Positions 1 to 64,000 of a stretch of DNA of 64,000 nucleotides are shown in pieces (within the stretch, counting starts at the first letter, position 1; the number at the start of each line of letters is the position of its first letter). Under the pieces are notes generated by a model. It saw only the letters and a list, made by a program, of their open reading frames with translations, did not search any database and was not told the DNA's origin. Source of the DNA: an uncultured candidatus Porisulfidus sp. (GTDB lineage: Bacteria; Pseudomonadota; Gammaproteobacteria; Poriferisulfidales; Poriferisulfidaceae). The stretch is taken from contig CBDASZ010000001.1 of NCBI GenBank assembly GCA_965199755.1, forward strand, positions 320,001-384,000, given 5' to 3'. A program made the translations under genes and the position numbers.

Positions 1-1
1 A

Positions 2-574
2 TTTCTGGTCAACCGAATCCTGATGCCGTATTTGCTGGAGGCGGCGCAACTGGTTGAGGAAGGGCATCGGCCGGCATCGGTGGATCGCGTGGCGAGAGAC
101 TTCGGGATGCCGATGGGGCCGCTGGAAGTGGCGGATCTGGTCGGTCTGGATGTCTGCTTGTCGGCGGGTGGTGTGATCGCCGCGCACTGTGACCTGCAGG
201 TGCCTGCCATCCTGCAACGCCATGTCGATGAAGGTCGGCTGGGGCGCAAGGGCGGTGCTGGATTCTATCGCTGGAAGGGGTCGCGCCGCGTCGTCTCGCG
301 ACCGCGCAAGATACCGGAAGATTGTGAAGACCGACTGATTCTGGGCATGGTGCGCGCGGCGGTGCAATGTGTGCATGAGGGTGTGGTCGCGGATGCTGAT
401 ACAGCGGATGCGGGGGTGATTCTGGGTACCGGTTTCGCGCCCTGGACTGGCGGCCCGTTGCAGATGATACGCACACAAGGTATGGCGCAGATATGTGAGC
501 GGCTGAATCAGTTGGAGCAGCGCCACGGCGCGCGCTTTGCGCCGGGGCCAGATTGGGATGCGTTGCATCTCTAA
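2..574 (+). CDS. 3-hydroxyacyl-CoA dehydrogenase C-terminal part of fatty-acid oxidation multifunctional enzyme (FadJ/FadB-like), 5' truncated by window edge
   Basis: Frame open from base 2 (FLVNRILMPYL); motifs FGMPMGP..ADLVGLDV, GRLGRKGGAGFY, DAGVILGTGFAPWTGGP. Confidence 0.85.
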   Translation, partial: FLVNRILMPYLLEAAQLVEEGHRPASVDRVARDFGMPMGPLEVADLVGLDVCLSAGGVIAAHCDLQVPAILQRHVDEGRLGRKGGAGFYRWKGSRRVVSRPRKIPEDCEDRLILGMVRAAVQCVHEGVVADADTADAGVILGTGFAPWTGGPLQMIRTQGMAQICERLNQLEQRHGARFAPGPDWDALHL

Positions 575-583
575 GGGATCGGA

Positions 584-2275
584 GTGAACGTCACGCAGTC
601 ATTGCCCAACGGCGGCGGCACGTTGGCGCAACTGTTTGAGGCGCGTGCGACGGTGACGCCTGAGGCGATCGCGTATATCGAATACAGTCGCTCTTTAGGC
701 AAGTGGTTCGAGCGCAGCTGGCGCTCGGTGCAGCAAGAGGCCGGACAGGTTCAAGCCTTCCTGGAGCAGCAGGGGCTGGTCGTCGGCGATCGCATCGGCA
801 TCATGGCGCGCGGCAGCGTCTACTGGGTGTGTCTGGACATCGCCGCAGCCGGGCTGGGTGTGGTCACGGTGCCGCTGTACCATCGGGATCGCGGCGGCAA
901 TGTGGCGCAAGTCATGGCGCAGTGCGAATTGAAGGCACTGTTTATCGGCGGGGTCGCGGAATGGGAGCACCTGCGTGAGTCGGAGGATTTTCTGGCGGCA
1001 GCGCCGCCGCTGTTTGCGGCGTCCGAGGTGCCGGATTCTCCAGTGCGCACGTTCTTCAGCGAACTGGCCGAGGTTGAACATCGGCCGTATCAAGTCGCGG
1101 TGGCCGACTCTGAAGCGGTCGCAACAGTGGTGTTTACGTCCGGCACTACGGGTCGCCCGCGCGGCGTGGTGCTGACGCACGCGAACATCATCAGCAATGT
1201 GATTGCGGCGACTGACGCGGTGCCGATTTTTGGTGCTGATCGGTTGCTGTCTTTCCTGCCCCTGTCGCATATGTTCGAGCGCACGGTCGGTTATTACGCG
1301 CCGATGCTGCATGGCGCGACTGTGACATTCGCTCGCTCGGTGCAGAACTTGCGTGAGGATATTCGCATGCATCCGCCGACGATTCTGGTGTCAGTGCCGC
1401 GTGTTTATGAGCGCATTTATCGCAAGTTGTCGAGCACACCGCCGCTGGACGGGTCACTGGGGGCCGTGCTGTTGTGGCTGGTGCAGCGTCTGGGGCGGAG
1501 TGGCCCGTGGTCACTCTGGCGCTGGATTGCGGGTCCATTCGCGTGGCTGGTCGCGCGGCGTTTGCGCCGCGGTCTGGGTGGGCGCTTGCGTTTGGCGATT
1601 ACTGGCGGTGCTGCGATGAATCCGAAAGTTGCGCATTTCTTCGCAGGGTTAGGCTTGAAGGTATTGCAAGGCTATGGTTTGACCGAGACGTCCCCGGTGG
1701 TGAGCGTCAATCGGGAGGATGACGTACGCGCCGAAACTGTGGGGGTGGCGTTGTCGGGTGTGGAGATCCGAGTGTCGCCGGAGGGTGAGTTATGCGTACG
1801 CGGCCCAGGAGTCATGCAAGGCTATCTGGAGGACCCGCAGGCGACTGCCGAAGTCATTGATGGTGAGGGCTGGTTTCATACGGGAGATCTGGTGTGTCTG
1901 GAAGAGGGACACATTCGCATCATTGGACGCGCCAAGGAGATTCTGGTGCTTTCGACCGGTGAGAAAGTGCCGCCGGAAGATCTGGAGCGCGCGTTGATGG
2001 AGGATTCTGATATTTGCCAAGCCTGGGTGGTCGGAGATGGTCAGCCGTTTCTGTCAGCTGTGGTGGTGGCGCATCAGCCGATAGAGGAAGCGACACTGTT
2101 GGAGCGCACGCCGGGGTTGCTGGCGGACTTTCCGGGCTATGCCCGCATCCGACGCATTCATGTGGATACGGAACCGTGGAGCGAGGCCAACGGAATTTTG
2201 ACGCCGACGCTGAAATTGCGCCGCGGCATGTTGCAGCAGCGTTACGCGCGTGAACTTGATACGTTTTATTCCTGA
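584..2275 (+). CDS. Long-chain fatty acid-CoA ligase (AMP-binding family)
   Basis: VFTSGTTGRPRG AMP loop, LPLSHMFER, GYGLTE, WFHTGD; follows the beta-oxidation gene. Confidence 0.9.
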   Translation: MNVTQSLPNGGGTLAQLFEARATVTPEAIAYIEYSRSLGKWFERSWRSVQQEAGQVQAFLEQQGLVVGDRIGIMARGSVYWVCLDIAAAGLGVVTVPLYHRDRGGNVAQVMAQCELKALFIGGVAEWEHLRESEDFLAAAPPLFAASEVPDSPVRTFFSELAEVEHRPYQVAVADSEAVATVVFTSGTTGRPRGVVLTHANIISNVIAATDAVPIFGADRLLSFLPLSHMFERTVGYYAPMLHGATVTFARSVQNLREDIRMHPPTILVSVPRVYERIYRKLSSTPPLDGSLGAVLLWLVQRLGRSGPWSLWRWIAGPFAWLVARRLRRGLGGRLRLAITGGAAMNPKVAHFFAGLGLKVLQGYGLTETSPVVSVNREDDVRAETVGVALSGVEIRVSPEGELCVRGPGVMQGYLEDPQATAEVIDGEGWFHTGDLVCLEEGHIRIIGRAKEILVLSTGEKVPPEDLERALMEDSDICQAWVVGDGQPFLSAVVVAHQPIEEATLLERTPGLLADFPGYARIRRIHVDTEPWSEANGILTPTLKLRRGMLQQRYARELDTFYS

Positions 2276-2365
2276 TGAATCACACACCCGTCGAACGCCC
2301 ATCCATACGGGAGAGGCGTTCGGGGATTTGGGCTGGCCGCGGGATTGCGCGGACGCGATCAAAAA

Positions 2366-2911
2366 TCAGGCGTCAGGCAGAATTTTGTGCAGCACGTTGA
2401 GCCGCGCCAATGCTTCGCGGACCGCCGGCAGCGCGTCTTCGTTTTCCTGATACTTCTGGGCCGCTTCTCCGGCGCTGCGAACAGCACGGAGCGCGGACGA
2501 AGAAATCGGCAACTTTTCCAGTTCGGCAAGAATGCGCCGTATCTGCGTCAGTTCGATCATAGCGTCTACGCTTGGGCCATCCCGAATGATCTGCCGGAGC
2601 CGTTCCTGAAGCTGCTCCAGATAGGTCTGCTCCGCACTCTCGGTTTTGGCGGCTGCCTTCGGGGGACTCTTGACCATGGTCTGGACAGACTTGACGTGCT
2701 GCTGGGGCACCAACAGCAGTTCCAGTTCCAGTGCATGCGCGAGTTCGCTCAGGCTGGAGAGGCGCAAATCGACGGCGCTGTTTTCAATTTTTGAGATATG
2801 GCCCTGCGGCACGTTGGCGAGTGAACTGAGTTCACGCTGGCTCAGATTACGGCTCTTTCGCGCATCCTTCAAAGCCTGTGCGATAGCTTTAACTGCTTTT
2901 GCTTTTGACAT
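2366..2911 (-). CDS. XRE-family HTH regulator, HipB-like antitoxin type
   Basis: LKDARKSRNLSQRELSSLANVPQGHISKIEN..DLRLSSL HTH followed by LELLLVP. Confidence 0.8.
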   Translation of the reverse strand: MSKAKAVKAIAQALKDARKSRNLSQRELSSLANVPQGHISKIENSAVDLRLSSLSELAHALELELLLVPQQHVKSVQTMVKSPPKAAAKTESAEQTYLEQLQERLRQIIRDGPSVDAMIELTQIRRILAELEKLPISSSALRAVRSAGEAAQKYQENEDALPAVREALARLNVLHKILPDA

Positions 2912-3073
2912 GATTTTTAAAATACACAGCTTGGCTGCGAGTGTTTTTGTGAATACATCTTACTGCATTATTTCGCTTAATTCAACGGCGCGGGACAAAA
3001 TTCCCAATAGTAGATATGATTCTGAAGAAGGAAATCTGCCTTGAACAGGCCGATCTTCCGTTTATTCACAAAA

Positions 3074-3088
3074 GCATAAGATTTATGC
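3074..3088. promoter_or_regulatory. Palindrome GCATAA-GAT-TTATGC, possible operator upstream of the XRE gene
   Basis: 6-bp inverted repeat in the AT-rich intergenic region. Confidence 0.3.
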
Positions 3089-3340
3089 CTGTACATAAAC
3101 CGTAGAACTCATTTTCATAGCCGCTATAATAATGCCTTACCAAGGTGTGACTTTCAAACGTTTTCGAGGTCACATAGACCGGGTGACTGGGCATAACATC
3201 GCTCCTTGGGAATGCCTGCATCCGGGGTCTTCACCGACAAGAGCGCAGCTCTTTGAGGTGGAGAAATGTGAAAGGAAGGGCGGTTTCGACTGCCCTTCAC
3301 TTGTAGGCGCATCGCCGCGCAACGCGGCATTCAATCGGCT

Positions 3341-3670
3341 TCAGGCGTCGCCGCAATCAAACCGGGTTTGCGTCATATCGCCGCTGGTGTCAACGTCCAC
3401 GCTTTGCACTTGCGGCATACGCGCGAGGATGTACGCGGCCATCATGGTGGCCATTTCCTGATTGTGATTTTCCATGGCGGTCAGCATGCGATCCGCGGCG
3501 ATCTGGCAGCGCTGCGCCTGATCGGGGCAGTCCACCCAGGTGCGTGACATCTGCCAGCCGCTGTCCATGTCCGCATCCATTTTCGCGAAGAACGCGCTGG
3601 CAGTCTGGACCATTTCATTCGGCACCTGCACCGGATGCGGCTCGCCGTTGAGGACGACTTGCAGGATCAT
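3341..3670 (-). CDS. Hypothetical protein (109 aa) translationally coupled to folC
   Basis: ATG at 3670 overlaps the folC stop (ATGA); MILQVVLNG...FFAKMDADMDSGWQMSRTWV. Confidence 0.75.
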   Translation of the reverse strand: MILQVVLNGEPHPVQVPNEMVQTASAFFAKMDADMDSGWQMSRTWVDCPDQAQRCQIAADRMLTAMENHNQEMATMMAAYILARMPQVQSVDVDTSGDMTQTRFDCGDA

Positions 3671-4947
3671 ATCGATTGCGCGTCGTATTCGGGCAGGCGC
3701 TGCGACAGAAACTCTCCGACCGCGAAGAATGATCCGAACACCACCACGGTGCCTTCTTCTCCGGCTTGCGCACACGCGGCCTCATAGGCATCGTGTATGG
3801 ATGGGTGCGTGCGGGTGTTGCGCAACCGGTGCGTCTGCGCCAGCATGCGCAGGGTCTCAAGTGGCATGGCGCGGGATGACTGCACCTCGCAAATGCTCCA
3901 GCTGTCGAACAGCGGGCTGAGCGCGGTGAATATGCTGGCGACGTCTTTTTCGCGCAACGCGGAGAACACCGCATGTAAGGGGCGGTTGGGGCGAAATCGA
4001 TTCAGGTTGCGACCGAGGTTGATGGCGCTTTCCGGGTTGTGCGCGATGTCCAGGATGGTGTCGACGGGGCCGTCCAGCATCTGGAATCGGCCGATCAGAC
4101 TGATGTCTTGAAGTTCGCGGCGTGCGATGTCCACATCAAAACGGTCGATCAGGCGCAGTGTGCTCAGCACCGAGCCGGCATTGTTGAGTTGCACCCGACC
4201 GGGCAGTTGTGAGGGAATAGGCAGTTTCAGGTTGAGGCCGTCGTTGTGCAGGTAGTGCCAGTGCGTGTCTGAGGTTACTGCTGCGAAAAAATCATGACCG
4301 ATGCGTTGCATCGGCGCGCCGAGACGCTGCGCCTGGTCCAGCAGGCTGACCGGCGGCTGTTCCTCGCCGCAGACGACGGGTTTGCCGGGGCGCATGATGC
4401 CGGCCTTCTCGCGGCCAATGGCTTCGCGGGTGCGTCCCAGCCATTCGGTGTGATCGATGCTGATGCTGGTGATGATGGCAATGTCTGCGTCCCACAAATT
4501 GACGGCATCCATACGGCCGCCGAGGCCAACTTCCAGCACCGCGCAATCGACATCCATTTCAAAGAACACCCACAGCGCCGCCAGTGTGCCATACTCAAAA
4601 AACGACAGACTGATGTCACCACGGGCGAATTCGACCTCCTCGAAGGCGGCGCACAGCAAGGCATCCGCGACTTCGGCACCGTCCACGCGAATGCGCTCGT
4701 TGTAGCGCAGAAAGTGAGGAGAGGTATAGACGCCCACCCGTTCGTGCGGGCGCAGCATGGATTCCAGCAAAATGGCGCTGGAGCCTTTGCCGTTGGTTCC
4801 GGCGATGGTGAGAATGCGGAACTTCGGCTGGGTGAGACGCATGCGGCGGGCGACCGCGCGAATGCGCTCCAGTCCCAGATCAATGCTGCTGATGTGCAGT
4901 TGCTGCTGCCAGTCGACCCACTCCGCGACTGAGGAGAATGTGGGCAT
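3667..4947 (-). CDS. folC: Folylpolyglutamate synthase/dihydrofolate synthase
   Basis: AGTNGKGS, YTSPH, LEVGLGGRMDAVN, DIAHNP; follows accD. Confidence 0.97.
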   Translation of the reverse strand: MPTFSSVAEWVDWQQQLHISSIDLGLERIRAVARRMRLTQPKFRILTIAGTNGKGSSAILLESMLRPHERVGVYTSPHFLRYNERIRVDGAEVADALLCAAFEEVEFARGDISLSFFEYGTLAALWVFFEMDVDCAVLEVGLGGRMDAVNLWDADIAIITSISIDHTEWLGRTREAIGREKAGIMRPGKPVVCGEEQPPVSLLDQAQRLGAPMQRIGHDFFAAVTSDTHWHYLHNDGLNLKLPIPSQLPGRVQLNNAGSVLSTLRLIDRFDVDIARRELQDISLIGRFQMLDGPVDTILDIAHNPESAINLGRNLNRFRPNRPLHAVFSALREKDVASIFTALSPLFDSWSICEVQSSRAMPLETLRMLAQTHRLRNTRTHPSIHDAYEAACAQAGEEGTVVVFGSFFAVGEFLSQRLPEYDAQSI

Positions 4948-4951
4948 GGGA

Positions 4952-5833
4952 TCAGTCGCTGCGGGTTGTTTCGCGCGCGGGCAGGCGCATCATCAAGCGA
5001 ATCAGGTCGGCGATAGTGTCGCGCATCTCGCCGCGCGGCACCAGCATGTCAATGGCTCCGTGTTCGAGCAGAAACTCACTGCGCTGGAAGCCTTCGGGCA
5101 GGGTTTCGCGCACGGTCTGTTCGATGACGCGGGGTCCGGCGAAGCCGATCAGGGCTCCAGGCTCGGCGATCTGGATGTCACCGAGCATGCCGATCGAGGC
5201 GGAGACGCCGCCCATGGTCGGATCGGTCAGCACCGAGATATAGGGCAGGCGCTGTTCGCGCAACCGCGCAAGAATGGCGGCTGTCTTGGACATCTGAAAC
5301 AGTGAGGTCAGAGATTCCTGCATGCGTGCGCCGCCGCTTGCGGAGAAGCACACCAGCGGCAACTTTTCGCGCAGGCACAGTTGCGCGGCACGTACAAACT
5401 TCTCGCCGACCACCGAACCCATGGAGCCACCCATAAAGCCGAACTCAAAAGCCACGCACACCATAGGCGTGTTGTGCACCTTGCCGCGCATGATCAGCAG
5501 CGCTTCCTTCTCGCCGCTGGCTTTCTGCGCGCGACTGAGTCGCTCCTTGTAGCGCATGCTGTCACGGAATTTCAGAAAGTCTCGAGAGACGAGGTCACCG
5601 GCGATTTCTTCGCGTCCCTCCGGGTCGAGGAACCATTCCAGCCGTTCGCGCGCCGGCAGGCGCATGTGATGACCGCACTTGGCGCAGACATACAGGTTGC
5701 GCTCCAGATCGCTGCGGTATAGCGGGGTGCCACAGTTGTCGCACTTGATCCACAGATCCTGCGGCACCCGGCGACGTGGTTCGCTGGTGTCGATGCGGAT
5801 CTTGGAGGGGATGAGGTGCTGGTACCAGCTCAT
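4952..5833 (-). CDS. accD: Acetyl-CoA carboxylase carboxyltransferase beta subunit
   Basis: [12 protein letters not shown] zinc finger, [29 protein letters not shown]. Confidence 0.98.
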
Positions 5834-6633
5834 GATGCGTCTGCGTTGTCCTGGCGGTCAATGTTGTTGCGTAATTCTTGCACGAATGCACCGATCCCGT
5901 CGGGGTCGCGGTGGATCTGTTCGACCAGCGCACTGCCTACGATGACCGCGTCCGCGCAGTGCGCGGCTTGCGCGGCAGAGTCTGCGTCGCGGATTCCGAA
6001 GCCAATGCCAATCGGCAGTGAACTGATGGTGCGAATGTGCGCGATGCGATGTTCGATTTCCTGAAAGTTGAGGGTCGTCGCACCGGTGGTGCCGCGCAAG
6101 GAGACGTAGTACAGAAACCCTTGCGCTTGTGAGGCGATGAGTTGCAGTCGGGTGTCGGTGGTGGTCGGGGCCAGCAGGAAGATCGGGTCGACGTCGCGGT
6201 CTTGCAAGGGTTCAATGATGGGGGTGGCTTCTTCCGGCGGCAGATCGACGACCAGTACACCGTCGACGCCGACGCGGGCGGCGTGGTCAGCGAAGCTGTC
6301 CGCACCCATCGCCACGATCGGGTTGCAGTAACCCATCAGGATGATCGGCGTGTCGGCATCACGGTTGCGGAACTCCGCGACGGTGTTGAGCACATCGATC
6401 AGGCTCACGTCATGTTTGAGGGCGCGTTCACAGGCGGCCTGAATGACCGGGCCGTCAGCCATCGGATCGGAGAACGGCACTCCCACTTCCAGCGCGTCAG
6501 CGCCGTGGGCGACCAGCGTGTGCAGTAATGGCGCGGTAGTGTCTGGCGCGGGGTCTCCGGCGGTCAGGTATGGGATCAGCGCGGTGCGTCCCTGTTCGCG
6601 CAACTGCGCGAAGCGTGTGGCGATTCGACTCAC
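5830..6633 (-). CDS. trpA: Tryptophan synthase alpha chain
   Basis: [27 protein letters not shown]. Confidence 0.98.
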
Positions 6634-7835
6634 GGTGTCAGTTCGTCGAGGCGGGTTACGGTGTCGAGATCCTTGTCGCCACGACCCGACAGGTTAACCA
6701 GCACGATGGAATCTTTTGGCATGGTGGCGGCCTGCATGGTGGCGGCCGCGACGGCATGGGCGCTTTCCAGCGCCGGGATAATCCCTTCGGTGTGCATCAG
6801 CAAATGAAAGGCGCGCAAGGCTTCTTCGTCGGTGGCGGCGGTGTAGTCGACGCGGCCGCTGTCTTTGAGGAAGGCGTGCTCCGGCCCAACGCCTGGATAA
6901 TCAAGACCGGCAGAAATACTGTGCGTACCCTGAATCTGCCCAGCCGCGTCCTCCATTAAATAAGTGCGGTTGCCGTGCAGCACGCCGACGGTGCCGCGGG
7001 CCAGCGGCGCGGCATGCGCTTCCGTGTCGAGTCCGCATCCGCCGGCTTCAACGCCGAGCATGCGCACCTCGCTGTCTTGCAGGAACGGGTGGAACAGTCC
7101 GATGGCATTGGAGCCACCGCCGACACAGGCGATCAGCAGGTCCGGGAGGCGTCCGGTAGCGTCACGCATTTGTTCACGCGCTTCGCGCCCGATGACGGAC
7201 TGGAAGTCACGCACCATTTCCGGGTAAGGCGCGGGTCCGGCGACACTGCCAATGATGTAGAAGGTGTCCTCGACATGGGTGACCCAGTCGCGCAAGGCTT
7301 CGTTCAGGGCGTCCTTGAGGGTCTTGGAGCCGCTGTTGACCGACACCACGGTCGCGCCAAGCAATTTCATGCGCGCGACATTCGGGGCCTGCCGCTCAAT
7401 GTCTTCGGCACCCATGTAGACCACGCACTGCAGTCCCAGACGCGCACTTACGGTGGCGGTGGCGACGCCGTGCTGGCCGGCACCGGTCTCGGCGATGATG
7501 CGCTGCTTGTCCCAGCGTCGGGCCAGCATCGCCTGTCCGATGGTGTTATTGATCTTGTGCGCGCCGGTGTGGTTCAGGTCCTCGCGCTTGAGCCAGATCT
7601 GGGCACCACCGACCTCGCGGCTGAGCCGCTCGGCGTAGTACACCGGTGACGGCCGTCCCACGTAATGCTTCAGGTCGGCCTCAAAGGCCTGCCAGAAATC
7701 GGTGTCTTGCTGGACTTCACGGTATAAGGCGGTCAGTTCATCCAGTGGACGAATCAGGGTCTCGGCGACGTAGCGCCCGCCGTATTCGCCGAAATGGCCG
7801 TCGGCATCGGGACTGGTGGGTGTGTTAACTGACAC
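6630..7835 (-). CDS. trpB: Tryptophan synthase beta chain
   Basis: [36 protein letters not shown]; probable GTG start at 7835 overlapping the trpF end. Confidence 0.97.
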
Positions 7836-8445
7836 GACGCACCTCCTGAATGAATGCGCGCATGCGTTCAGGATCCTTGCGGCCCGGAGCGGATTCCACA
7901 CCACTGCTGACATCGACCGCCCAAGGCTGACATTGCGCGATCGCGTCGGCCACGCAGTCGGCGTCAAGCCCGCCGGCCAGAATCAGAGGTCTGGGGTCTT
8001 CGCTGGTGACGGCATCCCAGTCAAAGGCTTCGCCGCGACCGCCCGCTTCACCGGGAAGGTGGCTGTCGAGCAGGAAGCCTCGGGCGTTGGGATAGGTTTG
8101 CTGGGCCTGTTGCAGGGCTTCCGGGTTGTGCATAGAGACGGCGCGAATCCACGGCCCTCGGAAGTGCGCGCATAGCGTTGGGGATTCGTTGCCATGGTAC
8201 TGGACCAGATCGGGGCGCAGTTCCGCACTCAGGCGATCCAGAAAGTCCGTCTCCGGGTCCATCACGACCGCGCAGGTGCTAACGAATGGGGGCAGGACAT
8301 CGCGGATGGTGCAGGCCTGTTCAATGTCGAGGTGACGGGGACTGGGCGGATGAAAGACCAGCCCGATACAGTCGGCACCGGCGTCAGCGGCGTCGGCGGC
8401 GTCTTGCGGTGTGGTGATACCGCAGATCTTTACACGAACATTCAT
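7825..8445 (-). CDS. trpF: Phosphoribosylanthranilate isomerase
   Basis: [20 protein letters not shown]. Confidence 0.97.
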
Positions 8446-9242
8446 GAGTCAAAAGAGCAGGTGCGGTAGTCAGGAATCCACAGCGGCTGCGGAATGTTGT
8501 ATTCCGAAGGATAGTGTACGCGCACCAGATACAAACCATCGGGAGGTGCCGTGACACCGCCGGCGGTGCGGTCGCGCGCGTGCAGTAATTCGCTGATCCA
8601 TTTTATCGGTTGCTGGCCATCACCGACGCACATCAGCGAGCCAACCAGAATGCGAACCATGTTGTGCAGGAAGCTGTCGGCTTCCACATCCAGGTGCACA
8701 AATGGGCCATGCGCCGCGATATTGAGGCGGTGCAGGGTGCGTGTGGGATTCTTGGCCTGACATCCGGCGGCACGAAAACTGCTGAAATCATGCGTGCCGA
8801 GAAGGGCTTGCGCGGCCTCTTGCATGCGCGCGGCGTCAAGTGTCTTTGGGGTGCGGCTGACGCGGTGGGTCAGCAGGCCGGGAGCGCTGCGGCGCTGCAG
8901 CAGGATATACCGGTAGTGGCGTCTGATCGCCGTGTGGCGGGCATGAAAACTGTCTGGCACGGGCTGCACCCAGCCAATACTGATGGTCGGGGGGAGGTGC
9001 GACCCAGCCCCGCGCTGCCAAGCGTGTGGCGTGCGTTCAACTTCGGTGTCGAAATGAATGACTTGACCGGTCGCGTGCACACCGCTGTCGGTACGGCCGG
9101 CCGTGGTGATCTGAATGGGTTGATACGCGACTGCGGAGAATGCGGTTTCTACCGCGTCCTGAATGCTGGGCGCATGAGTTTGGCGCTGCCAGCCACTGAA
9201 GGCGGAGCCGTCGTATTCAACGCCACAGGCAAAGCGCGTCAT
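8442..9242 (-). CDS. truA: tRNA pseudouridine(38-40) synthase
   Basis: YDGSAFSGWQRQ, AGRTDSGVHATGQV, HDFSSFRA, FLHNMVR. Confidence 0.97.
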   Translation of the reverse strand: MTRFACGVEYDGSAFSGWQRQTHAPSIQDAVETAFSAVAYQPIQITTAGRTDSGVHATGQVIHFDTEVERTPHAWQRGAGSHLPPTISIGWVQPVPDSFHARHTAIRRHYRYILLQRRSAPGLLTHRVSRTPKTLDAARMQEAAQALLGTHDFSSFRAAGCQAKNPTRTLHRLNIAAHGPFVHLDVEADSFLHNMVRILVGSLMCVGDGQQPIKWISELLHARDRTAGGVTAPPDGLYLVRVHYPSEYNIPQPLWIPDYRTCSFDS

Positions 9243-9404
9243 GGTGTGGGTAATGGGGCAAGGTGTGTGGTGCCGGGACTGAGCAGGCTTTTCATGGGGC
9301 AGTCTTGAGATTTAATAGAAACTATACCAGCATGTATCTGGCATTAAGCACGGAGGTGTCGGGATCAAGACTGGGTGTATTTGAATGGGACTTATATACA
9401 TAAC

Positions 9405-9430
9405 TTGACAGAGCCTTGAAATGCTATACA
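9405..9430 (+). promoter_or_regulatory. Promoter-like elements upstream of the left porin cassette
   Basis: TTGACA at 9405-9410 and TGcTATACA (extended -10-like) at 9422-9430; the 14-bp spacing is non-canonical. Confidence 0.3.
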
Positions 9431-9465
9431 AAGCCTGAACAGGTGATTTTGATTTGTAAGATACA

Positions 9466-9561
9466 ATTTCTAATTGCTTTGGCGGTCGCGGTCGCTCCGT
9501 TGGCAGCCCAGGCAGAGACCATCAACCTCTACGGCTGGCAAAACCATTCGTGGGAGTTTGT
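9466..9561 (+). repeat. 96-bp perfect inverted repeat, left copy (partner 12633-12728)
   Basis: ATTTCTAATTGCTTTGGCGG...TGGGAGTTTGT is identical to the reverse complement of 12633-12728. Confidence 0.95.
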
Positions 9562-10964
9562 GGATATTGATGGTGGACGCAGCTTTGATCGCATTCAGTC
9601 GAATGCTGGGCAACATCGGCTTCAGCCGCCAGTGTCGACACCGGCATGAACGGCATCAAGGTCAACTTGCAGTGCGAGCAGTTCACGTTCTACAACCGCT
9701 TACAACCACTTCGCGGGCGGCACCGGCTGGTGCAACCGTAACTCGAAGATCGGTCTGGCTCACCCGCAGATGGGTGAGATCATGTTCGCCACCTGGCTGC
9801 TGCCCTACAACGAAGGCGTAGCGCAGTGGGTTGACCCGTTCTACGATGCCGGCGCGGACTCGCATACCAGCATCATGGGTTCCGTAGGGCCAACACCATC
9901 TTCTATAACAGGTTCTGGTCAGCAGCCTCCGCCTCATCTACAACAGGTTTGATGGTTCCGGACAATAGTTTTTGAGAGGATTTCCTGCACTACGAGCACT
10001 GGCTTCAATCGTCGCCAGGAGAACATCATTCAGTACTGGTCACCGAACTGGAACGGTTTTGTGTTCCGGTTTGCGTGGACGGTCGGCACCCGGGATGAAA
10101 CAGCCGCACCGGTCGGTGGTGGTGAAATCGACCCAGTAATTCGTTCCAGCAGTCTGGCCTACACCAATGGCCCCATGTGGCTGGCCGTCACGTGGCAGGA
10201 TCACGAAGACTGGACTGCAGCTTCAGTCGGTGAGATGGCTTCTTCGGATGCTGAAAGCTGGCGTCTTGCCGGTCGCTACATTGCCGATCTCGGTGATGGC
10301 ATGAGCGTTCAGATCTCGGCCATGTACGAAGATCTCGAATATGAGTTCAATGGAGTCAGCAACTTTGATGCTGCTATGGGTGCTTTCGGATATGGCAATT
10401 CGATGAGCTATACCGGCATTAGCCCATCTTCTCGTGCCGATGTCTTTCGTACTCAGCGTACAGGAAGTGGTTCCTCGAACTATTGTCTGGTGCCGATCGG
10501 TCTACTTGTGAGGGACACAGAGATTGCGGCAACGACATGGCGAAACAAAAACTGGAGTATGAACACCAGGTACTGAGGCTGGCATGGCAAAGTTGTATCG
10601 CTGGCACGTCGCAATCATGCGACCGCAGGCAGCAATGTAACGGTCGAACGCGAGGCCTGGATGATTTCCGGCAAGATCAAGTTCGGCGGTCCGGTTGACT
10701 TCCGCTTCTCCTATATGGACGCGGATGATCTGGAGGTTTCCTGCAGCGTTTGCTCAGGCGACTGGGATAACACTGCTGCCGATGCGTGGAACGTAGGCAT
10801 GTTCTACACCATGCCGGCCGGTACGGAACTGCGTCTGACCTATTCCGAAGTCGACAACGACGCAAACGGAACCTATGGTCAGGGTATTTCCGGCACGGGG
10901 CTTGGCTCAGCGCGGAGGTGAAGTTGAAATGTTCGCACTCGGTATCGTGCACTGGTTCGACTAA
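9467..10964 (+). pseudogene. Gram-negative porin cassette A (no ATG start; several frameshifts, possibly assembly artefacts)
   Basis: Signal peptide FLIALAVAVAPLAAQA then ETINLYG; RRQENIIQYWSPNWNGF; C-terminal GIVHWFD*; split over ORFs at 9416, 9474, 9770, 10061, 10483 and 10661. Confidence 0.85.
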
Positions 10965-10996
10965 TCCGATTAGTTGATCTATAACCGGCATACAAG

Positions 10997-11025
10997 ACAG
11001 GCGCCCTTCGGGGCGCCTGTTTTTT
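10997..11025 (+). terminator. Rho-independent terminator of porin cassette A
   Basis: ACAGGCGCCC-TTCG-GGGCGCCTGT followed by a T run. Confidence 0.92.
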
Positions 11026-11234
11026 ATGAGTTCGCTTGCTGATACCTTGGTACGAGCAGCACATATTTAAGATCAGAATATACGTTTGAATTGCAACAAG
11101 AAGGGGACAATTCCTTTTTTACTGCCTGTGCGGACTTCTTGAAAGAGAAGGGCCTATTTCTCCGCGCGAGCAGATATTTCTCAATAGCACAATTTTATGA
11201 GGTCTGAGCGTGTTCACCAATACGCTTGAACAAC

Positions 11235-11263
11235 AAAAAACAGGCGCCCCGAAGGGCGCCTGT
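11235..11263 (-). terminator. Rho-independent terminator of porin cassette B (identical to that of A)
   Basis: Reverse complement of the same ACAGGCGCCC-TTCG-GGGCGCCTGT hairpin plus T run. Confidence 0.92.
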
Positions 11264-11292
11264 CTTGTTAAGCCGGTTATTGATTGATGCAA

Positions 11293-12727
11293 TCAATCGA
11301 ACCAGTGCACGATGCCGAGAGCAAACATCTCAACCTTTAACACCTGCAGTACCCAGACCCGTACCGGAAACACCCTGACCGTAGGTTCCGTTTGCGTCGT
11401 TGTCAACTTCGGAATAGGTCAGACGCAGTTCCGTACCCGCCGGCATGGTGTAGAACATGCCTACATTCCACGCATCGGCAGCAGTGTTATCCCAGTCGCC
11501 TGAGCACGCGCTGCAGGAAACCTCCAAATCATCCGCATCCATATAGGAGAAGCGGAAGTCAACCGGACCGCCGAACTTGATCTTGCCGGAAATCATCCAG
11601 GCCTCGCGTTCGACCGTTACATTGCTGCCTGCGGTCGCATGATTGCGACGTGTAGCGTGTTCTCCGTTTTGAGCCGCCATCATATTCTTGAACTCAGTCT
11701 TTTGTTTCGCCATGGGGTTGCCGCAAAGTGCATCATCAGGTAGATCCTTCGGCACCAGACAACCCGTTTTGCCACTTATTGCTATGCGATAGTCGTAACT
11801 GGAACTTGAATCGTCGCTAACGCTGTCATAGCTCATCGAATTGCCATATCCGAAAGCACCCATCGCGGCATCAAAGTTGCTGACTCCATTGAACTCATAC
11901 TCAAGATCTTCGTACATGGCCGAGATCTGAACGCTCATGCCATCACCGAGGTCGGCAATGTAGCGACCGGCAAGACGCCAGCTTTCAGCATCAGAAGAAG
12001 CCATCTCACCGACTGAAGCTGCAGTCCAGTCTTCGTGATCCTGCCACGTGACGGCCATCCACATGCGGGCCATTGGTGTAGGCCAGACTGCTGGAACGAA
12101 TTACTGGGTCGATTTCACCATCACCGACCGGCTGTTTGAAACTTTCGTTTCGTCCCGGATAGCCGGGCGTCCAAGCAAACCGGAACACAAAACCGTTCCA
12201 GTTTGGTGACCAGTACTGAATGATGTTCTCCTGGCGACGGTTGATAACTGCCGCTTGTGCCTCTCGCGAATCCCGGATTGTAGTAGGCTTGACCAGAACC
12301 TGCGCCCACGCCTCCCATGATGCTGGTATGCGAGTCTGCACCGGCATCATAGAACGGGTCAACCCACTGCGCTACGCCTTCGTTGTAGGGCAGCAGCCAG
12401 GTGGCGAACATGAATTCACCCATCTGTGGATGAGCCAAACCGATCTTGGAGTTACGGTTGCACCAGCCGTGTTGCCGCCCGCGAAATCCGTGAAGCGGTT
12501 GTAGAAGGTGAACTGCTCGCACTGCAAGTTGACCTTGATGCCGTTCATGCCGGTGTCCATGCTGGCGGCTGAAGCCGATGTTGCCCAGCATTCGACTGAA
12601 TGCGGTCAAAGCTGCGTCCACCATCAACATCGACAAACTCCCACGAATGGTTTTGCCAGCCGTAGAGGTTGATGGTCTCTGCCTGGGCTGCCAACGGAGC
12701 GACCGCGACCGCCAAAGCAATTAGAAA
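11293..12727 (-). pseudogene. Gram-negative porin cassette B (no start codon; several frameshifts, possibly assembly artefacts)
   Basis: Inverted paralog of cassette A with the same signal peptide fragment and GIVHWFD* end; in-frame TGA 14 codons upstream with no ATG/GTG/TTG in between. Confidence 0.85.
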
Positions 12728-12728
12728 T
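12633..12728 (-). repeat. 96-bp perfect inverted repeat, right copy (partner 9466-9561)
   Basis: Direct base-by-base comparison. Confidence 0.95.
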
Positions 12729-12815
12729 CCGCTTCTACCTGCAACCAGAACCTGCTCAAAACTGGCCCATCATCCCTGTCGCAATTTGACTTTTCGAGAC
12801 TGCAAGAATTGAGAA

Positions 12816-14267
12816 TCAGCGCAGCGCGCGAAAACGCCGCAGGGCCTCATCTCTCCCGGCCGCGAGGTCCAGCACGGGGAAAGGATAGTCTCCTCCCAAA
12901 GTCACTTCGGCCTGCTGCAAAACAGGTGCTGGAGCGCGCCAAGGCTCATGGATATGCCGATCAGGCAGTTTCGCGAGTTCGGGTACCCAAGTGCGCACAT
13001 ACTTGCCTTCGGGGTCGAAGCGACTGCCTTGTCGGACAGGGCTGAACATCCGAAAATAAGGCGCAGCATCCACGCCGCAACCAGCAGTCCACTGCCAGCC
13101 CATGGTGTTGTTGGCCAGATCCGCGTCCAGCAGGGTGTCCCAGAACCAGCGGGCACCTTCCAGCCAATGCACCAGCCCGTTCTTAGTTAGCACTGAAGCC
13201 GTCAGCATGCGAATCCGATTGTGCATCCAGCCGGTGCGCCAGAGTTGCCGCATCCCGGCATCCACCAGTGGAATTCCGGTTTGACCCAGTGTCCATGCTG
13301 AGAAAAGTTCAGGGTTACGCTCCCAACTAAAAGCATTGAATCGCTCGTCGAACGGTTGTTCGGCAGTATGCGGCAGGTGGTACAGGATATTACTAGCGAA
13401 CTCCCGCCAGATTAACTGGCGCAAATAGGCATCCGCTCCATGAGTGACATCTATGGTATCTCTGCTATCGCAAGTCGCTTCCAGCACCTCGTGCCACACC
13501 TGTCGGGCAGACACTTCTCCGAAATGCAAGTGTGGTGACAGACCCGACACACCGTCTTCATAAGGGAGATCGCGTCTGCTGCCGTATTCAGCGATTGCGT
13601 CATCACCAAGGAAATCGCGCAACCTAACCATGGCCGCCTTTTCTCCCGGTTGCCAGTACTCAAGGAATTCGCGATGCCAGTTAAGCGGTGACATCAGACC
13701 CAGTTCCTCCAGAGGAACGGAGCGAACCCCCTGAGGCAATGGTGGGAGGGCATCAGGGCTCGCCGCAGGGCGCGCCTCCGGGCCAGTCAGCAGGTAGCGC
13801 TTGTAGAACGGGGTGAAGACCCGATAAATGCCGCCGTCATCCTTCAGCACAGTCCCCGGTTCACGCAGCAAGGAGCCGGGACAAGTACGCACTTCCGCAC
13901 CCGCGTCGACCAATGCTTTCTCAACAGTCTCATCCCGGGCCCGAATGACAGGTTCATACCGCCGATTCCAGCACACCAGCGCAGCCTTGTTTTCACGCAC
14001 AACTTCCGCCAGCACTTCCTGACTGGATCCCATACGAATCACCAGGCCCGATCCCTTTTCCTGAAGCGTCATGCTCAGAGATGCGAGACTGCGGTGCAAC
14101 CACCATTTTGAGGCGGCTCCAGGCTGCCACGGAGCTTCTTCATCGGGCGCGTGAATGTAGAGAGGAATGACCCGCTCAGCACGATCCAGAGCCTCCAGCA
14201 GCGCCGGGTTGTCAGCGAGTCGAAGGTCGCGACGGAACCAGATAATAGCCGTGTGATACCTAGACAA
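12816..14267 (-). CDS. phrB: Deoxyribodipyrimidine photolyase (class I CPD)
   Basis: WFRRDLRLADNPAL, SGLSPHLHFGEVS, WREF, GWMHNRIRM, DADLANN..GWQW; TTG start with GAGGAG RBS. Confidence 0.95.
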   Translation of the reverse strand: MSRYHTAIIWFRRDLRLADNPALLEALDRAERVIPLYIHAPDEEAPWQPGAASKWWLHRSLASLSMTLQEKGSGLVIRMGSSQEVLAEVVRENKAALVCWNRRYEPVIRARDETVEKALVDAGAEVRTCPGSLLREPGTVLKDDGGIYRVFTPFYKRYLLTGPEARPAASPDALPPLPQGVRSVPLEELGLMSPLNWHREFLEYWQPGEKAAMVRLRDFLGDDAIAEYGSRRDLPYEDGVSGLSPHLHFGEVSARQVWHEVLEATCDSRDTIDVTHGADAYLRQLIWREFASNILYHLPHTAEQPFDERFNAFSWERNPELFSAWTLGQTGIPLVDAGMRQLWRTGWMHNRIRMLTASVLTKNGLVHWLEGARWFWDTLLDADLANNTMGWQWTAGCGVDAAPYFRMFSPVRQGSRFDPEGKYVRTWVPELAKLPDRHIHEPWRAPAPVLQQAEVTLGGDYPFPVLDLAAGRDEALRRFRALR

Positions 14268-14579
14268 ACCCGCTCCTCAATGGCATGGCTGTGGATTATT
14301 TCGAGTCGATTTCCCCAATAATTAAGGGATACGCCTGTATGGCGCGCACTCCCGTCTCATTGTTGCTTAACGCCGAATACATATCAGAAACGCCAGGAAA
14401 TTCTCTCCCCAATATCCAGATTATTGCTGCCAGTTGCATGTATTTCTGTGCGATCAATCGGTGTCTCATTACAGAATGAGACACGGCTATTCCAGCGTAC
14501 CCGTGGTTGTATGTAGGATAATGACACCCGGGTTTCGCGCCGTTTGCCGATTTCCTCCCTAATACCCTCACTGAACACC

Positions 14580-15443
14580 ATGAAGAACCTGCTGATCTAC
14601 CTCGATACGGACGCGCAGCCGTCCGCGTTTGATCAGGTTGTCGCCCATGACGCCGGCGCCGACGCGGTGTTGGCTTATGGCTCAGTGACCCCGGAAAACT
14701 GCTTCCCTCTGGTCGAAGGCGCGATCTACACCCGTGCGCCCAAACACAAGCACCATACCGCTATTCTGGTCGGCGGCAGCAATCTGGACCACGCGCAAGC
14801 CGTGGAGGATGCCGTGCGCGGTCAGTTTTTTGCTGACTTTCGCGTGTCGGTCGGACTTGACGCCAATGGGTGCAATACCACCGCGGCGGCCGCCGTCGCC
14901 ACGCTGGGAGGGGCGCATCCGCTCAAGGGATCCCGCGTGGTGGTGCTGGCGGGCACCGGTCCGGTGGGACAACGCGCAGCGCTACTGTTCGCCCAAGCCG
15001 GAGCCAAGGTGTACTTAAGCTCACGCAAACTGGAGCGGGCCGAACAGGCGTGTGACGCCATCGAGCACCGTTTTGGGGCTTCCGTGTTTCCGGTTGCGGC
15101 GTCAACTGCCGACAGCACAGCCGATGCCATTGAAGGCGCGGCGGTGGTTTTGGCAACCGGTCAGACGGGCGTACAACTCTTGCCCGGAACCGTTCGTGTG
15201 AACAGTTCCGCGTTGCGCGTGGTTGGAGACGCCGGCACCTGTCCGCCTCTGGGAGTGGAAGGGCTGCAACTCCAAGACAAGGGGCGAGAGGATGAAGGGG
15301 TGTTGCTGTATGGCGGACTCACCATCGGTGCGCTCAAACTGCACACGCAACGTGAAATGATCGCGCGACTATTCGCACGCAATGATCAGTTCTGGGACGC
15401 CCCGGAAATCTTCGCGCTCGCCCAAACTCTATACAACGCCTAG
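14580..15443 (+). CDS. mtdA: NAD(P)-dependent methylene-H4MPT/H4F dehydrogenase (MtdA-like)
   Basis: DTDAQPSAFDQVVAHDAGAD, GAIYTR, FRVSVGLDANGCNTTAAAAV, AGTGPVG match the MtdA family. Confidence 0.88.
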   Translation: MKNLLIYLDTDAQPSAFDQVVAHDAGADAVLAYGSVTPENCFPLVEGAIYTRAPKHKHHTAILVGGSNLDHAQAVEDAVRGQFFADFRVSVGLDANGCNTTAAAAVATLGGAHPLKGSRVVVLAGTGPVGQRAALLFAQAGAKVYLSSRKLERAEQACDAIEHRFGASVFPVAASTADSTADAIEGAAVVLATGQTGVQLLPGTVRVNSSALRVVGDAGTCPPLGVEGLQLQDKGREDEGVLLYGGLTIGALKLHTQREMIARLFARNDQFWDAPEIFALAQTLYNA

Positions 15444-15484
15444 TACGAGCTGGCTCCATCCGGCGCCCTGCATTCCTGTCGGGC

Positions 15485-16153
15485 TCACAGGCGTTCGCGC
15501 AGGGCTAACTCCGCGTCAATGTTCTCAATGCGCGTCTGCAATTCCGCCATGCGATAACTTTCCGTCAACGCATCGCGCGCCTGCTCGACCACCGCGTAAT
15601 GCTGCTGCAGCGCCAGTGTGTATTGGCCCAACAGCGTATCCGGGTCTTTCTGGTCTTGCTGCATGCGGTCCCGAATGTCCTCGTTTTCGCGCAGCGTGTT
15701 CATCACCACCACATAACTGACACCCAGCCGAAAATCGTACGGTTTGTAACTTTGCAAGGTGGTGATATTCGGGCGCAACTCTTCGATGATTCCAGACAGG
15801 GTCGCACGAAAGTTCATCATGTCTTCCGCCAGTTCCGCATCGATCTCGTACAGATCAATGAATTGCGGGATCAACTCCAAAATCCGTACGCGCTCTTCAT
15901 CGTACTCCAGCAATGCCTGCAGCAACTGCGCTTCCATTTTTTCCGGCGGAGCCGGATTTTCGTCCGGCACCTGACCGGCATACACCGCCCGGTGCTGTTT
16001 CAGTTCCGTGGTGTTCAGTTCCTTCAGCGATCCCATCGACGGGAGCTGAGGCACATCAATCATCGGATGCACCGGTTCGCTCTCCGCAAGTAGCGGTGTT
16101 CCGTAAACTGCCAGCACTGCACTCAGCAAGGCGGCAGACACATGGGGTCGCAT
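15485..16153 (-). CDS. Hypothetical exported alpha-helical protein (222 aa)
   Basis: Signal-peptide-like MRPHVSAALLSAVLAVYGTPLLA; E/L/Q-rich helical body. Confidence 0.7.
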   Translation of the reverse strand: MRPHVSAALLSAVLAVYGTPLLAESEPVHPMIDVPQLPSMGSLKELNTTELKQHRAVYAGQVPDENPAPPEKMEAQLLQALLEYDEERVRILELIPQFIDLYEIDAELAEDMMNFRATLSGIIEELRPNITTLQSYKPYDFRLGVSYVVVMNTLRENEDIRDRMQQDQKDPDTLLGQYTLALQQHYAVVEQARDALTESYRMAELQTRIENIDAELALRERL

Positions 16154-16453
16154 GATTTGGGTACCGGAAAAATATGCAGGCAGTATACCGGAATCCGCCA
16201 TCCCTCCACAACGAGCCTCCCGCCGCATCCTGCATTCCCGACAGTCGACCGCTCTCGCAGCAATCCACCCCAAATACCCCGACACAAAAAATTCCCCATA
16301 TATTTCAAAATGCAAGACACTCATTCTGCGCAATTTCCAGCCGCCTCCACACGCCTCACAAACCGTCGCACTTGCAATATGCCAAGCGAACAGGAACAAT
16401 AAGCACCTGAATCCCGCGTGTTCGCCCGCGACTCTGTCTCGAAACCACGGCCG

Positions 16454-18457
16454 ATGCCCACCCAGCGAATGCTAGCCAACGCCATCCGGGCGTTGAGCAT
16501 GGATGCCGTGGAACAGGCCGCATCAGGCCATCCGGGCATGCCTATGGGTATGGCGGACATCGCCGAGGTGCTGTGGCGTCGCCATCTGCGGCACAACCCC
16601 AACGATCCCAGCTGGCCCAACCGCGACCGCTTCGTGGTCTCCAACGGCCACGGCTCCATGCTGCTCTACAGCGCGCTGTATTTGAGCGGCTACCCGCTGT
16701 CGCTGGACGATCTTCGCGCCTTCCGCCAACTTCACTCAAAGACTCCGGGACACCCGGAACGGGACCCGGAGATCGGCATTGAGACCACCACCGGCCCGCT
16801 CGGCCAAGGCCTGGCCAACGCCGTCGGCATGGCGCTCGCCGAGAAGTTGCTCGCGCAGCGCTACAACCGCCCCGACTACCCGGTTATTGATCATCACACC
16901 TACGTGTTCGCAGGCGACGGCTGCCTGATGGAAGGCGTTTCGCACGAAGCCTGCAGTCTGGCCGGAACGTTGGAACTCGGCAAACTCATCGTGTTCTATG
17001 ACGACAACGGCATTTCCATTGACGGCTCCACGCAAGGATGGTTCACGGACGACACCCCCGGGCGTTTTCGCGCGTATGGCTGGCAGGTGCTGCCGGAAGT
17101 CGACGGACACGATGCTGAGGCGGTGGACGCTGCGATTGAGACCGCCAAAGCGGATTCGCGGCCGTCACTGATTTGCTGTCGCACAGTGATCGGTTACGGT
17201 GCGCCCAACAAGCAAGGCACTGCGGACACGCATGGTGCTCCACTAGGCGCAGACGAGATCCAGCAAGCCCGTGAAGCGCTTCAATGGCCGCATCCGCCGT
17301 TTGAAATTCCCCAGGACATCCTTGATGCCTGGGACGCCCGCACACGCGGTGCACAACGCGCCGAACAATGGCAGGATCTCATGGAAGCCTACGCCGCGGA
17401 CCATCCGCAGGATGCGCAGGAGTTGATGCGGCGCCTCAACGGACGATTGCCCGAGGCGTTCTCACGCGCCGTTGACAAACATATTCAAAGCCAGTTGAAA
17501 GAACCGGCGCGTGCCGCCACCCGCAAGCACTCTGGCAATACGCTTGACGCGATTGCCGAAAGTCTGCCGGAACTGCTTGGCGGATCCGCGGATCTGACCG
17601 GCTCCAACAACACGCAGCCGAAAGGCTCCAGCACCATCACCGCGCAAGAACCTGGCAACTACCTGTACTACGGCGTGCGGGAGTTCGGCATGGGCGCGAT
17701 CATGAACGGACTGGCTTTGCACGGCGGTGTGATTCCGTACGGCGGCACCTTTCTGACTTTTTCAGACTACGCGCGCAATGCTGTTCGTATGGCGGCTTTG
17801 ATGCGGCTGCATGTGATCTTTGTGCTCACCCACGATTCCGTCGGTCTGGGCGAGGATGGCCCGACCCACCAGCCGATTGAACATCTCGACAGCCTGCGGC
17901 TGATCCCCGATCTCGAAGTGTGGCGTCCCGCCGACGCGATCGAAGCCGCGGTTGCCTGGAAATGCGCGTTGCAGAACCAGCAACAGCCCAGCGCCATGGT
18001 GCTGTCTCGCCAGACCGTGGAGGTGCTGCAGCACAGCACGCAAACAGTCGCGTTGATCGCACGAGGTGGTTATGTGTTGCAAGACTGCGACGGGACACCG
18101 GATCTCATCCTGATGTCCACCGGCTCGGAACTGGGTCTTGCGGTACAGTGTGCGCAAGCCTTGGCCGATCACAACGTGCGCGTGGTGTCCGTCCCGTGCA
18201 TGGAGCGTTTCGCCCGGCAGGAACTCGCCTATATCGAAGAGGTGCTGCCCCCTGAAGTTCGCATACGGATCGCGGTGGAGGCCGGCACCGGGGTGTGCTG
18301 GCAACGCTGGCTTGGTGAGCAGGGACGCCTTTTGGGCATTACAGAATTTGGCCATTCCGCGCCAGGGGCGTGTGTAATGGAACACTTTGGCATGACTGCA
18401 GATAACCTAACTCGAATGGCCCGCGAACTACTGGGCCGGGAGCAAGCACACACATGA
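16454..18457 (+). CDS. tkt: Transketolase
   Basis: [47 protein letters not shown]. Confidence 0.98.
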
Positions 18458-19470
18458 GTATCCGCATTGGGATCAACGGCTATGGCCGCATTGGACGCAA
18501 CATTCTTCGCGCCCTGTACGAATCAGACCGCGAGGACGAAATGCGTATCGTCGCCATCAACGACATCGGTGACCTCACGGCCAGCGCGCATCTGACCCGC
18601 TACGACTCGGCACACGGCTCGTTCAACCGCGAGGTACGTACGCAAGAAGACGCGCTGCTGATCGGTGACGACCGCATTCGCTTCACCGCCTGCCGCAATC
18701 CCGCCGACATTCCGTGGCGGGAGTCCGAAGTGGACGTGGTAATCGAATCCACCGGATTGTTCGCCTCGAGCGACAAGGCGCAGGCCCACGTGGACGCCGG
18801 CGCTCCGCGCGTGCTGATTTCAGCGCCTGCCGGCAACGAGGTTGATGCGACCGTCGTCTACGGTGTCAATCACCAGCAACTAAACGCGCAGCACACCATC
18901 ATCTCGAATGCCTCCTGCACCACTAACTGTCTGGCACCGTTAGCCAAGGTGCTGATGGAGGCCGTCGGCATTGAATCCGGCATTATGACCACCATTCACT
19001 CTTACACCAACGATCAAGTGCTGACCGATGTCGCCCACAGCGATCTGCGTCGTGCCCGCTCGGCCACGCAGTCGATGATCCCCACTGCGACTGGCGCGGC
19101 CCGCGCGGTCGGACTGGTGCTGCCGGAGTTGGCCGGACGCCTCGACGGCTTCGCCATTCGGGTGCCGACCATCAATGTCTCGGTCGTGGATTTGAGTTTC
19201 GTGGCGGGTCGCGAGACCAGCGCCGAAGAAGTCAACGCGGCCGTGCGTGCCGCGGCCGAAGGCCCGCTGGCCGGCGTACTGGCGTACAGCGAAGACCCTC
19301 TGGTCTCGATTGATTTCAACCACAACCCCGCATCCTCCTCACTGGACGCCTCGCTGACCAAAGTGCTGCCAGGCAATCTGGTTAAAGTGCTGTCGTGGTA
19401 CGACAACGAATGGGGCTTCTCCAACCGGATGCTGGATGTCATTGCCGCGTGGCTAAATGCCGACACATGA
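18454..19470 (+). CDS. gap: Type I glyceraldehyde-3-phosphate dehydrogenase
   Basis: [31 protein letters not shown]. Confidence 0.93.
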
Positions 19471-20639
19471 GCCATCTCCCCGGCCTTCCGCATCGCTTGC
19501 CTCAAGGCTGCAGGGTCTTGTTGCGTGCCGATCTGAATGTGCCAATCAAAGACGGTCGCGTCACCGCCATGGAGCGTATCCGCGCCAGCGCCCATACGAT
19601 TGAGCGACTGGCGGATAAAGGCTGCCGGGTGCTGGTCATGTCGCATCTGGGCCGTCCCAAAGCAGGGCACCATGATGCGTCCGCTTCACTGGAGCCGGTC
19701 GCTCAGGCGCTCTCAAAGCAATTGAAGCGCGAAGTGCATTTCGCGCGTGACTGGATCAATGGCGTGCCGCTGCATGAAGGCGAGATCTGCCTGCTGGAAA
19801 ATGTCCGCTTCCTTCAGGGGGAAGTCGACAACAGTGATACGCTTGGCCAACGCATGGCGGCCCTGTGCGATGTGTTTGTCATGGATGCCTTCGGCAGTGC
19901 CCATCGCGCTCACGCCTCCACCCACGCGGTCGCCCGCCATGCCCCCAGAGTTTGCGCGGGCCCACTCCTGGTTCGCGAACTGCATATGTTGGAGAAGGCC
20001 CTTGAGGACCCGAAGACCCCGGTGCTGTCGATCATCGGCGGTGCCAAGGTGTCTTCCAAACTCGGTGTGCTGGTACATTTGGCGGAAATTTCCGACGCGA
20101 TGATCGTCGGGGGTGGCATCGCCAATACCTTTATGGCGGCGGCAGGACTGCCGATCGGTGACTCGCTGTTCGAACCCGCGCAACTGGAACTCGCCCGCGA
20201 ACTGGAGCACCCGACCGCCGAACATTATGCCCGCGTGCAAGTGCCCCGTGATGTGGTGTGTCTGTGCCCCAAGAGTTCCCAACCTGTGGTACGCGATGCG
20301 CATGATGTGCAGGGCGATGAGAAAATCATGGACGTCGGCCCCAAAACATGCGAGGACTACGCCAGACTGGTGAAGCAGGCACGCACCGTGATCTGGAACG
20401 GACCGCTTGGCGTGTTTGAGGACGAACGCTTTGCGATGGGGACTTTTTCTCTGGGACGGGCGATCGCGGCGAACGAGGGCGCCTTTACGATCGGCGGCGG
20501 CGGTGATACGCTTGCGGCCGTGTCGCAACTACGCATCAAGAGCCGCCTGTCCTATCTCTCCACCGGCGGCGGGGCCTTTCTCGAATATGTGTCGGGACGC
20601 CCACTGCCTGCAGTGGAAGCCCTGCAGGAGGAGGCCTGA
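19467..20639 (+). CDS. pgk: Phosphoglycerate kinase
   Basis: [46 protein letters not shown]. Confidence 0.97.
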
Positions 20640-22123
20640 TGACTGCGCCCACTTCCGCTCTGCGTCACCGACGCACCAAGATCATCGCCACGCTCGGCCC
20701 GGCGACGGATGAGCCGGGTGTGCTGCAGCAATTGATCGACGCCGGCGTCGATGTGGTGCGGCTGAACTTCTCGCATGGCACTGCCGACGAACACCGCGAA
20801 CGCGCCGAACGCATCCGCGAGATGACCGAGCCGGACTACCATCTGGCCATCCTTGGCGATCTGCAAGGCCCCAAGATCCGCATCACGTCATTTCGCGACG
20901 GCCCGGTCACCTTGCAGCCCGGCGATGAGATCACGCTGGACCCGGATTGCGATCCGCAAGACGGCACCGCTGAGCGGGTCGGACTGACGTATCCCAATCT
21001 CGCCGAAGACGTCGCCCTTGAAGATGACCTGCTGCTGGATGATGGTCGATTGGTGCTGCGCGTGCGGGGTCTGGATGGTGAGAAGATTGTCTGTGAGACG
21101 ATCACTGGCGGTCTGCTGCACAACTCCAAGGGACTCAACCGGGCCGGCGGCGGGCTGTCCGCGCCTTCAATCTCCTCCAAGGACCAGCAGGACATCAAGC
21201 TGGCAGCGGAGATCGGGGTGGATTATCTGGCCGTGTCGTACCCGCGCAGCGGCGGCGACATCTACTACGCCCGCGAACTGCTGCGCGAAGCCGGAGTCAA
21301 CGCGCATATGATCGCCAAGATTGAACGGGCTGAAGCGGTGCGCAATCTTGACGAAATTCTGGAAGCCTCCGACGCGATCATGGTCGCGCGTGGAGATCTG
21401 GGCGTGGAAGTGGGAGACCCGGAACTGCCCGCCATTCAGAAACGTCTGATCCGCGAGGCATGGAAGCGCAACCGCGTGGCGATCACCGCTACGCAAATGA
21501 TGGAGTCCATGATCACCAGCACTGTGCCGACCCGCGCGGAAGTGTTCGATGTCGCGAATGCGGTGCTCGACGGCACCGATGCCGTCATGCTGTCGGCGGA
21601 AACCGCCATTGGCAGCAATCCGGTAGAAGCCGTACTGGCGATGAGCCGCATTTGTGGGGGTTCGGAAGATAACGCCGCCGGCGATGTCCTCAATCTGACA
21701 GCAGACGAAGATGAAGAAGCGCTGGAGACGGATGAGGCGATCGCGCTGTCAGCGATTTTCGCGGCCAACCATCTGGATGCCACCGCCATCGCCGCACTGA
21801 CTGAATCAGGCTCCACGCCGAGGCAGATGTCCCGATTTCGCTCCTGCATTCCAATCTACGCCGTCTCGCGCAATCTGGAAACTCGACGTCGGGTCAACCT
21901 CTACCGCGGCGTGTATCCGGTCACGCTCAGTTCCATCAGCACCGACCACGCGCAACTCAACCGCGATCTGGTGGATGCGCTGAAGCGCTATCAAGCGGTC
22001 ACGGATGGCGACCGGGTTATCATCACCAAAGGTGATCTGGCCGGCGTGCAAGGTGGCACTAACGCCTTAAAAGTGGTCGAGGTCGGAGCGATGGCGGAAG
22101 CCCAGGGCGGCACCTTCGAATAA
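20639..22123 (+). CDS. pyk: Pyruvate kinase
   Basis: RRTKIIATLGPAT, RLNFSHG, DLQGPKIR, MVARGDLGVE, PTRAEVFDVANA. Confidence 0.97.
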   Translation: MTAPTSALRHRRTKIIATLGPATDEPGVLQQLIDAGVDVVRLNFSHGTADEHRERAERIREMTEPDYHLAILGDLQGPKIRITSFRDGPVTLQPGDEITLDPDCDPQDGTAERVGLTYPNLAEDVALEDDLLLDDGRLVLRVRGLDGEKIVCETITGGLLHNSKGLNRAGGGLSAPSISSKDQQDIKLAAEIGVDYLAVSYPRSGGDIYYARELLREAGVNAHMIAKIERAEAVRNLDEILEASDAIMVARGDLGVEVGDPELPAIQKRLIREAWKRNRVAITATQMMESMITSTVPTRAEVFDVANAVLDGTDAVMLSAETAIGSNPVEAVLAMSRICGGSEDNAAGDVLNLTADEDEEALETDEAIALSAIFAANHLDATAIAALTESGSTPRQMSRFRSCIPIYAVSRNLETRRRVNLYRGVYPVTLSSISTDHAQLNRDLVDALKRYQAVTDGDRVIITKGDLAGVQGGTNALKVVEVGAMAEAQGGTFE

Positions 22124-22181
22124 CCATTAGAATGATTCGCTCATTTCGATTTCCCTATAACTCTCAACTCCTGAATCACTC

Positions 22182-23201
22182 ATGAATCAAGACACCTTGC
22201 GCGATACCGCACAAGCCATGGTCGCCCCTGGAAAGGGCATTCTGGCCATGGACGAAAGCCATCCGACCTGCCAGAAGCGCTTTGATGCGCTGGGGATCGA
22301 GTTCACCGAGGGTAACCGTCAGGCGTATCGCGACATGCTGGTGACCGCCGAAGGTCTCGCGGACTGTATCGGTGGCGCTATTCTGTTTGACGAAACCCTG
22401 CGCCAGACCTTGATGGACGGCACCCCGTTTCCGCAACACCTGCAGTCGATCGGAATCGTTCCGGGCATCAAGGTGGACCGCGGTGCCAAGGCATTGGCCG
22501 GACATCCGGGTGAGAAAGTCACAGAAGGACTGGACGGTTTGCGCGAGCGGCTTGAGGAATACTCCGAACTGGGTGCGCGGTTCGCCAAATGGCGGGCGGT
22601 CATTACGATTGGTGAGGAACTGCCCAGTGAGGCTTGTCTGGAAGCCAACGCGCATGCGCTCGCCCGCTACGCTGCACTGTGTCAGGAGGCCGACATTGTG
22701 CCGATTGTGGAGCCCGAAGTACTGATGAACGGGACACATGACATTGAACGTTGTGATGAGGTGACCACCCATACTCTGGAAGTCACTTTCGATCAGCTGG
22801 CGCGTCAGGAAGTCTGGCTGCCGGGCATCGTGCTGAAACCCAGCATGGTCATATCGGGTGATCACTGTCCGGTGCGGGCGGACGTGGGGACGGTCGCGCG
22901 CAAGACGGCTGAATGCCTCAAGCGTACGGTGCCGGCGGAAGTTCCAGGCATTGCGTTTCTGTCAGGCGGACAAAGTGACGAAGAGGCCAGCGCCCATCTG
23001 AACGCCATTAATCAGTATCCGGAATTGCCGTGGGCGGTGACCTTCTCATACGGTCGTGCCCTACAGCAGCAGGCCATGAAGACCTGGTGCGGAAAAGCTG
23101 AAAACCTAGCCGCGGGACAAGCGGCCATCGCCAAACGGGCGCAGATGAATTCGGCTGCCGCAAACGGGACCTGGCAGGCGGATATGGAACAGGCCGCCTG
23201 A
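22182..23201 (+). CDS. fba: Class I (Schiff-base) fructose-bisphosphate aldolase
   Basis: GKGILAMDES, GIKVDRG, ARFAKWRAV, VPIVEPEV, LKPSMV, FLSGGQS, FSYGRALQ. Confidence 0.95.
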   Translation: MNQDTLRDTAQAMVAPGKGILAMDESHPTCQKRFDALGIEFTEGNRQAYRDMLVTAEGLADCIGGAILFDETLRQTLMDGTPFPQHLQSIGIVPGIKVDRGAKALAGHPGEKVTEGLDGLRERLEEYSELGARFAKWRAVITIGEELPSEACLEANAHALARYAALCQEADIVPIVEPEVLMNGTHDIERCDEVTTHTLEVTFDQLARQEVWLPGIVLKPSMVISGDHCPVRADVGTVARKTAECLKRTVPAEVPGIAFLSGGQSDEEASAHLNAINQYPELPWAVTFSYGRALQQQAMKTWCGKAENLAAGQAAIAKRAQMNSAAANGTWQADMEQAA

Positions 23202-23211
23202 CGCTTCTCGT

Positions 23212-24261
23212 ATGGCCACAATCCGGGTCCAGGGGATCGACCGAAGTTTCGAGACCCTGGGCGAAGAATCCCTGCTTGACGCGGCCATCCGCGCGGGGAT
23301 CAGCCTTCCTTATGGGTGTGACGCTGGCAACTGCGGGCTGTGCAAAGCCCGACTGATCGAAGGCGCTACCCGCAAAACCCGACAACACGACTACGTCCTG
23401 TCGCGTGCGCAGCAGGCGCATGGCGATTTTCTGATGTGCTCTAACCAGCCGGACGGAGACATCAGCATTGAAGTCGAAATAGCACAGGATATCGCCTCAA
23501 TCCCGACGCAGACTCTGCAGATGAAAGCCCGGCAGGTGGAGCGTGTCGGCGAGGGTTTGCTCAGGCTGCAGATGCGCGTCCCGCGCTCACAACGACTTCG
23601 GTTTATGGCCGGACAGTACGGTGTCTTGACCTTCAGCAATGGTGCGTCCAGTGAAAGCGCCATCGCCAGTTGTCCCTGTGACGAGCGTTTCGTGGAGTTT
23701 CATTTGCGCCAGTTGCCGGATGACGCATTCTCGGAATATGCGTTTCAGTCCTTGCGTACTGGAGAGATGGTGACGCTCGAAGCGCCCGGTGGGCGGTTCA
23801 CGTTCGATGATGATTCGCCACGGCCAGCGGTATTTGTTGCATTTGACACGGGGTTTGCCGCCATCAAAAGCCTGCTCGAACACGTGACCGCGCGTGAGTC
23901 CGAGACACCCATGCACCTGTACCGAATCTGCTGCTCGCGTGAAGACCTGTATCTGGACAATCTGTGCCGTTCCTGGGCCGACGCCCTGGATGAGATCAGT
24001 TACACCTCGCTGATTATTGGAGAGTCGTATGAACGCTGGGCGGCGGAATTGTCTGGCCTTGATCGCGTCGCCGCCATGCTGACACAAGTGGCGGACGATT
24101 ACCCGGATCTCTCCGAATATGACGTTTACGCCTGTGCGCCAGAAGCGGTGGTGGAGCGGTTCGAGGGGTTGGCGCTCAATGCCGGATTGACGCGCAAGCA
24201 GTTTCGCGCGGAAGTGATCCGTGGCAATTCACATACGCGCTGTCTGGGCAGTATTCGCTGA
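23212..24261 (+). CDS. 2Fe-2S ferredoxin / FAD-NAD oxidoreductase (CDP-6-deoxy-glucoseen reductase-like)
   Basis: YGCDAGNCGLC...LMC 2Fe-2S motif, FMAGQY, C-terminal VYAC. Confidence 0.85.
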   Translation: MATIRVQGIDRSFETLGEESLLDAAIRAGISLPYGCDAGNCGLCKARLIEGATRKTRQHDYVLSRAQQAHGDFLMCSNQPDGDISIEVEIAQDIASIPTQTLQMKARQVERVGEGLLRLQMRVPRSQRLRFMAGQYGVLTFSNGASSESAIASCPCDERFVEFHLRQLPDDAFSEYAFQSLRTGEMVTLEAPGGRFTFDDDSPRPAVFVAFDTGFAAIKSLLEHVTARESETPMHLYRICCSREDLYLDNLCRSWADALDEISYTSLIIGESYERWAAELSGLDRVAAMLTQVADDYPDLSEYDVYACAPEAVVERFEGLALNAGLTRKQFRAEVIRGNSHTRCLGSIR

Positions 24262-24289
24262 CCCAAGTCCGGGAAAGCCCGATGCAGGA

Positions 24290-24627
24290 TTATGCGTGGG
24301 CTTCTCTCAAGCTCTGACTAGTGCTATTGTGGCTTTTTTCGGCCTCAGCCGCCTCAGCCAGACGCGCCTGTGCGAGTTCGTAACTCGCCCGCATTCGCAT
24401 CCAGTGATCTGCATTGCCCCAGCCGTTTTTTCTAACGCTAGAGCCATTTTTGCTGATACGCCAGATTTGCCATTCAGCAGTCGCGACAGCGATACCCGAT
24501 CGCACTCAAGCTGTTTTGCTGCTTCCGTTACGCTGCAGCCTAGAGAGTTCATGATCTCACGGACTAACTTACCTAAATGTGGCGGGTTAAGCATCCTAAT
24601 ATCACGCTCATGCTCCATATCTTTCAT
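24290..24627 (-). pseudogene. higA: HigA-family antitoxin with a frameshift at an A6 run
   Basis: MLNPPHLGKLVRE..SVTEAAKQL..RVSLSRLLNGKSGVSAKMALALEK continues in another frame as NGWGNADHWMRMRASYELAQAR. Confidence 0.8.
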
Positions 24628-24823
24628 TTATAAGTCTCCCTTTTTAGTAGTTTTTATTCACCTCGGTTATATGGTAGCCGATCAAGCCTGCAGCCACGAA
24701 TTTTCCAGTGAATTCGGAGTTTTTTGGACTTCATTGTTCATGTGAGACAAGCCTTTATCCTGGCAGTCCTTTTTGCCCACGTTGTATACTGCATTTCCCT
24801 ATTTTTCACGATGCAAATGCGTC

Positions 24824-27800
24824 ATGATGGCTACACAATCGCCCAAAGACAGCCTCTATAGCGCCGAGTTTGAGCGCGACAGCTGTGGTTTTGGGCTGAT
24901 CGCGCAAATGGATGATGTGCCAAGCCACGGCTTGGTGCAAACGGCGATCCATGCCTTGGGGCGCATGACGCATCGCGGCGCGATCGCGGCTGACGGCAAG
25001 ACCGGCGACGGTTGCGGCTTGCTGTTGAAGATTCCGGCGGATTACTTCCGTGCGGTCGCCGAGCGCGAGCAGTTCTCTATCGGTGAGCGCAATGCGCTGG
25101 CGATGGTGTTTTTGAGTCAGGACGAGGACCAGGCGCAGGCCGGACGCGATGCGCTGGAGAAGCGTCTGGAGGAGCAGGGCTTCAAACCGCGCGGCTGGCG
25201 TGTGGTGCCGATTGACCCGGAGGCGCTGGGCGAACAGGCGCGTGCGTCCATGCCGCGCATTGAGCAGTTGTTCATTGATCTGCTGGGGGCCAACCCGCAG
25301 CACTGCGATGCCTCATTGATGCTGGCGCGGCGACGGGCCGAGCAGGATGCCGCTGCGGACCCGGACTTTTATGTGTGTAGCCTGTCACCGCATGTAGTCA
25401 GTTACAAGGGGCTGATGATGCCGGAATGGCTGCCGCGTTTCTATAAGGATCTGAATGATCCGGCGCTGGAGTCTTCCATTTGCGTGTTTCACCAGCGCTT
25501 CTCCACCAATACCTTGCCGCAGTGGGCGCTGGCGCAGCCGTTTCGCTATCTGGCCCACAATGGCGAAATCAACACCATTCGCGGCAACCGCAACTGGACT
25601 GAGGCGCGCGCGCATACCTTCCGTAGCGCTGACTTGCCAGGACTGGAACAACTGCGCCCGCTGGTGTCAGCCACTGGCTCAGACTCTTACGCTCTCGACA
25701 ACATGCTCGAGGTGCTGCATGCCGGCGGCGTCGACATCTTCCGTGCGATGCGTCTGCTCATTCCACCCGCGTGGCAGCACGCGACCGACATGGAACCTGA
25801 TTTGCGCGCGTTCTACGAATACAGTTCCATGCACATGGAACCGTGGGATGGACCGGCCGGCATTGTGCTGACCGACGGACGCTACGCGGCCTGCGTGCTG
25901 GATCGCAACGGTCTTCGTCCGGCGCGTTACGTCATCACGCGGGATCGTTGCATCATGCTGGCCTCCGAGATTGGCGTACATGACTATGCCGACACCGACG
26001 TGGTGGAGAAAGGCCGGCTGGGTCCGGGTGAGATGCTGGCGGTAGACACACAGACCGGAGACTTGCTGACATCCGCGCAGATCGACCGCATCAACAGCAC
26101 CCGCAATCCGTACTGGAAATGGCTGCAGGAAGGCTCCCGCGAGATGCGCCATCTGGTTGATCATCGGGTGCGGGACTGGGAAGCGTATCCCCGCGCCACG
26201 CTGCGCCAGCACGAGAAGATGTTTGGGGTCAGTTACGAGGAACGCGAGCAGGTGCTGCGGGTGTTGGCCGACGCCGGACAGGAAGCGACCGGATCAATGG
26301 GCGACGACACGCCATTGCCGGTGATGTCGGGCCAGACGCGATCCCTGTATGACTATTTCCGCCAGCAATTTGCGCAAGTGACCAATCCGGCGATTGACTC
26401 CCTGCGTGAGAAAGTGGTGATGTCGCTGGAGACCTGTTTCGGTCAGGAACTGAATCTGTTCGATGAGAGTCCGGACCATGCCATGCGTCTGGTGCTGGAA
26501 TCGCCGGTGCTGACGCACAAGAAGTTCGAGCACCTGCTGATCATTGAGGATGACGACTATCGGCCGTTGCGCCTGGACCTTAATATTGACGCGGACAGCG
26601 ATTTGCGCGAGGCAGTGTGCGCGGTTGCAGAGGAAGCGGTGGCGGCGGTGCGCGACGGCATTGTGCTGCTGATTCTTTCGGATCGGGAGATCGCTCCCGG
26701 CAAGGTCCCCATTCCGGCGCTACTGGCGACCGGCGCGGTGCACCATGCGTTGGTGCGCGAAGGCTTGCGCTGCAAGGCCAATATCGTGGTGGACACCGGC
26801 TCGGCGCGAGACCCGCATCACTTTGCGGCCCTGATTGGCTATGGCGCGACCGCGGTGCATCCGTATCTGGCGTTTCAGTGTCTGGCGGACATGATGCAGA
26901 TGGGAGAGATCGAAAAAGAAACCTTCTCCATCATTGAAGGCCGTTATTGCGCTGGTGTGGACAAGGGACTGCTGAAGATCATCTCGAAAATGGGCATCTC
27001 GGCGATCACCAGCTATCGCGGCGCGCAGTTGTTCGAGGTTGTGGGGCTGTCGCGCGAGGTGGTCGATGTGTGCTTTGTCGGTTCGGTCAGTCGCATTGAA
27101 GGCACCGGCTTCGCCGAGTTGGCCGACGATCAGCGCCATTTGGCGGAACAGGCATGGAGCCTGCGGGATCTGCGGCAGGGTGGTTTGCTGAAGTACGTGC
27201 ACGGTGAGGAATATCACGCCTTCAACCCGGATGTGGTGCAAGCCTTGCAGACGGCGGCGCGCAGCGGTGAGATGACCGATTACCGCAAGTTTAGCGAACT
27301 GGTCAATCAGCGCGACCCGATGGTGCTGCGCGATTTGCTGCAGGTGCGCGAGGGCGCGACACCAGTGCCGCTTGATGAAGTGGAGTCGGCCAGCGACATC
27401 ACCAAGCGCTTTGATTCGGCTGGCATGTCACTCGGTGCACTGTCACCGGATGCGCACGAGACGCTGGCGCTGGCGATGAACCGTCTGGGCGCGCGTTCGA
27501 ACTCTGGTGAAGGCGGAGAAGATCCGAAGCGTCATAGCAGCCCGCGCACCTCCAAAATCAAGCAGGTCGCCTCCGGGCGTTTTGGCGTCACTCCGGCCTA
27601 TCTGGTCAGCGCGGAAGTGCTGCAGATCAAGATCGCACAGGGAGCAAAGCCGGGCGAGGGCGGGCAGTTGCCTGGTCGCAAGGTGAATGAGTTGATTGCC
27701 AAGTTGCGCTACTGCAATCCGGGTGTCACGCTGATCTCGCCGCCGCCGCACCATGATATTTATTCGATTGAGGATCTGGCGCAGTTGATTTTTGACCTCA

Positions 27801-29290
27801 AGCAGGTCAATCCGCAGGCACTGGTGTCAGTCAAACTGGTTGCCTCAGCCGGGGTCGGCACGATCGCCGCGGGCGTAGCCAAGGCGTACGCGGACCTGAT
27901 TACGATTTCCGGTTATGACGGTGGCACAGGCGCGAGTCCGCTCACCAGCATCAAGTATGCGGGTGGACCGTGGGAGCTGGGCATCAGTGAGGCGCAAGTG
28001 GCGCTGCGGGCGAATGACTTGCGCGGCAAGATCCGACTGCAGGCGGACGGCGGCCTCAAGACCGGACTTGATGTGATTAAAGCGGCCTTGCTGGGTGCGG
28101 AAAGTTTCGGGTTTGGCACCGCGCCGATGGTCGCCATGGGTTGCAAGTATTTGCGCATCTGTCATCTGAACAACTGCGCGACCGGAGTCGCGACTCAGAA
28201 CAAGGTGCTGCGTCGGGATCATTTCATCGGTGAGGCGGACATGGTGGTCAACTACTTCCAGCTGGTGGCTGAAGAGGTGCGTGAATGGCTGGCGGCGCTG
28301 GGCGTGCGGCGTATGGAAGAACTGATTGGCCGCACCGACTTGCTGGAAATTCAAGACGGCGCGACGGCGCGTCAGCAGCGGCTGGACTTGCGCCCGCTAT
28401 TGTCTGATGGCGGGGTGTCGGAGGATCTGCCGCGCTACTGCCAGAGCGATTCCAACCCTTCGTTTGACAAGGGTGAACTGGCGGAGCAGATGGTGCGCGA
28501 TTGCCAGATGGCGATTCGCGACAAGAGTGGTGGCGAATTTCACTACACGATCAACAACACGGCGCGTTCGATCGGGGCGCGGGTGTCTGGAGAGATTGCG
28601 CGACAGCATGGCGACCTGGGAATGGCGCAGGCACCGCTGGTGTTGCGCTTCACCGGTACAGCGGGGCAGAGTTTCGGGGTCTGGAATGCCGGCGGACTGC
28701 ATTTGTATCTGAAAGGAGACGCGAATGACTACGTGGGTAAAGGCATGGCGGGCGGCAAACTGGTGCTGCGTCCGAGTGAGGGCCTTGCGCTGGCGGCGCA
28801 TCAAACACCGATCATGGGCAATACCTGCCTGTATGGAGCGACCGGCGGCAAATTGTTCGCGGCGGGTCAGGCAGGCGAGCGTTTTGCGATCCGCAATTCC
28901 GGCGCGTTGGCAGTAGTGGAAGGCATTGGCGATCATGGATGTGAATACATGACCGGCGGTGCGGTGGTGGTTCTTGGAGAGAGCGGAATCAACTTTGGTT
29001 CCGGCATGACCGGCGGCTTCGCGCTGGTGCTCGATGAGCGCCAGAGTTTCCCGGAGCGCTGCAATAAGGAAATGATCGTATGGAAATCACTGGCGTCCGA
29101 TGAATGCTCGGACTACCAGGTGTACTTGCGGAAGGTGCTGATGGAGCACTGTGGCGAGACCGCAAGTGTTAGAGGGCAGCAGATTCTGGAGCAGTTCACG
29201 CAGTGGCTGCCCAAATTCTGGCTGGTGTCACCTAAGGAGGCTCAGCTCGAAATCCCACCGCCATTGGTTGGGATTCGCGAGGCGGCGTAG
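24824..29290 (+). CDS. gltB: Glutamate synthase large subunit
   Basis: ERDSCGFG, HQRFSTNT, HNGEINT, EPWDGPA, QGAKPGEGGQLPG, CHLNNCATGVATQ. Confidence 0.98.
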   Translation: MMATQSPKDSLYSAEFERDSCGFGLIAQMDDVPSHGLVQTAIHALGRMTHRGAIAADGKTGDGCGLLLKIPADYFRAVAEREQFSIGERNALAMVFLSQDEDQAQAGRDALEKRLEEQGFKPRGWRVVPIDPEALGEQARASMPRIEQLFIDLLGANPQHCDASLMLARRRAEQDAAADPDFYVCSLSPHVVSYKGLMMPEWLPRFYKDLNDPALESSICVFHQRFSTNTLPQWALAQPFRYLAHNGEINTIRGNRNWTEARAHTFRSADLPGLEQLRPLVSATGSDSYALDNMLEVLHAGGVDIFRAMRLLIPPAWQHATDMEPDLRAFYEYSSMHMEPWDGPAGIVLTDGRYAACVLDRNGLRPARYVITRDRCIMLASEIGVHDYADTDVVEKGRLGPGEMLAVDTQTGDLLTSAQIDRINSTRNPYWKWLQEGSREMRHLVDHRVRDWEAYPRATLRQHEKMFGVSYEEREQVLRVLADAGQEATGSMGDDTPLPVMSGQTRSLYDYFRQQFAQVTNPAIDSLREKVVMSLETCFGQELNLFDESPDHAMRLVLESPVLTHKKFEHLLIIEDDDYRPLRLDLNIDADSDLREAVCAVAEEAVAAVRDGIVLLILSDREIAPGKVPIPALLATGAVHHALVREGLRCKANIVVDTGSARDPHHFAALIGYGATAVHPYLAFQCLADMMQMGEIEKETFSIIEGRYCAGVDKGLLKIISKMGISAITSYRGAQLFEVVGLSREVVDVCFVGSVSRIEGTGFAELADDQRHLAEQAWSLRDLRQGGLLKYVHGEEYHAFNPDVVQALQTAARSGEMTDYRKFSELVNQRDPMVLRDLLQVREGATPVPLDEVESASDITKRFDSAGMSLGALSPDAHETLALAMNRLGARSNSGEGGEDPKRHSSPRTSKIKQVASGRFGVTPAYLVSAEVLQIKIAQGAKPGEGGQLPGRKVNELIAKLRYCNPGVTLISPPPHHDIYSIEDLAQLIFDLKQVNPQALVSVKLVASAGVGTIAAGVAKAYADLITISGYDGGTGASPLTSIKYAGGPWELGISEAQVALRANDLRGKIRLQADGGLKTGLDVIKAALLGAESFGFGTAPMVAMGCKYLRICHLNNCATGVATQNKVLRRDHFIGEADMVVNYFQLVAEEVREWLAALGVRRMEELIGRTDLLEIQDGATARQQRLDLRPLLSDGGVSEDLPRYCQSDSNPSFDKGELAEQMVRDCQMAIRDKSGGEFHYTINNTARSIGARVSGEIARQHGDLGMAQAPLVLRFTGTAGQSFGVWNAGGLHLYLKGDANDYVGKGMAGGKLVLRPSEGLALAAHQTPIMGNTCLYGATGGKLFAAGQAGERFAIRNSGALAVVEGIGDHGCEYMTGGAVVVLGESGINFGSGMTGGFALVLDERQSFPERCNKEMIVWKSLASDECSDYQVYLRKVLMEHCGETASVRGQQILEQFTQWLPKFWLVSPKEAQLEIPPPLVGIREAA

Positions 29291-29319
29291 TCCCCGGGTC
29301 CCGGGGCGCGTCGAGTGCC

Positions 29320-31116
29320 ATGGCCGGTCGAATCCCGAGGGAGTTCATCACTGAACTGTTGGCGCGTGTGGACCTCGCGCAGGTCATCGCGCCGCACGTG
29401 CAATTGAAGCAAAACGGTCGGGAGTATAAAGCCTGCTGTCCGTTTCATCAGGAGAAGACGCCGTCGTTCACGGTGGTGCCGGACAAGGGGTTCTATCATT
29501 GTTTCGGCTGTGGCGCGCATGGCACCGCGATCAGTTTCCTGATGGACTACACGCGCTGCTCCTTTGTCGATGCGGTCGAGGATCTGGCGCGGCTGGCCGG
29601 TATGCAGGTTCCGCGTGAGGCCGGTGCGCAGTTGCGACAGGAAAAGCGCGAGCCGTTGTACGAATGTCTGAATGCGGCCAATAGCTATTACAAGGCGATG
29701 CTGCGTGAGTCTGACGCGGCAAAGACTTATGCCAAGGAGCGAGGGTTGTCAGGCGAGATTTGCAAGGAATACCAGGTTGGGTTTGCGCCGGCAGGCTACG
29801 ACAGTCTGGAGAAGCATCTGGCTGGCAAGTTTGACCAAGACTTGCTGCTGAAAGCCGGCTTGCTGAAGAAAAGTGAAGACCGCGTGTACGGGCGCTTTCG
29901 TAACCGTCTGGTGTTCGCGATTCGCGATTCGCGCGGGAGGATTGCGGGCTTCGGCGGGCGTGTGATTGATGACGCGGACAAGCCCAAGTATCTGAACTCC
30001 CCGGAGACGCCGGTGTTTCACAAGGGACATATCTTGTACGGGCTTTACGAAATACAACAACGTCGCAGCAAGTTTGAGGAATTGGTGATTGTTGAGGGGT
30101 ATATGGATGTGATTGGTCTGGCGCAGGCCGGCGCAACCAACGCGGTCGCCACGTTAGGCACCGCGACTACCGAGGACCACCTGCGGCAGATGGGCCGGTT
30201 CTGTCGTAAGTTCGTGTTCTGCTTCGATGGCGATGCGGCGGGACAGACGGCCGGCTGGCGGGCGCTGGAGCATATCCTGCCAGTGCTGCGCGATGGCGAT
30301 GAGGTGCGCTTCGCGCACTTGCCGCAACAGGAAGATCCGGACAGTTATATCCGGGCGCATGGTTTGGAAGTGTGGCAAGAGTTCCTGGCGCAAAGCACGC
30401 CGCTGGAGGATTATTTTTTCGCGCATCTGTCAGAAGGACTGAATGTGGAAAGTGTCTCCGGCAGATCAAAACTGGTGGCCAAGGCGCGTCCGCTGCTGGC
30501 GTCAATGGCGGATTCGTCGTTTCGGGATCTGATGCTGAGTCTGTTGTCAGAAATAACCGGTCTGGGGATTGCGCAGTTGCGGGTGCCGTCCAAAGAGAGT
30601 GCGCCGGCACCTTCCGCGCCAAAGACTGCGCCGGCGCAGTCCGGGCGTCCGCCGCTGATGCGCAAGATGATCCGCATGCTATTGGAATACCCGGAACTGG
30701 CAGTCAAGGCTTCAAGTTCATTGCTGCAGCATTTGGAGGGTCTGGAGATGAAGGGGGCTGAAATATTCGCGGAGATGGTGGAAGTCGCGCGCAGTCATCC
30801 GGGCATCAATACGGGGGGACTGATTGAGGCGGTCGGGATGACCCAGGGCGAGGAGACGACCCGGCACTTGCATGCGCTGCTGCGCTGGCAGCCGACAGGC
30901 ATGAAAGAAGTTTCCGCAAAAGAACGGCAACAGCACTTCAGAAAAGGTCTGGCGCGTCTGCAGGATGAACGCCTGAAGGCGCAAATGTCCCGCCTGAACC
31001 AAATGCAGATGGAGGGTAAGCGGCTGAATACTCGGCAACAGAAGCAATATGAAGAATGTGTTGAGCAGCGACGACAACTGAGACGGGAACTGATTGGCGG
31101 CGGGACTCCGCGATGA
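29320..31116 (+). CDS. dnaG: DNA primase
   Basis: CPFHQEKTPSF..CFGC zinc finger, KYLNSPET, VEGYMDV, FDGDAAG, DPD. Confidence 0.97.
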   Translation: MAGRIPREFITELLARVDLAQVIAPHVQLKQNGREYKACCPFHQEKTPSFTVVPDKGFYHCFGCGAHGTAISFLMDYTRCSFVDAVEDLARLAGMQVPREAGAQLRQEKREPLYECLNAANSYYKAMLRESDAAKTYAKERGLSGEICKEYQVGFAPAGYDSLEKHLAGKFDQDLLLKAGLLKKSEDRVYGRFRNRLVFAIRDSRGRIAGFGGRVIDDADKPKYLNSPETPVFHKGHILYGLYEIQQRRSKFEELVIVEGYMDVIGLAQAGATNAVATLGTATTEDHLRQMGRFCRKFVFCFDGDAAGQTAGWRALEHILPVLRDGDEVRFAHLPQQEDPDSYIRAHGLEVWQEFLAQSTPLEDYFFAHLSEGLNVESVSGRSKLVAKARPLLASMADSSFRDLMLSLLSEITGLGIAQLRVPSKESAPAPSAPKTAPAQSGRPPLMRKMIRMLLEYPELAVKASSSLLQHLEGLEMKGAEIFAEMVEVARSHPGINTGGLIEAVGMTQGEETTRHLHALLRWQPTGMKEVSAKERQQHFRKGLARLQDERLKAQMSRLNQMQMEGKRLNTRQQKQYEECVEQRRQLRRELIGGGTPR

Positions 31117-31183
31117 AGAAGGCGGGGTGCGTTTCGGGTAGAGTAAGGGCGCGTGTTGTTGAGCCTGGAGGAGTACTGACGCG

Positions 31184-32008
31184 ATGAAATCGTTTGACGC
31201 CCCGGTGATCATGGGGATCCTCAATGTGACCCCGGACAGTTTCTCGGATGGCGGGGCCTATCCTTCGACGTCGCGTGCGGTCGCCCGCGCGGTGGAAATG
31301 GTGGAAGAGGGTGCGGCGATCATCGATGTTGGTGGTGAGTCCACCCGACCCGGCGCGGAACGCATTGATGCGACTGAGCAGAAGCGGCGTATTCTCGATG
31401 TGATTGAGGAGGTGCGCAAGGCGGTGGGGACAGAGATTCAGATCAGTGTGGATACGACGCTGAGCGAGGCGGCCAGCGCAGCACTGGATGCCGGTGCCGA
31501 CATGATCAACGATGTGTCCGCGGGGCGTGATGACCCAGAGATGTTCGCGCTGGTGGCCGAGCGTGGTGTTCCTTATTGTCTGATGCACATGCAAGGCACG
31601 CCGATGACCATGCAGGATGATCCGCAATACGAAGATGTCGTGATGGAAGTGCGAGAGTTTCTGCTGGAACGCGCCAAGGTGGCGCAAGATTCGGGCGTGG
31701 CGCGTGAGCAGATTGTGCTGGACCCTGGCATTGGGTTTGGCAAGCGCACCGAGCATAACTTGCAACTGATCGCGAATCTGCGCCAGTTGGTGGTAAGCGG
31801 CTATCCGATTCTATTGGGCACCTCGCGCAAGCGGTTTATTGGTGAGGTGGCGGGTTCTTCAGATCCGGCCTCACGGATGCCGGCGACGGTAGCGACTACA
31901 GGCTTGGGGGTGTCCGCAGGAGTGCGAATATTCCGCGTGCATGATGTCTGGCAGAACTATCAGGCGATGCAAGTCGCGCAGGCGCTGCTGGAGCGGGAAT
32001 ATTCCTGA
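31184..32008 (+). CDS. folP: Dihydropteroate synthase
   Basis: MGILNVTPDSFSDGG, DVGGESTRPG, DPGIGFGK, SRKRF, RVHDV. Confidence 0.97.
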   Translation: MKSFDAPVIMGILNVTPDSFSDGGAYPSTSRAVARAVEMVEEGAAIIDVGGESTRPGAERIDATEQKRRILDVIEEVRKAVGTEIQISVDTTLSEAASAALDAGADMINDVSAGRDDPEMFALVAERGVPYCLMHMQGTPMTMQDDPQYEDVVMEVREFLLERAKVAQDSGVAREQIVLDPGIGFGKRTEHNLQLIANLRQLVVSGYPILLGTSRKRFIGEVAGSSDPASRMPATVATTGLGVSAGVRIFRVHDVWQNYQAMQVAQALLEREYS

Positions 32009-32149
32009 GTGTGGTTGTGAGCTGGAAAAGCGCAGATTAGTCAGCCTTCTTGTAGAAGGCATAGATCAGGGTCTTTGTGATAAAGGAACTTAACACAAAC
32101 CCCTTTTGTGTCTCATATATCGCCGAATATGATTTACAAAAATGCAGGC

Positions 32150-34873
32150 TTACTGAGCCAATCCGGCCTCCAGTTGCACGGCGCAGAACTTGAACTCCGG
32201 GATCTTCCCAAGCGGATCCAGTTCCTCGTGGGTCAGCAGATTCGCAGCGGCTTCCTGATAACAGAACGGGGTGAACACCTGACCGGGCATCAAACCCGGA
32301 TCAACCCGTGTCGCGCATTCAATCGCACCGCGGCGTGAGCGCAAGGTTACAGGGGCACCGTCCTCAAGTCCCAGATCGTCGGCGTCCGTGGGCGACAGGA
32401 ATGCGACGGCTTGCGGTTCCAGTGCGTTCAGTGTCTGTGAACGGCGTGTCATGGAGCCGGTATGCCAGTGCTCCAGCAGGCGTCCGGTGATCAGAATGTA
32501 TGGGTAGCTCTGATCAGGCAGTTCGGCGGCTTCCCGAAATGCGGCAGGGACCAGATTGGCGCGACCACTGGCAGTGGGGAACTCATCCTGAAAGATCACT
32601 TCCTGACCGGGGTCTTCGTCACTCGTACACGGATAGGTGACGGAGCCGTTTTGCTCCAGTCGCTCCCAAGTGATGCCCTGAATCGTATCCATGCACTGGC
32701 GCATTTCCTCGAATACATCTTGGGCTTCCATTTCGGGCCAGTCCAGTCCCAGGCGCTGCGCGATTTGCTGAATGATCCACAGGTCTTGGCGGGCATCTCC
32801 CGGCGGCGGATGGGCGGGGCGGCCGAGTTGCACACGGCGGTCGGTGTTGGTGTAGGTGCCAGTTTTCTCCATGGCGGCGGAGGCGGGCAGGATGACATCG
32901 GCGTAGGCTGCGGTTTCGGTCAGAAACAGGTCTTGCACAACCAGATGGCGCAAGGTGCCGAGTGCAGCGCGTACGTGATGCAGATTGGGGTCGGACATGG
33001 CCGGATTCTCGCCCATGATGTACATCCCTTGGATGTCACCGCGATGTGCGGCCTGCATGATCTCGACTACCGTCAGACCTGGGCGAGAATCGAGGCTCAT
33101 TCCCCACAACTGCTCGAAGCGTTGTTGCGCAGGCGCATGGTCGATGCGCTGGTAGTCGGGATAGACCATCGGGATGAGTCCGGCATCTGAGGCACCTTGT
33201 ACGTTGTTTTGTCCGCGCAAGGGGTGCAGGCCGGTGCCGCGGCGTCCGATCTGGCCGGTGATTAGCGAGAGCGCAATCAGACAGCGCGCGTTATCAGTGC
33301 CGTGCGTGTGTTGTGAGATGCCCATCCCCCAGAAGATCATGGAGGCGGAGGCGGTGGCGAACAGACGCGCGGCTTCTCTGATTTGGGTTGCCTCCACGCC
33401 GCACAGGCTCTGCACACGTTCCGGGGCGTAGTCGCGCACGTGTGCTTTGAGTTCTTCAAAGCCGTCAACACGCGCCTCAATGAAAGAGTGATCAACCCAG
33501 CCTTCTTCAATGATGGTGTGCAGCAGGGCGTTGAGCAGGGCAACATCCGTGTCTGGGTTGAATTGCAGGAACAGGGAGGCTTGTCTTGCCAGATCGGTCT
33601 GGCGCGGGTCCATGACGATCAGATTCTTGCCGTCGCGTGCGGCGTTTTTCATAAAGGTGGCGGCGACCGGATGATTACCGGTCGGATTGGCACCGATGAC
33701 CAGAATGGTCTCCGCGTAGGCGACATCGCTGACCGGGTTGGAGACGGCACCTGAACCGATGTCGGCCAGCAAGGCGGCAACGGAGGAGGCGTGGCACAGT
33801 CGGGTGCAGTGATCGACATGGTTGTTGCGGAATCCGCAACGCACCAGTTTCTGAAACAGATACGCCTCTTCATTGGTGCCTTTGGCGGAACCGAATCCGG
33901 CCAGTGCTTCAGGCCCTTTCTCTTCACGCAACGTAAGCAGGCCCTGCGCTGCCTGATCTAGCGCTTCATCCCAACTCGCGGGGCGAAACCATCCGCGAAT
34001 TTCCTCACTGGAGACTTCGTTCAGGTCGAAGTCTTTGGGTGCGTCGTCGCGGCGTATCAGCGGCTCTAGCAGTCGGTCCGGATGGTAGGCGTAGTCGTAG
34101 CCATAGCGCCCCTTGACGCATAGCCGGCCATGATTGGAGGGGCCGTCGCGGCCATGTACTTCGACAATACGATCATTTTGAACACGCCAGCTCAGCAGAC
34201 AGCCGACACCGCAGTAGGGACAGACGGAATCCACTTCACGCATCGCGTCATCGGCGATAGAGGTGGATTGCAGGGCACCGGTCGGGCAGGCGCTGACGCA
34301 TTCACCGCAGCCGACGCAGGAACTCTTACCCATGGGATCACTCAGATCAAAGGAGATCAGCGCTTTTGCTCCGCGCTGGACGTAAGCAATCACATCATTG
34401 TTCTGAACTTCGCGACACGCACGCACGCAGCGGGTACACTGGATGCAGGCATCCAGTTGTACGCGGATGGCCGGATGAGAGAGATCGGCGGGTGGTTGTT
34501 CGCGGCTAGGAAAGCGCGGTTCAGGGACGTCAAGTTTGCGGGCCCAGCTGTGCAATTCGCAGTCCGAGTCGCGTTGCTCCTGCATATCAGACAGCAGCAA
34601 CTCCAGCACCATCTTCTGTGCGTCTTTCGCGCGTGTGTTTGCACTGCGCACCACCATGTCCGTGGTGGGGACACGGGTGCAAGCGGGTTGCAGGGCGCGT
34701 TCTCCTTCGATTTCGACCATGCAGGCGCGGCAATTGCCATCGGCGCGCAAGTCGTCGGTGTAGCACAGATGCGGGATCTCAATCTGGTGTCGCTGCGCGG
34801 CTTGCAGGATGGTTTCTCCTTCCTGTGCTTCAATGCGGGTGTCGTTGAGCAGAAATGAGGTGGCGCCCATCAT
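32150..34873 (-). CDS. fdh1A: NAD-linked formate dehydrogenase alpha subunit (Mo/W-bisPGD, Cys ligand)
   Basis: N-terminal 2Fe-2S and 4Fe-4S motifs, CPYCGVGC, DHCTRLCHASS, PLRGQNNVQG; ATG overlaps the beta-subunit stop. Confidence 0.92.
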   Translation of the reverse strand: MMGATSFLLNDTRIEAQEGETILQAAQRHQIEIPHLCYTDDLRADGNCRACMVEIEGERALQPACTRVPTTDMVVRSANTRAKDAQKMVLELLLSDMQEQRDSDCELHSWARKLDVPEPRFPSREQPPADLSHPAIRVQLDACIQCTRCVRACREVQNNDVIAYVQRGAKALISFDLSDPMGKSSCVGCGECVSACPTGALQSTSIADDAMREVDSVCPYCGVGCLLSWRVQNDRIVEVHGRDGPSNHGRLCVKGRYGYDYAYHPDRLLEPLIRRDDAPKDFDLNEVSSEEIRGWFRPASWDEALDQAAQGLLTLREEKGPEALAGFGSAKGTNEEAYLFQKLVRCGFRNNHVDHCTRLCHASSVAALLADIGSGAVSNPVSDVAYAETILVIGANPTGNHPVAATFMKNAARDGKNLIVMDPRQTDLARQASLFLQFNPDTDVALLNALLHTIIEEGWVDHSFIEARVDGFEELKAHVRDYAPERVQSLCGVEATQIREAARLFATASASMIFWGMGISQHTHGTDNARCLIALSLITGQIGRRGTGLHPLRGQNNVQGASDAGLIPMVYPDYQRIDHAPAQQRFEQLWGMSLDSRPGLTVVEIMQAAHRGDIQGMYIMGENPAMSDPNLHHVRAALGTLRHLVVQDLFLTETAAYADVILPASAAMEKTGTYTNTDRRVQLGRPAHPPPGDARQDLWIIQQIAQRLGLDWPEMEAQDVFEEMRQCMDTIQGITWERLEQNGSVTYPCTSDEDPGQEVIFQDEFPTASGRANLVPAAFREAAELPDQSYPYILITGRLLEHWHTGSMTRRSQTLNALEPQAVAFLSPTDADDLGLEDGAPVTLRSRRGAIECATRVDPGLMPGQVFTPFCYQEAAANLLTHEELDPLGKIPEFKFCAVQLEAGLAQ

Positions 34874-36519
34874 TGCACCTCTTCGGGGAAGTGGCGCAAG
34901 ACCGACTGCAGCGGATTCGGAGCCGCTTGCCCCAGTCCACAGATCGAAGCGTCGCGCATGGTTTGGGACAACTCGTTGAGCAGGTCGGTATCCCAATGTT
35001 TCTCGCGCATCAGTGCGCTGGCCTTGCTGGTGCCGACGCGACAAGGGGTGCATTTGCCGCAGGATTCGCGGGCGAAGAAGGCCATGGCGTTACGTGCCGC
35101 ATCGCTGGCGCGATCGGCGTCGGACAGCACGATGACCGCACCGGAACCGAGAAAGCAGTTGTGTTGCATCATGGTGTCGAAGTCCAGAGGCAGGTCACCG
35201 AGATACGCGGGCAGGATACCACCACTGGCTCCGCCGGGGAAATAGCCGTAGAACTCGTGGCCTGGCAGCATGCCGCCACCGTACTCATCAATCAGTTCGC
35301 GTACGCTGATGCCGGCGGGGGCGAGGTGAACTCCGGGGATTTGGATGCGACCGCTGAGCGAGTATGAGCGCAGTCCGTGGCGTCCGCGGCGTCCGTGGTT
35401 GCGGTACCAGTCGGCACCATGCTCCAGAATCTTCGGAATCCACATCAGGGTTTCCATATTGTGTTCCAGAGTTGGCTGTCCGAACAGGCCGATTTCGGCA
35501 ATGAATGGGGGACGCAGGCGCGGCATGCCGCGGCGACCTTCAATGGATTCGATCATGGCGGATTCCTCGCCGCAGATATAGGCACCGGCACCACGGCGTA
35601 ACTCGATTGCCGGTAAGTCTGAATCAGACTCGCGCAGTTCTTGCAGCAGGGTCTCCAGCATCAGACGCACTCCGGTGTATTCGTCACGAATGTAGATGTA
35701 AACTGCTTGTGCCTCGATTAGATGAGCGGCCATCAGCATACCTTCGAGAAACGCATGCGGCTCGCGCTCTAGCCAGTAACGGTCCTTGAAGGTTCCCGGT
35801 TCGCCCTCGTCGATATTGACAGCGAGTAGGCGAGGGGGAGGGTAACTGCGCACGATTTGCCACTTGCGTGCGGCAGGGAAACCAGCACCTCCCAGACCGC
35901 GCAAGGTGGCGTACTCCATTGTGTCGATCAGTTGTTGGGGGTCCAGTTCCTTGCGCCGCAGGCGCATATAGTGGGCATAGGCTCCAGCCTCCTGAGCTTC
36001 GGCGCAACTTGGGACTGCTGGCGGCGTGTCTCCCAAAGCCCGTTCGCTCAAGGCCTGTGTGACCTCCTTAAGGTTGGCGTGTCCGATTGGGTGCTGTCCC
36101 GCCACGGCTACAGGGGCGGTATCGCAACGACCGACGCAAGAGACCGCTTGAATGCGCACATCGGGGAAGTTTGCGCGTAACTCATCAGCCAGTTCCAAAC
36201 CGCCCGCCATCGCGCAACTGATGGAGTCGCAAACGCGAACCGTGATCTCAGGAGGGTGGGTCTGGCCGTCCGTAATGTCGAAGTGATGATAGAAGGAAGC
36301 GACTTCGTGGACTTCTGCCACCGAAAGTTTCAGCCAGTCGGCTAGTGCAACTAGATGTTCCGGCGACAGGAAGCCGAAATGATCCTGCAACACGTGCAGA
36401 TGCTCCAGTAGCAGGTCGCGTCTTGCGGGTATGGGCTCCAATAGGTGCACGATGTCTTCACGGGCAACTGTAGAGACAGGTCGACCGCGTGGTTTGCGGG
36501 ATGCTTGGGACGGTGGCAT
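34870..36519 (-). CDS. fdh1B: Formate dehydrogenase beta subunit (NuoE-NuoF fusion, FMN/NADH-binding)
   Basis: VCDSISC..CVGRC, LRGLGGAGFP, DEGEPGTFKD, GAGAYICGEES, ESCGKCTPCR; same architecture as Methylorubrum Fdh1B. Confidence 0.9.
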   Translation of the reverse strand: MPPSQASRKPRGRPVSTVAREDIVHLLEPIPARRDLLLEHLHVLQDHFGFLSPEHLVALADWLKLSVAEVHEVASFYHHFDITDGQTHPPEITVRVCDSISCAMAGGLELADELRANFPDVRIQAVSCVGRCDTAPVAVAGQHPIGHANLKEVTQALSERALGDTPPAVPSCAEAQEAGAYAHYMRLRRKELDPQQLIDTMEYATLRGLGGAGFPAARKWQIVRSYPPPRLLAVNIDEGEPGTFKDRYWLEREPHAFLEGMLMAAHLIEAQAVYIYIRDEYTGVRLMLETLLQELRESDSDLPAIELRRGAGAYICGEESAMIESIEGRRGMPRLRPPFIAEIGLFGQPTLEHNMETLMWIPKILEHGADWYRNHGRRGRHGLRSYSLSGRIQIPGVHLAPAGISVRELIDEYGGGMLPGHEFYGYFPGGASGGILPAYLGDLPLDFDTMMQHNCFLGSGAVIVLSDADRASDAARNAMAFFARESCGKCTPCRVGTSKASALMREKHWDTDLLNELSQTMRDASICGLGQAAPNPLQSVLRHFPEEVQ

Positions 36520-36523
36520 GGAA

Positions 36524-37069
36524 TCAGCGCAACAGGGCAGTGAAGAACTCTATAGATTCAGAAGAGTCCCACTCGCGAATGCCGCTGACCCAATAGAGTG
36601 CGTGGCCGTCTTGATCAAGTAGGAAGGTGGTCGGCAGAGCACGGATTCGCCAGTCGCTCAGGGCTAAATTCGCATCCACTAGAATCGGGAAATTGACCGG
36701 TGTTTCGCTCAGAAATTCCTGCATTTCTGGCGAGGGTCCAGAGTGAATTCCGATAATTTGGAGGCGCTCTGGGTCCATCGCCTGTTGCAGGCGGTTTAGT
36801 GCCGGCATCTCTTCACGACAGGGGGTGCACCACGTCGCCCAGAAGTTGATCAGCAGCATTTGCCCTCGTTCCTGACTCAATTGCCAGTGGTTGCCGTCGA
36901 GATCCGGCAAGGTGAAGTCTGGAGCCAGCCGGCCGGAGGCCGGATTCATGAACTTTCCAGTTGTGTCAGGTTTCAACTCTTCGGTTGTTTTAGTTTCCAG
37001 GAGGTATAGATAGCTTGAAATACCAAGGGCAAAGGCGCCGACCGCGGCGATGATCAGCAGTTGCTTCAT
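36524..37069 (-). CDS. TlpA-family thiol-disulfide oxidoreductase
   Basis: N-terminal membrane anchor, APDFTL, NFWATWCTPCREEMP. Confidence 0.92.
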   Translation of the reverse strand: MKQLLIIAAVGAFALGISSYLYLLETKTTEELKPDTTGKFMNPASGRLAPDFTLPDLDGNHWQLSQERGQMLLINFWATWCTPCREEMPALNRLQQAMDPERLQIIGIHSGPSPEMQEFLSETPVNFPILVDANLALSDWRIRALPTTFLLDQDGHALYWVSGIREWDSSESIEFFTALLR

Positions 37070-38439
37070 GGTTCGATTCCCAGTGTGTTGTCGTGGGCCC
37101 AGTTAGGGTCTTCCGCGCTCAGATCTCCGATGGGCGCGGCGAAGGCGTCAGCGACGATTTCCGGGATGTTGGCACCGGTGAGGGAGCGCAAGAAGGCTTC
37201 GAGATCCTGCTTTTCCTGCTCGCTCAGGCTCAGGGGGAAGATAAGGGGCGAGAGCAGTTCGTTCGGGATGCCGCCCTGATCGTAGAACTCAATCACTTCG
37301 CGTAAGGTGCTGAGTTGGCCGTTGTGCATGTATGGGGCGCTGAGTGCGATGTTGCGCAGGCTCTGGGTGCGGAACTTCCAGCGGTCGTTGGGGTTTTCAG
37401 TGACGCGATAGAGGCCGAGATCATTGGGCAGTTTCTGTTGCGTTACGGCGGCGATTTTCTCGTTGTCTACATCCACGAAAACACCCGGGGCGAGTTGTAC
37501 GCGGGTGGTTTCTGATTCATTGCCAACCTTTTTGCCGAATGAGACGGCATAGCCGAGACCGGTATTGTGAAACTGCTGATCGGTGAACAGGGCGTGTTCC
37601 TTGTTGATGGTGTGACAGGCGATGCAGTTCGCCTTGCCGGAGAAGACCGAGAAGCCGCGTTTGACGGATTCGTCCACGGCATCAGGCTGATTGCTGAAAT
37701 GCCAGCGATCGAAAGGGGAGTCCCCGGTGAGCAGGGTGCGCTGATAACTGGCTAGCGCTTGTCCGATGGTCACAATGCTTGGTGTGGCACCGTCGAAGGC
37801 GCGTTCGAACAGGCCGTCGTAATCTTTCATGCGCTGAATCTTGTTAATCACCCAGCCGATCGAGGGCGCGGCCATTTCATTGTGCGCGGTGATGGGCTGC
37901 CAGACTTGGTTCTCCAGACTGAACTCGCGACCGTCCAGAAACAGTCGGATCAAATAAGCGCTGTTGTATAGGCTTGGTGAGTTGCGCAGCACGGAGCGGC
38001 CTTCGACACCGACGGCAGTACGCATTTCATTATTGGTGAAGCCCTGTTCCGGGACATGGCAGGTGGCGCAGGAGAAGGTGTCATTGATCGACAGGCGGCG
38101 ATCGAAGAACAGCTTGCGACCCAGATCAATTTTGGTTCGGGTTAGCGGATTGTCAGTCGGGATGGGGACTGCGGGCAGTCCCAGAGGCGGGTTTTGCACA
38201 TAGCGGATCAGATCTTTCTTGACCCCACGGCGCTTTTCCAGACTGCGAGAGCGTGTCGTATAGTCATCGCTTTCGTAGCCTTCCTTGACGTCTCCCGGAC
38301 CTTGCGTGTGGGTGGCGTCAAACTGATCGGAGGCGTCGACCTCACCACTGGTTTGCGCCCAGACCGAAACGGACAGGGCACTGCCGCATGCGATGCCGAG
38401 GACGGCACAGAGAGTATCGGGCGAACGGCGCATGGCCAC
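37066..38439 (-). CDS. Di-heme cytochrome c peroxidase / MauG-like protein
   Basis: LGRKLFFDRRLS, CATCH, CIACH, APYMHNG; lies in the mtoX cluster. Confidence 0.9.
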   Translation of the reverse strand: MAMRRSPDTLCAVLGIACGSALSVSVWAQTSGEVDASDQFDATHTQGPGDVKEGYESDDYTTRSRSLEKRRGVKKDLIRYVQNPPLGLPAVPIPTDNPLTRTKIDLGRKLFFDRRLSINDTFSCATCHVPEQGFTNNEMRTAVGVEGRSVLRNSPSLYNSAYLIRLFLDGREFSLENQVWQPITAHNEMAAPSIGWVINKIQRMKDYDGLFERAFDGATPSIVTIGQALASYQRTLLTGDSPFDRWHFSNQPDAVDESVKRGFSVFSGKANCIACHTINKEHALFTDQQFHNTGLGYAVSFGKKVGNESETTRVQLAPGVFVDVDNEKIAAVTQQKLPNDLGLYRVTENPNDRWKFRTQSLRNIALSAPYMHNGQLSTLREVIEFYDQGGIPNELLSPLIFPLSLSEQEKQDLEAFLRSLTGANIPEIVADAFAAPIGDLSAEDPNWAHDNTLGIEP

Positions 38440-38441
38440 GC

Positions 38442-39134
38442 TCAGCCGGATGAAGCCTCCATCAGGAGCGTTTCCAGGTCCGCAATCAGGATGTCGGCAT
38501 GCAAGAACGAAACACTGTATATGTTGCGCACGCGCAAGTCCTGATCAATCAGATAGACCCGAAGCATGTGTGCGAAGTCGCCGGTGTAGTTGCCTTCCTC
38601 ATCGTATTCGCGCAGGGTGTATTGCCCGTAGTCCTCCAAAATGGGTTCCAGAGTTTCGCGATCCTTGGTGGTCAGGAACTGCCAGTCCACGCCTTCGCCA
38701 CCGAGTCCCTTGCCAAACTTGCGCATGGTTTCAGGGCTGTCGCGTTCGGGATCGAAGGATATGGAGAGCAGCCGGGAGGCTTGCGCCAGTTCCGGGCGCG
38801 CTTTCAGTTTGGCGTGCAACTTGTGGAATACGGCGTTGGCCAGCGGGCAGCCGTTGAGGTCAGAGCACTTGGTGTAGATGAAACTAAACAGTACCAGACG
38901 GTCACCCATCAGATCGAACAACTGGGTGGATTGCCCGTCTTCTTTCAGCACACTGCCGTCTGCGGCCTGCATGATGGGCGGCAACTGGTAGGTGCCTGGG
39001 GCGGGTGGCTCGTAGCTGAGTGTGCGCCATCCGGGCGCGAGAATTTCGTCGCGGCGATCAGAGGCGACCGCGGTGAGGCTCAGGCATAGCAAGAGCACAG
39101 GGGCGAGGATTCGCGAGCGGGGGCAGTGTGTCAT
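38442..39134 (-). CDS. SCO1/SenC-family copper chaperone
   Basis: FIYTKCSDLNGCP, SISFDPERD, H.LRVYLID; signal peptide. Confidence 0.9.
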   Translation of the reverse strand: MTHCPRSRILAPVLLLCLSLTAVASDRRDEILAPGWRTLSYEPPAPGTYQLPPIMQAADGSVLKEDGQSTQLFDLMGDRLVLFSFIYTKCSDLNGCPLANAVFHKLHAKLKARPELAQASRLLSISFDPERDSPETMRKFGKGLGGEGVDWQFLTTKDRETLEPILEDYGQYTLREYDEEGNYTGDFAHMLRVYLIDQDLRVRNIYSVSFLHADILIADLETLLMEASSG

Positions 39135-39182
39135 GGTCGGGAAAGTGGTATGTGTTTGACTATTGTATGTTGCGGTAGTTCC

Positions 39183-39213
39183 AAAAACAAAAGCCGCCCC
39201 TCGCGGGGCGGCT
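39183..39213 (-). terminator. Rho-independent terminator after mtoX
   Basis: AGCCGCCCC-GCGA-GGGGCGGCT followed by TTTGTTTTT on the minus strand. Confidence 0.85.
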
Positions 39214-39255
39214 CTGTAGTGCCAGAGTCGAAGTCGTGAGACTTCGACGGAATCT

Positions 39256-40596
39256 TTATTCCGCGCTGGCGACGCGGTTGTCGTCAGGACGTTTGCCGTA
39301 CAGGGAGTAGGCACCAAAACGCATCTGATGCGACCGTCCGAGTTTCTCGGCATAGAAGTCAATCGTCCACTGATGGGCTAGTGCCTCGCCGTCCCAGTGG
39401 TACAGCTTGACGTACTGCTCATCCGCTTCTCCGGCCTTGTCCCAATTGCCTAGCAGGGAACTGGAGAAATAGACACGCTCACCGTCCCAGCTTTGCGAGA
39501 CCATGTTGACTTGTGAGCCGATCGCTTCCTCAAACACCTGATGCGGTGCATGCGGATCAGAGATGTCGAAGAAACGGGTCTTGCCGTCCATGAACGTGTT
39601 GATCCACAGGCCGTTGTCGTCCGCGGTGATGGAGATGTCTACCGGCAGAGGCACAGCGGAAGGCTCTCCGACGGAAGCAACAGCTTTGCCTTGCCATTCG
39701 CCGCTCTCATCTTCGTACAGCAGCCAGAGCTGAGAGGTCAGCGCGGTGGTGGTGAAGCAGTAGCGGTGATTCGGATCCCAGGCACAACGAATTTCGAGCG
39801 GGGCACCGGGCACGTCGAGTACCTTTATCGGGTTGCGCGTGTGCATGTCCCAGACCACCATGGTGTTGCCGAAACGCTGCATGGCTTCGCTGTCCTGCAG
39901 CATCTGGCCGAAGTCCATCATGTAGTTGGACCAGCCGGTGAAGGATGAGGTGAGCATGACATTGCTTTCCGCCTTCACGCGCACATCGTAGCCATAGCCG
40001 TCGGCGTGCTGGCCAGTTTTGACAGCGCCGCGCAGGTCTTCATCAGTCGGCATCCAGTGTGATGCGACAAACTCGCCGGCGTTGTTGTATTCCGCCAGTC
40101 CAGTGCGTCCGCCGTGATCAGCGTTGTTGGACAGTGCCGAGATCATGACTCGGCCGGGCAGAGCGTAGAAGGTGTGCGGGCCAACCATGCCGCCGGTTTT
40201 CTCGACGAAGTCGGTGATGACCTTGTGCAGGCTCGGCTGACGCGGGTTGCTGTGAATGTCAAACACGAAAATCTTGTTTGAGTCCAGACCGCCGGCCCAC
40301 AGATATTTGCGGTCATCGGATAGTCCAGAGTGATGTGCCTCGTTACGGCCACCGACTGACAGCACGCTGACAATGGAGCCATAAGTAGCGGAGTCGGGGT
40401 TGGTGTCGATGGTGACCAGTTTGTCCTGCTCGTCACCGATTCCTTCAACACCCAGCGTCCAGACATAAACGTAGTCTTCCTGGCCTTGAATCTTGGCGAT
40501 GTAGGGGGACATGCAGGTCTCATCCGCGTGTGCTGGCATTGTCCAGACCATTGCGGCCGCCATCACCAGGCCCGTGCTAAATAGAGTTTTCTTCAT
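39256..40596 (-). CDS. mtoX: Methanethiol oxidase (SBP56 family, periplasmic)
   Basis: Signal peptide then DETC.SP; EAHH, GPHTFYALPGR, GYGYD, SSFTGWSNY, PLPVDISIT, SSLLGNWD; SCO and MauG-like neighbours. Confidence 0.93.
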   Translation of the reverse strand: MKKTLFSTGLVMAAAMVWTMPAHADETCMSPYIAKIQGQEDYVYVWTLGVEGIGDEQDKLVTIDTNPDSATYGSIVSVLSVGGRNEAHHSGLSDDRKYLWAGGLDSNKIFVFDIHSNPRQPSLHKVITDFVEKTGGMVGPHTFYALPGRVMISALSNNADHGGRTGLAEYNNAGEFVASHWMPTDEDLRGAVKTGQHADGYGYDVRVKAESNVMLTSSFTGWSNYMMDFGQMLQDSEAMQRFGNTMVVWDMHTRNPIKVLDVPGAPLEIRCAWDPNHRYCFTTTALTSQLWLLYEDESGEWQGKAVASVGEPSAVPLPVDISITADDNGLWINTFMDGKTRFFDISDPHAPHQVFEEAIGSQVNMVSQSWDGERVYFSSSLLGNWDKAGEADEQYVKLYHWDGEALAHQWTIDFYAEKLGRSHQMRFGAYSLYGKRPDDNRVASAE

Positions 40597-40783
40597 GAGT
40601 TTCCTCGTAGGTTGTGCGTTGTTATCCTGGCGATTGGGACCGTGCCACGAGCGACGCACGCAGCCTCCCGAATTGCCTGCCCCCCATTATGGCGTAATCT
40701 GGGCGGGCGTCAAGTGCGGGCGCGAAAGGCAATGTGATAGTATCGGGTGGCGAAACCCAAGGGTGCCCACATCAGGCGAAATA

Positions 40784-41512
40784 ATGCACGAAGGAGCCGT
40801 ATCCGTTCATTCCGAATTTCGGAAATCGAGAAAGCGTCGAGTTCGCCGTGGCGAAGCCACGAACGATCTGGTAGTCAGCGCAAGCGCGGAGGGGAATGAG
40901 CAAGTATTTCCACGCATTCTTGATCTTTATGTGGGTTCGGGGAGCGTGGTCGCTGACGTGACTTATGGCAAGGGAGTCTTCTGGCGTCACGTGCCTGACG
41001 ACAAGTACACACTTCTGCCGAGTGACATTCAGGACGGGGTCGATTGCCGCAAACTGCCGTATAGAGACGGGGAGATTGACTGTGTGATTTTTGATCCGCC
41101 TTATATGCACTCACCAGGCGGGACCGCCCACGAGGGCCATACCCCGTTCGAAGAGCACTACCGCAATAACGGCACGGGCAATCAGACGGCCAGCAAGTAT
41201 CACGAGGCTGTGCTCGACTTGTATCAGGATGGTGGGAGTGAGGCGTGGCGCGTTTTGCGGGAGCGGGGTGTGCTGATCGTCAAGTGTCAGGACGAGGTGT
41301 GTTCCAATCGCCAGCGATTCACGCATGTCGAGATCATGCAGATGTATGAAGAGATGGGTTTTGTGGCCGAAGATTTGTTCGTCGTGATGCGCAAAAATCG
41401 CCCAGGAGTGAGTCGTGCTGTTCGGCAGGTGCACGCGCGCAAGAATCACTCTTACTTTCTGGTGTTTTGGAAGCGTGATGCGACGAAGCGGCGCTGGAAT
41501 CCTCCGAAATGA
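40784..41512 (+). CDS. Amino (N6A/N4C) DNA methyltransferase
   Basis: SAM-motif-like DVTYGKG and catalytic FDPPY; WRVLRERGVLIVK. Confidence 0.8.
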   Translation: MHEGAVSVHSEFRKSRKRRVRRGEATNDLVVSASAEGNEQVFPRILDLYVGSGSVVADVTYGKGVFWRHVPDDKYTLLPSDIQDGVDCRKLPYRDGEIDCVIFDPPYMHSPGGTAHEGHTPFEEHYRNNGTGNQTASKYHEAVLDLYQDGGSEAWRVLRERGVLIVKCQDEVCSNRQRFTHVEIMQMYEEMGFVAEDLFVVMRKNRPGVSRAVRQVHARKNHSYFLVFWKRDATKRRWNPPK

Positions 41513-42003
41513 ATTCCGTTGAACTGCTGGTCGAGATAATCAAGGAGCATGCACCGGAAGACATTTGGCAAGCCTCTCCGCTCATAGGGTATCGTTTGCT
41601 CGGCAACACAAACAGGGGCGAGATCGGAGAGGAGTTTATCTGCAGGTATTTGCGTGCCGCTGGGATTGAAGCCACGGGCGGTGGACGGGTGGCTGCAACT
41701 GATATGACCATTGGAGAATTTAGATTTGAAGTGAAAACAGCCTCTCTCGGAGCAAAAGGAGGCTTCCAGTTCAATCATGTGCGGCTGGATCGTCGCTACG
41801 ACTATCTGCTTTGCCTTGGGATCTGTCCGCAGGAAATTGTGTTCAACATGTGGAGGAAAGGAGAGGTTGCAGAAGAACGCGCAGGGCGGCTTGTGAGGAT
41901 GGCAGAAGGACAGGCCGTCACCTACAAGCTCACCAAGAAGTTGGCAGATATGCAAGCCATAGAGGAGCTGCCTAATGTTTTGCGTGATGCACTGGAGTTG
42001 TGA
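41509..42003 (+). CDS. Putative PD-(D/E)xK restriction endonuclease
   Basis: RGEIGEEF helix, TD...FEVKTA motif; ATGA-coupled to the methyltransferase. Confidence 0.6.
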   Translation: MNSVELLVEIIKEHAPEDIWQASPLIGYRLLGNTNRGEIGEEFICRYLRAAGIEATGGGRVAATDMTIGEFRFEVKTASLGAKGGFQFNHVRLDRRYDYLLCLGICPQEIVFNMWRKGEVAEERAGRLVRMAEGQAVTYKLTKKLADMQAIEELPNVLRDALEL

Positions 42004-42422
42004 TGGGAAATATGAATAAAAGAGTGCGGTCAGTGAGTACTGCGTTTCGCTCTTACTTGCGCGAAGTCTCGCAGGTACGGTTAACTGGTCAGGCGACTGA
42101 GAACAGTTATCAATCGGCGTTGAAAGTGCTTGTTGAAGTGTTAGGTGGGAATGGCGTACGTGCCCTAAATGAACCGGCACAAGTTGCTTGTGGAGCACCG
42201 GATTTGGTTGTTAGTCGTAATGATGTGCCAATCGGACACATCGAATGCAAAGATGTCGGAATTGATCTTGATCGGGTTGAAGATACTGAACAGTTGAAGC
42301 GCTATCATCAAGGACTTCCCAATCTTGTGCTGACAAACTATCTGGAATTCCGCTGGTATGCCGATGGCGAACTGCGTGAGGTGGAGTGCCTTGGACACAT
42401 AAGAAAAAAATTGTTGCGATAA
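42003..42422 (+). pseudogene. N-terminal fragment of a Type IIG/ISP restriction-modification enzyme
   Basis: ATENSY, GAPDLVV..IGHIECKD, EQLKRY, LVLTNYLEFRWY; stops after about 140 aa with no methyltransferase domain. Confidence 0.75.
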
Positions 42423-42631
42423 TGTGTTCTCAAATCTCACCCTCAATATGGTCAGACTCTAAAGCAGACATTTTGAAGGCAAGGGCAGAGGCATTTTCAG
42501 TACTACGGGAACACTCTATGGAAGAAGTTCGCGATTTAGTTGAAGAAAAACTGGCTTTAATAAGACGCGACATCCATAAGATTCGGGAACAAGAAGCCAA
42601 AGAGCATGAAGGCGAACAACGCTTCGAATAA
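42422..42631 (+). CDS. Small hypothetical protein or gene remnant
   Basis: Short charged helical ORF in low-GC DNA; start uncertain. Confidence 0.3.
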   Translation: MCSQISPSIWSDSKADILKARAEAFSVLREHSMEEVRDLVEEKLALIRRDIHKIREQEAKEHEGEQRFE

Positions 42632-42645
42632 GTTCGGGGGTACAC

Positions 42646-42969
42646 ATGGCCAATCAGTTCGTGACATTAACGGAACGTGCGGCGGAGCAGATCCGTCCGC
42701 AGCTACCGGAAGGCGAGGAAGGAGTCGCTTTGCGCTTGGCGGTGCGCAAACTCGAAGACGGCAGTTTCCACTACGCAATGGGATTTGATGTGGCCAATCG
42801 TGAGGGGGACCAGACTTTCATGGCGCACAAGATACCGTTGGTGGTCGGCGCGGACTCTCTGGCGCTGGTGCGAGGGATGACCGTGGAGTATGCGGAGCTG
42901 AAACCTGGCGAGCATCGGTTTATTTTCCTCAACCCCAACGATCCGAACTATGTTCCGCCCGAAGACTGA
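42646..42969 (+). CDS. dsrR: DsrR-like IscA/HesB-fold protein lacking cysteines
   Basis: LTERAAEQI..LRLA...DGSFHYAMGFD...FIFLNPNDPNYVPP resembles Allochromatium DsrR; none of the IscA Cys ligands. Confidence 0.75.
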   Translation: MANQFVTLTERAAEQIRPQLPEGEEGVALRLAVRKLEDGSFHYAMGFDVANREGDQTFMAHKIPLVVGADSLALVRGMTVEYAELKPGEHRFIFLNPNDPNYVPPED

Positions 42970-42987
42970 TCTCATTGAGACGGACTG

Positions 42988-43905
42988 ATGATGACAGGAC
43001 AGGTCGGGTCATTGCTGGGCGCGGCAGTCCTATTGCTGGTACTGGGGCTCGGTGCGTGGGCGTACAGATGTCGTCTTCGGCCTTATACGGCGATTCGACA
43101 TTGGGCGGACCGGATGCGCGGCGGGGATCTTTCCGCGCGGCTGGCTGTCCCGAGACGGGGCGGGTTCGCGGAACTGGCAAAAGACATTAATGTGCTGGCG
43201 GAAATGGTCCAGACCTTGTCGCGCACGACGGAAGAGCAGCTGCAGGAGTTCACCGACTACGCTGCGATGAAGGAACGCACCCGAATCTCCGGGGAGTTGC
43301 ATGATTCACTGGCGCAAACCTTGGCCAGCATCAAAATTCAGGTGCGAGTGTTGGACGAGACCTTGCATCAGGGCGACGAGGAGCGCGTATGGCAGGAGTT
43401 GGAGCAGGTCGAGAACAGTCTGGAAGAAGCGAACATTGAGTTGCGTGAATTAATTGCTCATTTCCGCGCACCGGTCGGGGAGGCCGGGCTGGTGCCGTCC
43501 GTTGAGCGGGCGGTGGAGCGGTTTCGTAGAGAGTGCCCTGGGGTGCGGGTGTTTTTGCAGAACCGGTGGGAGGAGTTGCATCTGCCGCTCGACCATGAAG
43601 TGGAGATCGTGCGCATCGTGCAGGAAGCGCTGGCTAACGTGCGCAAGCACTCTCACGCTAATACTGTGCGCATCATGATTGACGCGGATGCGGCTCGTGG
43701 ACAGGGGCGGGTGTTGGTCGAGGATGACGGAGTGGGTTTTGCGCATGCACCAGTGGAAGATGACACTGGAGCTCATGTTGGGCTGAATTTGTTGCGAGAC
43801 CGTGCCAGTCGTCTGGGCGGGAGCTTGCGGGTCGAGAGTGAACTTGGAGAAGGGGTGAGAATTGCGCTGGAATTTGAGACGATGGCGCAAGAGGTGGCAG
43901 CATGA
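42988..43905 (+). CDS. HisKA_3 sensor histidine kinase (single TM + HAMP)
   Basis: ERTRISGELHDSLAQTL, RIVQEALANVRKHS, VEDDGVGF, HVGL. Confidence 0.9.
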   Translation: MMTGQVGSLLGAAVLLLVLGLGAWAYRCRLRPYTAIRHWADRMRGGDLSARLAVPRRGGFAELAKDINVLAEMVQTLSRTTEEQLQEFTDYAAMKERTRISGELHDSLAQTLASIKIQVRVLDETLHQGDEERVWQELEQVENSLEEANIELRELIAHFRAPVGEAGLVPSVERAVERFRRECPGVRVFLQNRWEELHLPLDHEVEIVRIVQEALANVRKHSHANTVRIMIDADAARGQGRVLVEDDGVGFAHAPVEDDTGAHVGLNLLRDRASRLGGSLRVESELGEGVRIALEFETMAQEVAA

Positions 43906-44600
43906 GCGTTCTGAAAGTCACCGTGATTGATGATCACACGCTGTTTAGGGAAGGCTTGCAGGGTTTGCTGGAGCGTCATGGTCTCAAGGTACTGGACTCG
44001 GTGGGTGATTCGGAGTCCGGGTACGCAGCGGTGCAGGCACGGCAACCGGATGTGGTGCTTTTGGATTTGCGATTGCCGCAGACTGATGGTCTGGAGATAT
44101 TGCGTACGATGAAGGCGGACAAGGAGTGTCCGCCGATTGTGATGCTGACTACCAGTGATCATGAACAGGATCTGGTGGAGGCCTTGCGCGCGGGCGCAAG
44201 TGGCTACCTGCTGAAGGATATGGAACCAGATGATTTGGTGGCCGCGCTGCGCGCCATTGTGTCAGGAGAGACTGTGGTGGCACCGAGTTTGGCACCGGCG
44301 CTGGCGCGGGTGGTGCAGGGACACGAGCCAGCACCCGCACCGAAAGACGAAGAAGGGCTGTTTGATGCGCTGACTCCGCGCGAGCGGGAGATATTGATTC
44401 TGTTAGCGGAAGGATTGAGCAACCGTGGGATTGGCAATAGTTTGGGAATTTCCGAAGGGACGGTGAAAGCCCATGTCAAGGCGATCTTGCGCAAACTTGA
44501 TGTGGCGTCGCGCGTGGTGGCGGCCGTGCTCGCGGTTGAGCACGGACTGGCCGCACCGAAAGCGATTGGTGAGATGCAGGTAGGGCGGGATAATTTTTAG
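43902..44600 (+). CDS. NarL/LuxR-family response regulator
   Basis: IDDHTLFREG, DVVLLD, GYLLKD, LTPREREIL..GLSN..I...L.ISEGTVKAHV. Confidence 0.93.
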   Translation: MSVLKVTVIDDHTLFREGLQGLLERHGLKVLDSVGDSESGYAAVQARQPDVVLLDLRLPQTDGLEILRTMKADKECPPIVMLTTSDHEQDLVEALRAGASGYLLKDMEPDDLVAALRAIVSGETVVAPSLAPALARVVQGHEPAPAPKDEEGLFDALTPREREILILLAEGLSNRGIGNSLGISEGTVKAHVKAILRKLDVASRVVAAVLAVEHGLAAPKAIGEMQVGRDNF

Positions 44601-44634
44601 GTGTTGGGTGTAGCCGCTAGAGCTTGAATCTGGT

Positions 44635-45141
44635 TTGGGTTTTAGAGTTGTTATGAAACTTGTTTTTTGGTTATTGACCGGACAAAGCTTTTCGAGACCA
44701 CATCTTGCTGCAGCTTGTGCCAACGCATTACGATCAGGTCGGGCCATGACTGACCAAAACAAAACCACGCAGCTGATTGTGCAACTCACTATAGACATCT
44801 GGGAAGAGATAACCATGCCCCCGGCTGGGTAGGCTTTGCTGCTTTCTGGGTCCACTGGAGTTTGTGATCCACCTACGATTGCTCCACTTTCTGATACGAA
44901 CAAGCTCAAGATTGATGTCGTTGACAAGCGGAAGGAACTTGATTCTTTTGATCCAGAAGGAGGTTTCCGAAAAATTGGTGTCACTGCACGCTCATGGGAA
45001 CAGAGAGACAAGTCACCTCCTTCTCAAACTTCGAGAGACATGTTGAGAGATATGATTAAAAACAAAACTACAAGTTCAGTTCCTGCTTCAGATGTTTCCC
45101 TTCTAGCGCTAGACAAGCCGATAAAAGACAGTAGAGAATAA
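44635..45141 (+). pseudogene. Possible degraded low-GC gene with a single in-frame TAG
   Basis: ORFs 44635-44832 and 44836-45141 share one frame, separated by TAG at 44830-44832; no recognised motif. Confidence 0.3.
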
Positions 45142-45251
45142 GTCTGCAACAAAGAGGCTTTGGCCTATTGCCCGCTACCAATCACATGTCTCTAGGTGGT
45201 ACACAGACCGTAGGTGTGCCAGTGGGAGTTAGGGTCTTCACCCGCAAATAA

Positions 45252-45285
45252 AAGTCATAAATTTGTAACTCTCGCTCTATACGAT
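45252..45285 (+). promoter_or_regulatory. Pho box (PhoB site) with -10 element
   Basis: AAGTCAT-AAAT-TTGTAAC, then exactly 10 bp, then TACGAT; upstream of a phosphate porin. Confidence 0.8.
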
Positions 45286-45350
45286 GCGTCACCAGCACCT
45301 GCTTGCAGGTCTGGTCTATCTTAAATTTGCACACTCACGAGGGTTTATCC

Positions 45351-46898
45351 ATGAGTAGCTACTCACGCCACGTTGCTGCGTCAGTTGTTTTTTTCTTCGC
45401 GCTTTCGCCCCCAGCCATCGGACTTGCCTTCGCGGATGAGCTCGAACAGTTAAAGCGTGAAAACGTACAGATGAAGGAGATGCTCATGCAGATGCAGGAG
45501 CAGCTTCAGAGCGTTATCGCCAAGACCAATGCAATGGAAAGTCAGGTTGAGGCTAATAAGGAAGACATCACGATTAAGACCACAGGTGGTGGGATTCAGG
45601 TGAAATCCAGCAACGGCGACACGTTTAAGGTTGGCGGTCGATTGATGCTCGATCATGACTCCTATGATTCATTCTGGAACGGAGGCGATGGTTCTGCGGA
45701 GGAGAACGAAATTCGCCGTTCACGGATCACCTTCAGCGGCAATTCAGGCAAGAACTGGGCGTACAAGTTAACCGTTGATATTGACCACGAAGACGAAAAC
45801 GCTTCCATAGATACGGGTTGGTTGCAATATTCCGAGGGCGGTGTTGGCGTAAAAGTGGGTAAGTTCGGGCGTCCCGGCATGATCGAGGAGCGCACCAGTT
45901 CCAAGTGGATTTCCACGATTGAACGTTCCATCATCAATGAATTGGCTGGCGCGACCATCAGCAAACCCAATTTTGGCGGTGTGGCACTGAGCTATAAGAC
46001 CGAGGGTGATCTGCCGATGAGTGCCGAGTTCGGTGTGTATGACGACGAGATCGACGAGGACGATGGTTCAGATATCTACGGGATTGGTTACCGCTTGGCC
46101 ATCTCGCCGGAATTTGGCGACAACTCCTTCGCACATTTGGGTGCTTCCGGGTATTCTGTAGATTACAAGGGTCAGGATCTGCGCATGCGCTCACGTATGG
46201 GTGTTCACACCGCAGGCCGTCCGTTCGAGACCCGGAAAATGGCGACGGATGATATTACGCAGGTGGGTGTTGAACTGGCGTATGTTCGCGGACCTTTCTC
46301 GCTGCAGGCTGAATACATGAATGTGGAGTCAGACGGGACCGATAACGGAGCATGCGTGCCCCCTGAGGTGGCGATCAAACGCAATGACGGTGGGTCGGCA
46401 GTCCGAGATGATGATGGCAAAGTCCAGTTGGATTCATCAGCCAGCAATACCTGTGATATGGAGATGGATGGTTTCTACTTGCAGGCTGCTTATACGCTGA
46501 CTGGAGAGACCCGTGGCTACAAAGCCGGTTCAGGTGCCTTCGCCGCGATCAAGCCGAAAAGCGCAAGCGGTGCTTGGGAGTTGGTCGCGCGTTATGAAGA
46601 TGCGGAAGTCGACGTTGATGCACAAGGTTTGAATTCTGAGTTGAACCGCATGGTGCTGGGCCTCAACTGGTACGCCAACAAGAACCTCAAGTTCATGTTG
46701 AACTATGTCGATTCGGAAATAGATGGCTGCTATGGCAATATGTGGATGGTCGACAGGGATGTGTCATTTGAGAGTGTTCCCTCGGACAATGTAGACCACG
46801 CCAGCGGTGATGGTATGTTCGTGCATAAAGCTTGTGGAAATGGCATGGATAAAGATGACGGCAATGCCATTTCACTGCGAGCCCAGTACGTGTTCTGA
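45351..46898 (+). CDS. Phosphate-selective porin OprO/OprP family
   Basis: Signal peptide and coiled coil, GGRLMLD, EIRRSR, EERTSSKWISTIERS, FYLQAAYTLTGETRGY, GAWELVARY, GLNWY, terminal QYVF. Confidence 0.92.
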   Translation: MSSYSRHVAASVVFFFALSPPAIGLAFADELEQLKRENVQMKEMLMQMQEQLQSVIAKTNAMESQVEANKEDITIKTTGGGIQVKSSNGDTFKVGGRLMLDHDSYDSFWNGGDGSAEENEIRRSRITFSGNSGKNWAYKLTVDIDHEDENASIDTGWLQYSEGGVGVKVGKFGRPGMIEERTSSKWISTIERSIINELAGATISKPNFGGVALSYKTEGDLPMSAEFGVYDDEIDEDDGSDIYGIGYRLAISPEFGDNSFAHLGASGYSVDYKGQDLRMRSRMGVHTAGRPFETRKMATDDITQVGVELAYVRGPFSLQAEYMNVESDGTDNGACVPPEVAIKRNDGGSAVRDDDGKVQLDSSASNTCDMEMDGFYLQAAYTLTGETRGYKAGSGAFAAIKPKSASGAWELVARYEDAEVDVDAQGLNSELNRMVLGLNWYANKNLKFMLNYVDSEIDGCYGNMWMVDRDVSFESVPSDNVDHASGDGMFVHKACGNGMDKDDGNAISLRAQYVF

Positions 46899-47073
46899 CC
46901 CCGACAAGAAACAATCAGGCGTGTTCGCAATGTCTGAGGGCCAACTACAGAAACCCACTGCTTAGGGAAACTGAGTGCGGATTTTTATCGCATTTCCCTT
47001 CAATATGTTAAACTCCAAGTCCATGATTCTTGCCGAATTCCCATCTGTTGCGGATTCGGGCCGGAGCGATCCG

Positions 47074-48156
47074 ATGCCATTTCCTCTCTGGTCGATGCGA
47101 CCGATCTCCCTTTACCGACTGCGTTGCCTGTCTCTGGCGATGCTGTGCGCCTTGTTCGGGACTGCTCCTGTGCATGCGCTGTCAGACGGGGAAGTCGACA
47201 GTCTGCTCGATGAGGGAGAGAGAATGCAGGCGCTGATGGTGCGCATGCAAACACAACTGGGACAACCCGCCTTGGCGGGTGCTCTCAGGCCCACAAATTC
47301 CGCACGTCGCACCAGAATACAGAGTCTCTCGCCATGGGCACCCATGTCCGCCATGCTGGAAAGCTCGCTGCGCGAGCGCTGGTTCCAGTCGATTGAGCGT
47401 GGCGTGTTAGGTGTGTTCTCTCAAGTGCCGAGTGCTTGGGAAAACGAAGGCCAAACCACCGTACCGGTGGGTTTCGTCAGAGGTGAAGAGTCGCCCTGGT
47501 ACGGAGCCTTGCAGGTGCACAGCCCCACCTCAGGGTCTGGGGTGGCTTCCGCTTCCGGGATCGCCGGGGTTCGGGCCAGACTGGCAGTAGCACCGACGTT
47601 TGAAGACGGCAGTTTCCTGCATTTCGGCGTCTCCTTCCATTCGATGGACACCACGATGCGACGCCCGGAACTGGCTATCCAGGACCCGGAGCACACAGGC
47701 GTGAAGAACTTCAGCCGCGCCCTTGGCGTTGACCTCGGATACGTGCAGGGAGATTACGCGGTGCAAGCGCAGTATCTCACCTCAACCGGACGCGACCCGG
47801 AACAGCTGTACTGGGGCTCATCCTCCGATCGCAAACGCTCGCGTGACGGGTTTTACATCAGCGGTGCCTGGAGACTGAGTGGTGAACAGACACCGGATCG
47901 TTATGCGCCCGGCCTGCTGACGCACCTGCAGCCACGCGACGAGGAAGGTGTCTGGGATGTCGTGGTGCGTTATGCCAATCTCGGCGAATCTCCCAGCGAC
48001 TCAAGACGCAACCCTTCGGGTTCCATGGCTCTGGGTGTGCACTGGCGCGCCAATCCGACCTTCGCACTGGAGTTGGATTTTGTAGAGGGAAGTGGCGAGA
48101 GTCTGGACTTGCCGTTTGGCAGCGATCTGAGCCTGCGCGGCGTTTTCTCCTTCTGA
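47074..48156 (+). CDS. Degenerate, shortened OprO/P-like porin paralog
   Basis: LESSLRERWFQSIERG, RLAVAPTF..FLHFG, GFYISGAWRLSGE, GVWDVVVRY, GVHW, terminal FSF; start uncertain. Confidence 0.65.
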   Translation: MPFPLWSMRPISLYRLRCLSLAMLCALFGTAPVHALSDGEVDSLLDEGERMQALMVRMQTQLGQPALAGALRPTNSARRTRIQSLSPWAPMSAMLESSLRERWFQSIERGVLGVFSQVPSAWENEGQTTVPVGFVRGEESPWYGALQVHSPTSGSGVASASGIAGVRARLAVAPTFEDGSFLHFGVSFHSMDTTMRRPELAIQDPEHTGVKNFSRALGVDLGYVQGDYAVQAQYLTSTGRDPEQLYWGSSSDRKRSRDGFYISGAWRLSGEQTPDRYAPGLLTHLQPRDEEGVWDVVVRYANLGESPSDSRRNPSGSMALGVHWRANPTFALELDFVEGSGESLDLPFGSDLSLRGVFSF

Positions 48157-48295
48157 TCTAATGCTTGTTGTGCTTGAGTGCAAACGGGAACGTTTGCTCT
48201 CCTTGCTGTGCTTGGTGTTTGCTGGGCAGGCTTCCGGTGCGAAGGCAACGTACAGGCAGGAACCGTCAGTTTCGTAAGTGTGATGATGAAATGAT

Positions 48296-48410
48296 CCCCG
48301 GCTGACAGGAGGACAAAATTATCAGCCGGGGCTCAAAAGGGGCCGACATCCGTGTCAGCCATAAAGCCGGTTCATCCTGTCCGGCCGCTAACCTCACTGG
48401 GAGGAGTGAG
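48296..48410 (-). ncRNA. Candidate structured RNA (four hairpins) downstream of a small ORF
   Basis: CUCACU-CCUCCC-AGUGAG; GCCGG-ACAGGAUGAA-CCGGC; GGCUGACA-CGGA-UGUCGGCC; CCCCGGCUGA-(..UCCUCCUG)-UCAGCCGGGG. Confidence 0.55.
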
Positions 48411-48414
48411 TTTT

Positions 48415-48492
48415 TTAGTCGAGGTAGCCCCGCCGTGCCACGGCGTAGACCATTGCCCAGACAATTACTGCAAGTGCGATTTCAATTCCCAT
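48415..48492 (-). CDS. 25-aa single-helix membrane peptide MGIEIALAVIVWAMVYAVARRGYLD
   Basis: ATG with GAGGT RBS 7 nt upstream; hydrophobic core followed by RR; not in the ORF track because of its size. Confidence 0.65.
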   Translation of the reverse strand: MGIEIALAVIVWAMVYAVARRGYLD

Positions 48493-48547
48493 GTTTTAGA
48501 CCTCTTTGGTTGTTGGAAAGTTCCTTATCAGAACTTGTATGAATACT

Positions 48548-48575
48548 AATATAAGGAAATTTTTATATAAGTCAA
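48548..48575 (-). promoter_or_regulatory. Sigma70-like promoter for the small peptide/RNA
   Basis: TTGACT-16 bp-TATATT on the minus strand in an AT-rich patch. Confidence 0.6.
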
Positions 48576-48709
48576 GTCCCGCATGTGTCATAAAAACAAC
48601 ACAGGCCCGTCTGCTATTTGGAAAGTTTCGGAATCTTGGGCCGGAAACAAGACTGGTTCGCGGTCTTATGCCTTATCTCATGCCTATTCTGTGTGAGGCA
48701 TGACTTACT

Positions 48710-49333
48710 TCACTGTCGTCCTTCCAAATCCCTCAAATGCGGCGCGAGATAGACAAGTTGCGCTGCCAAAAACACCACTGGCAGCCCAAGCGCCAGCCCG
48801 TACAGTTTGAACTGCACCCAGAAATCCTCAGGGAACTCATAAGCGACATACAGATTGAGTGCGCCGCCCAGCACAAAAAACCCCATCCAGATCACATTCA
48901 GGTTCCGCCACAGCCGCGCGTCTTCAAGCGGCAGACTGCGCGACAGCATGCGCTCCACCAGGGTTTTCGCTCCGATCCAGTGCGAAGCCATAAATCCAAG
49001 CGCCAGTGCCCAGTAGAATACGGTCGGCTTCCACTTGATGAACAGAGGATCCTTTAGCAACAGTGTGAGTCCGCCTGCGACCCAGACCACCAGCAACGCC
49101 GCCAGGTGCGTAGTGTTCAGATGGCCAATCCCCTTTAGAATGACACATTGCACCAGCATGGCCAGCATCAGGACCGCCGTCGCGAAATAAATGCGATCAA
49201 CAGCCGCACCTGCGGTGAGTTCAACTTGCGATAATTCGCTGAACGATTCCACCCAAAGTGGCGGCACGTCAGAATAGAAGAAGTAGGCCACCACAAACAG
49301 CGCGACCGGGATGACTTCGAGGAACAGCTTCAT
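48710..49333 (-). CDS. yciB: Inner membrane septation protein YciB/IspZ
   Basis: IYFATAVL, GGLTLLLKDPLFIKWKPT, LNLYVAY..WVQFKL. Confidence 0.92.
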   Translation of the reverse strand: MKLFLEVIPVALFVVAYFFYSDVPPLWVESFSELSQVELTAGAAVDRIYFATAVLMLAMLVQCVILKGIGHLNTTHLAALLVVWVAGGLTLLLKDPLFIKWKPTVFYWALALGFMASHWIGAKTLVERMLSRSLPLEDARLWRNLNVIWMGFFVLGGALNLYVAYEFPEDFWVQFKLYGLALGLPVVFLAAQLVYLAPHLRDLEGRQ

Positions 49334-49366
49334 GCGCCGGAATTATAGGGGACAGGACTCAGGATC

Positions 49367-49978
49367 ATGACGCGCCGACTGGAAATCCACCCCGAAAATC
49401 CCCAGCGTCGCCAGCTCCGCCAAGCTGCTGAGTTGTTGCATTCTGGCGGGTTGATTGTCTACCCGACCGATTCCTGTTACGCCTTCGGCTGCGCCGTCGG
49501 CGACAAGGCTTCCATGGAGGCGATCCGAAGACTACGCAGGGCAGGTCCAGGGCACAACTTCACGCTGGTCTGCCGGGACTTGTCAGAACTGTCCATATAC
49601 GCCCGTGTTGACAATACCGCGTATCGTTTGCTGAAAGCGTATACGCCAGGACCCTACACCTTCATTTTGGAGGCCACACGAGAAGTGCCGCGCCGATTAA
49701 TGGAGCCGAAGCGTCGCACCATCGGCCTGCGCATCCCGGACCATCGCGTTGTCCAGGCGTTACTGGAAGAATATGGCGCACCGCTGATGAGTTGCACTTT
49801 GATGCTGCCGGAACTGGAAGAGCCGCCAGTCGAGCCTTATGACTTGCAGGACCGACTGCGTGGTCGCGTGGCGATGATCATTGACAGCGGGTTTTGCCAC
49901 AATGTGCCGACCACCGTGTTGGACCTGACCGAATCCATACCGCAGGTGCGCCGAGAAGGAGGCGGGACGTACCCGTGA
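49367..49978 (+). CDS. yciO: YciO (Sua5/YrdC family) protein
   Basis: IHPENPQRR, YPTDSCYA, HNFTLVCRDLSEL, PGPYTFIL, KRRTIGLRIP. Confidence 0.92.
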   Translation: MTRRLEIHPENPQRRQLRQAAELLHSGGLIVYPTDSCYAFGCAVGDKASMEAIRRLRRAGPGHNFTLVCRDLSELSIYARVDNTAYRLLKAYTPGPYTFILEATREVPRRLMEPKRRTIGLRIPDHRVVQALLEEYGAPLMSCTLMLPELEEPPVEPYDLQDRLRGRVAMIIDSGFCHNVPTTVLDLTESIPQVRREGGGTYP

Positions 49979-50144
49979 TCACAGCGATCAATTCCGACCG
50001 CCCTTACTATATAATTTCTGCCGTGTTCGCACCTGCCTCTTTTGTCGGTCGGCACACGCCCCAAATCTGCCATGTCGACTCCGCAGCTACTTCTGATCCG
50101 GGCTGCTGCAATATGCTGTGCGCTACAGCCCAGTGCCTTCTGAC

Positions 50145-51359
50145 ATGAGTGGTGATCTCCCATCAAACTCGCGCGTGGTTTCCGGCATGCGCCCAACCGG
50201 GCGTTTGCACCTCGGCCACTACCACGGCGTCATCCAAAACTGGACCGAACTCCAACACCAGCACGAATGCTTTTTCTTCGTCGCTGACTGGCATGCGCTG
50301 ACCACCCACTACGAAGAGACGCAACCGATAAGCGAGCATGTGTTCGACATGGTGGTCGATTGGCTGGCGTGCGGCCTCAGTCCCGGCGCGTGCGTCCTGT
50401 TTGTGCAGTCACGGGTGCCAGAACACGCAGAATTGCATCTGCTGCTATCCATGATCACACCGCTGAGTTGGCTGGAACGCGTCCCCAGTTACAAGGACAC
50501 TCAGGAGCAAAGCGACCGGGATCTTTCGACCTACGGGTTTCTGGGCTACCCGCTGCTGCAGGCCGCCGATATTCTCATATACAAGGCGCGTGCTGTGCCG
50601 GTTGGTGAGGATCAACGCGCGCATATTGAGTTCACGCGCGAAGTCGCGCGACGCTTCAACCATCTGTATGGCAGTGAACCGGACTTTGCCAAGCATGCGG
50701 AGCGCGCATTGGAGCGCCTGAACAAAACCGAAGCACGTCTGTACCGCCAGTGGCGGCGAGAGTTTCAGGAGCAGGGCAATATCGAATCCCTCGGTGCGGC
50801 CAGAGAGTTGCTGCGCTCAATGCAAAATCTGCCCATCGGAGAACTGGAACGGTTGGATGGCTATCTGGAAGGGGAGTGCCGGGTGATTCTCCCGGAACCA
50901 CAGGAATATCTGACCAAAGCGGCGAAAGTGCCCGGACTCGACGGGCGCAAGATGTCCAAGTCCTACCAGAACACGATCGAGTTGCGTGAAGAGCCGGATA
51001 CCCTTAAGAGAAAACTCATGGGAATGATGACGGACCCGGCGCGTAAGCGCCGCACCGATCCCGGTGACCCGGAGAAATGCCCGGTCTGGGATCTGCACCA
51101 GATCTATTCCGACGAGGACACGCGCACATGGGTGCAGCAGGGTTGCCGCAGCGCTGACATCGGTTGTATTGATTGTAAGGGTCGGGTTCTGGAACGTCTG
51201 GTCGAGGAGCTGCGCCCGATCCGTGAAGACGCCCGGAAATATCTGTCGGACAAAGCCAGTGTCATGGACATGATTCACGAAGGCTGTGAAGCCGCCCGCG
51301 ATGCGGCGCGCGATACGCTCGAAGACGTCAGCGCGGCGATGAGGCTGATCGATGACTGA
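50145..51359 (+). CDS. trpS: Tryptophan-tRNA ligase
   Basis: SGMRPTGRLHLGH, YPLLQAADI, VPVGEDQ, KMSKS. Confidence 0.97.
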   Translation: MSGDLPSNSRVVSGMRPTGRLHLGHYHGVIQNWTELQHQHECFFFVADWHALTTHYEETQPISEHVFDMVVDWLACGLSPGACVLFVQSRVPEHAELHLLLSMITPLSWLERVPSYKDTQEQSDRDLSTYGFLGYPLLQAADILIYKARAVPVGEDQRAHIEFTREVARRFNHLYGSEPDFAKHAERALERLNKTEARLYRQWRREFQEQGNIESLGAARELLRSMQNLPIGELERLDGYLEGECRVILPEPQEYLTKAAKVPGLDGRKMSKSYQNTIELREEPDTLKRKLMGMMTDPARKRRTDPGDPEKCPVWDLHQIYSDEDTRTWVQQGCRSADIGCIDCKGRVLERLVEELRPIREDARKYLSDKASVMDMIHEGCEAARDAARDTLEDVSAAMRLIDD

Positions 51360-52188
51360 AGCAGTCCCAACTCCGGCCCAGCGTGAAATTCCGCTGGCCA
51401 TGCTCAACGGTGAGGAAATCACGCAGTTGCCTGATGGGCTGTACATCCCGCCTGACGCACTGGAAGTGTTTCTGGATGAGTTCGAGGGGCCGCTCGACCT
51501 CTTGCTGTATCTGATCCGGCGACAAAACCTCGACATTCTGGATCTGCCGGTCGCCAAAATCACCGATCAGTACCTGCAGTACATCGCCTTGATGAACGAA
51601 CTGCAACTGGAACTGGCTTCTGAATATCTGGTGATGGCGGCCTTGCTGGCCGAGATCAAGTCCCGCTCCCTGTTGCCGCTGCCGCCAAGTGATGATGACG
51701 AAGAGGATTTGCGCGAGGAACTGATTCGCCGCCTGCAGGAATACGAGCGCTTCAAGAACGCGGCTAACGAACTCGATCAAGTGCCCAGACTGGAGCGCGA
51801 CATGTTCGACTTCACTCTGGAGGCCGCGGAGCTGGAAATTCCTCGTCCGCTGCCGCGTGTTGACGTGCACGAATTGCTCATGGCGCTGCAGTCCATGGAA
51901 CTGCGCGTGCAATTCAATCAAGCGCACCAGATTGAGACGGAGACCTTGTCGGTGCGGGATCGTATGTCCCAGGTTATGGAGCGTGTCACTCAGGACTCCG
52001 ACTGCGCCTTCCACCAGTTATACAGCTTGGAGGAAGGAAATATGGGAGTGGGCGTCACGCTGCTGGCGCTGCTCGAACTGCTGGCGCTGAACCTGATCGT
52101 GTGTGAACAGGAAGAAAATTACGGCCCGATCCGCATCCGCCGACAGGTCGGGGCAGAACCCCCGCAGGAAGTTGCAAGCCATGTCTGA
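51352..52188 (+). CDS. scpA: Segregation and condensation protein A
   Basis: FEGPLDLLLYLIR, EYLVMAALLAEIKSRSLLP. Confidence 0.95.
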   Translation: MTEAVPTPAQREIPLAMLNGEEITQLPDGLYIPPDALEVFLDEFEGPLDLLLYLIRRQNLDILDLPVAKITDQYLQYIALMNELQLELASEYLVMAALLAEIKSRSLLPLPPSDDDEEDLREELIRRLQEYERFKNAANELDQVPRLERDMFDFTLEAAELEIPRPLPRVDVHELLMALQSMELRVQFNQAHQIETETLSVRDRMSQVMERVTQDSDCAFHQLYSLEEGNMGVGVTLLALLELLALNLIVCEQEENYGPIRIRRQVGAEPPQEVASHV

Positions 52189-52795
52189 GTTCACCATCAA
52201 GGGAGCGGTGCAGGCCGCATTGCTGGTGGCGGACGCACCATTGTCGCTGGATGATTTGCGCAAGTTGTTCTCCGCATCGGAAGGCCCAGACACGGAGGAG
52301 TTGAAGGCCGCGCTTGCGGAACTGGAATCTGAATGCGCGTCATGCAGTTTCTCGCTGGTGCGCGTCGCCAGCGGTTGGCGTTATCAGGTGGATGCCGGAT
52401 ACGCGCAGATCATAGGACGTCTTTGGGAACGTCGCCCGCCGCGCTACTCAGCCGCCTTGCTGGAGACACTGGCCCTGATTGCATACCGTCAGCCGATTAC
52501 GCGCGGTGAGATTGAGCGTGTGCGCGGTGTGGCCTCCAGCACGCAGATCATGCAAACTTTGACCGAGCGCAACTGGGTGCGTATCGCTGGCTACAAGCAA
52601 ACCCCGGGACGCCCGGCACTGTACGCGACGACCAAGGACTTCCTTGATTATTTTGGCCTGAAAAACCTCAAAGAATTGCCGGCGCTGCCGGAGTTGCCGT
52701 CCCCGGAAGAAGCCGATCCGCAGTTGCCGATGCCAGGAATGGCTCCGCCACCGGATGTCGAGACGCCGGAGTCTGATACTGACGATGCCGCCTGA
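52181..52795 (+). CDS. scpB: Segregation and condensation protein B
   Basis: ETLALIAYRQPITRGEIERVRGV, PGRPALYATTKDFLDYFGL. Confidence 0.95.
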   Translation: MSEFTIKGAVQAALLVADAPLSLDDLRKLFSASEGPDTEELKAALAELESECASCSFSLVRVASGWRYQVDAGYAQIIGRLWERRPPRYSAALLETLALIAYRQPITRGEIERVRGVASSTQIMQTLTERNWVRIAGYKQTPGRPALYATTKDFLDYFGLKNLKELPALPELPSPEEADPQLPMPGMAPPPDVETPESDTDDAA

Positions 52796-53534
52796 GCCGG
52801 CCGACGCGCCGACGCGCATCCAAAAACTTGTTGCCGATGCCGGTCTGGCTTCGCGCCGTCAGGCGGAAGCCTGGATCGTGGCTGGTCGCGTGCTGTTAAA
52901 CGGCAAACCCGCCCGACCCGGCGATCGAGCCGGTGCGCAGGATGTAGTCACCGTTGACGGACAGCCGCTCCAGATTGCTGCCGCCGCATCCCGCCAGGTC
53001 GCGGCCTATCACAAGCCCCGCGGCCAGGTGACGACGCGCTCTGATGAGCAGGGCCGCCCCACGGTGTTCTCCGCCTTGCCGTCGGTCGCACAAGGCCGCT
53101 GGATCAGCGTCGGCCGTCTGGACTTGCAGACTTCAGGATTGTTGCTGATGACCACGGACGGTGCGTTGGCCAACCGTCTGATGCACCCAAGCAGTCAGAT
53201 TCAGCGCCGCTATCAGGTACGTGTGCGCGGTGTGGCGAGTCGGGAGCAATTGCAGCGTCTGGAGCTTGGGGTGCGACTCGACGATGGCAAAGCCTGTTTT
53301 GAGTACGTGCGTCCCGGCTCAGGTCAGGGGGTGAATCGCTGGTATGAAGTGGCGTTGCGCGAGGGGCGCAATCGAGAAGTGCGCCGCCTGTGGCAGGCGG
53401 TCGGACTTGAAGTCAGCCGTCTGATCCGAATCGGCTACGGTCCGATAGCACTGGACCGCACACAACGTGCGGGAGAATTGCGTTGGCTGTCGGATCGAGA
53501 GATTCGCGCGCTTGAGCGCGCCTGCGCGGCGTGA
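52785..53534 (+). CDS. rluB: 23S rRNA pseudouridine synthase
   Basis: S4 domain RIQKLVADAGLASRR, VGRLDLQTSGLLL, EGRNREVRR; follows scpAB. Confidence 0.9.
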   Translation: MPPEPADAPTRIQKLVADAGLASRRQAEAWIVAGRVLLNGKPARPGDRAGAQDVVTVDGQPLQIAAAASRQVAAYHKPRGQVTTRSDEQGRPTVFSALPSVAQGRWISVGRLDLQTSGLLLMTTDGALANRLMHPSSQIQRRYQVRVRGVASREQLQRLELGVRLDDGKACFEYVRPGSGQGVNRWYEVALREGRNREVRRLWQAVGLEVSRLIRIGYGPIALDRTQRAGELRWLSDREIRALERACAA

Positions 53535-53538
53535 CGAC

Positions 53539-56500
53539 TTAAAAACTCCACGTCATGCCGAGTTTGAAGCGCCGTCCTTTGGGATCATGCGTGAGGCCGT
53601 CATAGCCGCTCTCCAGATTGATCCGTGGCGGTCTCTCATCGGTCACATTCAACAGACTCAGGACCAAGGCGATATCTTGTTCCGGCATGCGCCACATAAA
53701 CGTCGCATCCCACGTGATGTGACTTTCAATATGCGGAGCGTACTGGCCGCCGGGTTCGTCATACGATGAAATGTAATTGAAGTGGTTCGACAGGATATAG
53801 TTGCCCCAGCCATAACTCAGTCCCAGCGACCCCTTCCATTCGGGGAGGGCGACGGCCAGAGGGTGGCCGAAATTCAAGCGGCCAGCACCGTCGCGCGCAG
53901 GCTCCATCTCAATGCCATTGAGGGAGAACGCCTTGACGTCATAGTCGATGGTATAGGTGAAATCCAAAGTCGCATTCAACGTGCCGGGCTCAATGTCAAA
54001 CGCCCCGGTCCAGCGAAAATCCACACCGGAAGTCTCCAGTCCCGGCCAGTTGACCAGCGGCACCACCATGCGCGTCATGTCTACAGCCGCGCAGGGTTCC
54101 TCACCTCGCGCCACAATGTCCGATCCCCGCCCGCCCGGACACACCACGTATTCGGCGACTGAATTGCGGACGGCGGCATCGCGGCTGGCGTAGATTCCGG
54201 CGATGCTGGCGTAGGGTGCTGAGGCGATCACATCGTCAAATTCGTATTTCCAGTAATCCACTGTGATATTGTGTCCGTCCTCGGTCTCCACGATCAGCCC
54301 GAAGTTGTAGGTCAACGCTTCTTCAGGCTCCAGACCGCTGCTGCCAATCCGATCCACCGCGATGTAGCCGCCGGTCGGGGCCACCCACTCCAGAGTCGTC
54401 AGCGGATTTTCGTTGATATCGTCCACCGACGGGGTGCGGAAGGTGGTCTGCACCGAGCCGCGCAGTGTCAGCGCGTCGGTGGCACGCCACAGCACCGCCA
54501 GCCGCGGATCAAAACTGCTGTTCTCCTTGTAGTCTTCATAGTTCGCGGCCAACTGGATGTCCCAGTCCTCCCCCCAGCTGAACGCCACCTCGCCGTAGGC
54601 GCGGTTGGCCGTATGGTGGACATCGTAACCCGCGTACAGACTGCTGAAAATGTATGGTCCTATCTGATCCTTTTGGAACCCTTCCTGATAGCCATCCTCG
54701 CCGGGTATGCAGCTGCGGTCGAAGCGCACCGGGCAGGGGTGCACCTCAATATTGCCTTCGGTATTGGGTGTTGCGCGCGCTTCAAAGCGACGCCATTGAT
54801 AACCCAGAGCATAACTGGCGATGCCAGGAATCCATTCTTCACTGAGCGTGAAGTCAAACACCAGCAGATCTGCTTCGCTCTCCAGATTTGCCAATCCGCT
54901 ATTCAGCCAGTTGAGCATCTCCGGCGAGTTCGCCAGTTCCGGGCGGAAGGTCGGATTCGCATTGTTTCTGAACTCCGCACCGGGCTGTGCTGAAAACTGT
55001 GAAGAATTGCTAAACGGGTTGTAATACTCACAGTTGCCTTCCCCCGGCCTCAAGCCCATCGGATTGTCCACGCGCATCTTGGCCGCTAGACCGTAGTCGG
55101 CCGTCACCCCTACGCCACAGTCCGGCCCGCCGAAGCCGCGATAGGCGAGAAACAGCCTCTCGGTGTACACGCCCGGTGAATTGATGTTGCCGCGCGAGTG
55201 CGAGTAATTCAGGCCTAGGTCGTATTGGTATTCGGAATCTCCGAGTTCAAATATCCCATCCAGTGATCCAGCCAGCCGCCAAGTGCGCATCTCACGCTCG
55301 GCTGTAGTGCCGGTGCCCTGATTGCCAACCGGGCGACCGCGGAAATACCAGGGATGGGCTTCAGCGCAATCGGCAACATCAGGATAGTCCGCGCAAAAGG
55401 CCAGTCTTCCCGGATGGTCCGCGCCGACCTCCATGACGTTGGAGGACAGCAGTACGAAGGGCGGAAAGGTCGGGCTGGTCAGATACTTCGGCACCTCGGA
55501 GCGAGCCCACAAGGCTTCCAGATGCCAGGTGCCCGAATCGCCCCAGTCACCGTTGAGTTCTCCGAATAGCCGCGTATAGCGGGTGTCAGGGATCACGTTG
55601 TCAAATGGCTGATACCGGAACCGGCAGGTCCAGGGTTCCTGGTAGCCGCCAAACTCTTCGCATAACGGGTCCTGAATGATGACGCCGGGTTTTCGTGCGC
55701 CCATGCTGTCCGTAGGATAAAACACGCCGGGGTTGCCGACACTCGACCAGCCGCCGCGCTGATCCCCACCTTCCCAAGGCATCAAAAGATGACCGCGCTC
55801 TTCCATGGACAATTGTGTGCGGTGTTCGTACTCTGCGCTCAGTACGGCATGCGCCTCGCCGAGGCTGCCGCCCCAAATGCCGCCCAGAATGGTGTTGCCG
55901 GCACCCGATATCGCATCGTGTGATGCCGACAGATCGAATCCTTCAAAGTCGTCGCGCGTGACGAAATTGACCACGCCGCTGACCGCGTCCGAGCCGTAAA
56001 TCGCCGCGGCTCCCTCCTTGAGAATATCCACCTGCTTGATCGCCGTGGTCGGAATATGGTTGGTGTCGACAAAGCGCCCGCCGATCAGACGCGCCGGCAG
56101 ATACACTTGCCGCCGGCCGTTCAAAAGCACCAGCGTTCGGGACGCCCCGAGCCCGCGCAGATTGACATTACCGACGCTGGTTCCAATCGTATTGGCCTGA
56201 CCTGAGTTGAAATAACTGTTGACATCGCCGACCACGCCATGACTGGCCCCGATGCTCTTGAATAAATCGTTGAGCACCGGAAACCCCCGATCCTCCAGCG
56301 AGGAGCGGTTCATGGAGGTCAAGGCGTACGCGGAGTCAATCGGTGTCCCCTTGATGGAGGTGCCGGTCACCGTGATCTCTTCGGTAGCCTCTTGTTCTGA
56401 TAGGGCCAGATTCGGGAGCATCAGTCCCAGCACTGCTGACAACAGCAGGGTTGCGGGTACTTTCTGGCGGCGGATTTGCGCACCTCTTGGCGACGCAGCG

Positions 56501-56544
56501 AGTGGGTGCCGTATGTTCAAAAATTTGAGCGATTTATGCTGCAT
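53539..56544 (-). CDS. TonB-dependent receptor (Cys-rich loops)
   Basis: EEITVTGT TonB box, NLRGLGASRTLVLLNGRR, GAAAIYGSDAVSGVVNF, terminal WSF; start uncertain. Confidence 0.92.
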   Translation of the reverse strand: MQHKSLKFLNIRHPLAASPRGAQIRRQKVPATLLLSAVLGLMLPNLALSEQEATEEITVTGTSIKGTPIDSAYALTSMNRSSLEDRGFPVLNDLFKSIGASHGVVGDVNSYFNSGQANTIGTSVGNVNLRGLGASRTLVLLNGRRQVYLPARLIGGRFVDTNHIPTTAIKQVDILKEGAAAIYGSDAVSGVVNFVTRDDFEGFDLSASHDAISGAGNTILGGIWGGSLGEAHAVLSAEYEHRTQLSMEERGHLLMPWEGGDQRGGWSSVGNPGVFYPTDSMGARKPGVIIQDPLCEEFGGYQEPWTCRFRYQPFDNVIPDTRYTRLFGELNGDWGDSGTWHLEALWARSEVPKYLTSPTFPPFVLLSSNVMEVGADHPGRLAFCADYPDVADCAEAHPWYFRGRPVGNQGTGTTAEREMRTWRLAGSLDGIFELGDSEYQYDLGLNYSHSRGNINSPGVYTERLFLAYRGFGGPDCGVGVTADYGLAAKMRVDNPMGLRPGEGNCEYYNPFSNSSQFSAQPGAEFRNNANPTFRPELANSPEMLNWLNSGLANLESEADLLVFDFTLSEEWIPGIASYALGYQWRRFEARATPNTEGNIEVHPCPVRFDRSCIPGEDGYQEGFQKDQIGPYIFSSLYAGYDVHHTANRAYGEVAFSWGEDWDIQLAANYEDYKENSSFDPRLAVLWRATDALTLRGSVQTTFRTPSVDDINENPLTTLEWVAPTGGYIAVDRIGSSGLEPEEALTYNFGLIVETEDGHNITVDYWKYEFDDVIASAPYASIAGIYASRDAAVRNSVAEYVVCPGGRGSDIVARGEEPCAAVDMTRMVVPLVNWPGLETSGVDFRWTGAFDIEPGTLNATLDFTYTIDYDVKAFSLNGIEMEPARDGAGRLNFGHPLAVALPEWKGSLGLSYGWGNYILSNHFNYISSYDEPGGQYAPHIESHITWDATFMWRMPEQDIALVLSLLNVTDERPPRINLESGYDGLTHDPKGRRFKLGMTWSF

Positions 56545-56589
56545 CTCGACTGTGCCAGCATGGATTTTATACTAGTCCGTCCAGCCGCC

Positions 56590-57201
56590 TTACATTCCGT
56601 GCACTTGCGCATGACAGGGTCGCGCCTCCGTGTACGGCTCCACCTGCTCAGGATTCTCTAAAATCCGCTGCAACTGCGCTGCGGCCGCCTCAAAATCATC
56701 GTTCATCACACAGTGCTCGAAGTCGCCGCAATGCCGGATCTCATCGCGCGCCTCACCCAGACGCCGTTGAATTACCTCCGAACTGTCGGTGCCGCGCCCA
56801 CGCAGGCGCTGCTCCAGCGTGTCAATTGAGGGCGGCAGGATAAAGATACTGATCGCCTCCGGCATTTGTGCGCGCACCAACTGCGCGCCTTGCCAGTCAA
56901 TTTCCAGAATCACGCTGCGCCCGGCCTCGGTATGCCGCGCCACTTCCGTACGAGAAGTTCCGTAGTGGTATCCAAACACTTCCGCGTGCTCCCAAAACGC
57001 ATCGCGCGCAATCAGATCCGCGAATTCCTCTCGCGACACAAAGTAATAGTCCACGCCTTCCTCATCGCCCGGACGCTTCGTCCGCGTGGTGTGCGAGACA
57101 CTCACCGCCAGTTGCGCATTGCGCCGCAGCATCTCTCGTACCAGCGAGGTCTTGCCGGCACCCGAAGGTGCCGTGATGATGAATAGACGGCCCTCAGGCA
57201 T
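56590..57201 (-). CDS. gmk: Guanylate kinase
   Basis: APSGAGKTSL, SVSHTTR, YGTS, LEIDWQGA. Confidence 0.96.
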   Translation of the reverse strand: MPEGRLFIITAPSGAGKTSLVREMLRRNAQLAVSVSHTTRTKRPGDEEGVDYYFVSREEFADLIARDAFWEHAEVFGYHYGTSRTEVARHTEAGRSVILEIDWQGAQLVRAQMPEAISIFILPPSIDTLEQRLRGRGTDSSEVIQRRLGEARDEIRHCGDFEHCVMNDDFEAAAAQLQRILENPEQVEPYTEARPCHAQVHGM

Positions 57202-58066
57202 CCCGCTTGGGCTCCTGATCCGTGCGTTCCTCGTCCTCAATGGCGTCCAGCTCCTGATCCATTTCTTCCGCTGACATGGGCCGAAAGCGCGCTTCCTCGG
57301 TCTCTTCTTCTGTCTGCTCCTGCACGCGCATCCGCACCAGCGTGGAGAACACAATGCCCGCTTCATACAGCAGCCAGACCGGCACGGCGAGCAGCGTTTG
57401 TGAGATCACGTCCGGTGGCGTCAGCAGCATGCCGATGACGAACGCGGCGACGATCACGTAAGGGCGAATTTCACGCAGACGCTTCGGTGTAGTGGTGCCC
57501 GTCACCACCAGCGCGACGGTGACAATTGGTACCTCAAAAGCCAGCCCAAACGCGATGAACAACTTCACCACAAAATCCAGAAAGCGATTGATGTCGGTCA
57601 TCACAGCGACGCCTTCCGGAGCGGTACTGACAAAAAACCCGAACACCAGCGGAAACACTACTGCGTAGGCGAACACCATGCCCAGATAAAACAGCACAAT
57701 GCTGGAGAACAGCACCGGTGCTGCGAGACGCTTCTCATGGCGATACAGTCCCGGCGCGGCGAATGACCACAACTGATACAGGGTATACGGGATGGTCAGC
57801 ACAATCGCCGCAAGCAGCGTCAGTTTGAACGGCGCGAGAAACGGGGAGGCGACATCGATCGCTACCATCGAATGACCCTCAGGCAGGCTGTCGAGCAGCG
57901 GCGTGGCGAGCCACGAATACAACTCATTGGCGAACGGCAAAAGGCACCCCAGCGCGATGCCGATCACCAGCACTGCCCGCAACAGCCGGTCGCGCAACTC
58001 GACCAGATGACTCAGAAAAGAGCTCTCCGGCTCAGTCGGATTGCGATCGGGTGCGTCCGTGCTCAT
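57194..58066 (-). CDS. tatC: Twin-arginine translocase TatC
   Basis: HLVELRDRL, FAAPGLYRHE, FGLAFEVP, TPPDVISQ. Confidence 0.96.
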   Translation of the reverse strand: MSTDAPDRNPTEPESSFLSHLVELRDRLLRAVLVIGIALGCLLPFANELYSWLATPLLDSLPEGHSMVAIDVASPFLAPFKLTLLAAIVLTIPYTLYQLWSFAAPGLYRHEKRLAAPVLFSSIVLFYLGMVFAYAVVFPLVFGFFVSTAPEGVAVMTDINRFLDFVVKLFIAFGLAFEVPIVTVALVVTGTTTPKRLREIRPYVIVAAFVIGMLLTPPDVISQTLLAVPVWLLYEAGIVFSTLVRMRVQEQTEEETEEARFRPMSAEEMDQELDAIEDEERTDQEPKRDA

Positions 58067-58388
58067 CTTCAGGTGTGGCGCCTGTGTCCGTCTGCGCGCT
58101 TTCTTCCAGTTGTCGTTCAATCGCACCGACCACCGGATCGGAGGCCCCGGATTCCTGCACGATGTCGCGCAACTCCTCGATTTGATTCTGCTGCTCGCGC
58201 AGCACTTCGCGCAATTCCTCGGTTTGTGCTTCCTGCTCGATGTTCTGGCGCAGCTGGTGGATCATGGAGCGCATCTTGCCAATCCAGGAGCCGACTTGAG
58301 AGGCTAGGCGTGGCAAGCGCTGCGGGCCGACCACGACAAGCGCGACCAGCATCACCAGGATCAATTCCCAGAAGCCGAAGTCGAACAT
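58032..58388 (-). CDS. tatB: Twin-arginine translocase TatB
   Basis: MFDFGFWELILV..LVVVGPQRLP. Confidence 0.95.
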   Translation of the reverse strand: MFDFGFWELILVMLVALVVVGPQRLPRLASQVGSWIGKMRSMIHQLRQNIEQEAQTEELREVLREQQNQIEELRDIVQESGASDPVVGAIERQLEESAQTDTGATPEDEHGRTRSQSD

Positions 58389-58412
58389 AACGCAATGCCC
58401 GAGGGCAGGGGG

Positions 58413-58622
58413 TCAGGAATCGGTAGAACTCTTCGGAGTCTTGGATTCGGATTCGTCTTGCGCTTCCGGCTCCGATTCGGATTGCTCGGAACGCTGCATG
58501 GACTGCTTGAAATTGCGGATCGCGCCGCCGAGATCACCGCCAAGACTGCGCAGCCGCTTGGTGCCAAACAGCAACAGCACAATGGCCAGCACAATCAGGA
58601 GTTGCCAGATACTAATGCCCAT
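58413..58622 (-). CDS. tatA: Twin-arginine translocase TatA
   Basis: [29 protein letters not shown]. Confidence 0.96.
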
Positions 58623-58671
58623 AAGAGGTGGCTCCGATGCAATCCATTAGAGTTCGCATTGTACCGCAGGG

Positions 58672-58998
58672 CTACTCGCCGCGCCGTGCCTTTTCTTCCA
58701 GCCCGGAGGTGCCGAAGCGCTGCTGCAGCTCCGCCGCGATGTCTTCCACTGTCAATCCGCGATGCGCCAGCAGCACCAAAGTGTGAAACCACAGGTCGGC
58801 GACTTCATGGCGCAACTGTGCCGCATCACTATCTGCCGCCTGCACCACTTCTTCGGCTTCCTCGAGAATTTTGGCATTGATCGCGGGCAGGCCGTCGCGG
58901 TGCAGCCGCGCCACGTAAGACTGCTCCGGGTCCGCATCACGGCGCTCGCGAAGCACCGTCATCAACTGCTCTAGGATCTCGGTGGTGGATATGCTCAT
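58672..58998 (-). CDS. hisE: Phosphoribosyl-ATP pyrophosphatase
   Basis: [32 protein letters not shown]. Confidence 0.93.
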
Positions 58999-59774
58999 GA
59001 GTCCAGCCTCATTTCAATGCCGCAGCCGTGCAGGTGTTCCTTGGCCTCGCGGATGGTGTGTTCCTGAAAATGAAAGATACTCGCCGCCAGCACCGCGTCC
59101 GCGCCGCCTTCCGTCACCCCGTCGGCCAGATGCTGCAGGGTGCCGACTCCGCCGGAAGCAATCACTGGAATGCGCACCGCCTCGCTGATGGTGCGCGTCA
59201 ATTCCAGATCAAAGCCCTCGCGGGTGCCATCTCGATCCATGCTGGTCAGCAGGATTTCGCCGGCCCCGTAGGCTTCCATGCGCTCGGCCCATTCCAGCGC
59301 ATCCAGTCCGGTGTCCTTGCGCCCGCCATGTGTGAAAATGTCCCAGCGCGCAGGTTCTCCCGGCTTGCTGACCCGCTTGGCGTCAATCGCGACCACGATG
59401 CACTGGTTGCCGACCGCGTCACTGGCCTCGCGCACAAACTCCGGGTGCGCCACCGCCGCGGTGTTGATCCCGACCTTGTCAGCGCCGGCGCGCAGCAGGG
59501 TGCGAATGTTGTCTACGGTGCGCACGCCGCCGCCTACCGTGAGCGGTATAAATACCTGTTCAGCCACCTGTTCGACCATGCGCAGCGTGGTGTTGCGCTC
59601 GTGGTGGCTGGCGGTGATGTCAAGAAACGTGATTTCATCCGCGCCTTCGAGATCGTAGCGCCGCGCGATCTCCACCGGATCACCGGCATCGCGGATGTCA
59701 ACGAACTTGACGCCCTTGACGACCCGGCCCGCATCGACGTCCAGACAGGGGATGATGCGTTTGGCCAGACCCAT
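58995..59774 (-). CDS. hisF: Imidazole glycerol phosphate synthase, cyclase subunit
   Basis: [29 protein letters not shown]. Confidence 0.98.
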
Positions 59775-60502
59775 CAGTCTTGTGTCAGGGCGATCGCCTC
59801 GCGCAAATCAATACGCTGCTCATACAGAGCACGCCCAATAATGGCACCGCTGATGCCTTCATCAGAGACCCGCTGCAGCGCTTCGATATCCTGCAACTCG
59901 GTGATGCCGCCAGAGGCGATGACCGGCACCGGAATCGCGCGCGCCAGTTCCGCTGTGGAATCGACATTGCTGCCCTGCATCATGCCATCGCGGCTGATGT
60001 CGGTGTAGACAATAGCCGCCACGCCTTCTTGCGCCAACTGTTCCGCCAGATCAATGACGTTGTGGTGCGACAACTTGGACCAGCCGTCAGTGGCGACCTT
60101 GCCGTCCTTCGCGTCCAGCCCAATGATGATGTGGCCGGGGAACTCCAGACACAACTCCTCGACATAGTGCGGCTCGCGCACCGCGCGGGTGCCCATCACG
60201 GCGTAGTGCACGCCGATGTCGAGGTAGGTCTGAATGGCGTCATCGGTGCGGATGCCGCCGCCGACTTGAATGTCAATGTTGGGCTGGCTGTTGACGATTT
60301 GCGCGATGATCCGCTGATTGACCGGAGTGCCGGCGGCGGCACCGTCAAGATCGACCAGATGCAGGCGCTTCGCGCCCTGACTGACCCAGTGATCGGCCAT
60401 GCCGACCGGGTCGTCAGAGAACACGGTCTCATCGTCCATACGGCCCTGGCGCAGGCGTACGCACAGGCCGTTCTTGATATCGATGGCGGGGATGATTTGC
60501 AT
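59774..60502 (-). CDS. hisA: ProFAR isomerase
   Basis: [32 protein letters not shown]. Confidence 0.97.
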
Positions 60503-60522
60503 GTGGGTCTCGCAATGCATGA

Positions 60523-61161
60523 CTAGTGCTGCCCGTCCCAGTTGAGGAAGTTGCGCATCAGGCGCAGTCCGTGCTGACCGCTTTTCTCCGGGTGCGCCTG
60601 AATGGCGAACGCCGGGCCGCGCGCCAGCGCGGCAGTGAAGGGTACCGCATAGTCGCTCTGCCCGATCGTGATGTCATCGTCCTTGGGCGCGGTGTAGTAA
60701 CTGTGCACAAAGTAGAAGCGGCTGCCGTCAGGGATGCCTTCCCAAAGCGGGTGCGGGCGCTGGCGGATGCCGTTCCAGCCCATGTGTGGAATCTTCACAG
60801 AGGCGTCATCTTGCACGTGCGGCGCGAACGCGCGGACCTCGCCAGCGAACAGCCCAAGGCCGTCGACGCCGTCATTTTCCTCGCTGCGTTCCATCAGCAC
60901 TTGCATGCCCATGCAGATGCCCAGAAACGGGCGCTCACGCGCCGCATCCGCAACCGCGCCAAGCAAATTCTTGTCTCGCAGAGATTGCATGCAGTGTCGC
61001 GCCGCGCCTTGTCCGGGAAACACCACGCGATCGGCGTCTTCCACCATCTGCGGCTCGGTGGCAATTCGAATGTCAAGTTCCGGGCTCGCCAGTGAGTGCA
61101 GTGCGTTATGCACGGAGCGTAAATTGCCGAAATTGAAGTCGACAATGGCAACAGTCTGCAT
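60523..61161 (-). CDS. hisH: Imidazole glycerol phosphate synthase, glutaminase subunit
   Basis: GNLRSV, PGQG, GICMGMQ, PHMGWN, YFVHSY, HPEKS. Confidence 0.97.
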   Translation of the reverse strand: MQTVAIVDFNFGNLRSVHNALHSLASPELDIRIATEPQMVEDADRVVFPGQGAARHCMQSLRDKNLLGAVADAARERPFLGICMGMQVLMERSEENDGVDGLGLFAGEVRAFAPHVQDDASVKIPHMGWNGIRQRPHPLWEGIPDGSRFYFVHSYYTAPKDDDITIGQSDYAVPFTAALARGPAFAIQAHPEKSGQHGLRLMRNFLNWDGQH

Positions 61162-61176
61162 GGTCCACCCGACGTG

Positions 61177-61767
61177 CTAGAGCACGCCTTTCGTGGATGG
61201 TGTACCGCTTTCCTTCGAGTCGAGCTCGGCGGCCATGCGAAGTGCGCGTCCAAACGCCTTGAAGATGGTCTCGGCGATGTGATGCGCGTTGCTGCCGCGC
61301 AGGGCATCAATATGCAGGGTCGTCATGGCATGGTTGGAGAAGCCCTGAAAGAACTCGTGCACCAGATCCACATCAAAGTCATGGATGCGCGCGCGTGGGT
61401 ACTGCGCGTGGTACTCCAGGCCGGGACGGCCGGAGAAATCAAGCACCACACGGGACAGTGCTTCATCAAGCGGCACGTAGGCGTGGCCGTAGCGGCGGAT
61501 CGCGGTCTTGTCGCCGAGCGCCTGACGCACGGCTTGCCCGAGCACAATACCAATGTCTTCGACCGTGTGGTGGGCGTCCACAGACAAGTCGCCTTCGGCC
61601 TCCAGCGTCAGGTCCAGCATGCCGTGGCGGCTGACCTGTTCGAGCATGTGCTCCAGAAACGGTAGTCCGGTCTTCAGTTTCGAGACGCCACTGCCGTCCA
61701 GATTGATTTCCAGATCAATCCGGGTTTCACGGGTTTCGCGTTGAATACGGGCGGTGCGGGCACTCAT
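61177..61767 (-). CDS. hisB: Imidazoleglycerol-phosphate dehydratase
   Basis: [26 protein letters not shown]. Confidence 0.97.
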
Positions 61768-61814
61768 GGCGTGAGTGGCGGTGGGCGTGTGCGTCTATTG
61801 TACCGTCTGAGGTC

Positions 61815-62252
61815 TCAACTGCTCAACACAAAACTGACTGGCCCGTCGTTGACGAGATGAACGTGCATGTCGGAGCCGAATTGTCCGGCAGCGACCTCCT
61901 TGTGCTGATCGCGGCATTCTGAAAGCAGTTCCATGAATAACAACTTGGCCTCATCAGGCGGTGCCGCGCTGCTGAAACTTGCGCGCAGGCCGCGATTGGT
62001 ATCGGCGGCCAGCGTAAACTGTGGCACCAGCAGCAAGCCGCCGCCGGTGTCAAGTAGCGACAGGTTCATGCGATTCTTGGAGTCGCCGAACAGGCGATAG
62101 TTGAGCAGCCGCATGCACATGCGCTGGATATCCTCTGAAGTATCTTCCCGATGAAAGCCGACCAGTGCCAGAATACCGGCATCAATAGTGGCGATGGTGT
62201 GATCGTCAACGGTCACGCGCGCTTTGGTCACGCGCTGCAGCAGGGCAAGCAT
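61815..62252 (-). CDS. dtd: D-aminoacyl-tRNA deacylase
   Basis: LLQRV, QFTLAAD, GQFGSDM.V.LVNDGPV. Confidence 0.95.
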   Translation of the reverse strand: MLALLQRVTKARVTVDDHTIATIDAGILALVGFHREDTSEDIQRMCMRLLNYRLFGDSKNRMNLSLLDTGGGLLLVPQFTLAADTNRGLRASFSSAAPPDEAKLLFMELLSECRDQHKEVAAGQFGSDMHVHLVNDGPVSFVLSS

Positions 62253-62299
62253 AGGCGATAAATCGTTGTAATAGGCATTGACTATAATGCCAGAGTCGC

Positions 62300-62375
62300 G
62301 CGCCCGTGGCTCAGTGGATAGAGCACTGGCCTCCGGAGCCAGGGGTCGCAGGTTCGAATCCTGCCGGGCGCGCCA
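62300..62375 (+). tRNA. tRNA-Arg (CCG)
   Basis: GCGCCCG/CGGGCGC acceptor stem, CTGGC-CTCCGGA-GCCAG anticodon arm, GGTTCGAATCC T arm, encoded CCA; TATAAT at 62283-62288. Confidence 0.97.
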
Positions 62376-62412
62376 CTACGCACATTCAGATATTTTTACC
62401 GGTTCCTTCATC

Positions 62413-63072
62413 ATGTGGTTGCACGTCCCGAAAGTACTTTCACCGGAGCAGTTGCAGCAGGTTCAGGCTTGCGCGCAAGAAGGGGATTACGCGGACGGAC
62501 GCAGCAGCGCCGGTCTGCTGGCCGGTGCCGTCAAGCATAACGAGGAACTGCAGCCGTCAAGCGCCAGAGTGACCGAAGCGGAACAATGCGTCGCGCAGGC
62601 GGTACAGCGTCATGTCGCAGTGCAGCGCAGCGCATTGCCGCTGCGCATCAGCCATCCGGTCTTTGCTCGCTACGGCGAGGGCATGGGCTATGGCTGGCAT
62701 ACGGATGATGCGATTATGGGCCATGGCGGCTACCGCGCGGATCTGGCGATGACCGTGTTTCTGAATGACCCGGAGGAATATGACGGCGGCGATCTGGTGG
62801 TGCGCATGCCTCATGGGGAATGCCATGCGCGGCACCCGGCAGGCGACGCGGTACTGTATTCGGCCAGCTGCCTGCATCGCGTCGAACTGGTCAGTCGCGG
62901 TGAGCGCCGTGTCGCCGTGCTGTGGATTCAGAGTCAGGTCCGAGACGAACAACAGCGCGAAGTGCTGCAGGAAATTGATGCGCTGCGTACACAGCAATTA
63001 CAAGACAATCAGAATGCGACTCAACTGGACTGGGTATACTCGCGTCTGTTGCGGATGTGGGCCGATGTCTAA
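62413..63072 (+). CDS. PKHD-type Fe(II)/2-oxoglutarate hydroxylase (PiuC/YbiX-like)
   Basis: DGRSSAG...VKHNEE, YGWHTD, RADLAMTVFLNDPEEYDGGDL, LHRV..V.RGER, WIQS. Confidence 0.9.
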   Translation: MWLHVPKVLSPEQLQQVQACAQEGDYADGRSSAGLLAGAVKHNEELQPSSARVTEAEQCVAQAVQRHVAVQRSALPLRISHPVFARYGEGMGYGWHTDDAIMGHGGYRADLAMTVFLNDPEEYDGGDLVVRMPHGECHARHPAGDAVLYSASCLHRVELVSRGERRVAVLWIQSQVRDEQQREVLQEIDALRTQQLQDNQNATQLDWVYSRLLRMWADV

Positions 63073-63868
63073 GAAGCCGGTACGTCTGAAAGGCCGTAAA
63101 GGCTACAATGAGGAATTGCGCCGCCTGCAGGTGGAGCTGGTCAAGTTGCAGTACTGGGTGCAGCATCAGCGCGCGCGCGTGGTGGTGGTGTTCGAGGGCC
63201 GGGACGCGGCCGGCAAAGGCGGTGTCATCCGCCGCATCGTGCGACATACCAGTCCACGCATTGTGCACGTGGTCGCCTTGCCGAAACCATCAGAAGAAGA
63301 ATGCGGGCAATGGTATTTTCAGCGCTATGTTCCGCACCTGCCGCAGCGCGGACAAATTGTGCTGTTTGATCGCAGTTGGTACAACCGCGCCGGGGTGGAA
63401 CGGGTGATGGGATTCTGCTCCGAGCAGGAAGTGGAGGATTTCTTCGTCAGCTGCCCGCAGTTCGAGGATATGCTGATTCGGGAGGGCATCCACCTGATCA
63501 AATACTGGTTCACCGTGAGTCGGGAAGAGCAGGAGCAGCGCTTTCAGGCGCGCGGCTCGGATCCGCTTAAGCGCTGGAAACTCAGTCCAATGGATCTGGA
63601 ATCACGCCGCCTTTGGGCCGAATACACGAAAGCGCGTGACGATATGTTCGCGCACTGCCATACGCCGCAGGCACCGTGGCACGTGATCGATACCAACAGC
63701 AAACTGGAAGGACGCTTGAATTGCATCCACCATTTGTTGTCGCAATTTGACTATCAGGACATGATGCCGCCGGAAATCGAGTTCCGGCCGCTGTCGGAAC
63801 AGGAATATTCGGCGCGTGGGACCATGCCGGAACCCGCTCCGCCCGCGTATCGCGTGGACGAAAAGTAG
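63065..63868 (+). CDS. ppk2: Polyphosphate kinase 2
   Basis: FEGRDAAGKGG, QWYFQRY, FDRSWYNRAGVERVMGFC, WKLSPMD. Confidence 0.96.
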   Translation: MSKKPVRLKGRKGYNEELRRLQVELVKLQYWVQHQRARVVVVFEGRDAAGKGGVIRRIVRHTSPRIVHVVALPKPSEEECGQWYFQRYVPHLPQRGQIVLFDRSWYNRAGVERVMGFCSEQEVEDFFVSCPQFEDMLIREGIHLIKYWFTVSREEQEQRFQARGSDPLKRWKLSPMDLESRRLWAEYTKARDDMFAHCHTPQAPWHVIDTNSKLEGRLNCIHHLLSQFDYQDMMPPEIEFRPLSEQEYSARGTMPEPAPPAYRVDEK

Positions 63869-63887
63869 CGCGGTCGCTTCGGGCCGC

Positions 63888-64000
63888 TCAGTTGTGTGAG
63901 CCTTTCTCTTCGTGGGCCAAAGCCACCACTTTCATGGCTTGGTCCCGGTATTCCTGCCGGTAGTTATGCAACGGTGAGTCTTCATCAGGCGTGAAGTATT
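63888..64000 (-). CDS. C-terminal end of an unidentified gene entering from beyond the window
   Basis: Open frame YFTPDEDSPLHNYRQEYRDQAMKVVALAHEEKGSHN* reaching the edge. Confidence 0.45.
   Translation of the reverse strand, partial: YFTPDEDSPLHNYRQEYRDQAMKVVALAHEEKGSHN

Follow-up and report, generated by a model that had tools for sequence, protein, structure and literature searches.

Introduction

In shufflons and in the Mycoplasma vsa, vsp and vpma loci, inversions that use tyrosine recombinases (Rci, HvsR and Xer1) join several start-less cassettes to a single site carrying promoter and start, the exchange taking place at a short sequence within the 5' coding part. In Moraxella lacunata and M. 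bovis, the segment holding the pilin genes tfpQ/tfpI is inverted by Piv. The family comparison in one 2024 study treats Piv as a DEDD relative of IS110 and groups it with the short IS492/IS621-type enzymes of 315–330 aa (PMC11187229). We found no report of a guide RNA for Piv in the literature searched. Bridge RNAs and seek RNAs are under development as genome-editing tools. Two 2024 papers describe them as the means by which selfish IS110/IS1111 elements such as IS621 and ISEc11, whose recombination they guide, find their targets (Durrant et al., 2024, PMC11208160; Siddiquee et al., 2024, PMC11187229). Linked alternative genes for a major outer-membrane protein, Omp1, occur in Dichelobacter nodosus (Moses et al., 1995, cited in PMC4196234), where site-specific inversions are mentioned as the proposed basis of phase and antigenic variation (PMC4196234).

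Here we analyse a window of 64,000 nucleotides (positions 320,001–384,000 of contig CBDASZ010000001.1) from a Candidatus Porisulfidus-like sponge symbiont with a genome of 1.39 Mb. A 3.26-kb block in this window is likely to be a porin inversion switch of a kind found family-wide in Candidatus Porisulfidus-like symbionts, here in its minimal form of two cassettes, and we think there is a good chance that a domesticated bridge-RNA-guided invertase switches the porin cassettes; no description of such an RNA-guided porin switch was found in the literature searched.

Two porin cassettes form an inverted block

The initial annotation described two porin paralogs lying tail-to-tail, with homology that starts at one and the same base and runs into the terminators, and all of this was borne out. 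Alignment and open reading frames place cassette A at 9449–10964 (plus strand) and cassette B at 11293–12728 (minus strand), both of the Porin_4 family and both with frame errors as assembled. Their homology begins at 9466 and 12728, respectively, and upstream of the shared A-TTT-CTA-ATT-GCT the copies are unrelated to the last base (MAFFT; 9380–11030 plus against 11230–12800 minus). A perfect 96-bp inverted repeat covers the signal peptide and the first mature residues, arm 1 (9466–9561, plus) being the reverse complement of arm 2 (12633–12728, minus) with the first mismatch at 9562; it opens an inverted repeat of 236 nt with 97% identity (9466–9701/12493–12728), followed by six more collinear inverted blocks. 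Overall the cassettes are 90% identical and differ in their loops, which in cassette A vary at about 9886–10000 and 10405–10600. The intact orthologue P0001 scored 75.5 bits and P0055 61.5 bits against Porin_4 (PF13609; cut-off 27), and the window fragment 10661–10921 by itself scored 19.4 bits against the same cut-off.

Both cassettes end in a terminator hairpin (A: 10992–11025, plus; B: 11235–11268, minus, found by inverted-repeat search and terminator scan), the 34 nt of the former being 100% complementary to the latter, and sequence inspection gives a spacer at 11026–11234 between them. The terminator scan listed the minus-strand hairpin and not its plus-strand twin. The fixed neighbours, named from their translations and not by family search, are a truA-like gene on the left (266 aa; 8442–9242, minus) and a photolyase-like gene on the right (483 aa; 12816–14267, minus) that is co-directional with cassette B. 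Frame inspection delimits a left flank (9243–9465, plus), the candidate expression flank, and a putatively silent right flank (12729–12815, minus), which spans 87 nt from the stop codon of the photolyase-like (phrB-like) gene to the recombination site at the start of cassette B.

No third porin copy was detected in the 1.39-Mb genome (tblastn with three fragments), and the genome-wide search for further copies of the repeat that the initial annotation had called for returned only the two (blastn with the 236-nt arm; fuzzy 20–40-mers). The suggestion made there that both copies might be silent donors for a distant expression locus is rejected, as this genome contains neither a third copy nor a third site with an extended core (see below).

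A nine-nucleotide core marks porin junctions in the window and five relatives

When we compared the window with five complete relatives, the core ATTTCTAAT was present at 29 of 29 porin 5' junctions. Between-genome identity was 1.00 across these 9 nt and 0.16–0.7 at most neighbouring positions, and within-genome identity rose from about 0.3–0.5 upstream of the core to 0.75–1.0 downstream. In the window, the core occupies site L (9466–9474, plus; predicted crossover at CT 9470–9471), which is the invariant junction and matches both strands of the RNA loop described below, and site R (12720–12728, minus; CT 12724–12723), placed by core search and junction comparison. Flanks upstream of the core show no relationship to one another, and a ribosome-binding site with ATG is found on only about one of them in each genome: AGGAG-N-ATGAAAAAACC stands in frame on 2/10 flanks in G001, 1/4 in G002, 1/6 in G003, 1/4 in G004 and 1/3 in G005, while flanks without a start often have a stop codon just ahead of the core.

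The initial annotation had named ordinary, independently started porins in relatives among the findings that together would speak against a switch; the relatives have the start-less architecture on a larger scale, with 3–10 intact paralogs of 435 to 794 aa that differ in their loops and lie mostly in convergent pairs as in the window. G010, complete in one contig, differs and serves as a natural control: it has no PF01548 gene and no RNA, and its four porins all start with an ATG of their own, the left half-site of each being mutated (ACGTCCCTAAT). G015 and G016 carry core-bearing start-less cassettes, and no recombinase orthologue or RNA was found in these fragmented assemblies (120 and 30 contigs). 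The N-terminal motif was kept in 100 of 120 database homologues; of these 100, 25 have MKKP-like starts, 65 have their start called at an internal codon past FLI, and 10 start otherwise.

Elsewhere in the own genome the 9-nt core has four copies besides the porin sites, with about 3 expected in all. Two of the four lie at both ends of a 340-aa methyltransferase/HNH gene on contig C2; as no inverted repeat was found there, we took this pair as chance and not as a further switch.

An IS110-family recombinase with a predicted structured RNA

The initial annotation had also suggested looking for an unlinked Piv-type recombinase, and one is present, the sole member of its kind in the genome. This single-copy gene of the IS110/IS1111 (Piv) family (contig C4, 13121–14293, minus) encodes the only protein there with both PF01548 (RuvC-like DEDD; 58.3 bits, cut-off 29) and PF02371 (C-terminal Tnp; 63.6 bits, cut-off 21.3), in an open frame with all catalytic residues kept. 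Thirteen of 16 genomes of the genus have one orthologue each (65–74% identity in the alignment), in all of which D25, E75, D108 and D111, which align with the IS621 chain, and G270-L-V-P273...S278-G279 are invariant; a conserved Ser-Gly motif G--P----SG is given for the family in the motif description of PMC11187229. The 13-sequence profile matches IS621 (8wt6, E 3.9e-4) and ISCro4, and the recombinase alone gave no match to PDB sequences (phmmer). It lies within the porin cluster in G001, G002, G004 and G005 and away from porins in G003 and the own genome, and a core site beside the gene, or a pair bracketing it, occurs in 10 of 12 relatives. For other enzymes, the own genome has 0 matches to serine recombinases (PF00239) and two XerC/D-like tyrosine recombinases (PF00589; C1:57698 and C1:271255) far from the locus; relatives have two tyrosine recombinases each, none inside porin clusters.

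Downstream of the recombinase gene, a conserved block present in 13 of 13 genomes carrying the gene is predicted to form a structured RNA of ~240 nt (own genome: C4 12875–13125, minus). RNAalifold gave 65 pairs with 96.1% of cells paired, and 28 of the 65 change on both sides, compared with 10.8 in shuffles (0/500 reach 28) and 2–8 when the alignment was slid. A covariance model, which together with a protein search replaced a blastn search of the RNA region that was too insensitive (4/15 relatives), located the RNA in these 13 genomes among the 53 of the order, other families having none; at E ≤ 1, three loci matched no Rfam 15 family.

The predicted fold contains a 10×10 internal loop, GGCAUUUCUA/GCAAUUAGAC (GCAGUUAGAG in the own genome), in which CAUUUCUA/AAUUAGA are the two strands of the porin core. 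The left guide, (C)AUUUCUA, has the sense of the top strand, the right guide is complementary to TCTAAT(TGC), and the two overlap on CT like the target-binding loop of a bridge RNA, matching the arrangement set out in PMC11208160: the bottom strand is bound by the left guide and the top strand by the right guide, both of which include the core. Judged from this fold, the recombinase appears to be accompanied by what marks a bridge recombinase, a structured RNA with a loop complementary to both target strands around a CT core. In the own genome, the stems are kept by compensatory changes and the left guide is unchanged; the C preceding ATTT, the expected guide partner, is absent at both window sites, and the right guide has one G–T wobble. 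Across species, the inner AU of the right guide alone always fits; the outer two letters fit some sites in G002 and G004 and not those in G001, G003 and G005, and genomes with CUAU in the right guide have ATCG or ATCC sites.

Since the core matches the guide loop of an RNA beside a transposase-derived recombinase, the cell can probably flip the porin pair. In the mechanism we propose, a cassette would start with the core ATTT-CT-AAT in the signal-peptide codons (P)FLI, everything upstream being fixed flank. The RNA, if produced, would guide the recombinase to this core, and exchange between the two inverted sites, L at 9466 and R at 12728, would turn the block around. One of the two cassettes, A or B, would thereby be joined to the left flank, with its TTG start and leader MICKIQ, and be expressed from it, while its partner stayed silent behind the photolyase gene. 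The likely purpose would be to vary surface-exposed porin loops against phages or host recognition. Of the inversion switch in the initial annotation, the anatomy, the recombinase, the guide-like RNA and the start-less relatives argue for the switch itself; its placing of the exchange along the 96-bp repeat calls for correction, the exchange probably being site-specific at CT inside the 9-nt core and not homologous along the repeat. With a single loop fixed on a shared core, one RNA–enzyme pair could shuffle up to ten porins among one or two expression flanks.

RecA-dependent conversion and inversion via the 96-bp to 236-bp repeats, with no dedicated enzyme and with recombinase and RNA as bystanders, could use the long, nearly identical inverted repeats and would sit well with the recombinase being unlinked in the own genome; moreover, the within-genome homogenisation after the core (0.75–1.0) means that gene conversion occurs. 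We nevertheless think it rather unlikely, as it leaves unexplained a boundary at the same base at 29 of 29 junctions with many unrelated flanks and a 9-nt core that is invariant between species amid diverging signal-peptide codons. The RNA loop, in addition, fits exactly that core, and G010, which lacks the enzyme, also lacks the start-less layout.

Start signals and frame errors of the two cassettes

As the initial annotation had it, the frame upstream of cassette B, TGA-TGG-GCC-AGT-TTT-GAG-CAG-GTT-CTG-GTT-GCA-GGT-AGA-AGC-GG|A up to the junction, is without ATG, GTG or TTG, and cassette A is preceded in frame by TTG (9416, 9449) and GTG (9443) only, with no ATG. Ahead of TTG 9449 the left flank has a Shine–Dalgarno-like AGGTGAT (9441–9447), and this TTG followed by ATT TGT AAG ATA CA joins the core in frame, giving the leader MICKIQ|FLIA.... 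The same MICKIQ leader begins an intact database protein of 499 aa (P0001, MICKIQFLIALAVAVAPLAAQA). The layout of an inversion switch is present, with inverted sites at the 5' ends, and the start-bearing flank in the window is a TTG candidate only. The canonical ribosome-binding site and ATG of the family (ATGAAAAAACC start) are absent from both window flanks, a scan gave no sigma-70 consensus promoter upstream of cassette A, neither the left nor the right flank had a match among 40 relatives, and both flank junctions had 0 matches in exact scans of metagenome contigs.

Neither cassette is open as assembled: both break into ORF fragments of 77–247 aa with repeated frame changes and in-frame stops, two of the frame errors being common to A and B. 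The frameshifts of the two copies had gone unremarked in the initial annotation. We checked the assembly against two Logan contig sets (X1 and X5) and two Illumina runs (X8 and X9). Extra letters in copy A at 9607 (1 nt), 9623 (1 nt), 9691 (10 nt) and 10912 (1 nt) were absent, among the matches listed, from every covering X5 or X1 contig; also among the matches listed, the insertions at 9607 and 9623 were absent from 2/3 X8 reads and that at 10912 from 9/9 X9 reads. In copy B, where the check covered 11334/11335 and the remaining frame errors were without coverage, a 1-nt deletion at this place was seen in the X5 contig and one X1 contig (depth 20.8 of 26.8), in 2/6 and 3/5 X9 reads and in 0/7 and 0/5 X8 reads. 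These five frame errors are probably consensus errors, because independent reads and contigs lack them. The X5 contigs agree with the flanks with zero differences.

That the locus is a dead relic, its cassettes true pseudogenes, its canonical expression flank lost and inversion ceased, would be in keeping with two copies that are frameshifted as assembled, with two cassettes against 3–10 in relatives in the smallest genome of the genus (1.39 Mb), and with flanks that offer neither the ATGAAAAAACC start nor a promoter. Such a relic seems improbable to us, given that the five frame-error places are clean in independent contigs or reads, the X5 contigs match the flanks fully and public data contain an intact protein of 499 aa that starts with the MICKIQ leader. 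The recombinase frame is moreover open with its catalytic residues complete, and the RNA of the own genome retains compensated stems and an unchanged left guide.

Related insertion sequences and loss of element features

Of 76 related recombinase genes in other phyla, 57 have the same RNA on their downstream side, and there the loop reads G-N6-CUA/N4-UAGA-NN with 46 distinct 5' strands in 62 copies. Beside the conserved element end, 18 of 42 copies have the reverse complement of N6+CU at ≤1 mismatch (non-self guides: 10.9%; n = 1696), and 5 of the 42 have it without any mismatch (non-self: 1.0%). This systematic test superseded a manual target check of three multicopy groups that was clear in an Acidobacteriota group, partial in an alphaproteobacterial one and unclear in Azophilus (tandem copies). 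Going by these matches, the internal loop is the target-binding loop in ordinary insertion sequences of the family.

The element-end motif was present in 49 of 55 insertion-sequence copies vs at most 1 of 13 Porisulfidus modules, which show neither the defined ends nor the multiple copies at varying sites of an insertion sequence. Among the Porisulfidus RNAs we found no second conserved internal loop that could be the donor guide, so that one conserved guide loop stands against the two used by known bridge RNAs; where a related insertion sequence carries its donor guide (AUAUCAG), the 13 RNAs vary in sequence and length (columns 187–208). We lean towards the view that the host domesticated a bridge-RNA recombinase which lost its ends and donor guide and kept one target-binding loop on the ~10-nt core of the porin cassettes.

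If recombinase and RNA were still a selfish insertion sequence targeting the porin 5' region, with start-less copies as collateral damage, one would point to the nearest relatives outside the genus, ordinary insertion sequences that are multicopy and carry this same RNA, and to the module lying amid porin genes in most relatives. This is very unlikely: the module has a single copy per genome without the element-end motif, complete inverted sites and not split half-sites bracket it, the donor-guide stretch is variable, and in the own genome it lies among housekeeping genes with no core near.

Orientation of the block in reads and contigs

No strand-changing joint at the 5' repeats was seen in 56 and 101 short reads (150 nt, about 2–4x), and contigs in this check stop ~28–30 nt into the repeat, ending at 9493/9495 or beginning at 12699/12701. 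The sole strand-changing joint, 11223/11291, lies between the terminators in one X1 contig (depth 6). The flipped block was in no read, contig or related genome examined, the reads being few and the contigs breaking at the repeat; read depth was too low for inversion to be seen. That the inverted duplication is an assembly artefact of one porin gene, as the very poor consensus and chimeric indels inside the block and a word depth of the shared 5' part at 6–10 times flank depth might hint, is hardly credible, since contigs from two independent studies enter the repeat from each unique flank (9000–9493/9495 and 12699/12701–13200), the B-specific stretch 11623–11857 is found in X1 and X5 contigs without any difference, and single-chromosome assemblies of relatives show the same convergent pairs.

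Discussion

The proposed porin switch shares with IS110/IS1111 elements, as characterised in the sections concerned of PMC11208160 and PMC11187229, a DEDD recombinase with PF01548, PF02371 and the GL-P----SG motif, with IS1111 the structured non-coding RNA downstream of the gene, and with bridge RNAs a loop whose 5' strand has the left top-strand sense and whose 3' strand is complementary to the right top strand, with CT in both. Unlike these elements, the Porisulfidus module is single-copy, has lost its ends and is inherited with the genus, and unlike bridge RNAs its RNA keeps one conserved guide loop only. Its partner sites, furthermore, are both of the target type, identical, and set in inverted orientation at the 5' ends of genes for host surface proteins, and therefore point to reversible inversion of host genes and not to insertion of an element.

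As with Piv, the host would use an IS110-family recombinase to invert a segment whose two ends fall within the 5' coding parts of genes for alternative surface proteins; unlike Piv, the Porisulfidus enzyme is about 370–390 aa, belongs to another subfamily and has a downstream RNA, and the genes concerned are porins and not pilins, with many cassettes in relatives. Omp1 of D. nodosus, going by its short description and not by homology, is similar in having several linked alternative outer-membrane protein genes and a proposed inversion-based variation, in an animal pathogen rather than a sponge symbiont. Shufflons and the Mycoplasma vsa, vsp and vpma loci likewise join one start-bearing flank to start-less cassettes at a short site, but the candidate enzyme here is a DEDD recombinase with an RNA.

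If the proposed switch is real, it would be the first natural case of bridge-RNA-guided recombination put to use by a host, cells having co-opted this chemistry for programmed variation, and two identical target-type sites without a donor loop may suffice for recombination. Other Piv-like invertases might then be RNA-guided as well, which would give the decades-old question of how Piv finds its sites a testable answer. For sponge symbiosis, it would suggest that strong pressure to diversify acts on the major porin at the cell surface, probably through phage attack or host recognition. The start-less layout would also explain porin calls without proper signal peptides in symbiont assemblies and the poor assembly of the locus. 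One relative, G011, has a second recombinase–RNA pair with different loop letters, whose predicted 11-nt target, in no telling context, occurs twice exactly and 31 times at ≤1 mismatch, compared with 21 for a backwards control.

Inverted porin cassettes between truA-like and photolyase-like genes

Two porin paralogs lie tail to tail (window 9466–12728) between a truA-like gene (8442–9242, minus strand) and a photolyase-like gene (12816–14267, minus strand). When we aligned 9380–11030 (+) with 11230–12800 (−), the copies were unrelated until the base preceding A-TTT-CTA-ATT-GCT, where the homology of both begins, and the first 96 columns after this boundary (9466–9561 against 12728–12633) contained no difference, as the initial annotation had described. 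Overall, cassettes A and B are 90% identical in alignment up to their terminator hairpins, two 34-nt structures that are indeed 100% complementary to each other. The report of start-less copies was also borne out: cassette B lacks any ATG, GTG or TTG between the in-frame TGA and the core (the 9-nt sequence ATTT-CT-AAT at the 5′ end of every cassette), and the only in-frame candidate starts of cassette A are TTG 9416, GTG 9443 and TTG 9449. The alternative that both copies are silent donors for a distant expression site was removed, since neither the porin nor the repeat has a third copy in the genome (1.389 Mb, four contigs, 58% G+C, 98.9% complete), of which the window is C1:320001–384000. 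The relatives of the window porin come nearly all from MAGs labelled Candidatus Porisulfidus or sponge-derived Gammaproteobacteria, and the runs containing the stretch are sponge metagenomes. The core itself has two further copies, mutually inverted, at C2:344636 (−) and C2:345619 (+) of the same genome (locus L089, 3636 and 4619), at the two ends of a gene for a 340-aa methyltransferase/HNH-like protein; no extended inverted repeat was found around them, and this pair is probably a chance occurrence.

As assembled, neither cassette is an open frame: ORF listing yielded fragments of 77–247 aa only, and repeated frame changes and stops interrupt both copies, two of these errors being common to both. 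We therefore compared 9000–13200 with Logan contigs from two studies (X5 and X1) and with two Illumina runs (X8 and X9). Contigs of X5 matched both unique flanks with zero differences, so this run contains the same strain. Among the matches listed, every covering contig lacked 1, 1, 10 and 1 letters of copy A at 9607, 9623, 9691 and 10912, respectively; the extra letters at 9607 and 9623 were absent in 2 of 3 X8 reads each, and that at 10912 in 9 of 9 X9 reads. For copy B, a 1-nt deletion at 11334/11335 appeared, among the matches listed, in the X5 contig, one X1 contig and some X9 reads (2/6 and 3/5), and was absent from the X8 reads (0/7 and 0/5). The corrected reading, ...SNAGNIGFAASVDTG..., is the same as that of the public porin protein P0001, which is intact (499 aa, encoded on a 9998-bp contig) and whose N-terminus, MICKIQFLIALAVAVAPLAAQA, is the leader read from TTG 9449 of the window. 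The erroneous stretches resemble mixtures of two alleles, and the most likely source of the frame errors is a faulty consensus in a heterogeneous, repeated region, although the check reached few of the frame errors in copy B. The assembly consensus was poor only within the porin block (9466–12728: indels and allele blends), its flanks agreeing exactly with independent contigs, and in both X5 and X1 the word depth at the shared 5′ part (9423–9563) was 6- to 10-fold that at the flanks. High word depth together with poor consensus suggests that the samples hold many related cassettes or strains.

Start-less cassettes are the rule in this porin family

Each of five complete relatives (G001–G005) carries 3–10 intact porin paralogs, mostly in convergent pairs like that of the window; G001 has five such pairs. 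ATTTCTAAT was present at 29 of 29 porin 5′ junctions in the window and these genomes. The flanks upstream of the junctions show no relation to one another, and many have a stop codon at their end; downstream, the copies of a genome are nearly identical. Between genomes, only the 9-nt core and scattered codon positions are invariant, the remaining signal-peptide coding sequence being variable. Few flanks provide AGGAG with an in-frame ATGAAAAAACC (2/10, 1/4, 1/6, 1/4 and 1/3 in G001–G005, in turn). We also surveyed the N-termini of the best 120 database homologues of the porin: the N-terminal motif is kept in 100, with starts that are MKKP-like in 25, called at an internal codon after FLI in 65, and other in 10. 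Both the flank counts and these start calls show that cassettes of this porin family are, as a rule, start-less.

Flanks at two loci, G002 C1:1808315 (−) (L058) and G005 C1:1582865 (−) (L057), read ATGAAAAACC, with five A rather than six, so that the ATG is out of frame with the cassette; either these expression flanks may be dead, or strand slippage in the A-run may add a second layer of phase variation. In the G001 cluster (C1:190000–270000, loci L053–L056), the same types of non-coding flank are seen next to different cassettes, in both orientations (one type three times, two types twice each, along with two ATG flanks), as would be expected if the cluster had undergone large inversions and segmental duplications in the past.

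A single IS110-family recombinase

The initial annotation had proposed looking for an unlinked tyrosine, serine or Piv recombinase, and one related to Piv is present: besides two tyrosine recombinases, and with no serine recombinase found, the genome encodes a single IS110-family enzyme away from the porins (390 aa; C4 13121–14293, minus strand; PF01548 and PF02371 above cut-offs), surrounded by housekeeping genes. By their translations these include pnp, uvrC, fabH, plsX, kdsA, pyrG and tilS. The two small contigs, C3 (1–2800) and C4 (1–2800), open with a common glnS-gloB stretch in opposite orientation with a few differences, and seem to overlap end to end rather than to be separate replicons.

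Orthologues of the recombinase occur once each in 13 of the 16 genomes of the genus (65–74% identity in alignment), within the porin cluster in G001, G002, G004 and G005. Of the 12 relatives having the gene, 10 show a CATTTCTAAT site next to it or a divergent pair of such sites around it; this 10-mer occurs 55 times in the 16 genomes, compared to 10 times for the backwards control. All orthologues retain the catalytic D, E, D, D residues as well as the Ser-Gly motif. Their profile matched the structures of IS621 (8wt6, E 3.9e-4) and ISCro4 (9t56, E 0.0056), neither of which was reached with a single recombinase sequence as query.

A predicted structured RNA whose internal loop matches the porin core

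Directly 3′ of the recombinase stop codon, all 13 genomes having the gene share a block of ~240 nt (C4 12875–13125, minus strand, in the genome of the window), which RNAalifold folded into 65 pairs, with a closing stem of 29 pairs and two branches. The paired state holds in 96.1% of alignment cells, and 28 pairs show changes on both sides, compared to 10.8 ± 2.3 in 500 shuffles (none of which attained 28) and 2–8 with slid partners. Among 53 genomes of the order, a covariance model recovered the RNA from these same 13, a single time in each and on the sense strand, and in 0 of 37 genomes of other families; Rfam 15 gave no match and holds no model for it. A second, divergent copy adjoins a second recombinase in G011, another genome of the genus (locus L124: RNA C39:27–255 (−), 70 bits; recombinase C39:318–1397 (−), divergent, 50% identity). 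Since its loop letters differ (GGCGUUUCUU / UCAAGAGA), the predicted target of this second pair should be a different one.

Branch 1 of the RNA contains a symmetric 10 × 10 internal loop with the 5′ strand GGCAUUUCUA and the 3′ strand GCAAUUAGAC (GCAGUUAGAG in the genome of the window). The 5′ strand reads in the same sense as the top strand at the porin core, (C)ATTTCTA, and the 3′ strand is complementary to TCTAAT(TGC), so that both overlap on TCTA, which includes CT. According to the bridge-RNA study (PMC11208160), pairing in the target-binding loop is between the left guide and the bottom strand and between the right guide and the top strand, with the core dinucleotide in both; the Porisulfidus loop has the same guide geometry. 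In IS1111-type elements, as described in another report (PMC11187229), the RNA likewise lies downstream of the gene. At its two outer positions, the right guide fails to track the sites across species.

The same RNA in related insertion sequences

A profile search using one genome per species returned 76 relatives of the recombinase outside the genus (41–55% identity), many of them multicopy or on contigs of ~1.5 kb, indicating that they are working insertion sequences. The covariance model found the RNA 3′ of the gene at 57 of the 76 loci. Here the loop consensus is G-N6-CUA / N4-UAGA-NN (62 copies: CUA end in 52, UAGA in 49, both in 46), and the variable letters are element-specific, with 46 distinct 5′ strands. 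In 42 non-redundant copies, we then searched the 260 nt that follow the RNA for the reverse complement of N6+CU. Eighteen copies had a match with no more than one mismatch, and 5 had an exact match, compared to 10.9% and 1.0%, respectively, for guides of other elements (n = 1696); among the matches listed, this sequence lies in the flank, immediately past the conserved element end CATATC. The excess of guide matches over the other-element controls identifies the internal loop as the target-binding loop of this recombinase family, and the variable letters of the Porisulfidus loop spell out the porin core. As ordinary insertion sequences (loci L148–L227; conserved right end ...CATATC-AG, loop form G-N6-CUA / N4-UAGA), this recombinase subfamily and its downstream RNA are widespread in Proteobacteria, Acidobacteriota, Nitrospirota, Thermodesulfobacteriota and others.

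The element-end motif was present in 49 of 55 insertion-sequence copies, compared to a looser version in only 1 of 13 Porisulfidus modules. Each Porisulfidus genome has a single copy of the gene, and the sites flanking the module, where present, are complete and inverted, not split half-sites. The donor-guide stretch (AUAUCAG in an Acidobacteriota element) differs among the Porisulfidus RNAs in both its sequence and its length (alignment columns 187–208), leaving the target loop as their only conserved guide loop. Together, these features point to a probable domestication of the module.

G010, which also belongs to the genus and is complete in a single contig, serves as a natural control: it lacks both a PF01548 gene and the RNA. 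Its four porins form two convergent pairs, and every porin carries TAAATGAAAAAAACGTCCCTAATC, with its own ATG, homology extending upstream of it and the left half-site mutated, and the two CATTTCTAAT matches of this genome are both away from the porins. The exceptions are G015 (120 contigs) and G016 (30 contigs), which carry core-bearing start-less cassettes, with no recombinase orthologue or RNA found in these fragmented assemblies.

A proposed inversion switch

Sites L (9466–9474, +) and R (12728–12720, −) are inverted, and exchange at CT (9470–9471 / 12724–12723) would flip 3.26 kb. The left flank supplies AGGTGAT, followed by TTG 9449 and then by five codons leading in frame into the core; a start of this type is accepted by gene callers, as P0001 shows. 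The right flank, 87 nt behind the photolyase stop, contains no in-frame start. In the assembled orientation A would be expressed and B silent, and inversion would give B the leader that A has now. ATTT precedes CT, on the flank side, yet it is in every flank, as a left guide would require; this accounts for homology that apparently sets in four bases ahead of the predicted crossover. Several points weaken this model: the C at −1 is missing at both window sites, the right guide of this genome needs one G-T wobble, and a promoter scan found no consensus promoter upstream of A. The model would also require two target-type complexes to synapse with no donor loop. No molecule of the second orientation was found among the low-depth reads and contigs of 9000–13200 or in metagenome contig scans. 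The reading as an inversion switch is supported by the anatomy of the locus, comparative genomics and a matching enzyme-RNA pair, the inversion and the RNA being predictions.

The literature we found on bridge RNA, IS110 and its domestication, Moraxella Piv, phase variation and sponge-symbiont porins holds no description of a natural RNA-guided inversion switch and reports no guide RNA for Piv; the accessible parts of the Porisulfidus literature yielded nothing on porins. We rate the system as belonging with known kinds, namely multiple-inversion surface variation and bridge-RNA recombination. Its nearest porin-type precedent is the Omp1 system of Dichelobacter nodosus (PMC4196234), with four linked genes for which inversion has been proposed.
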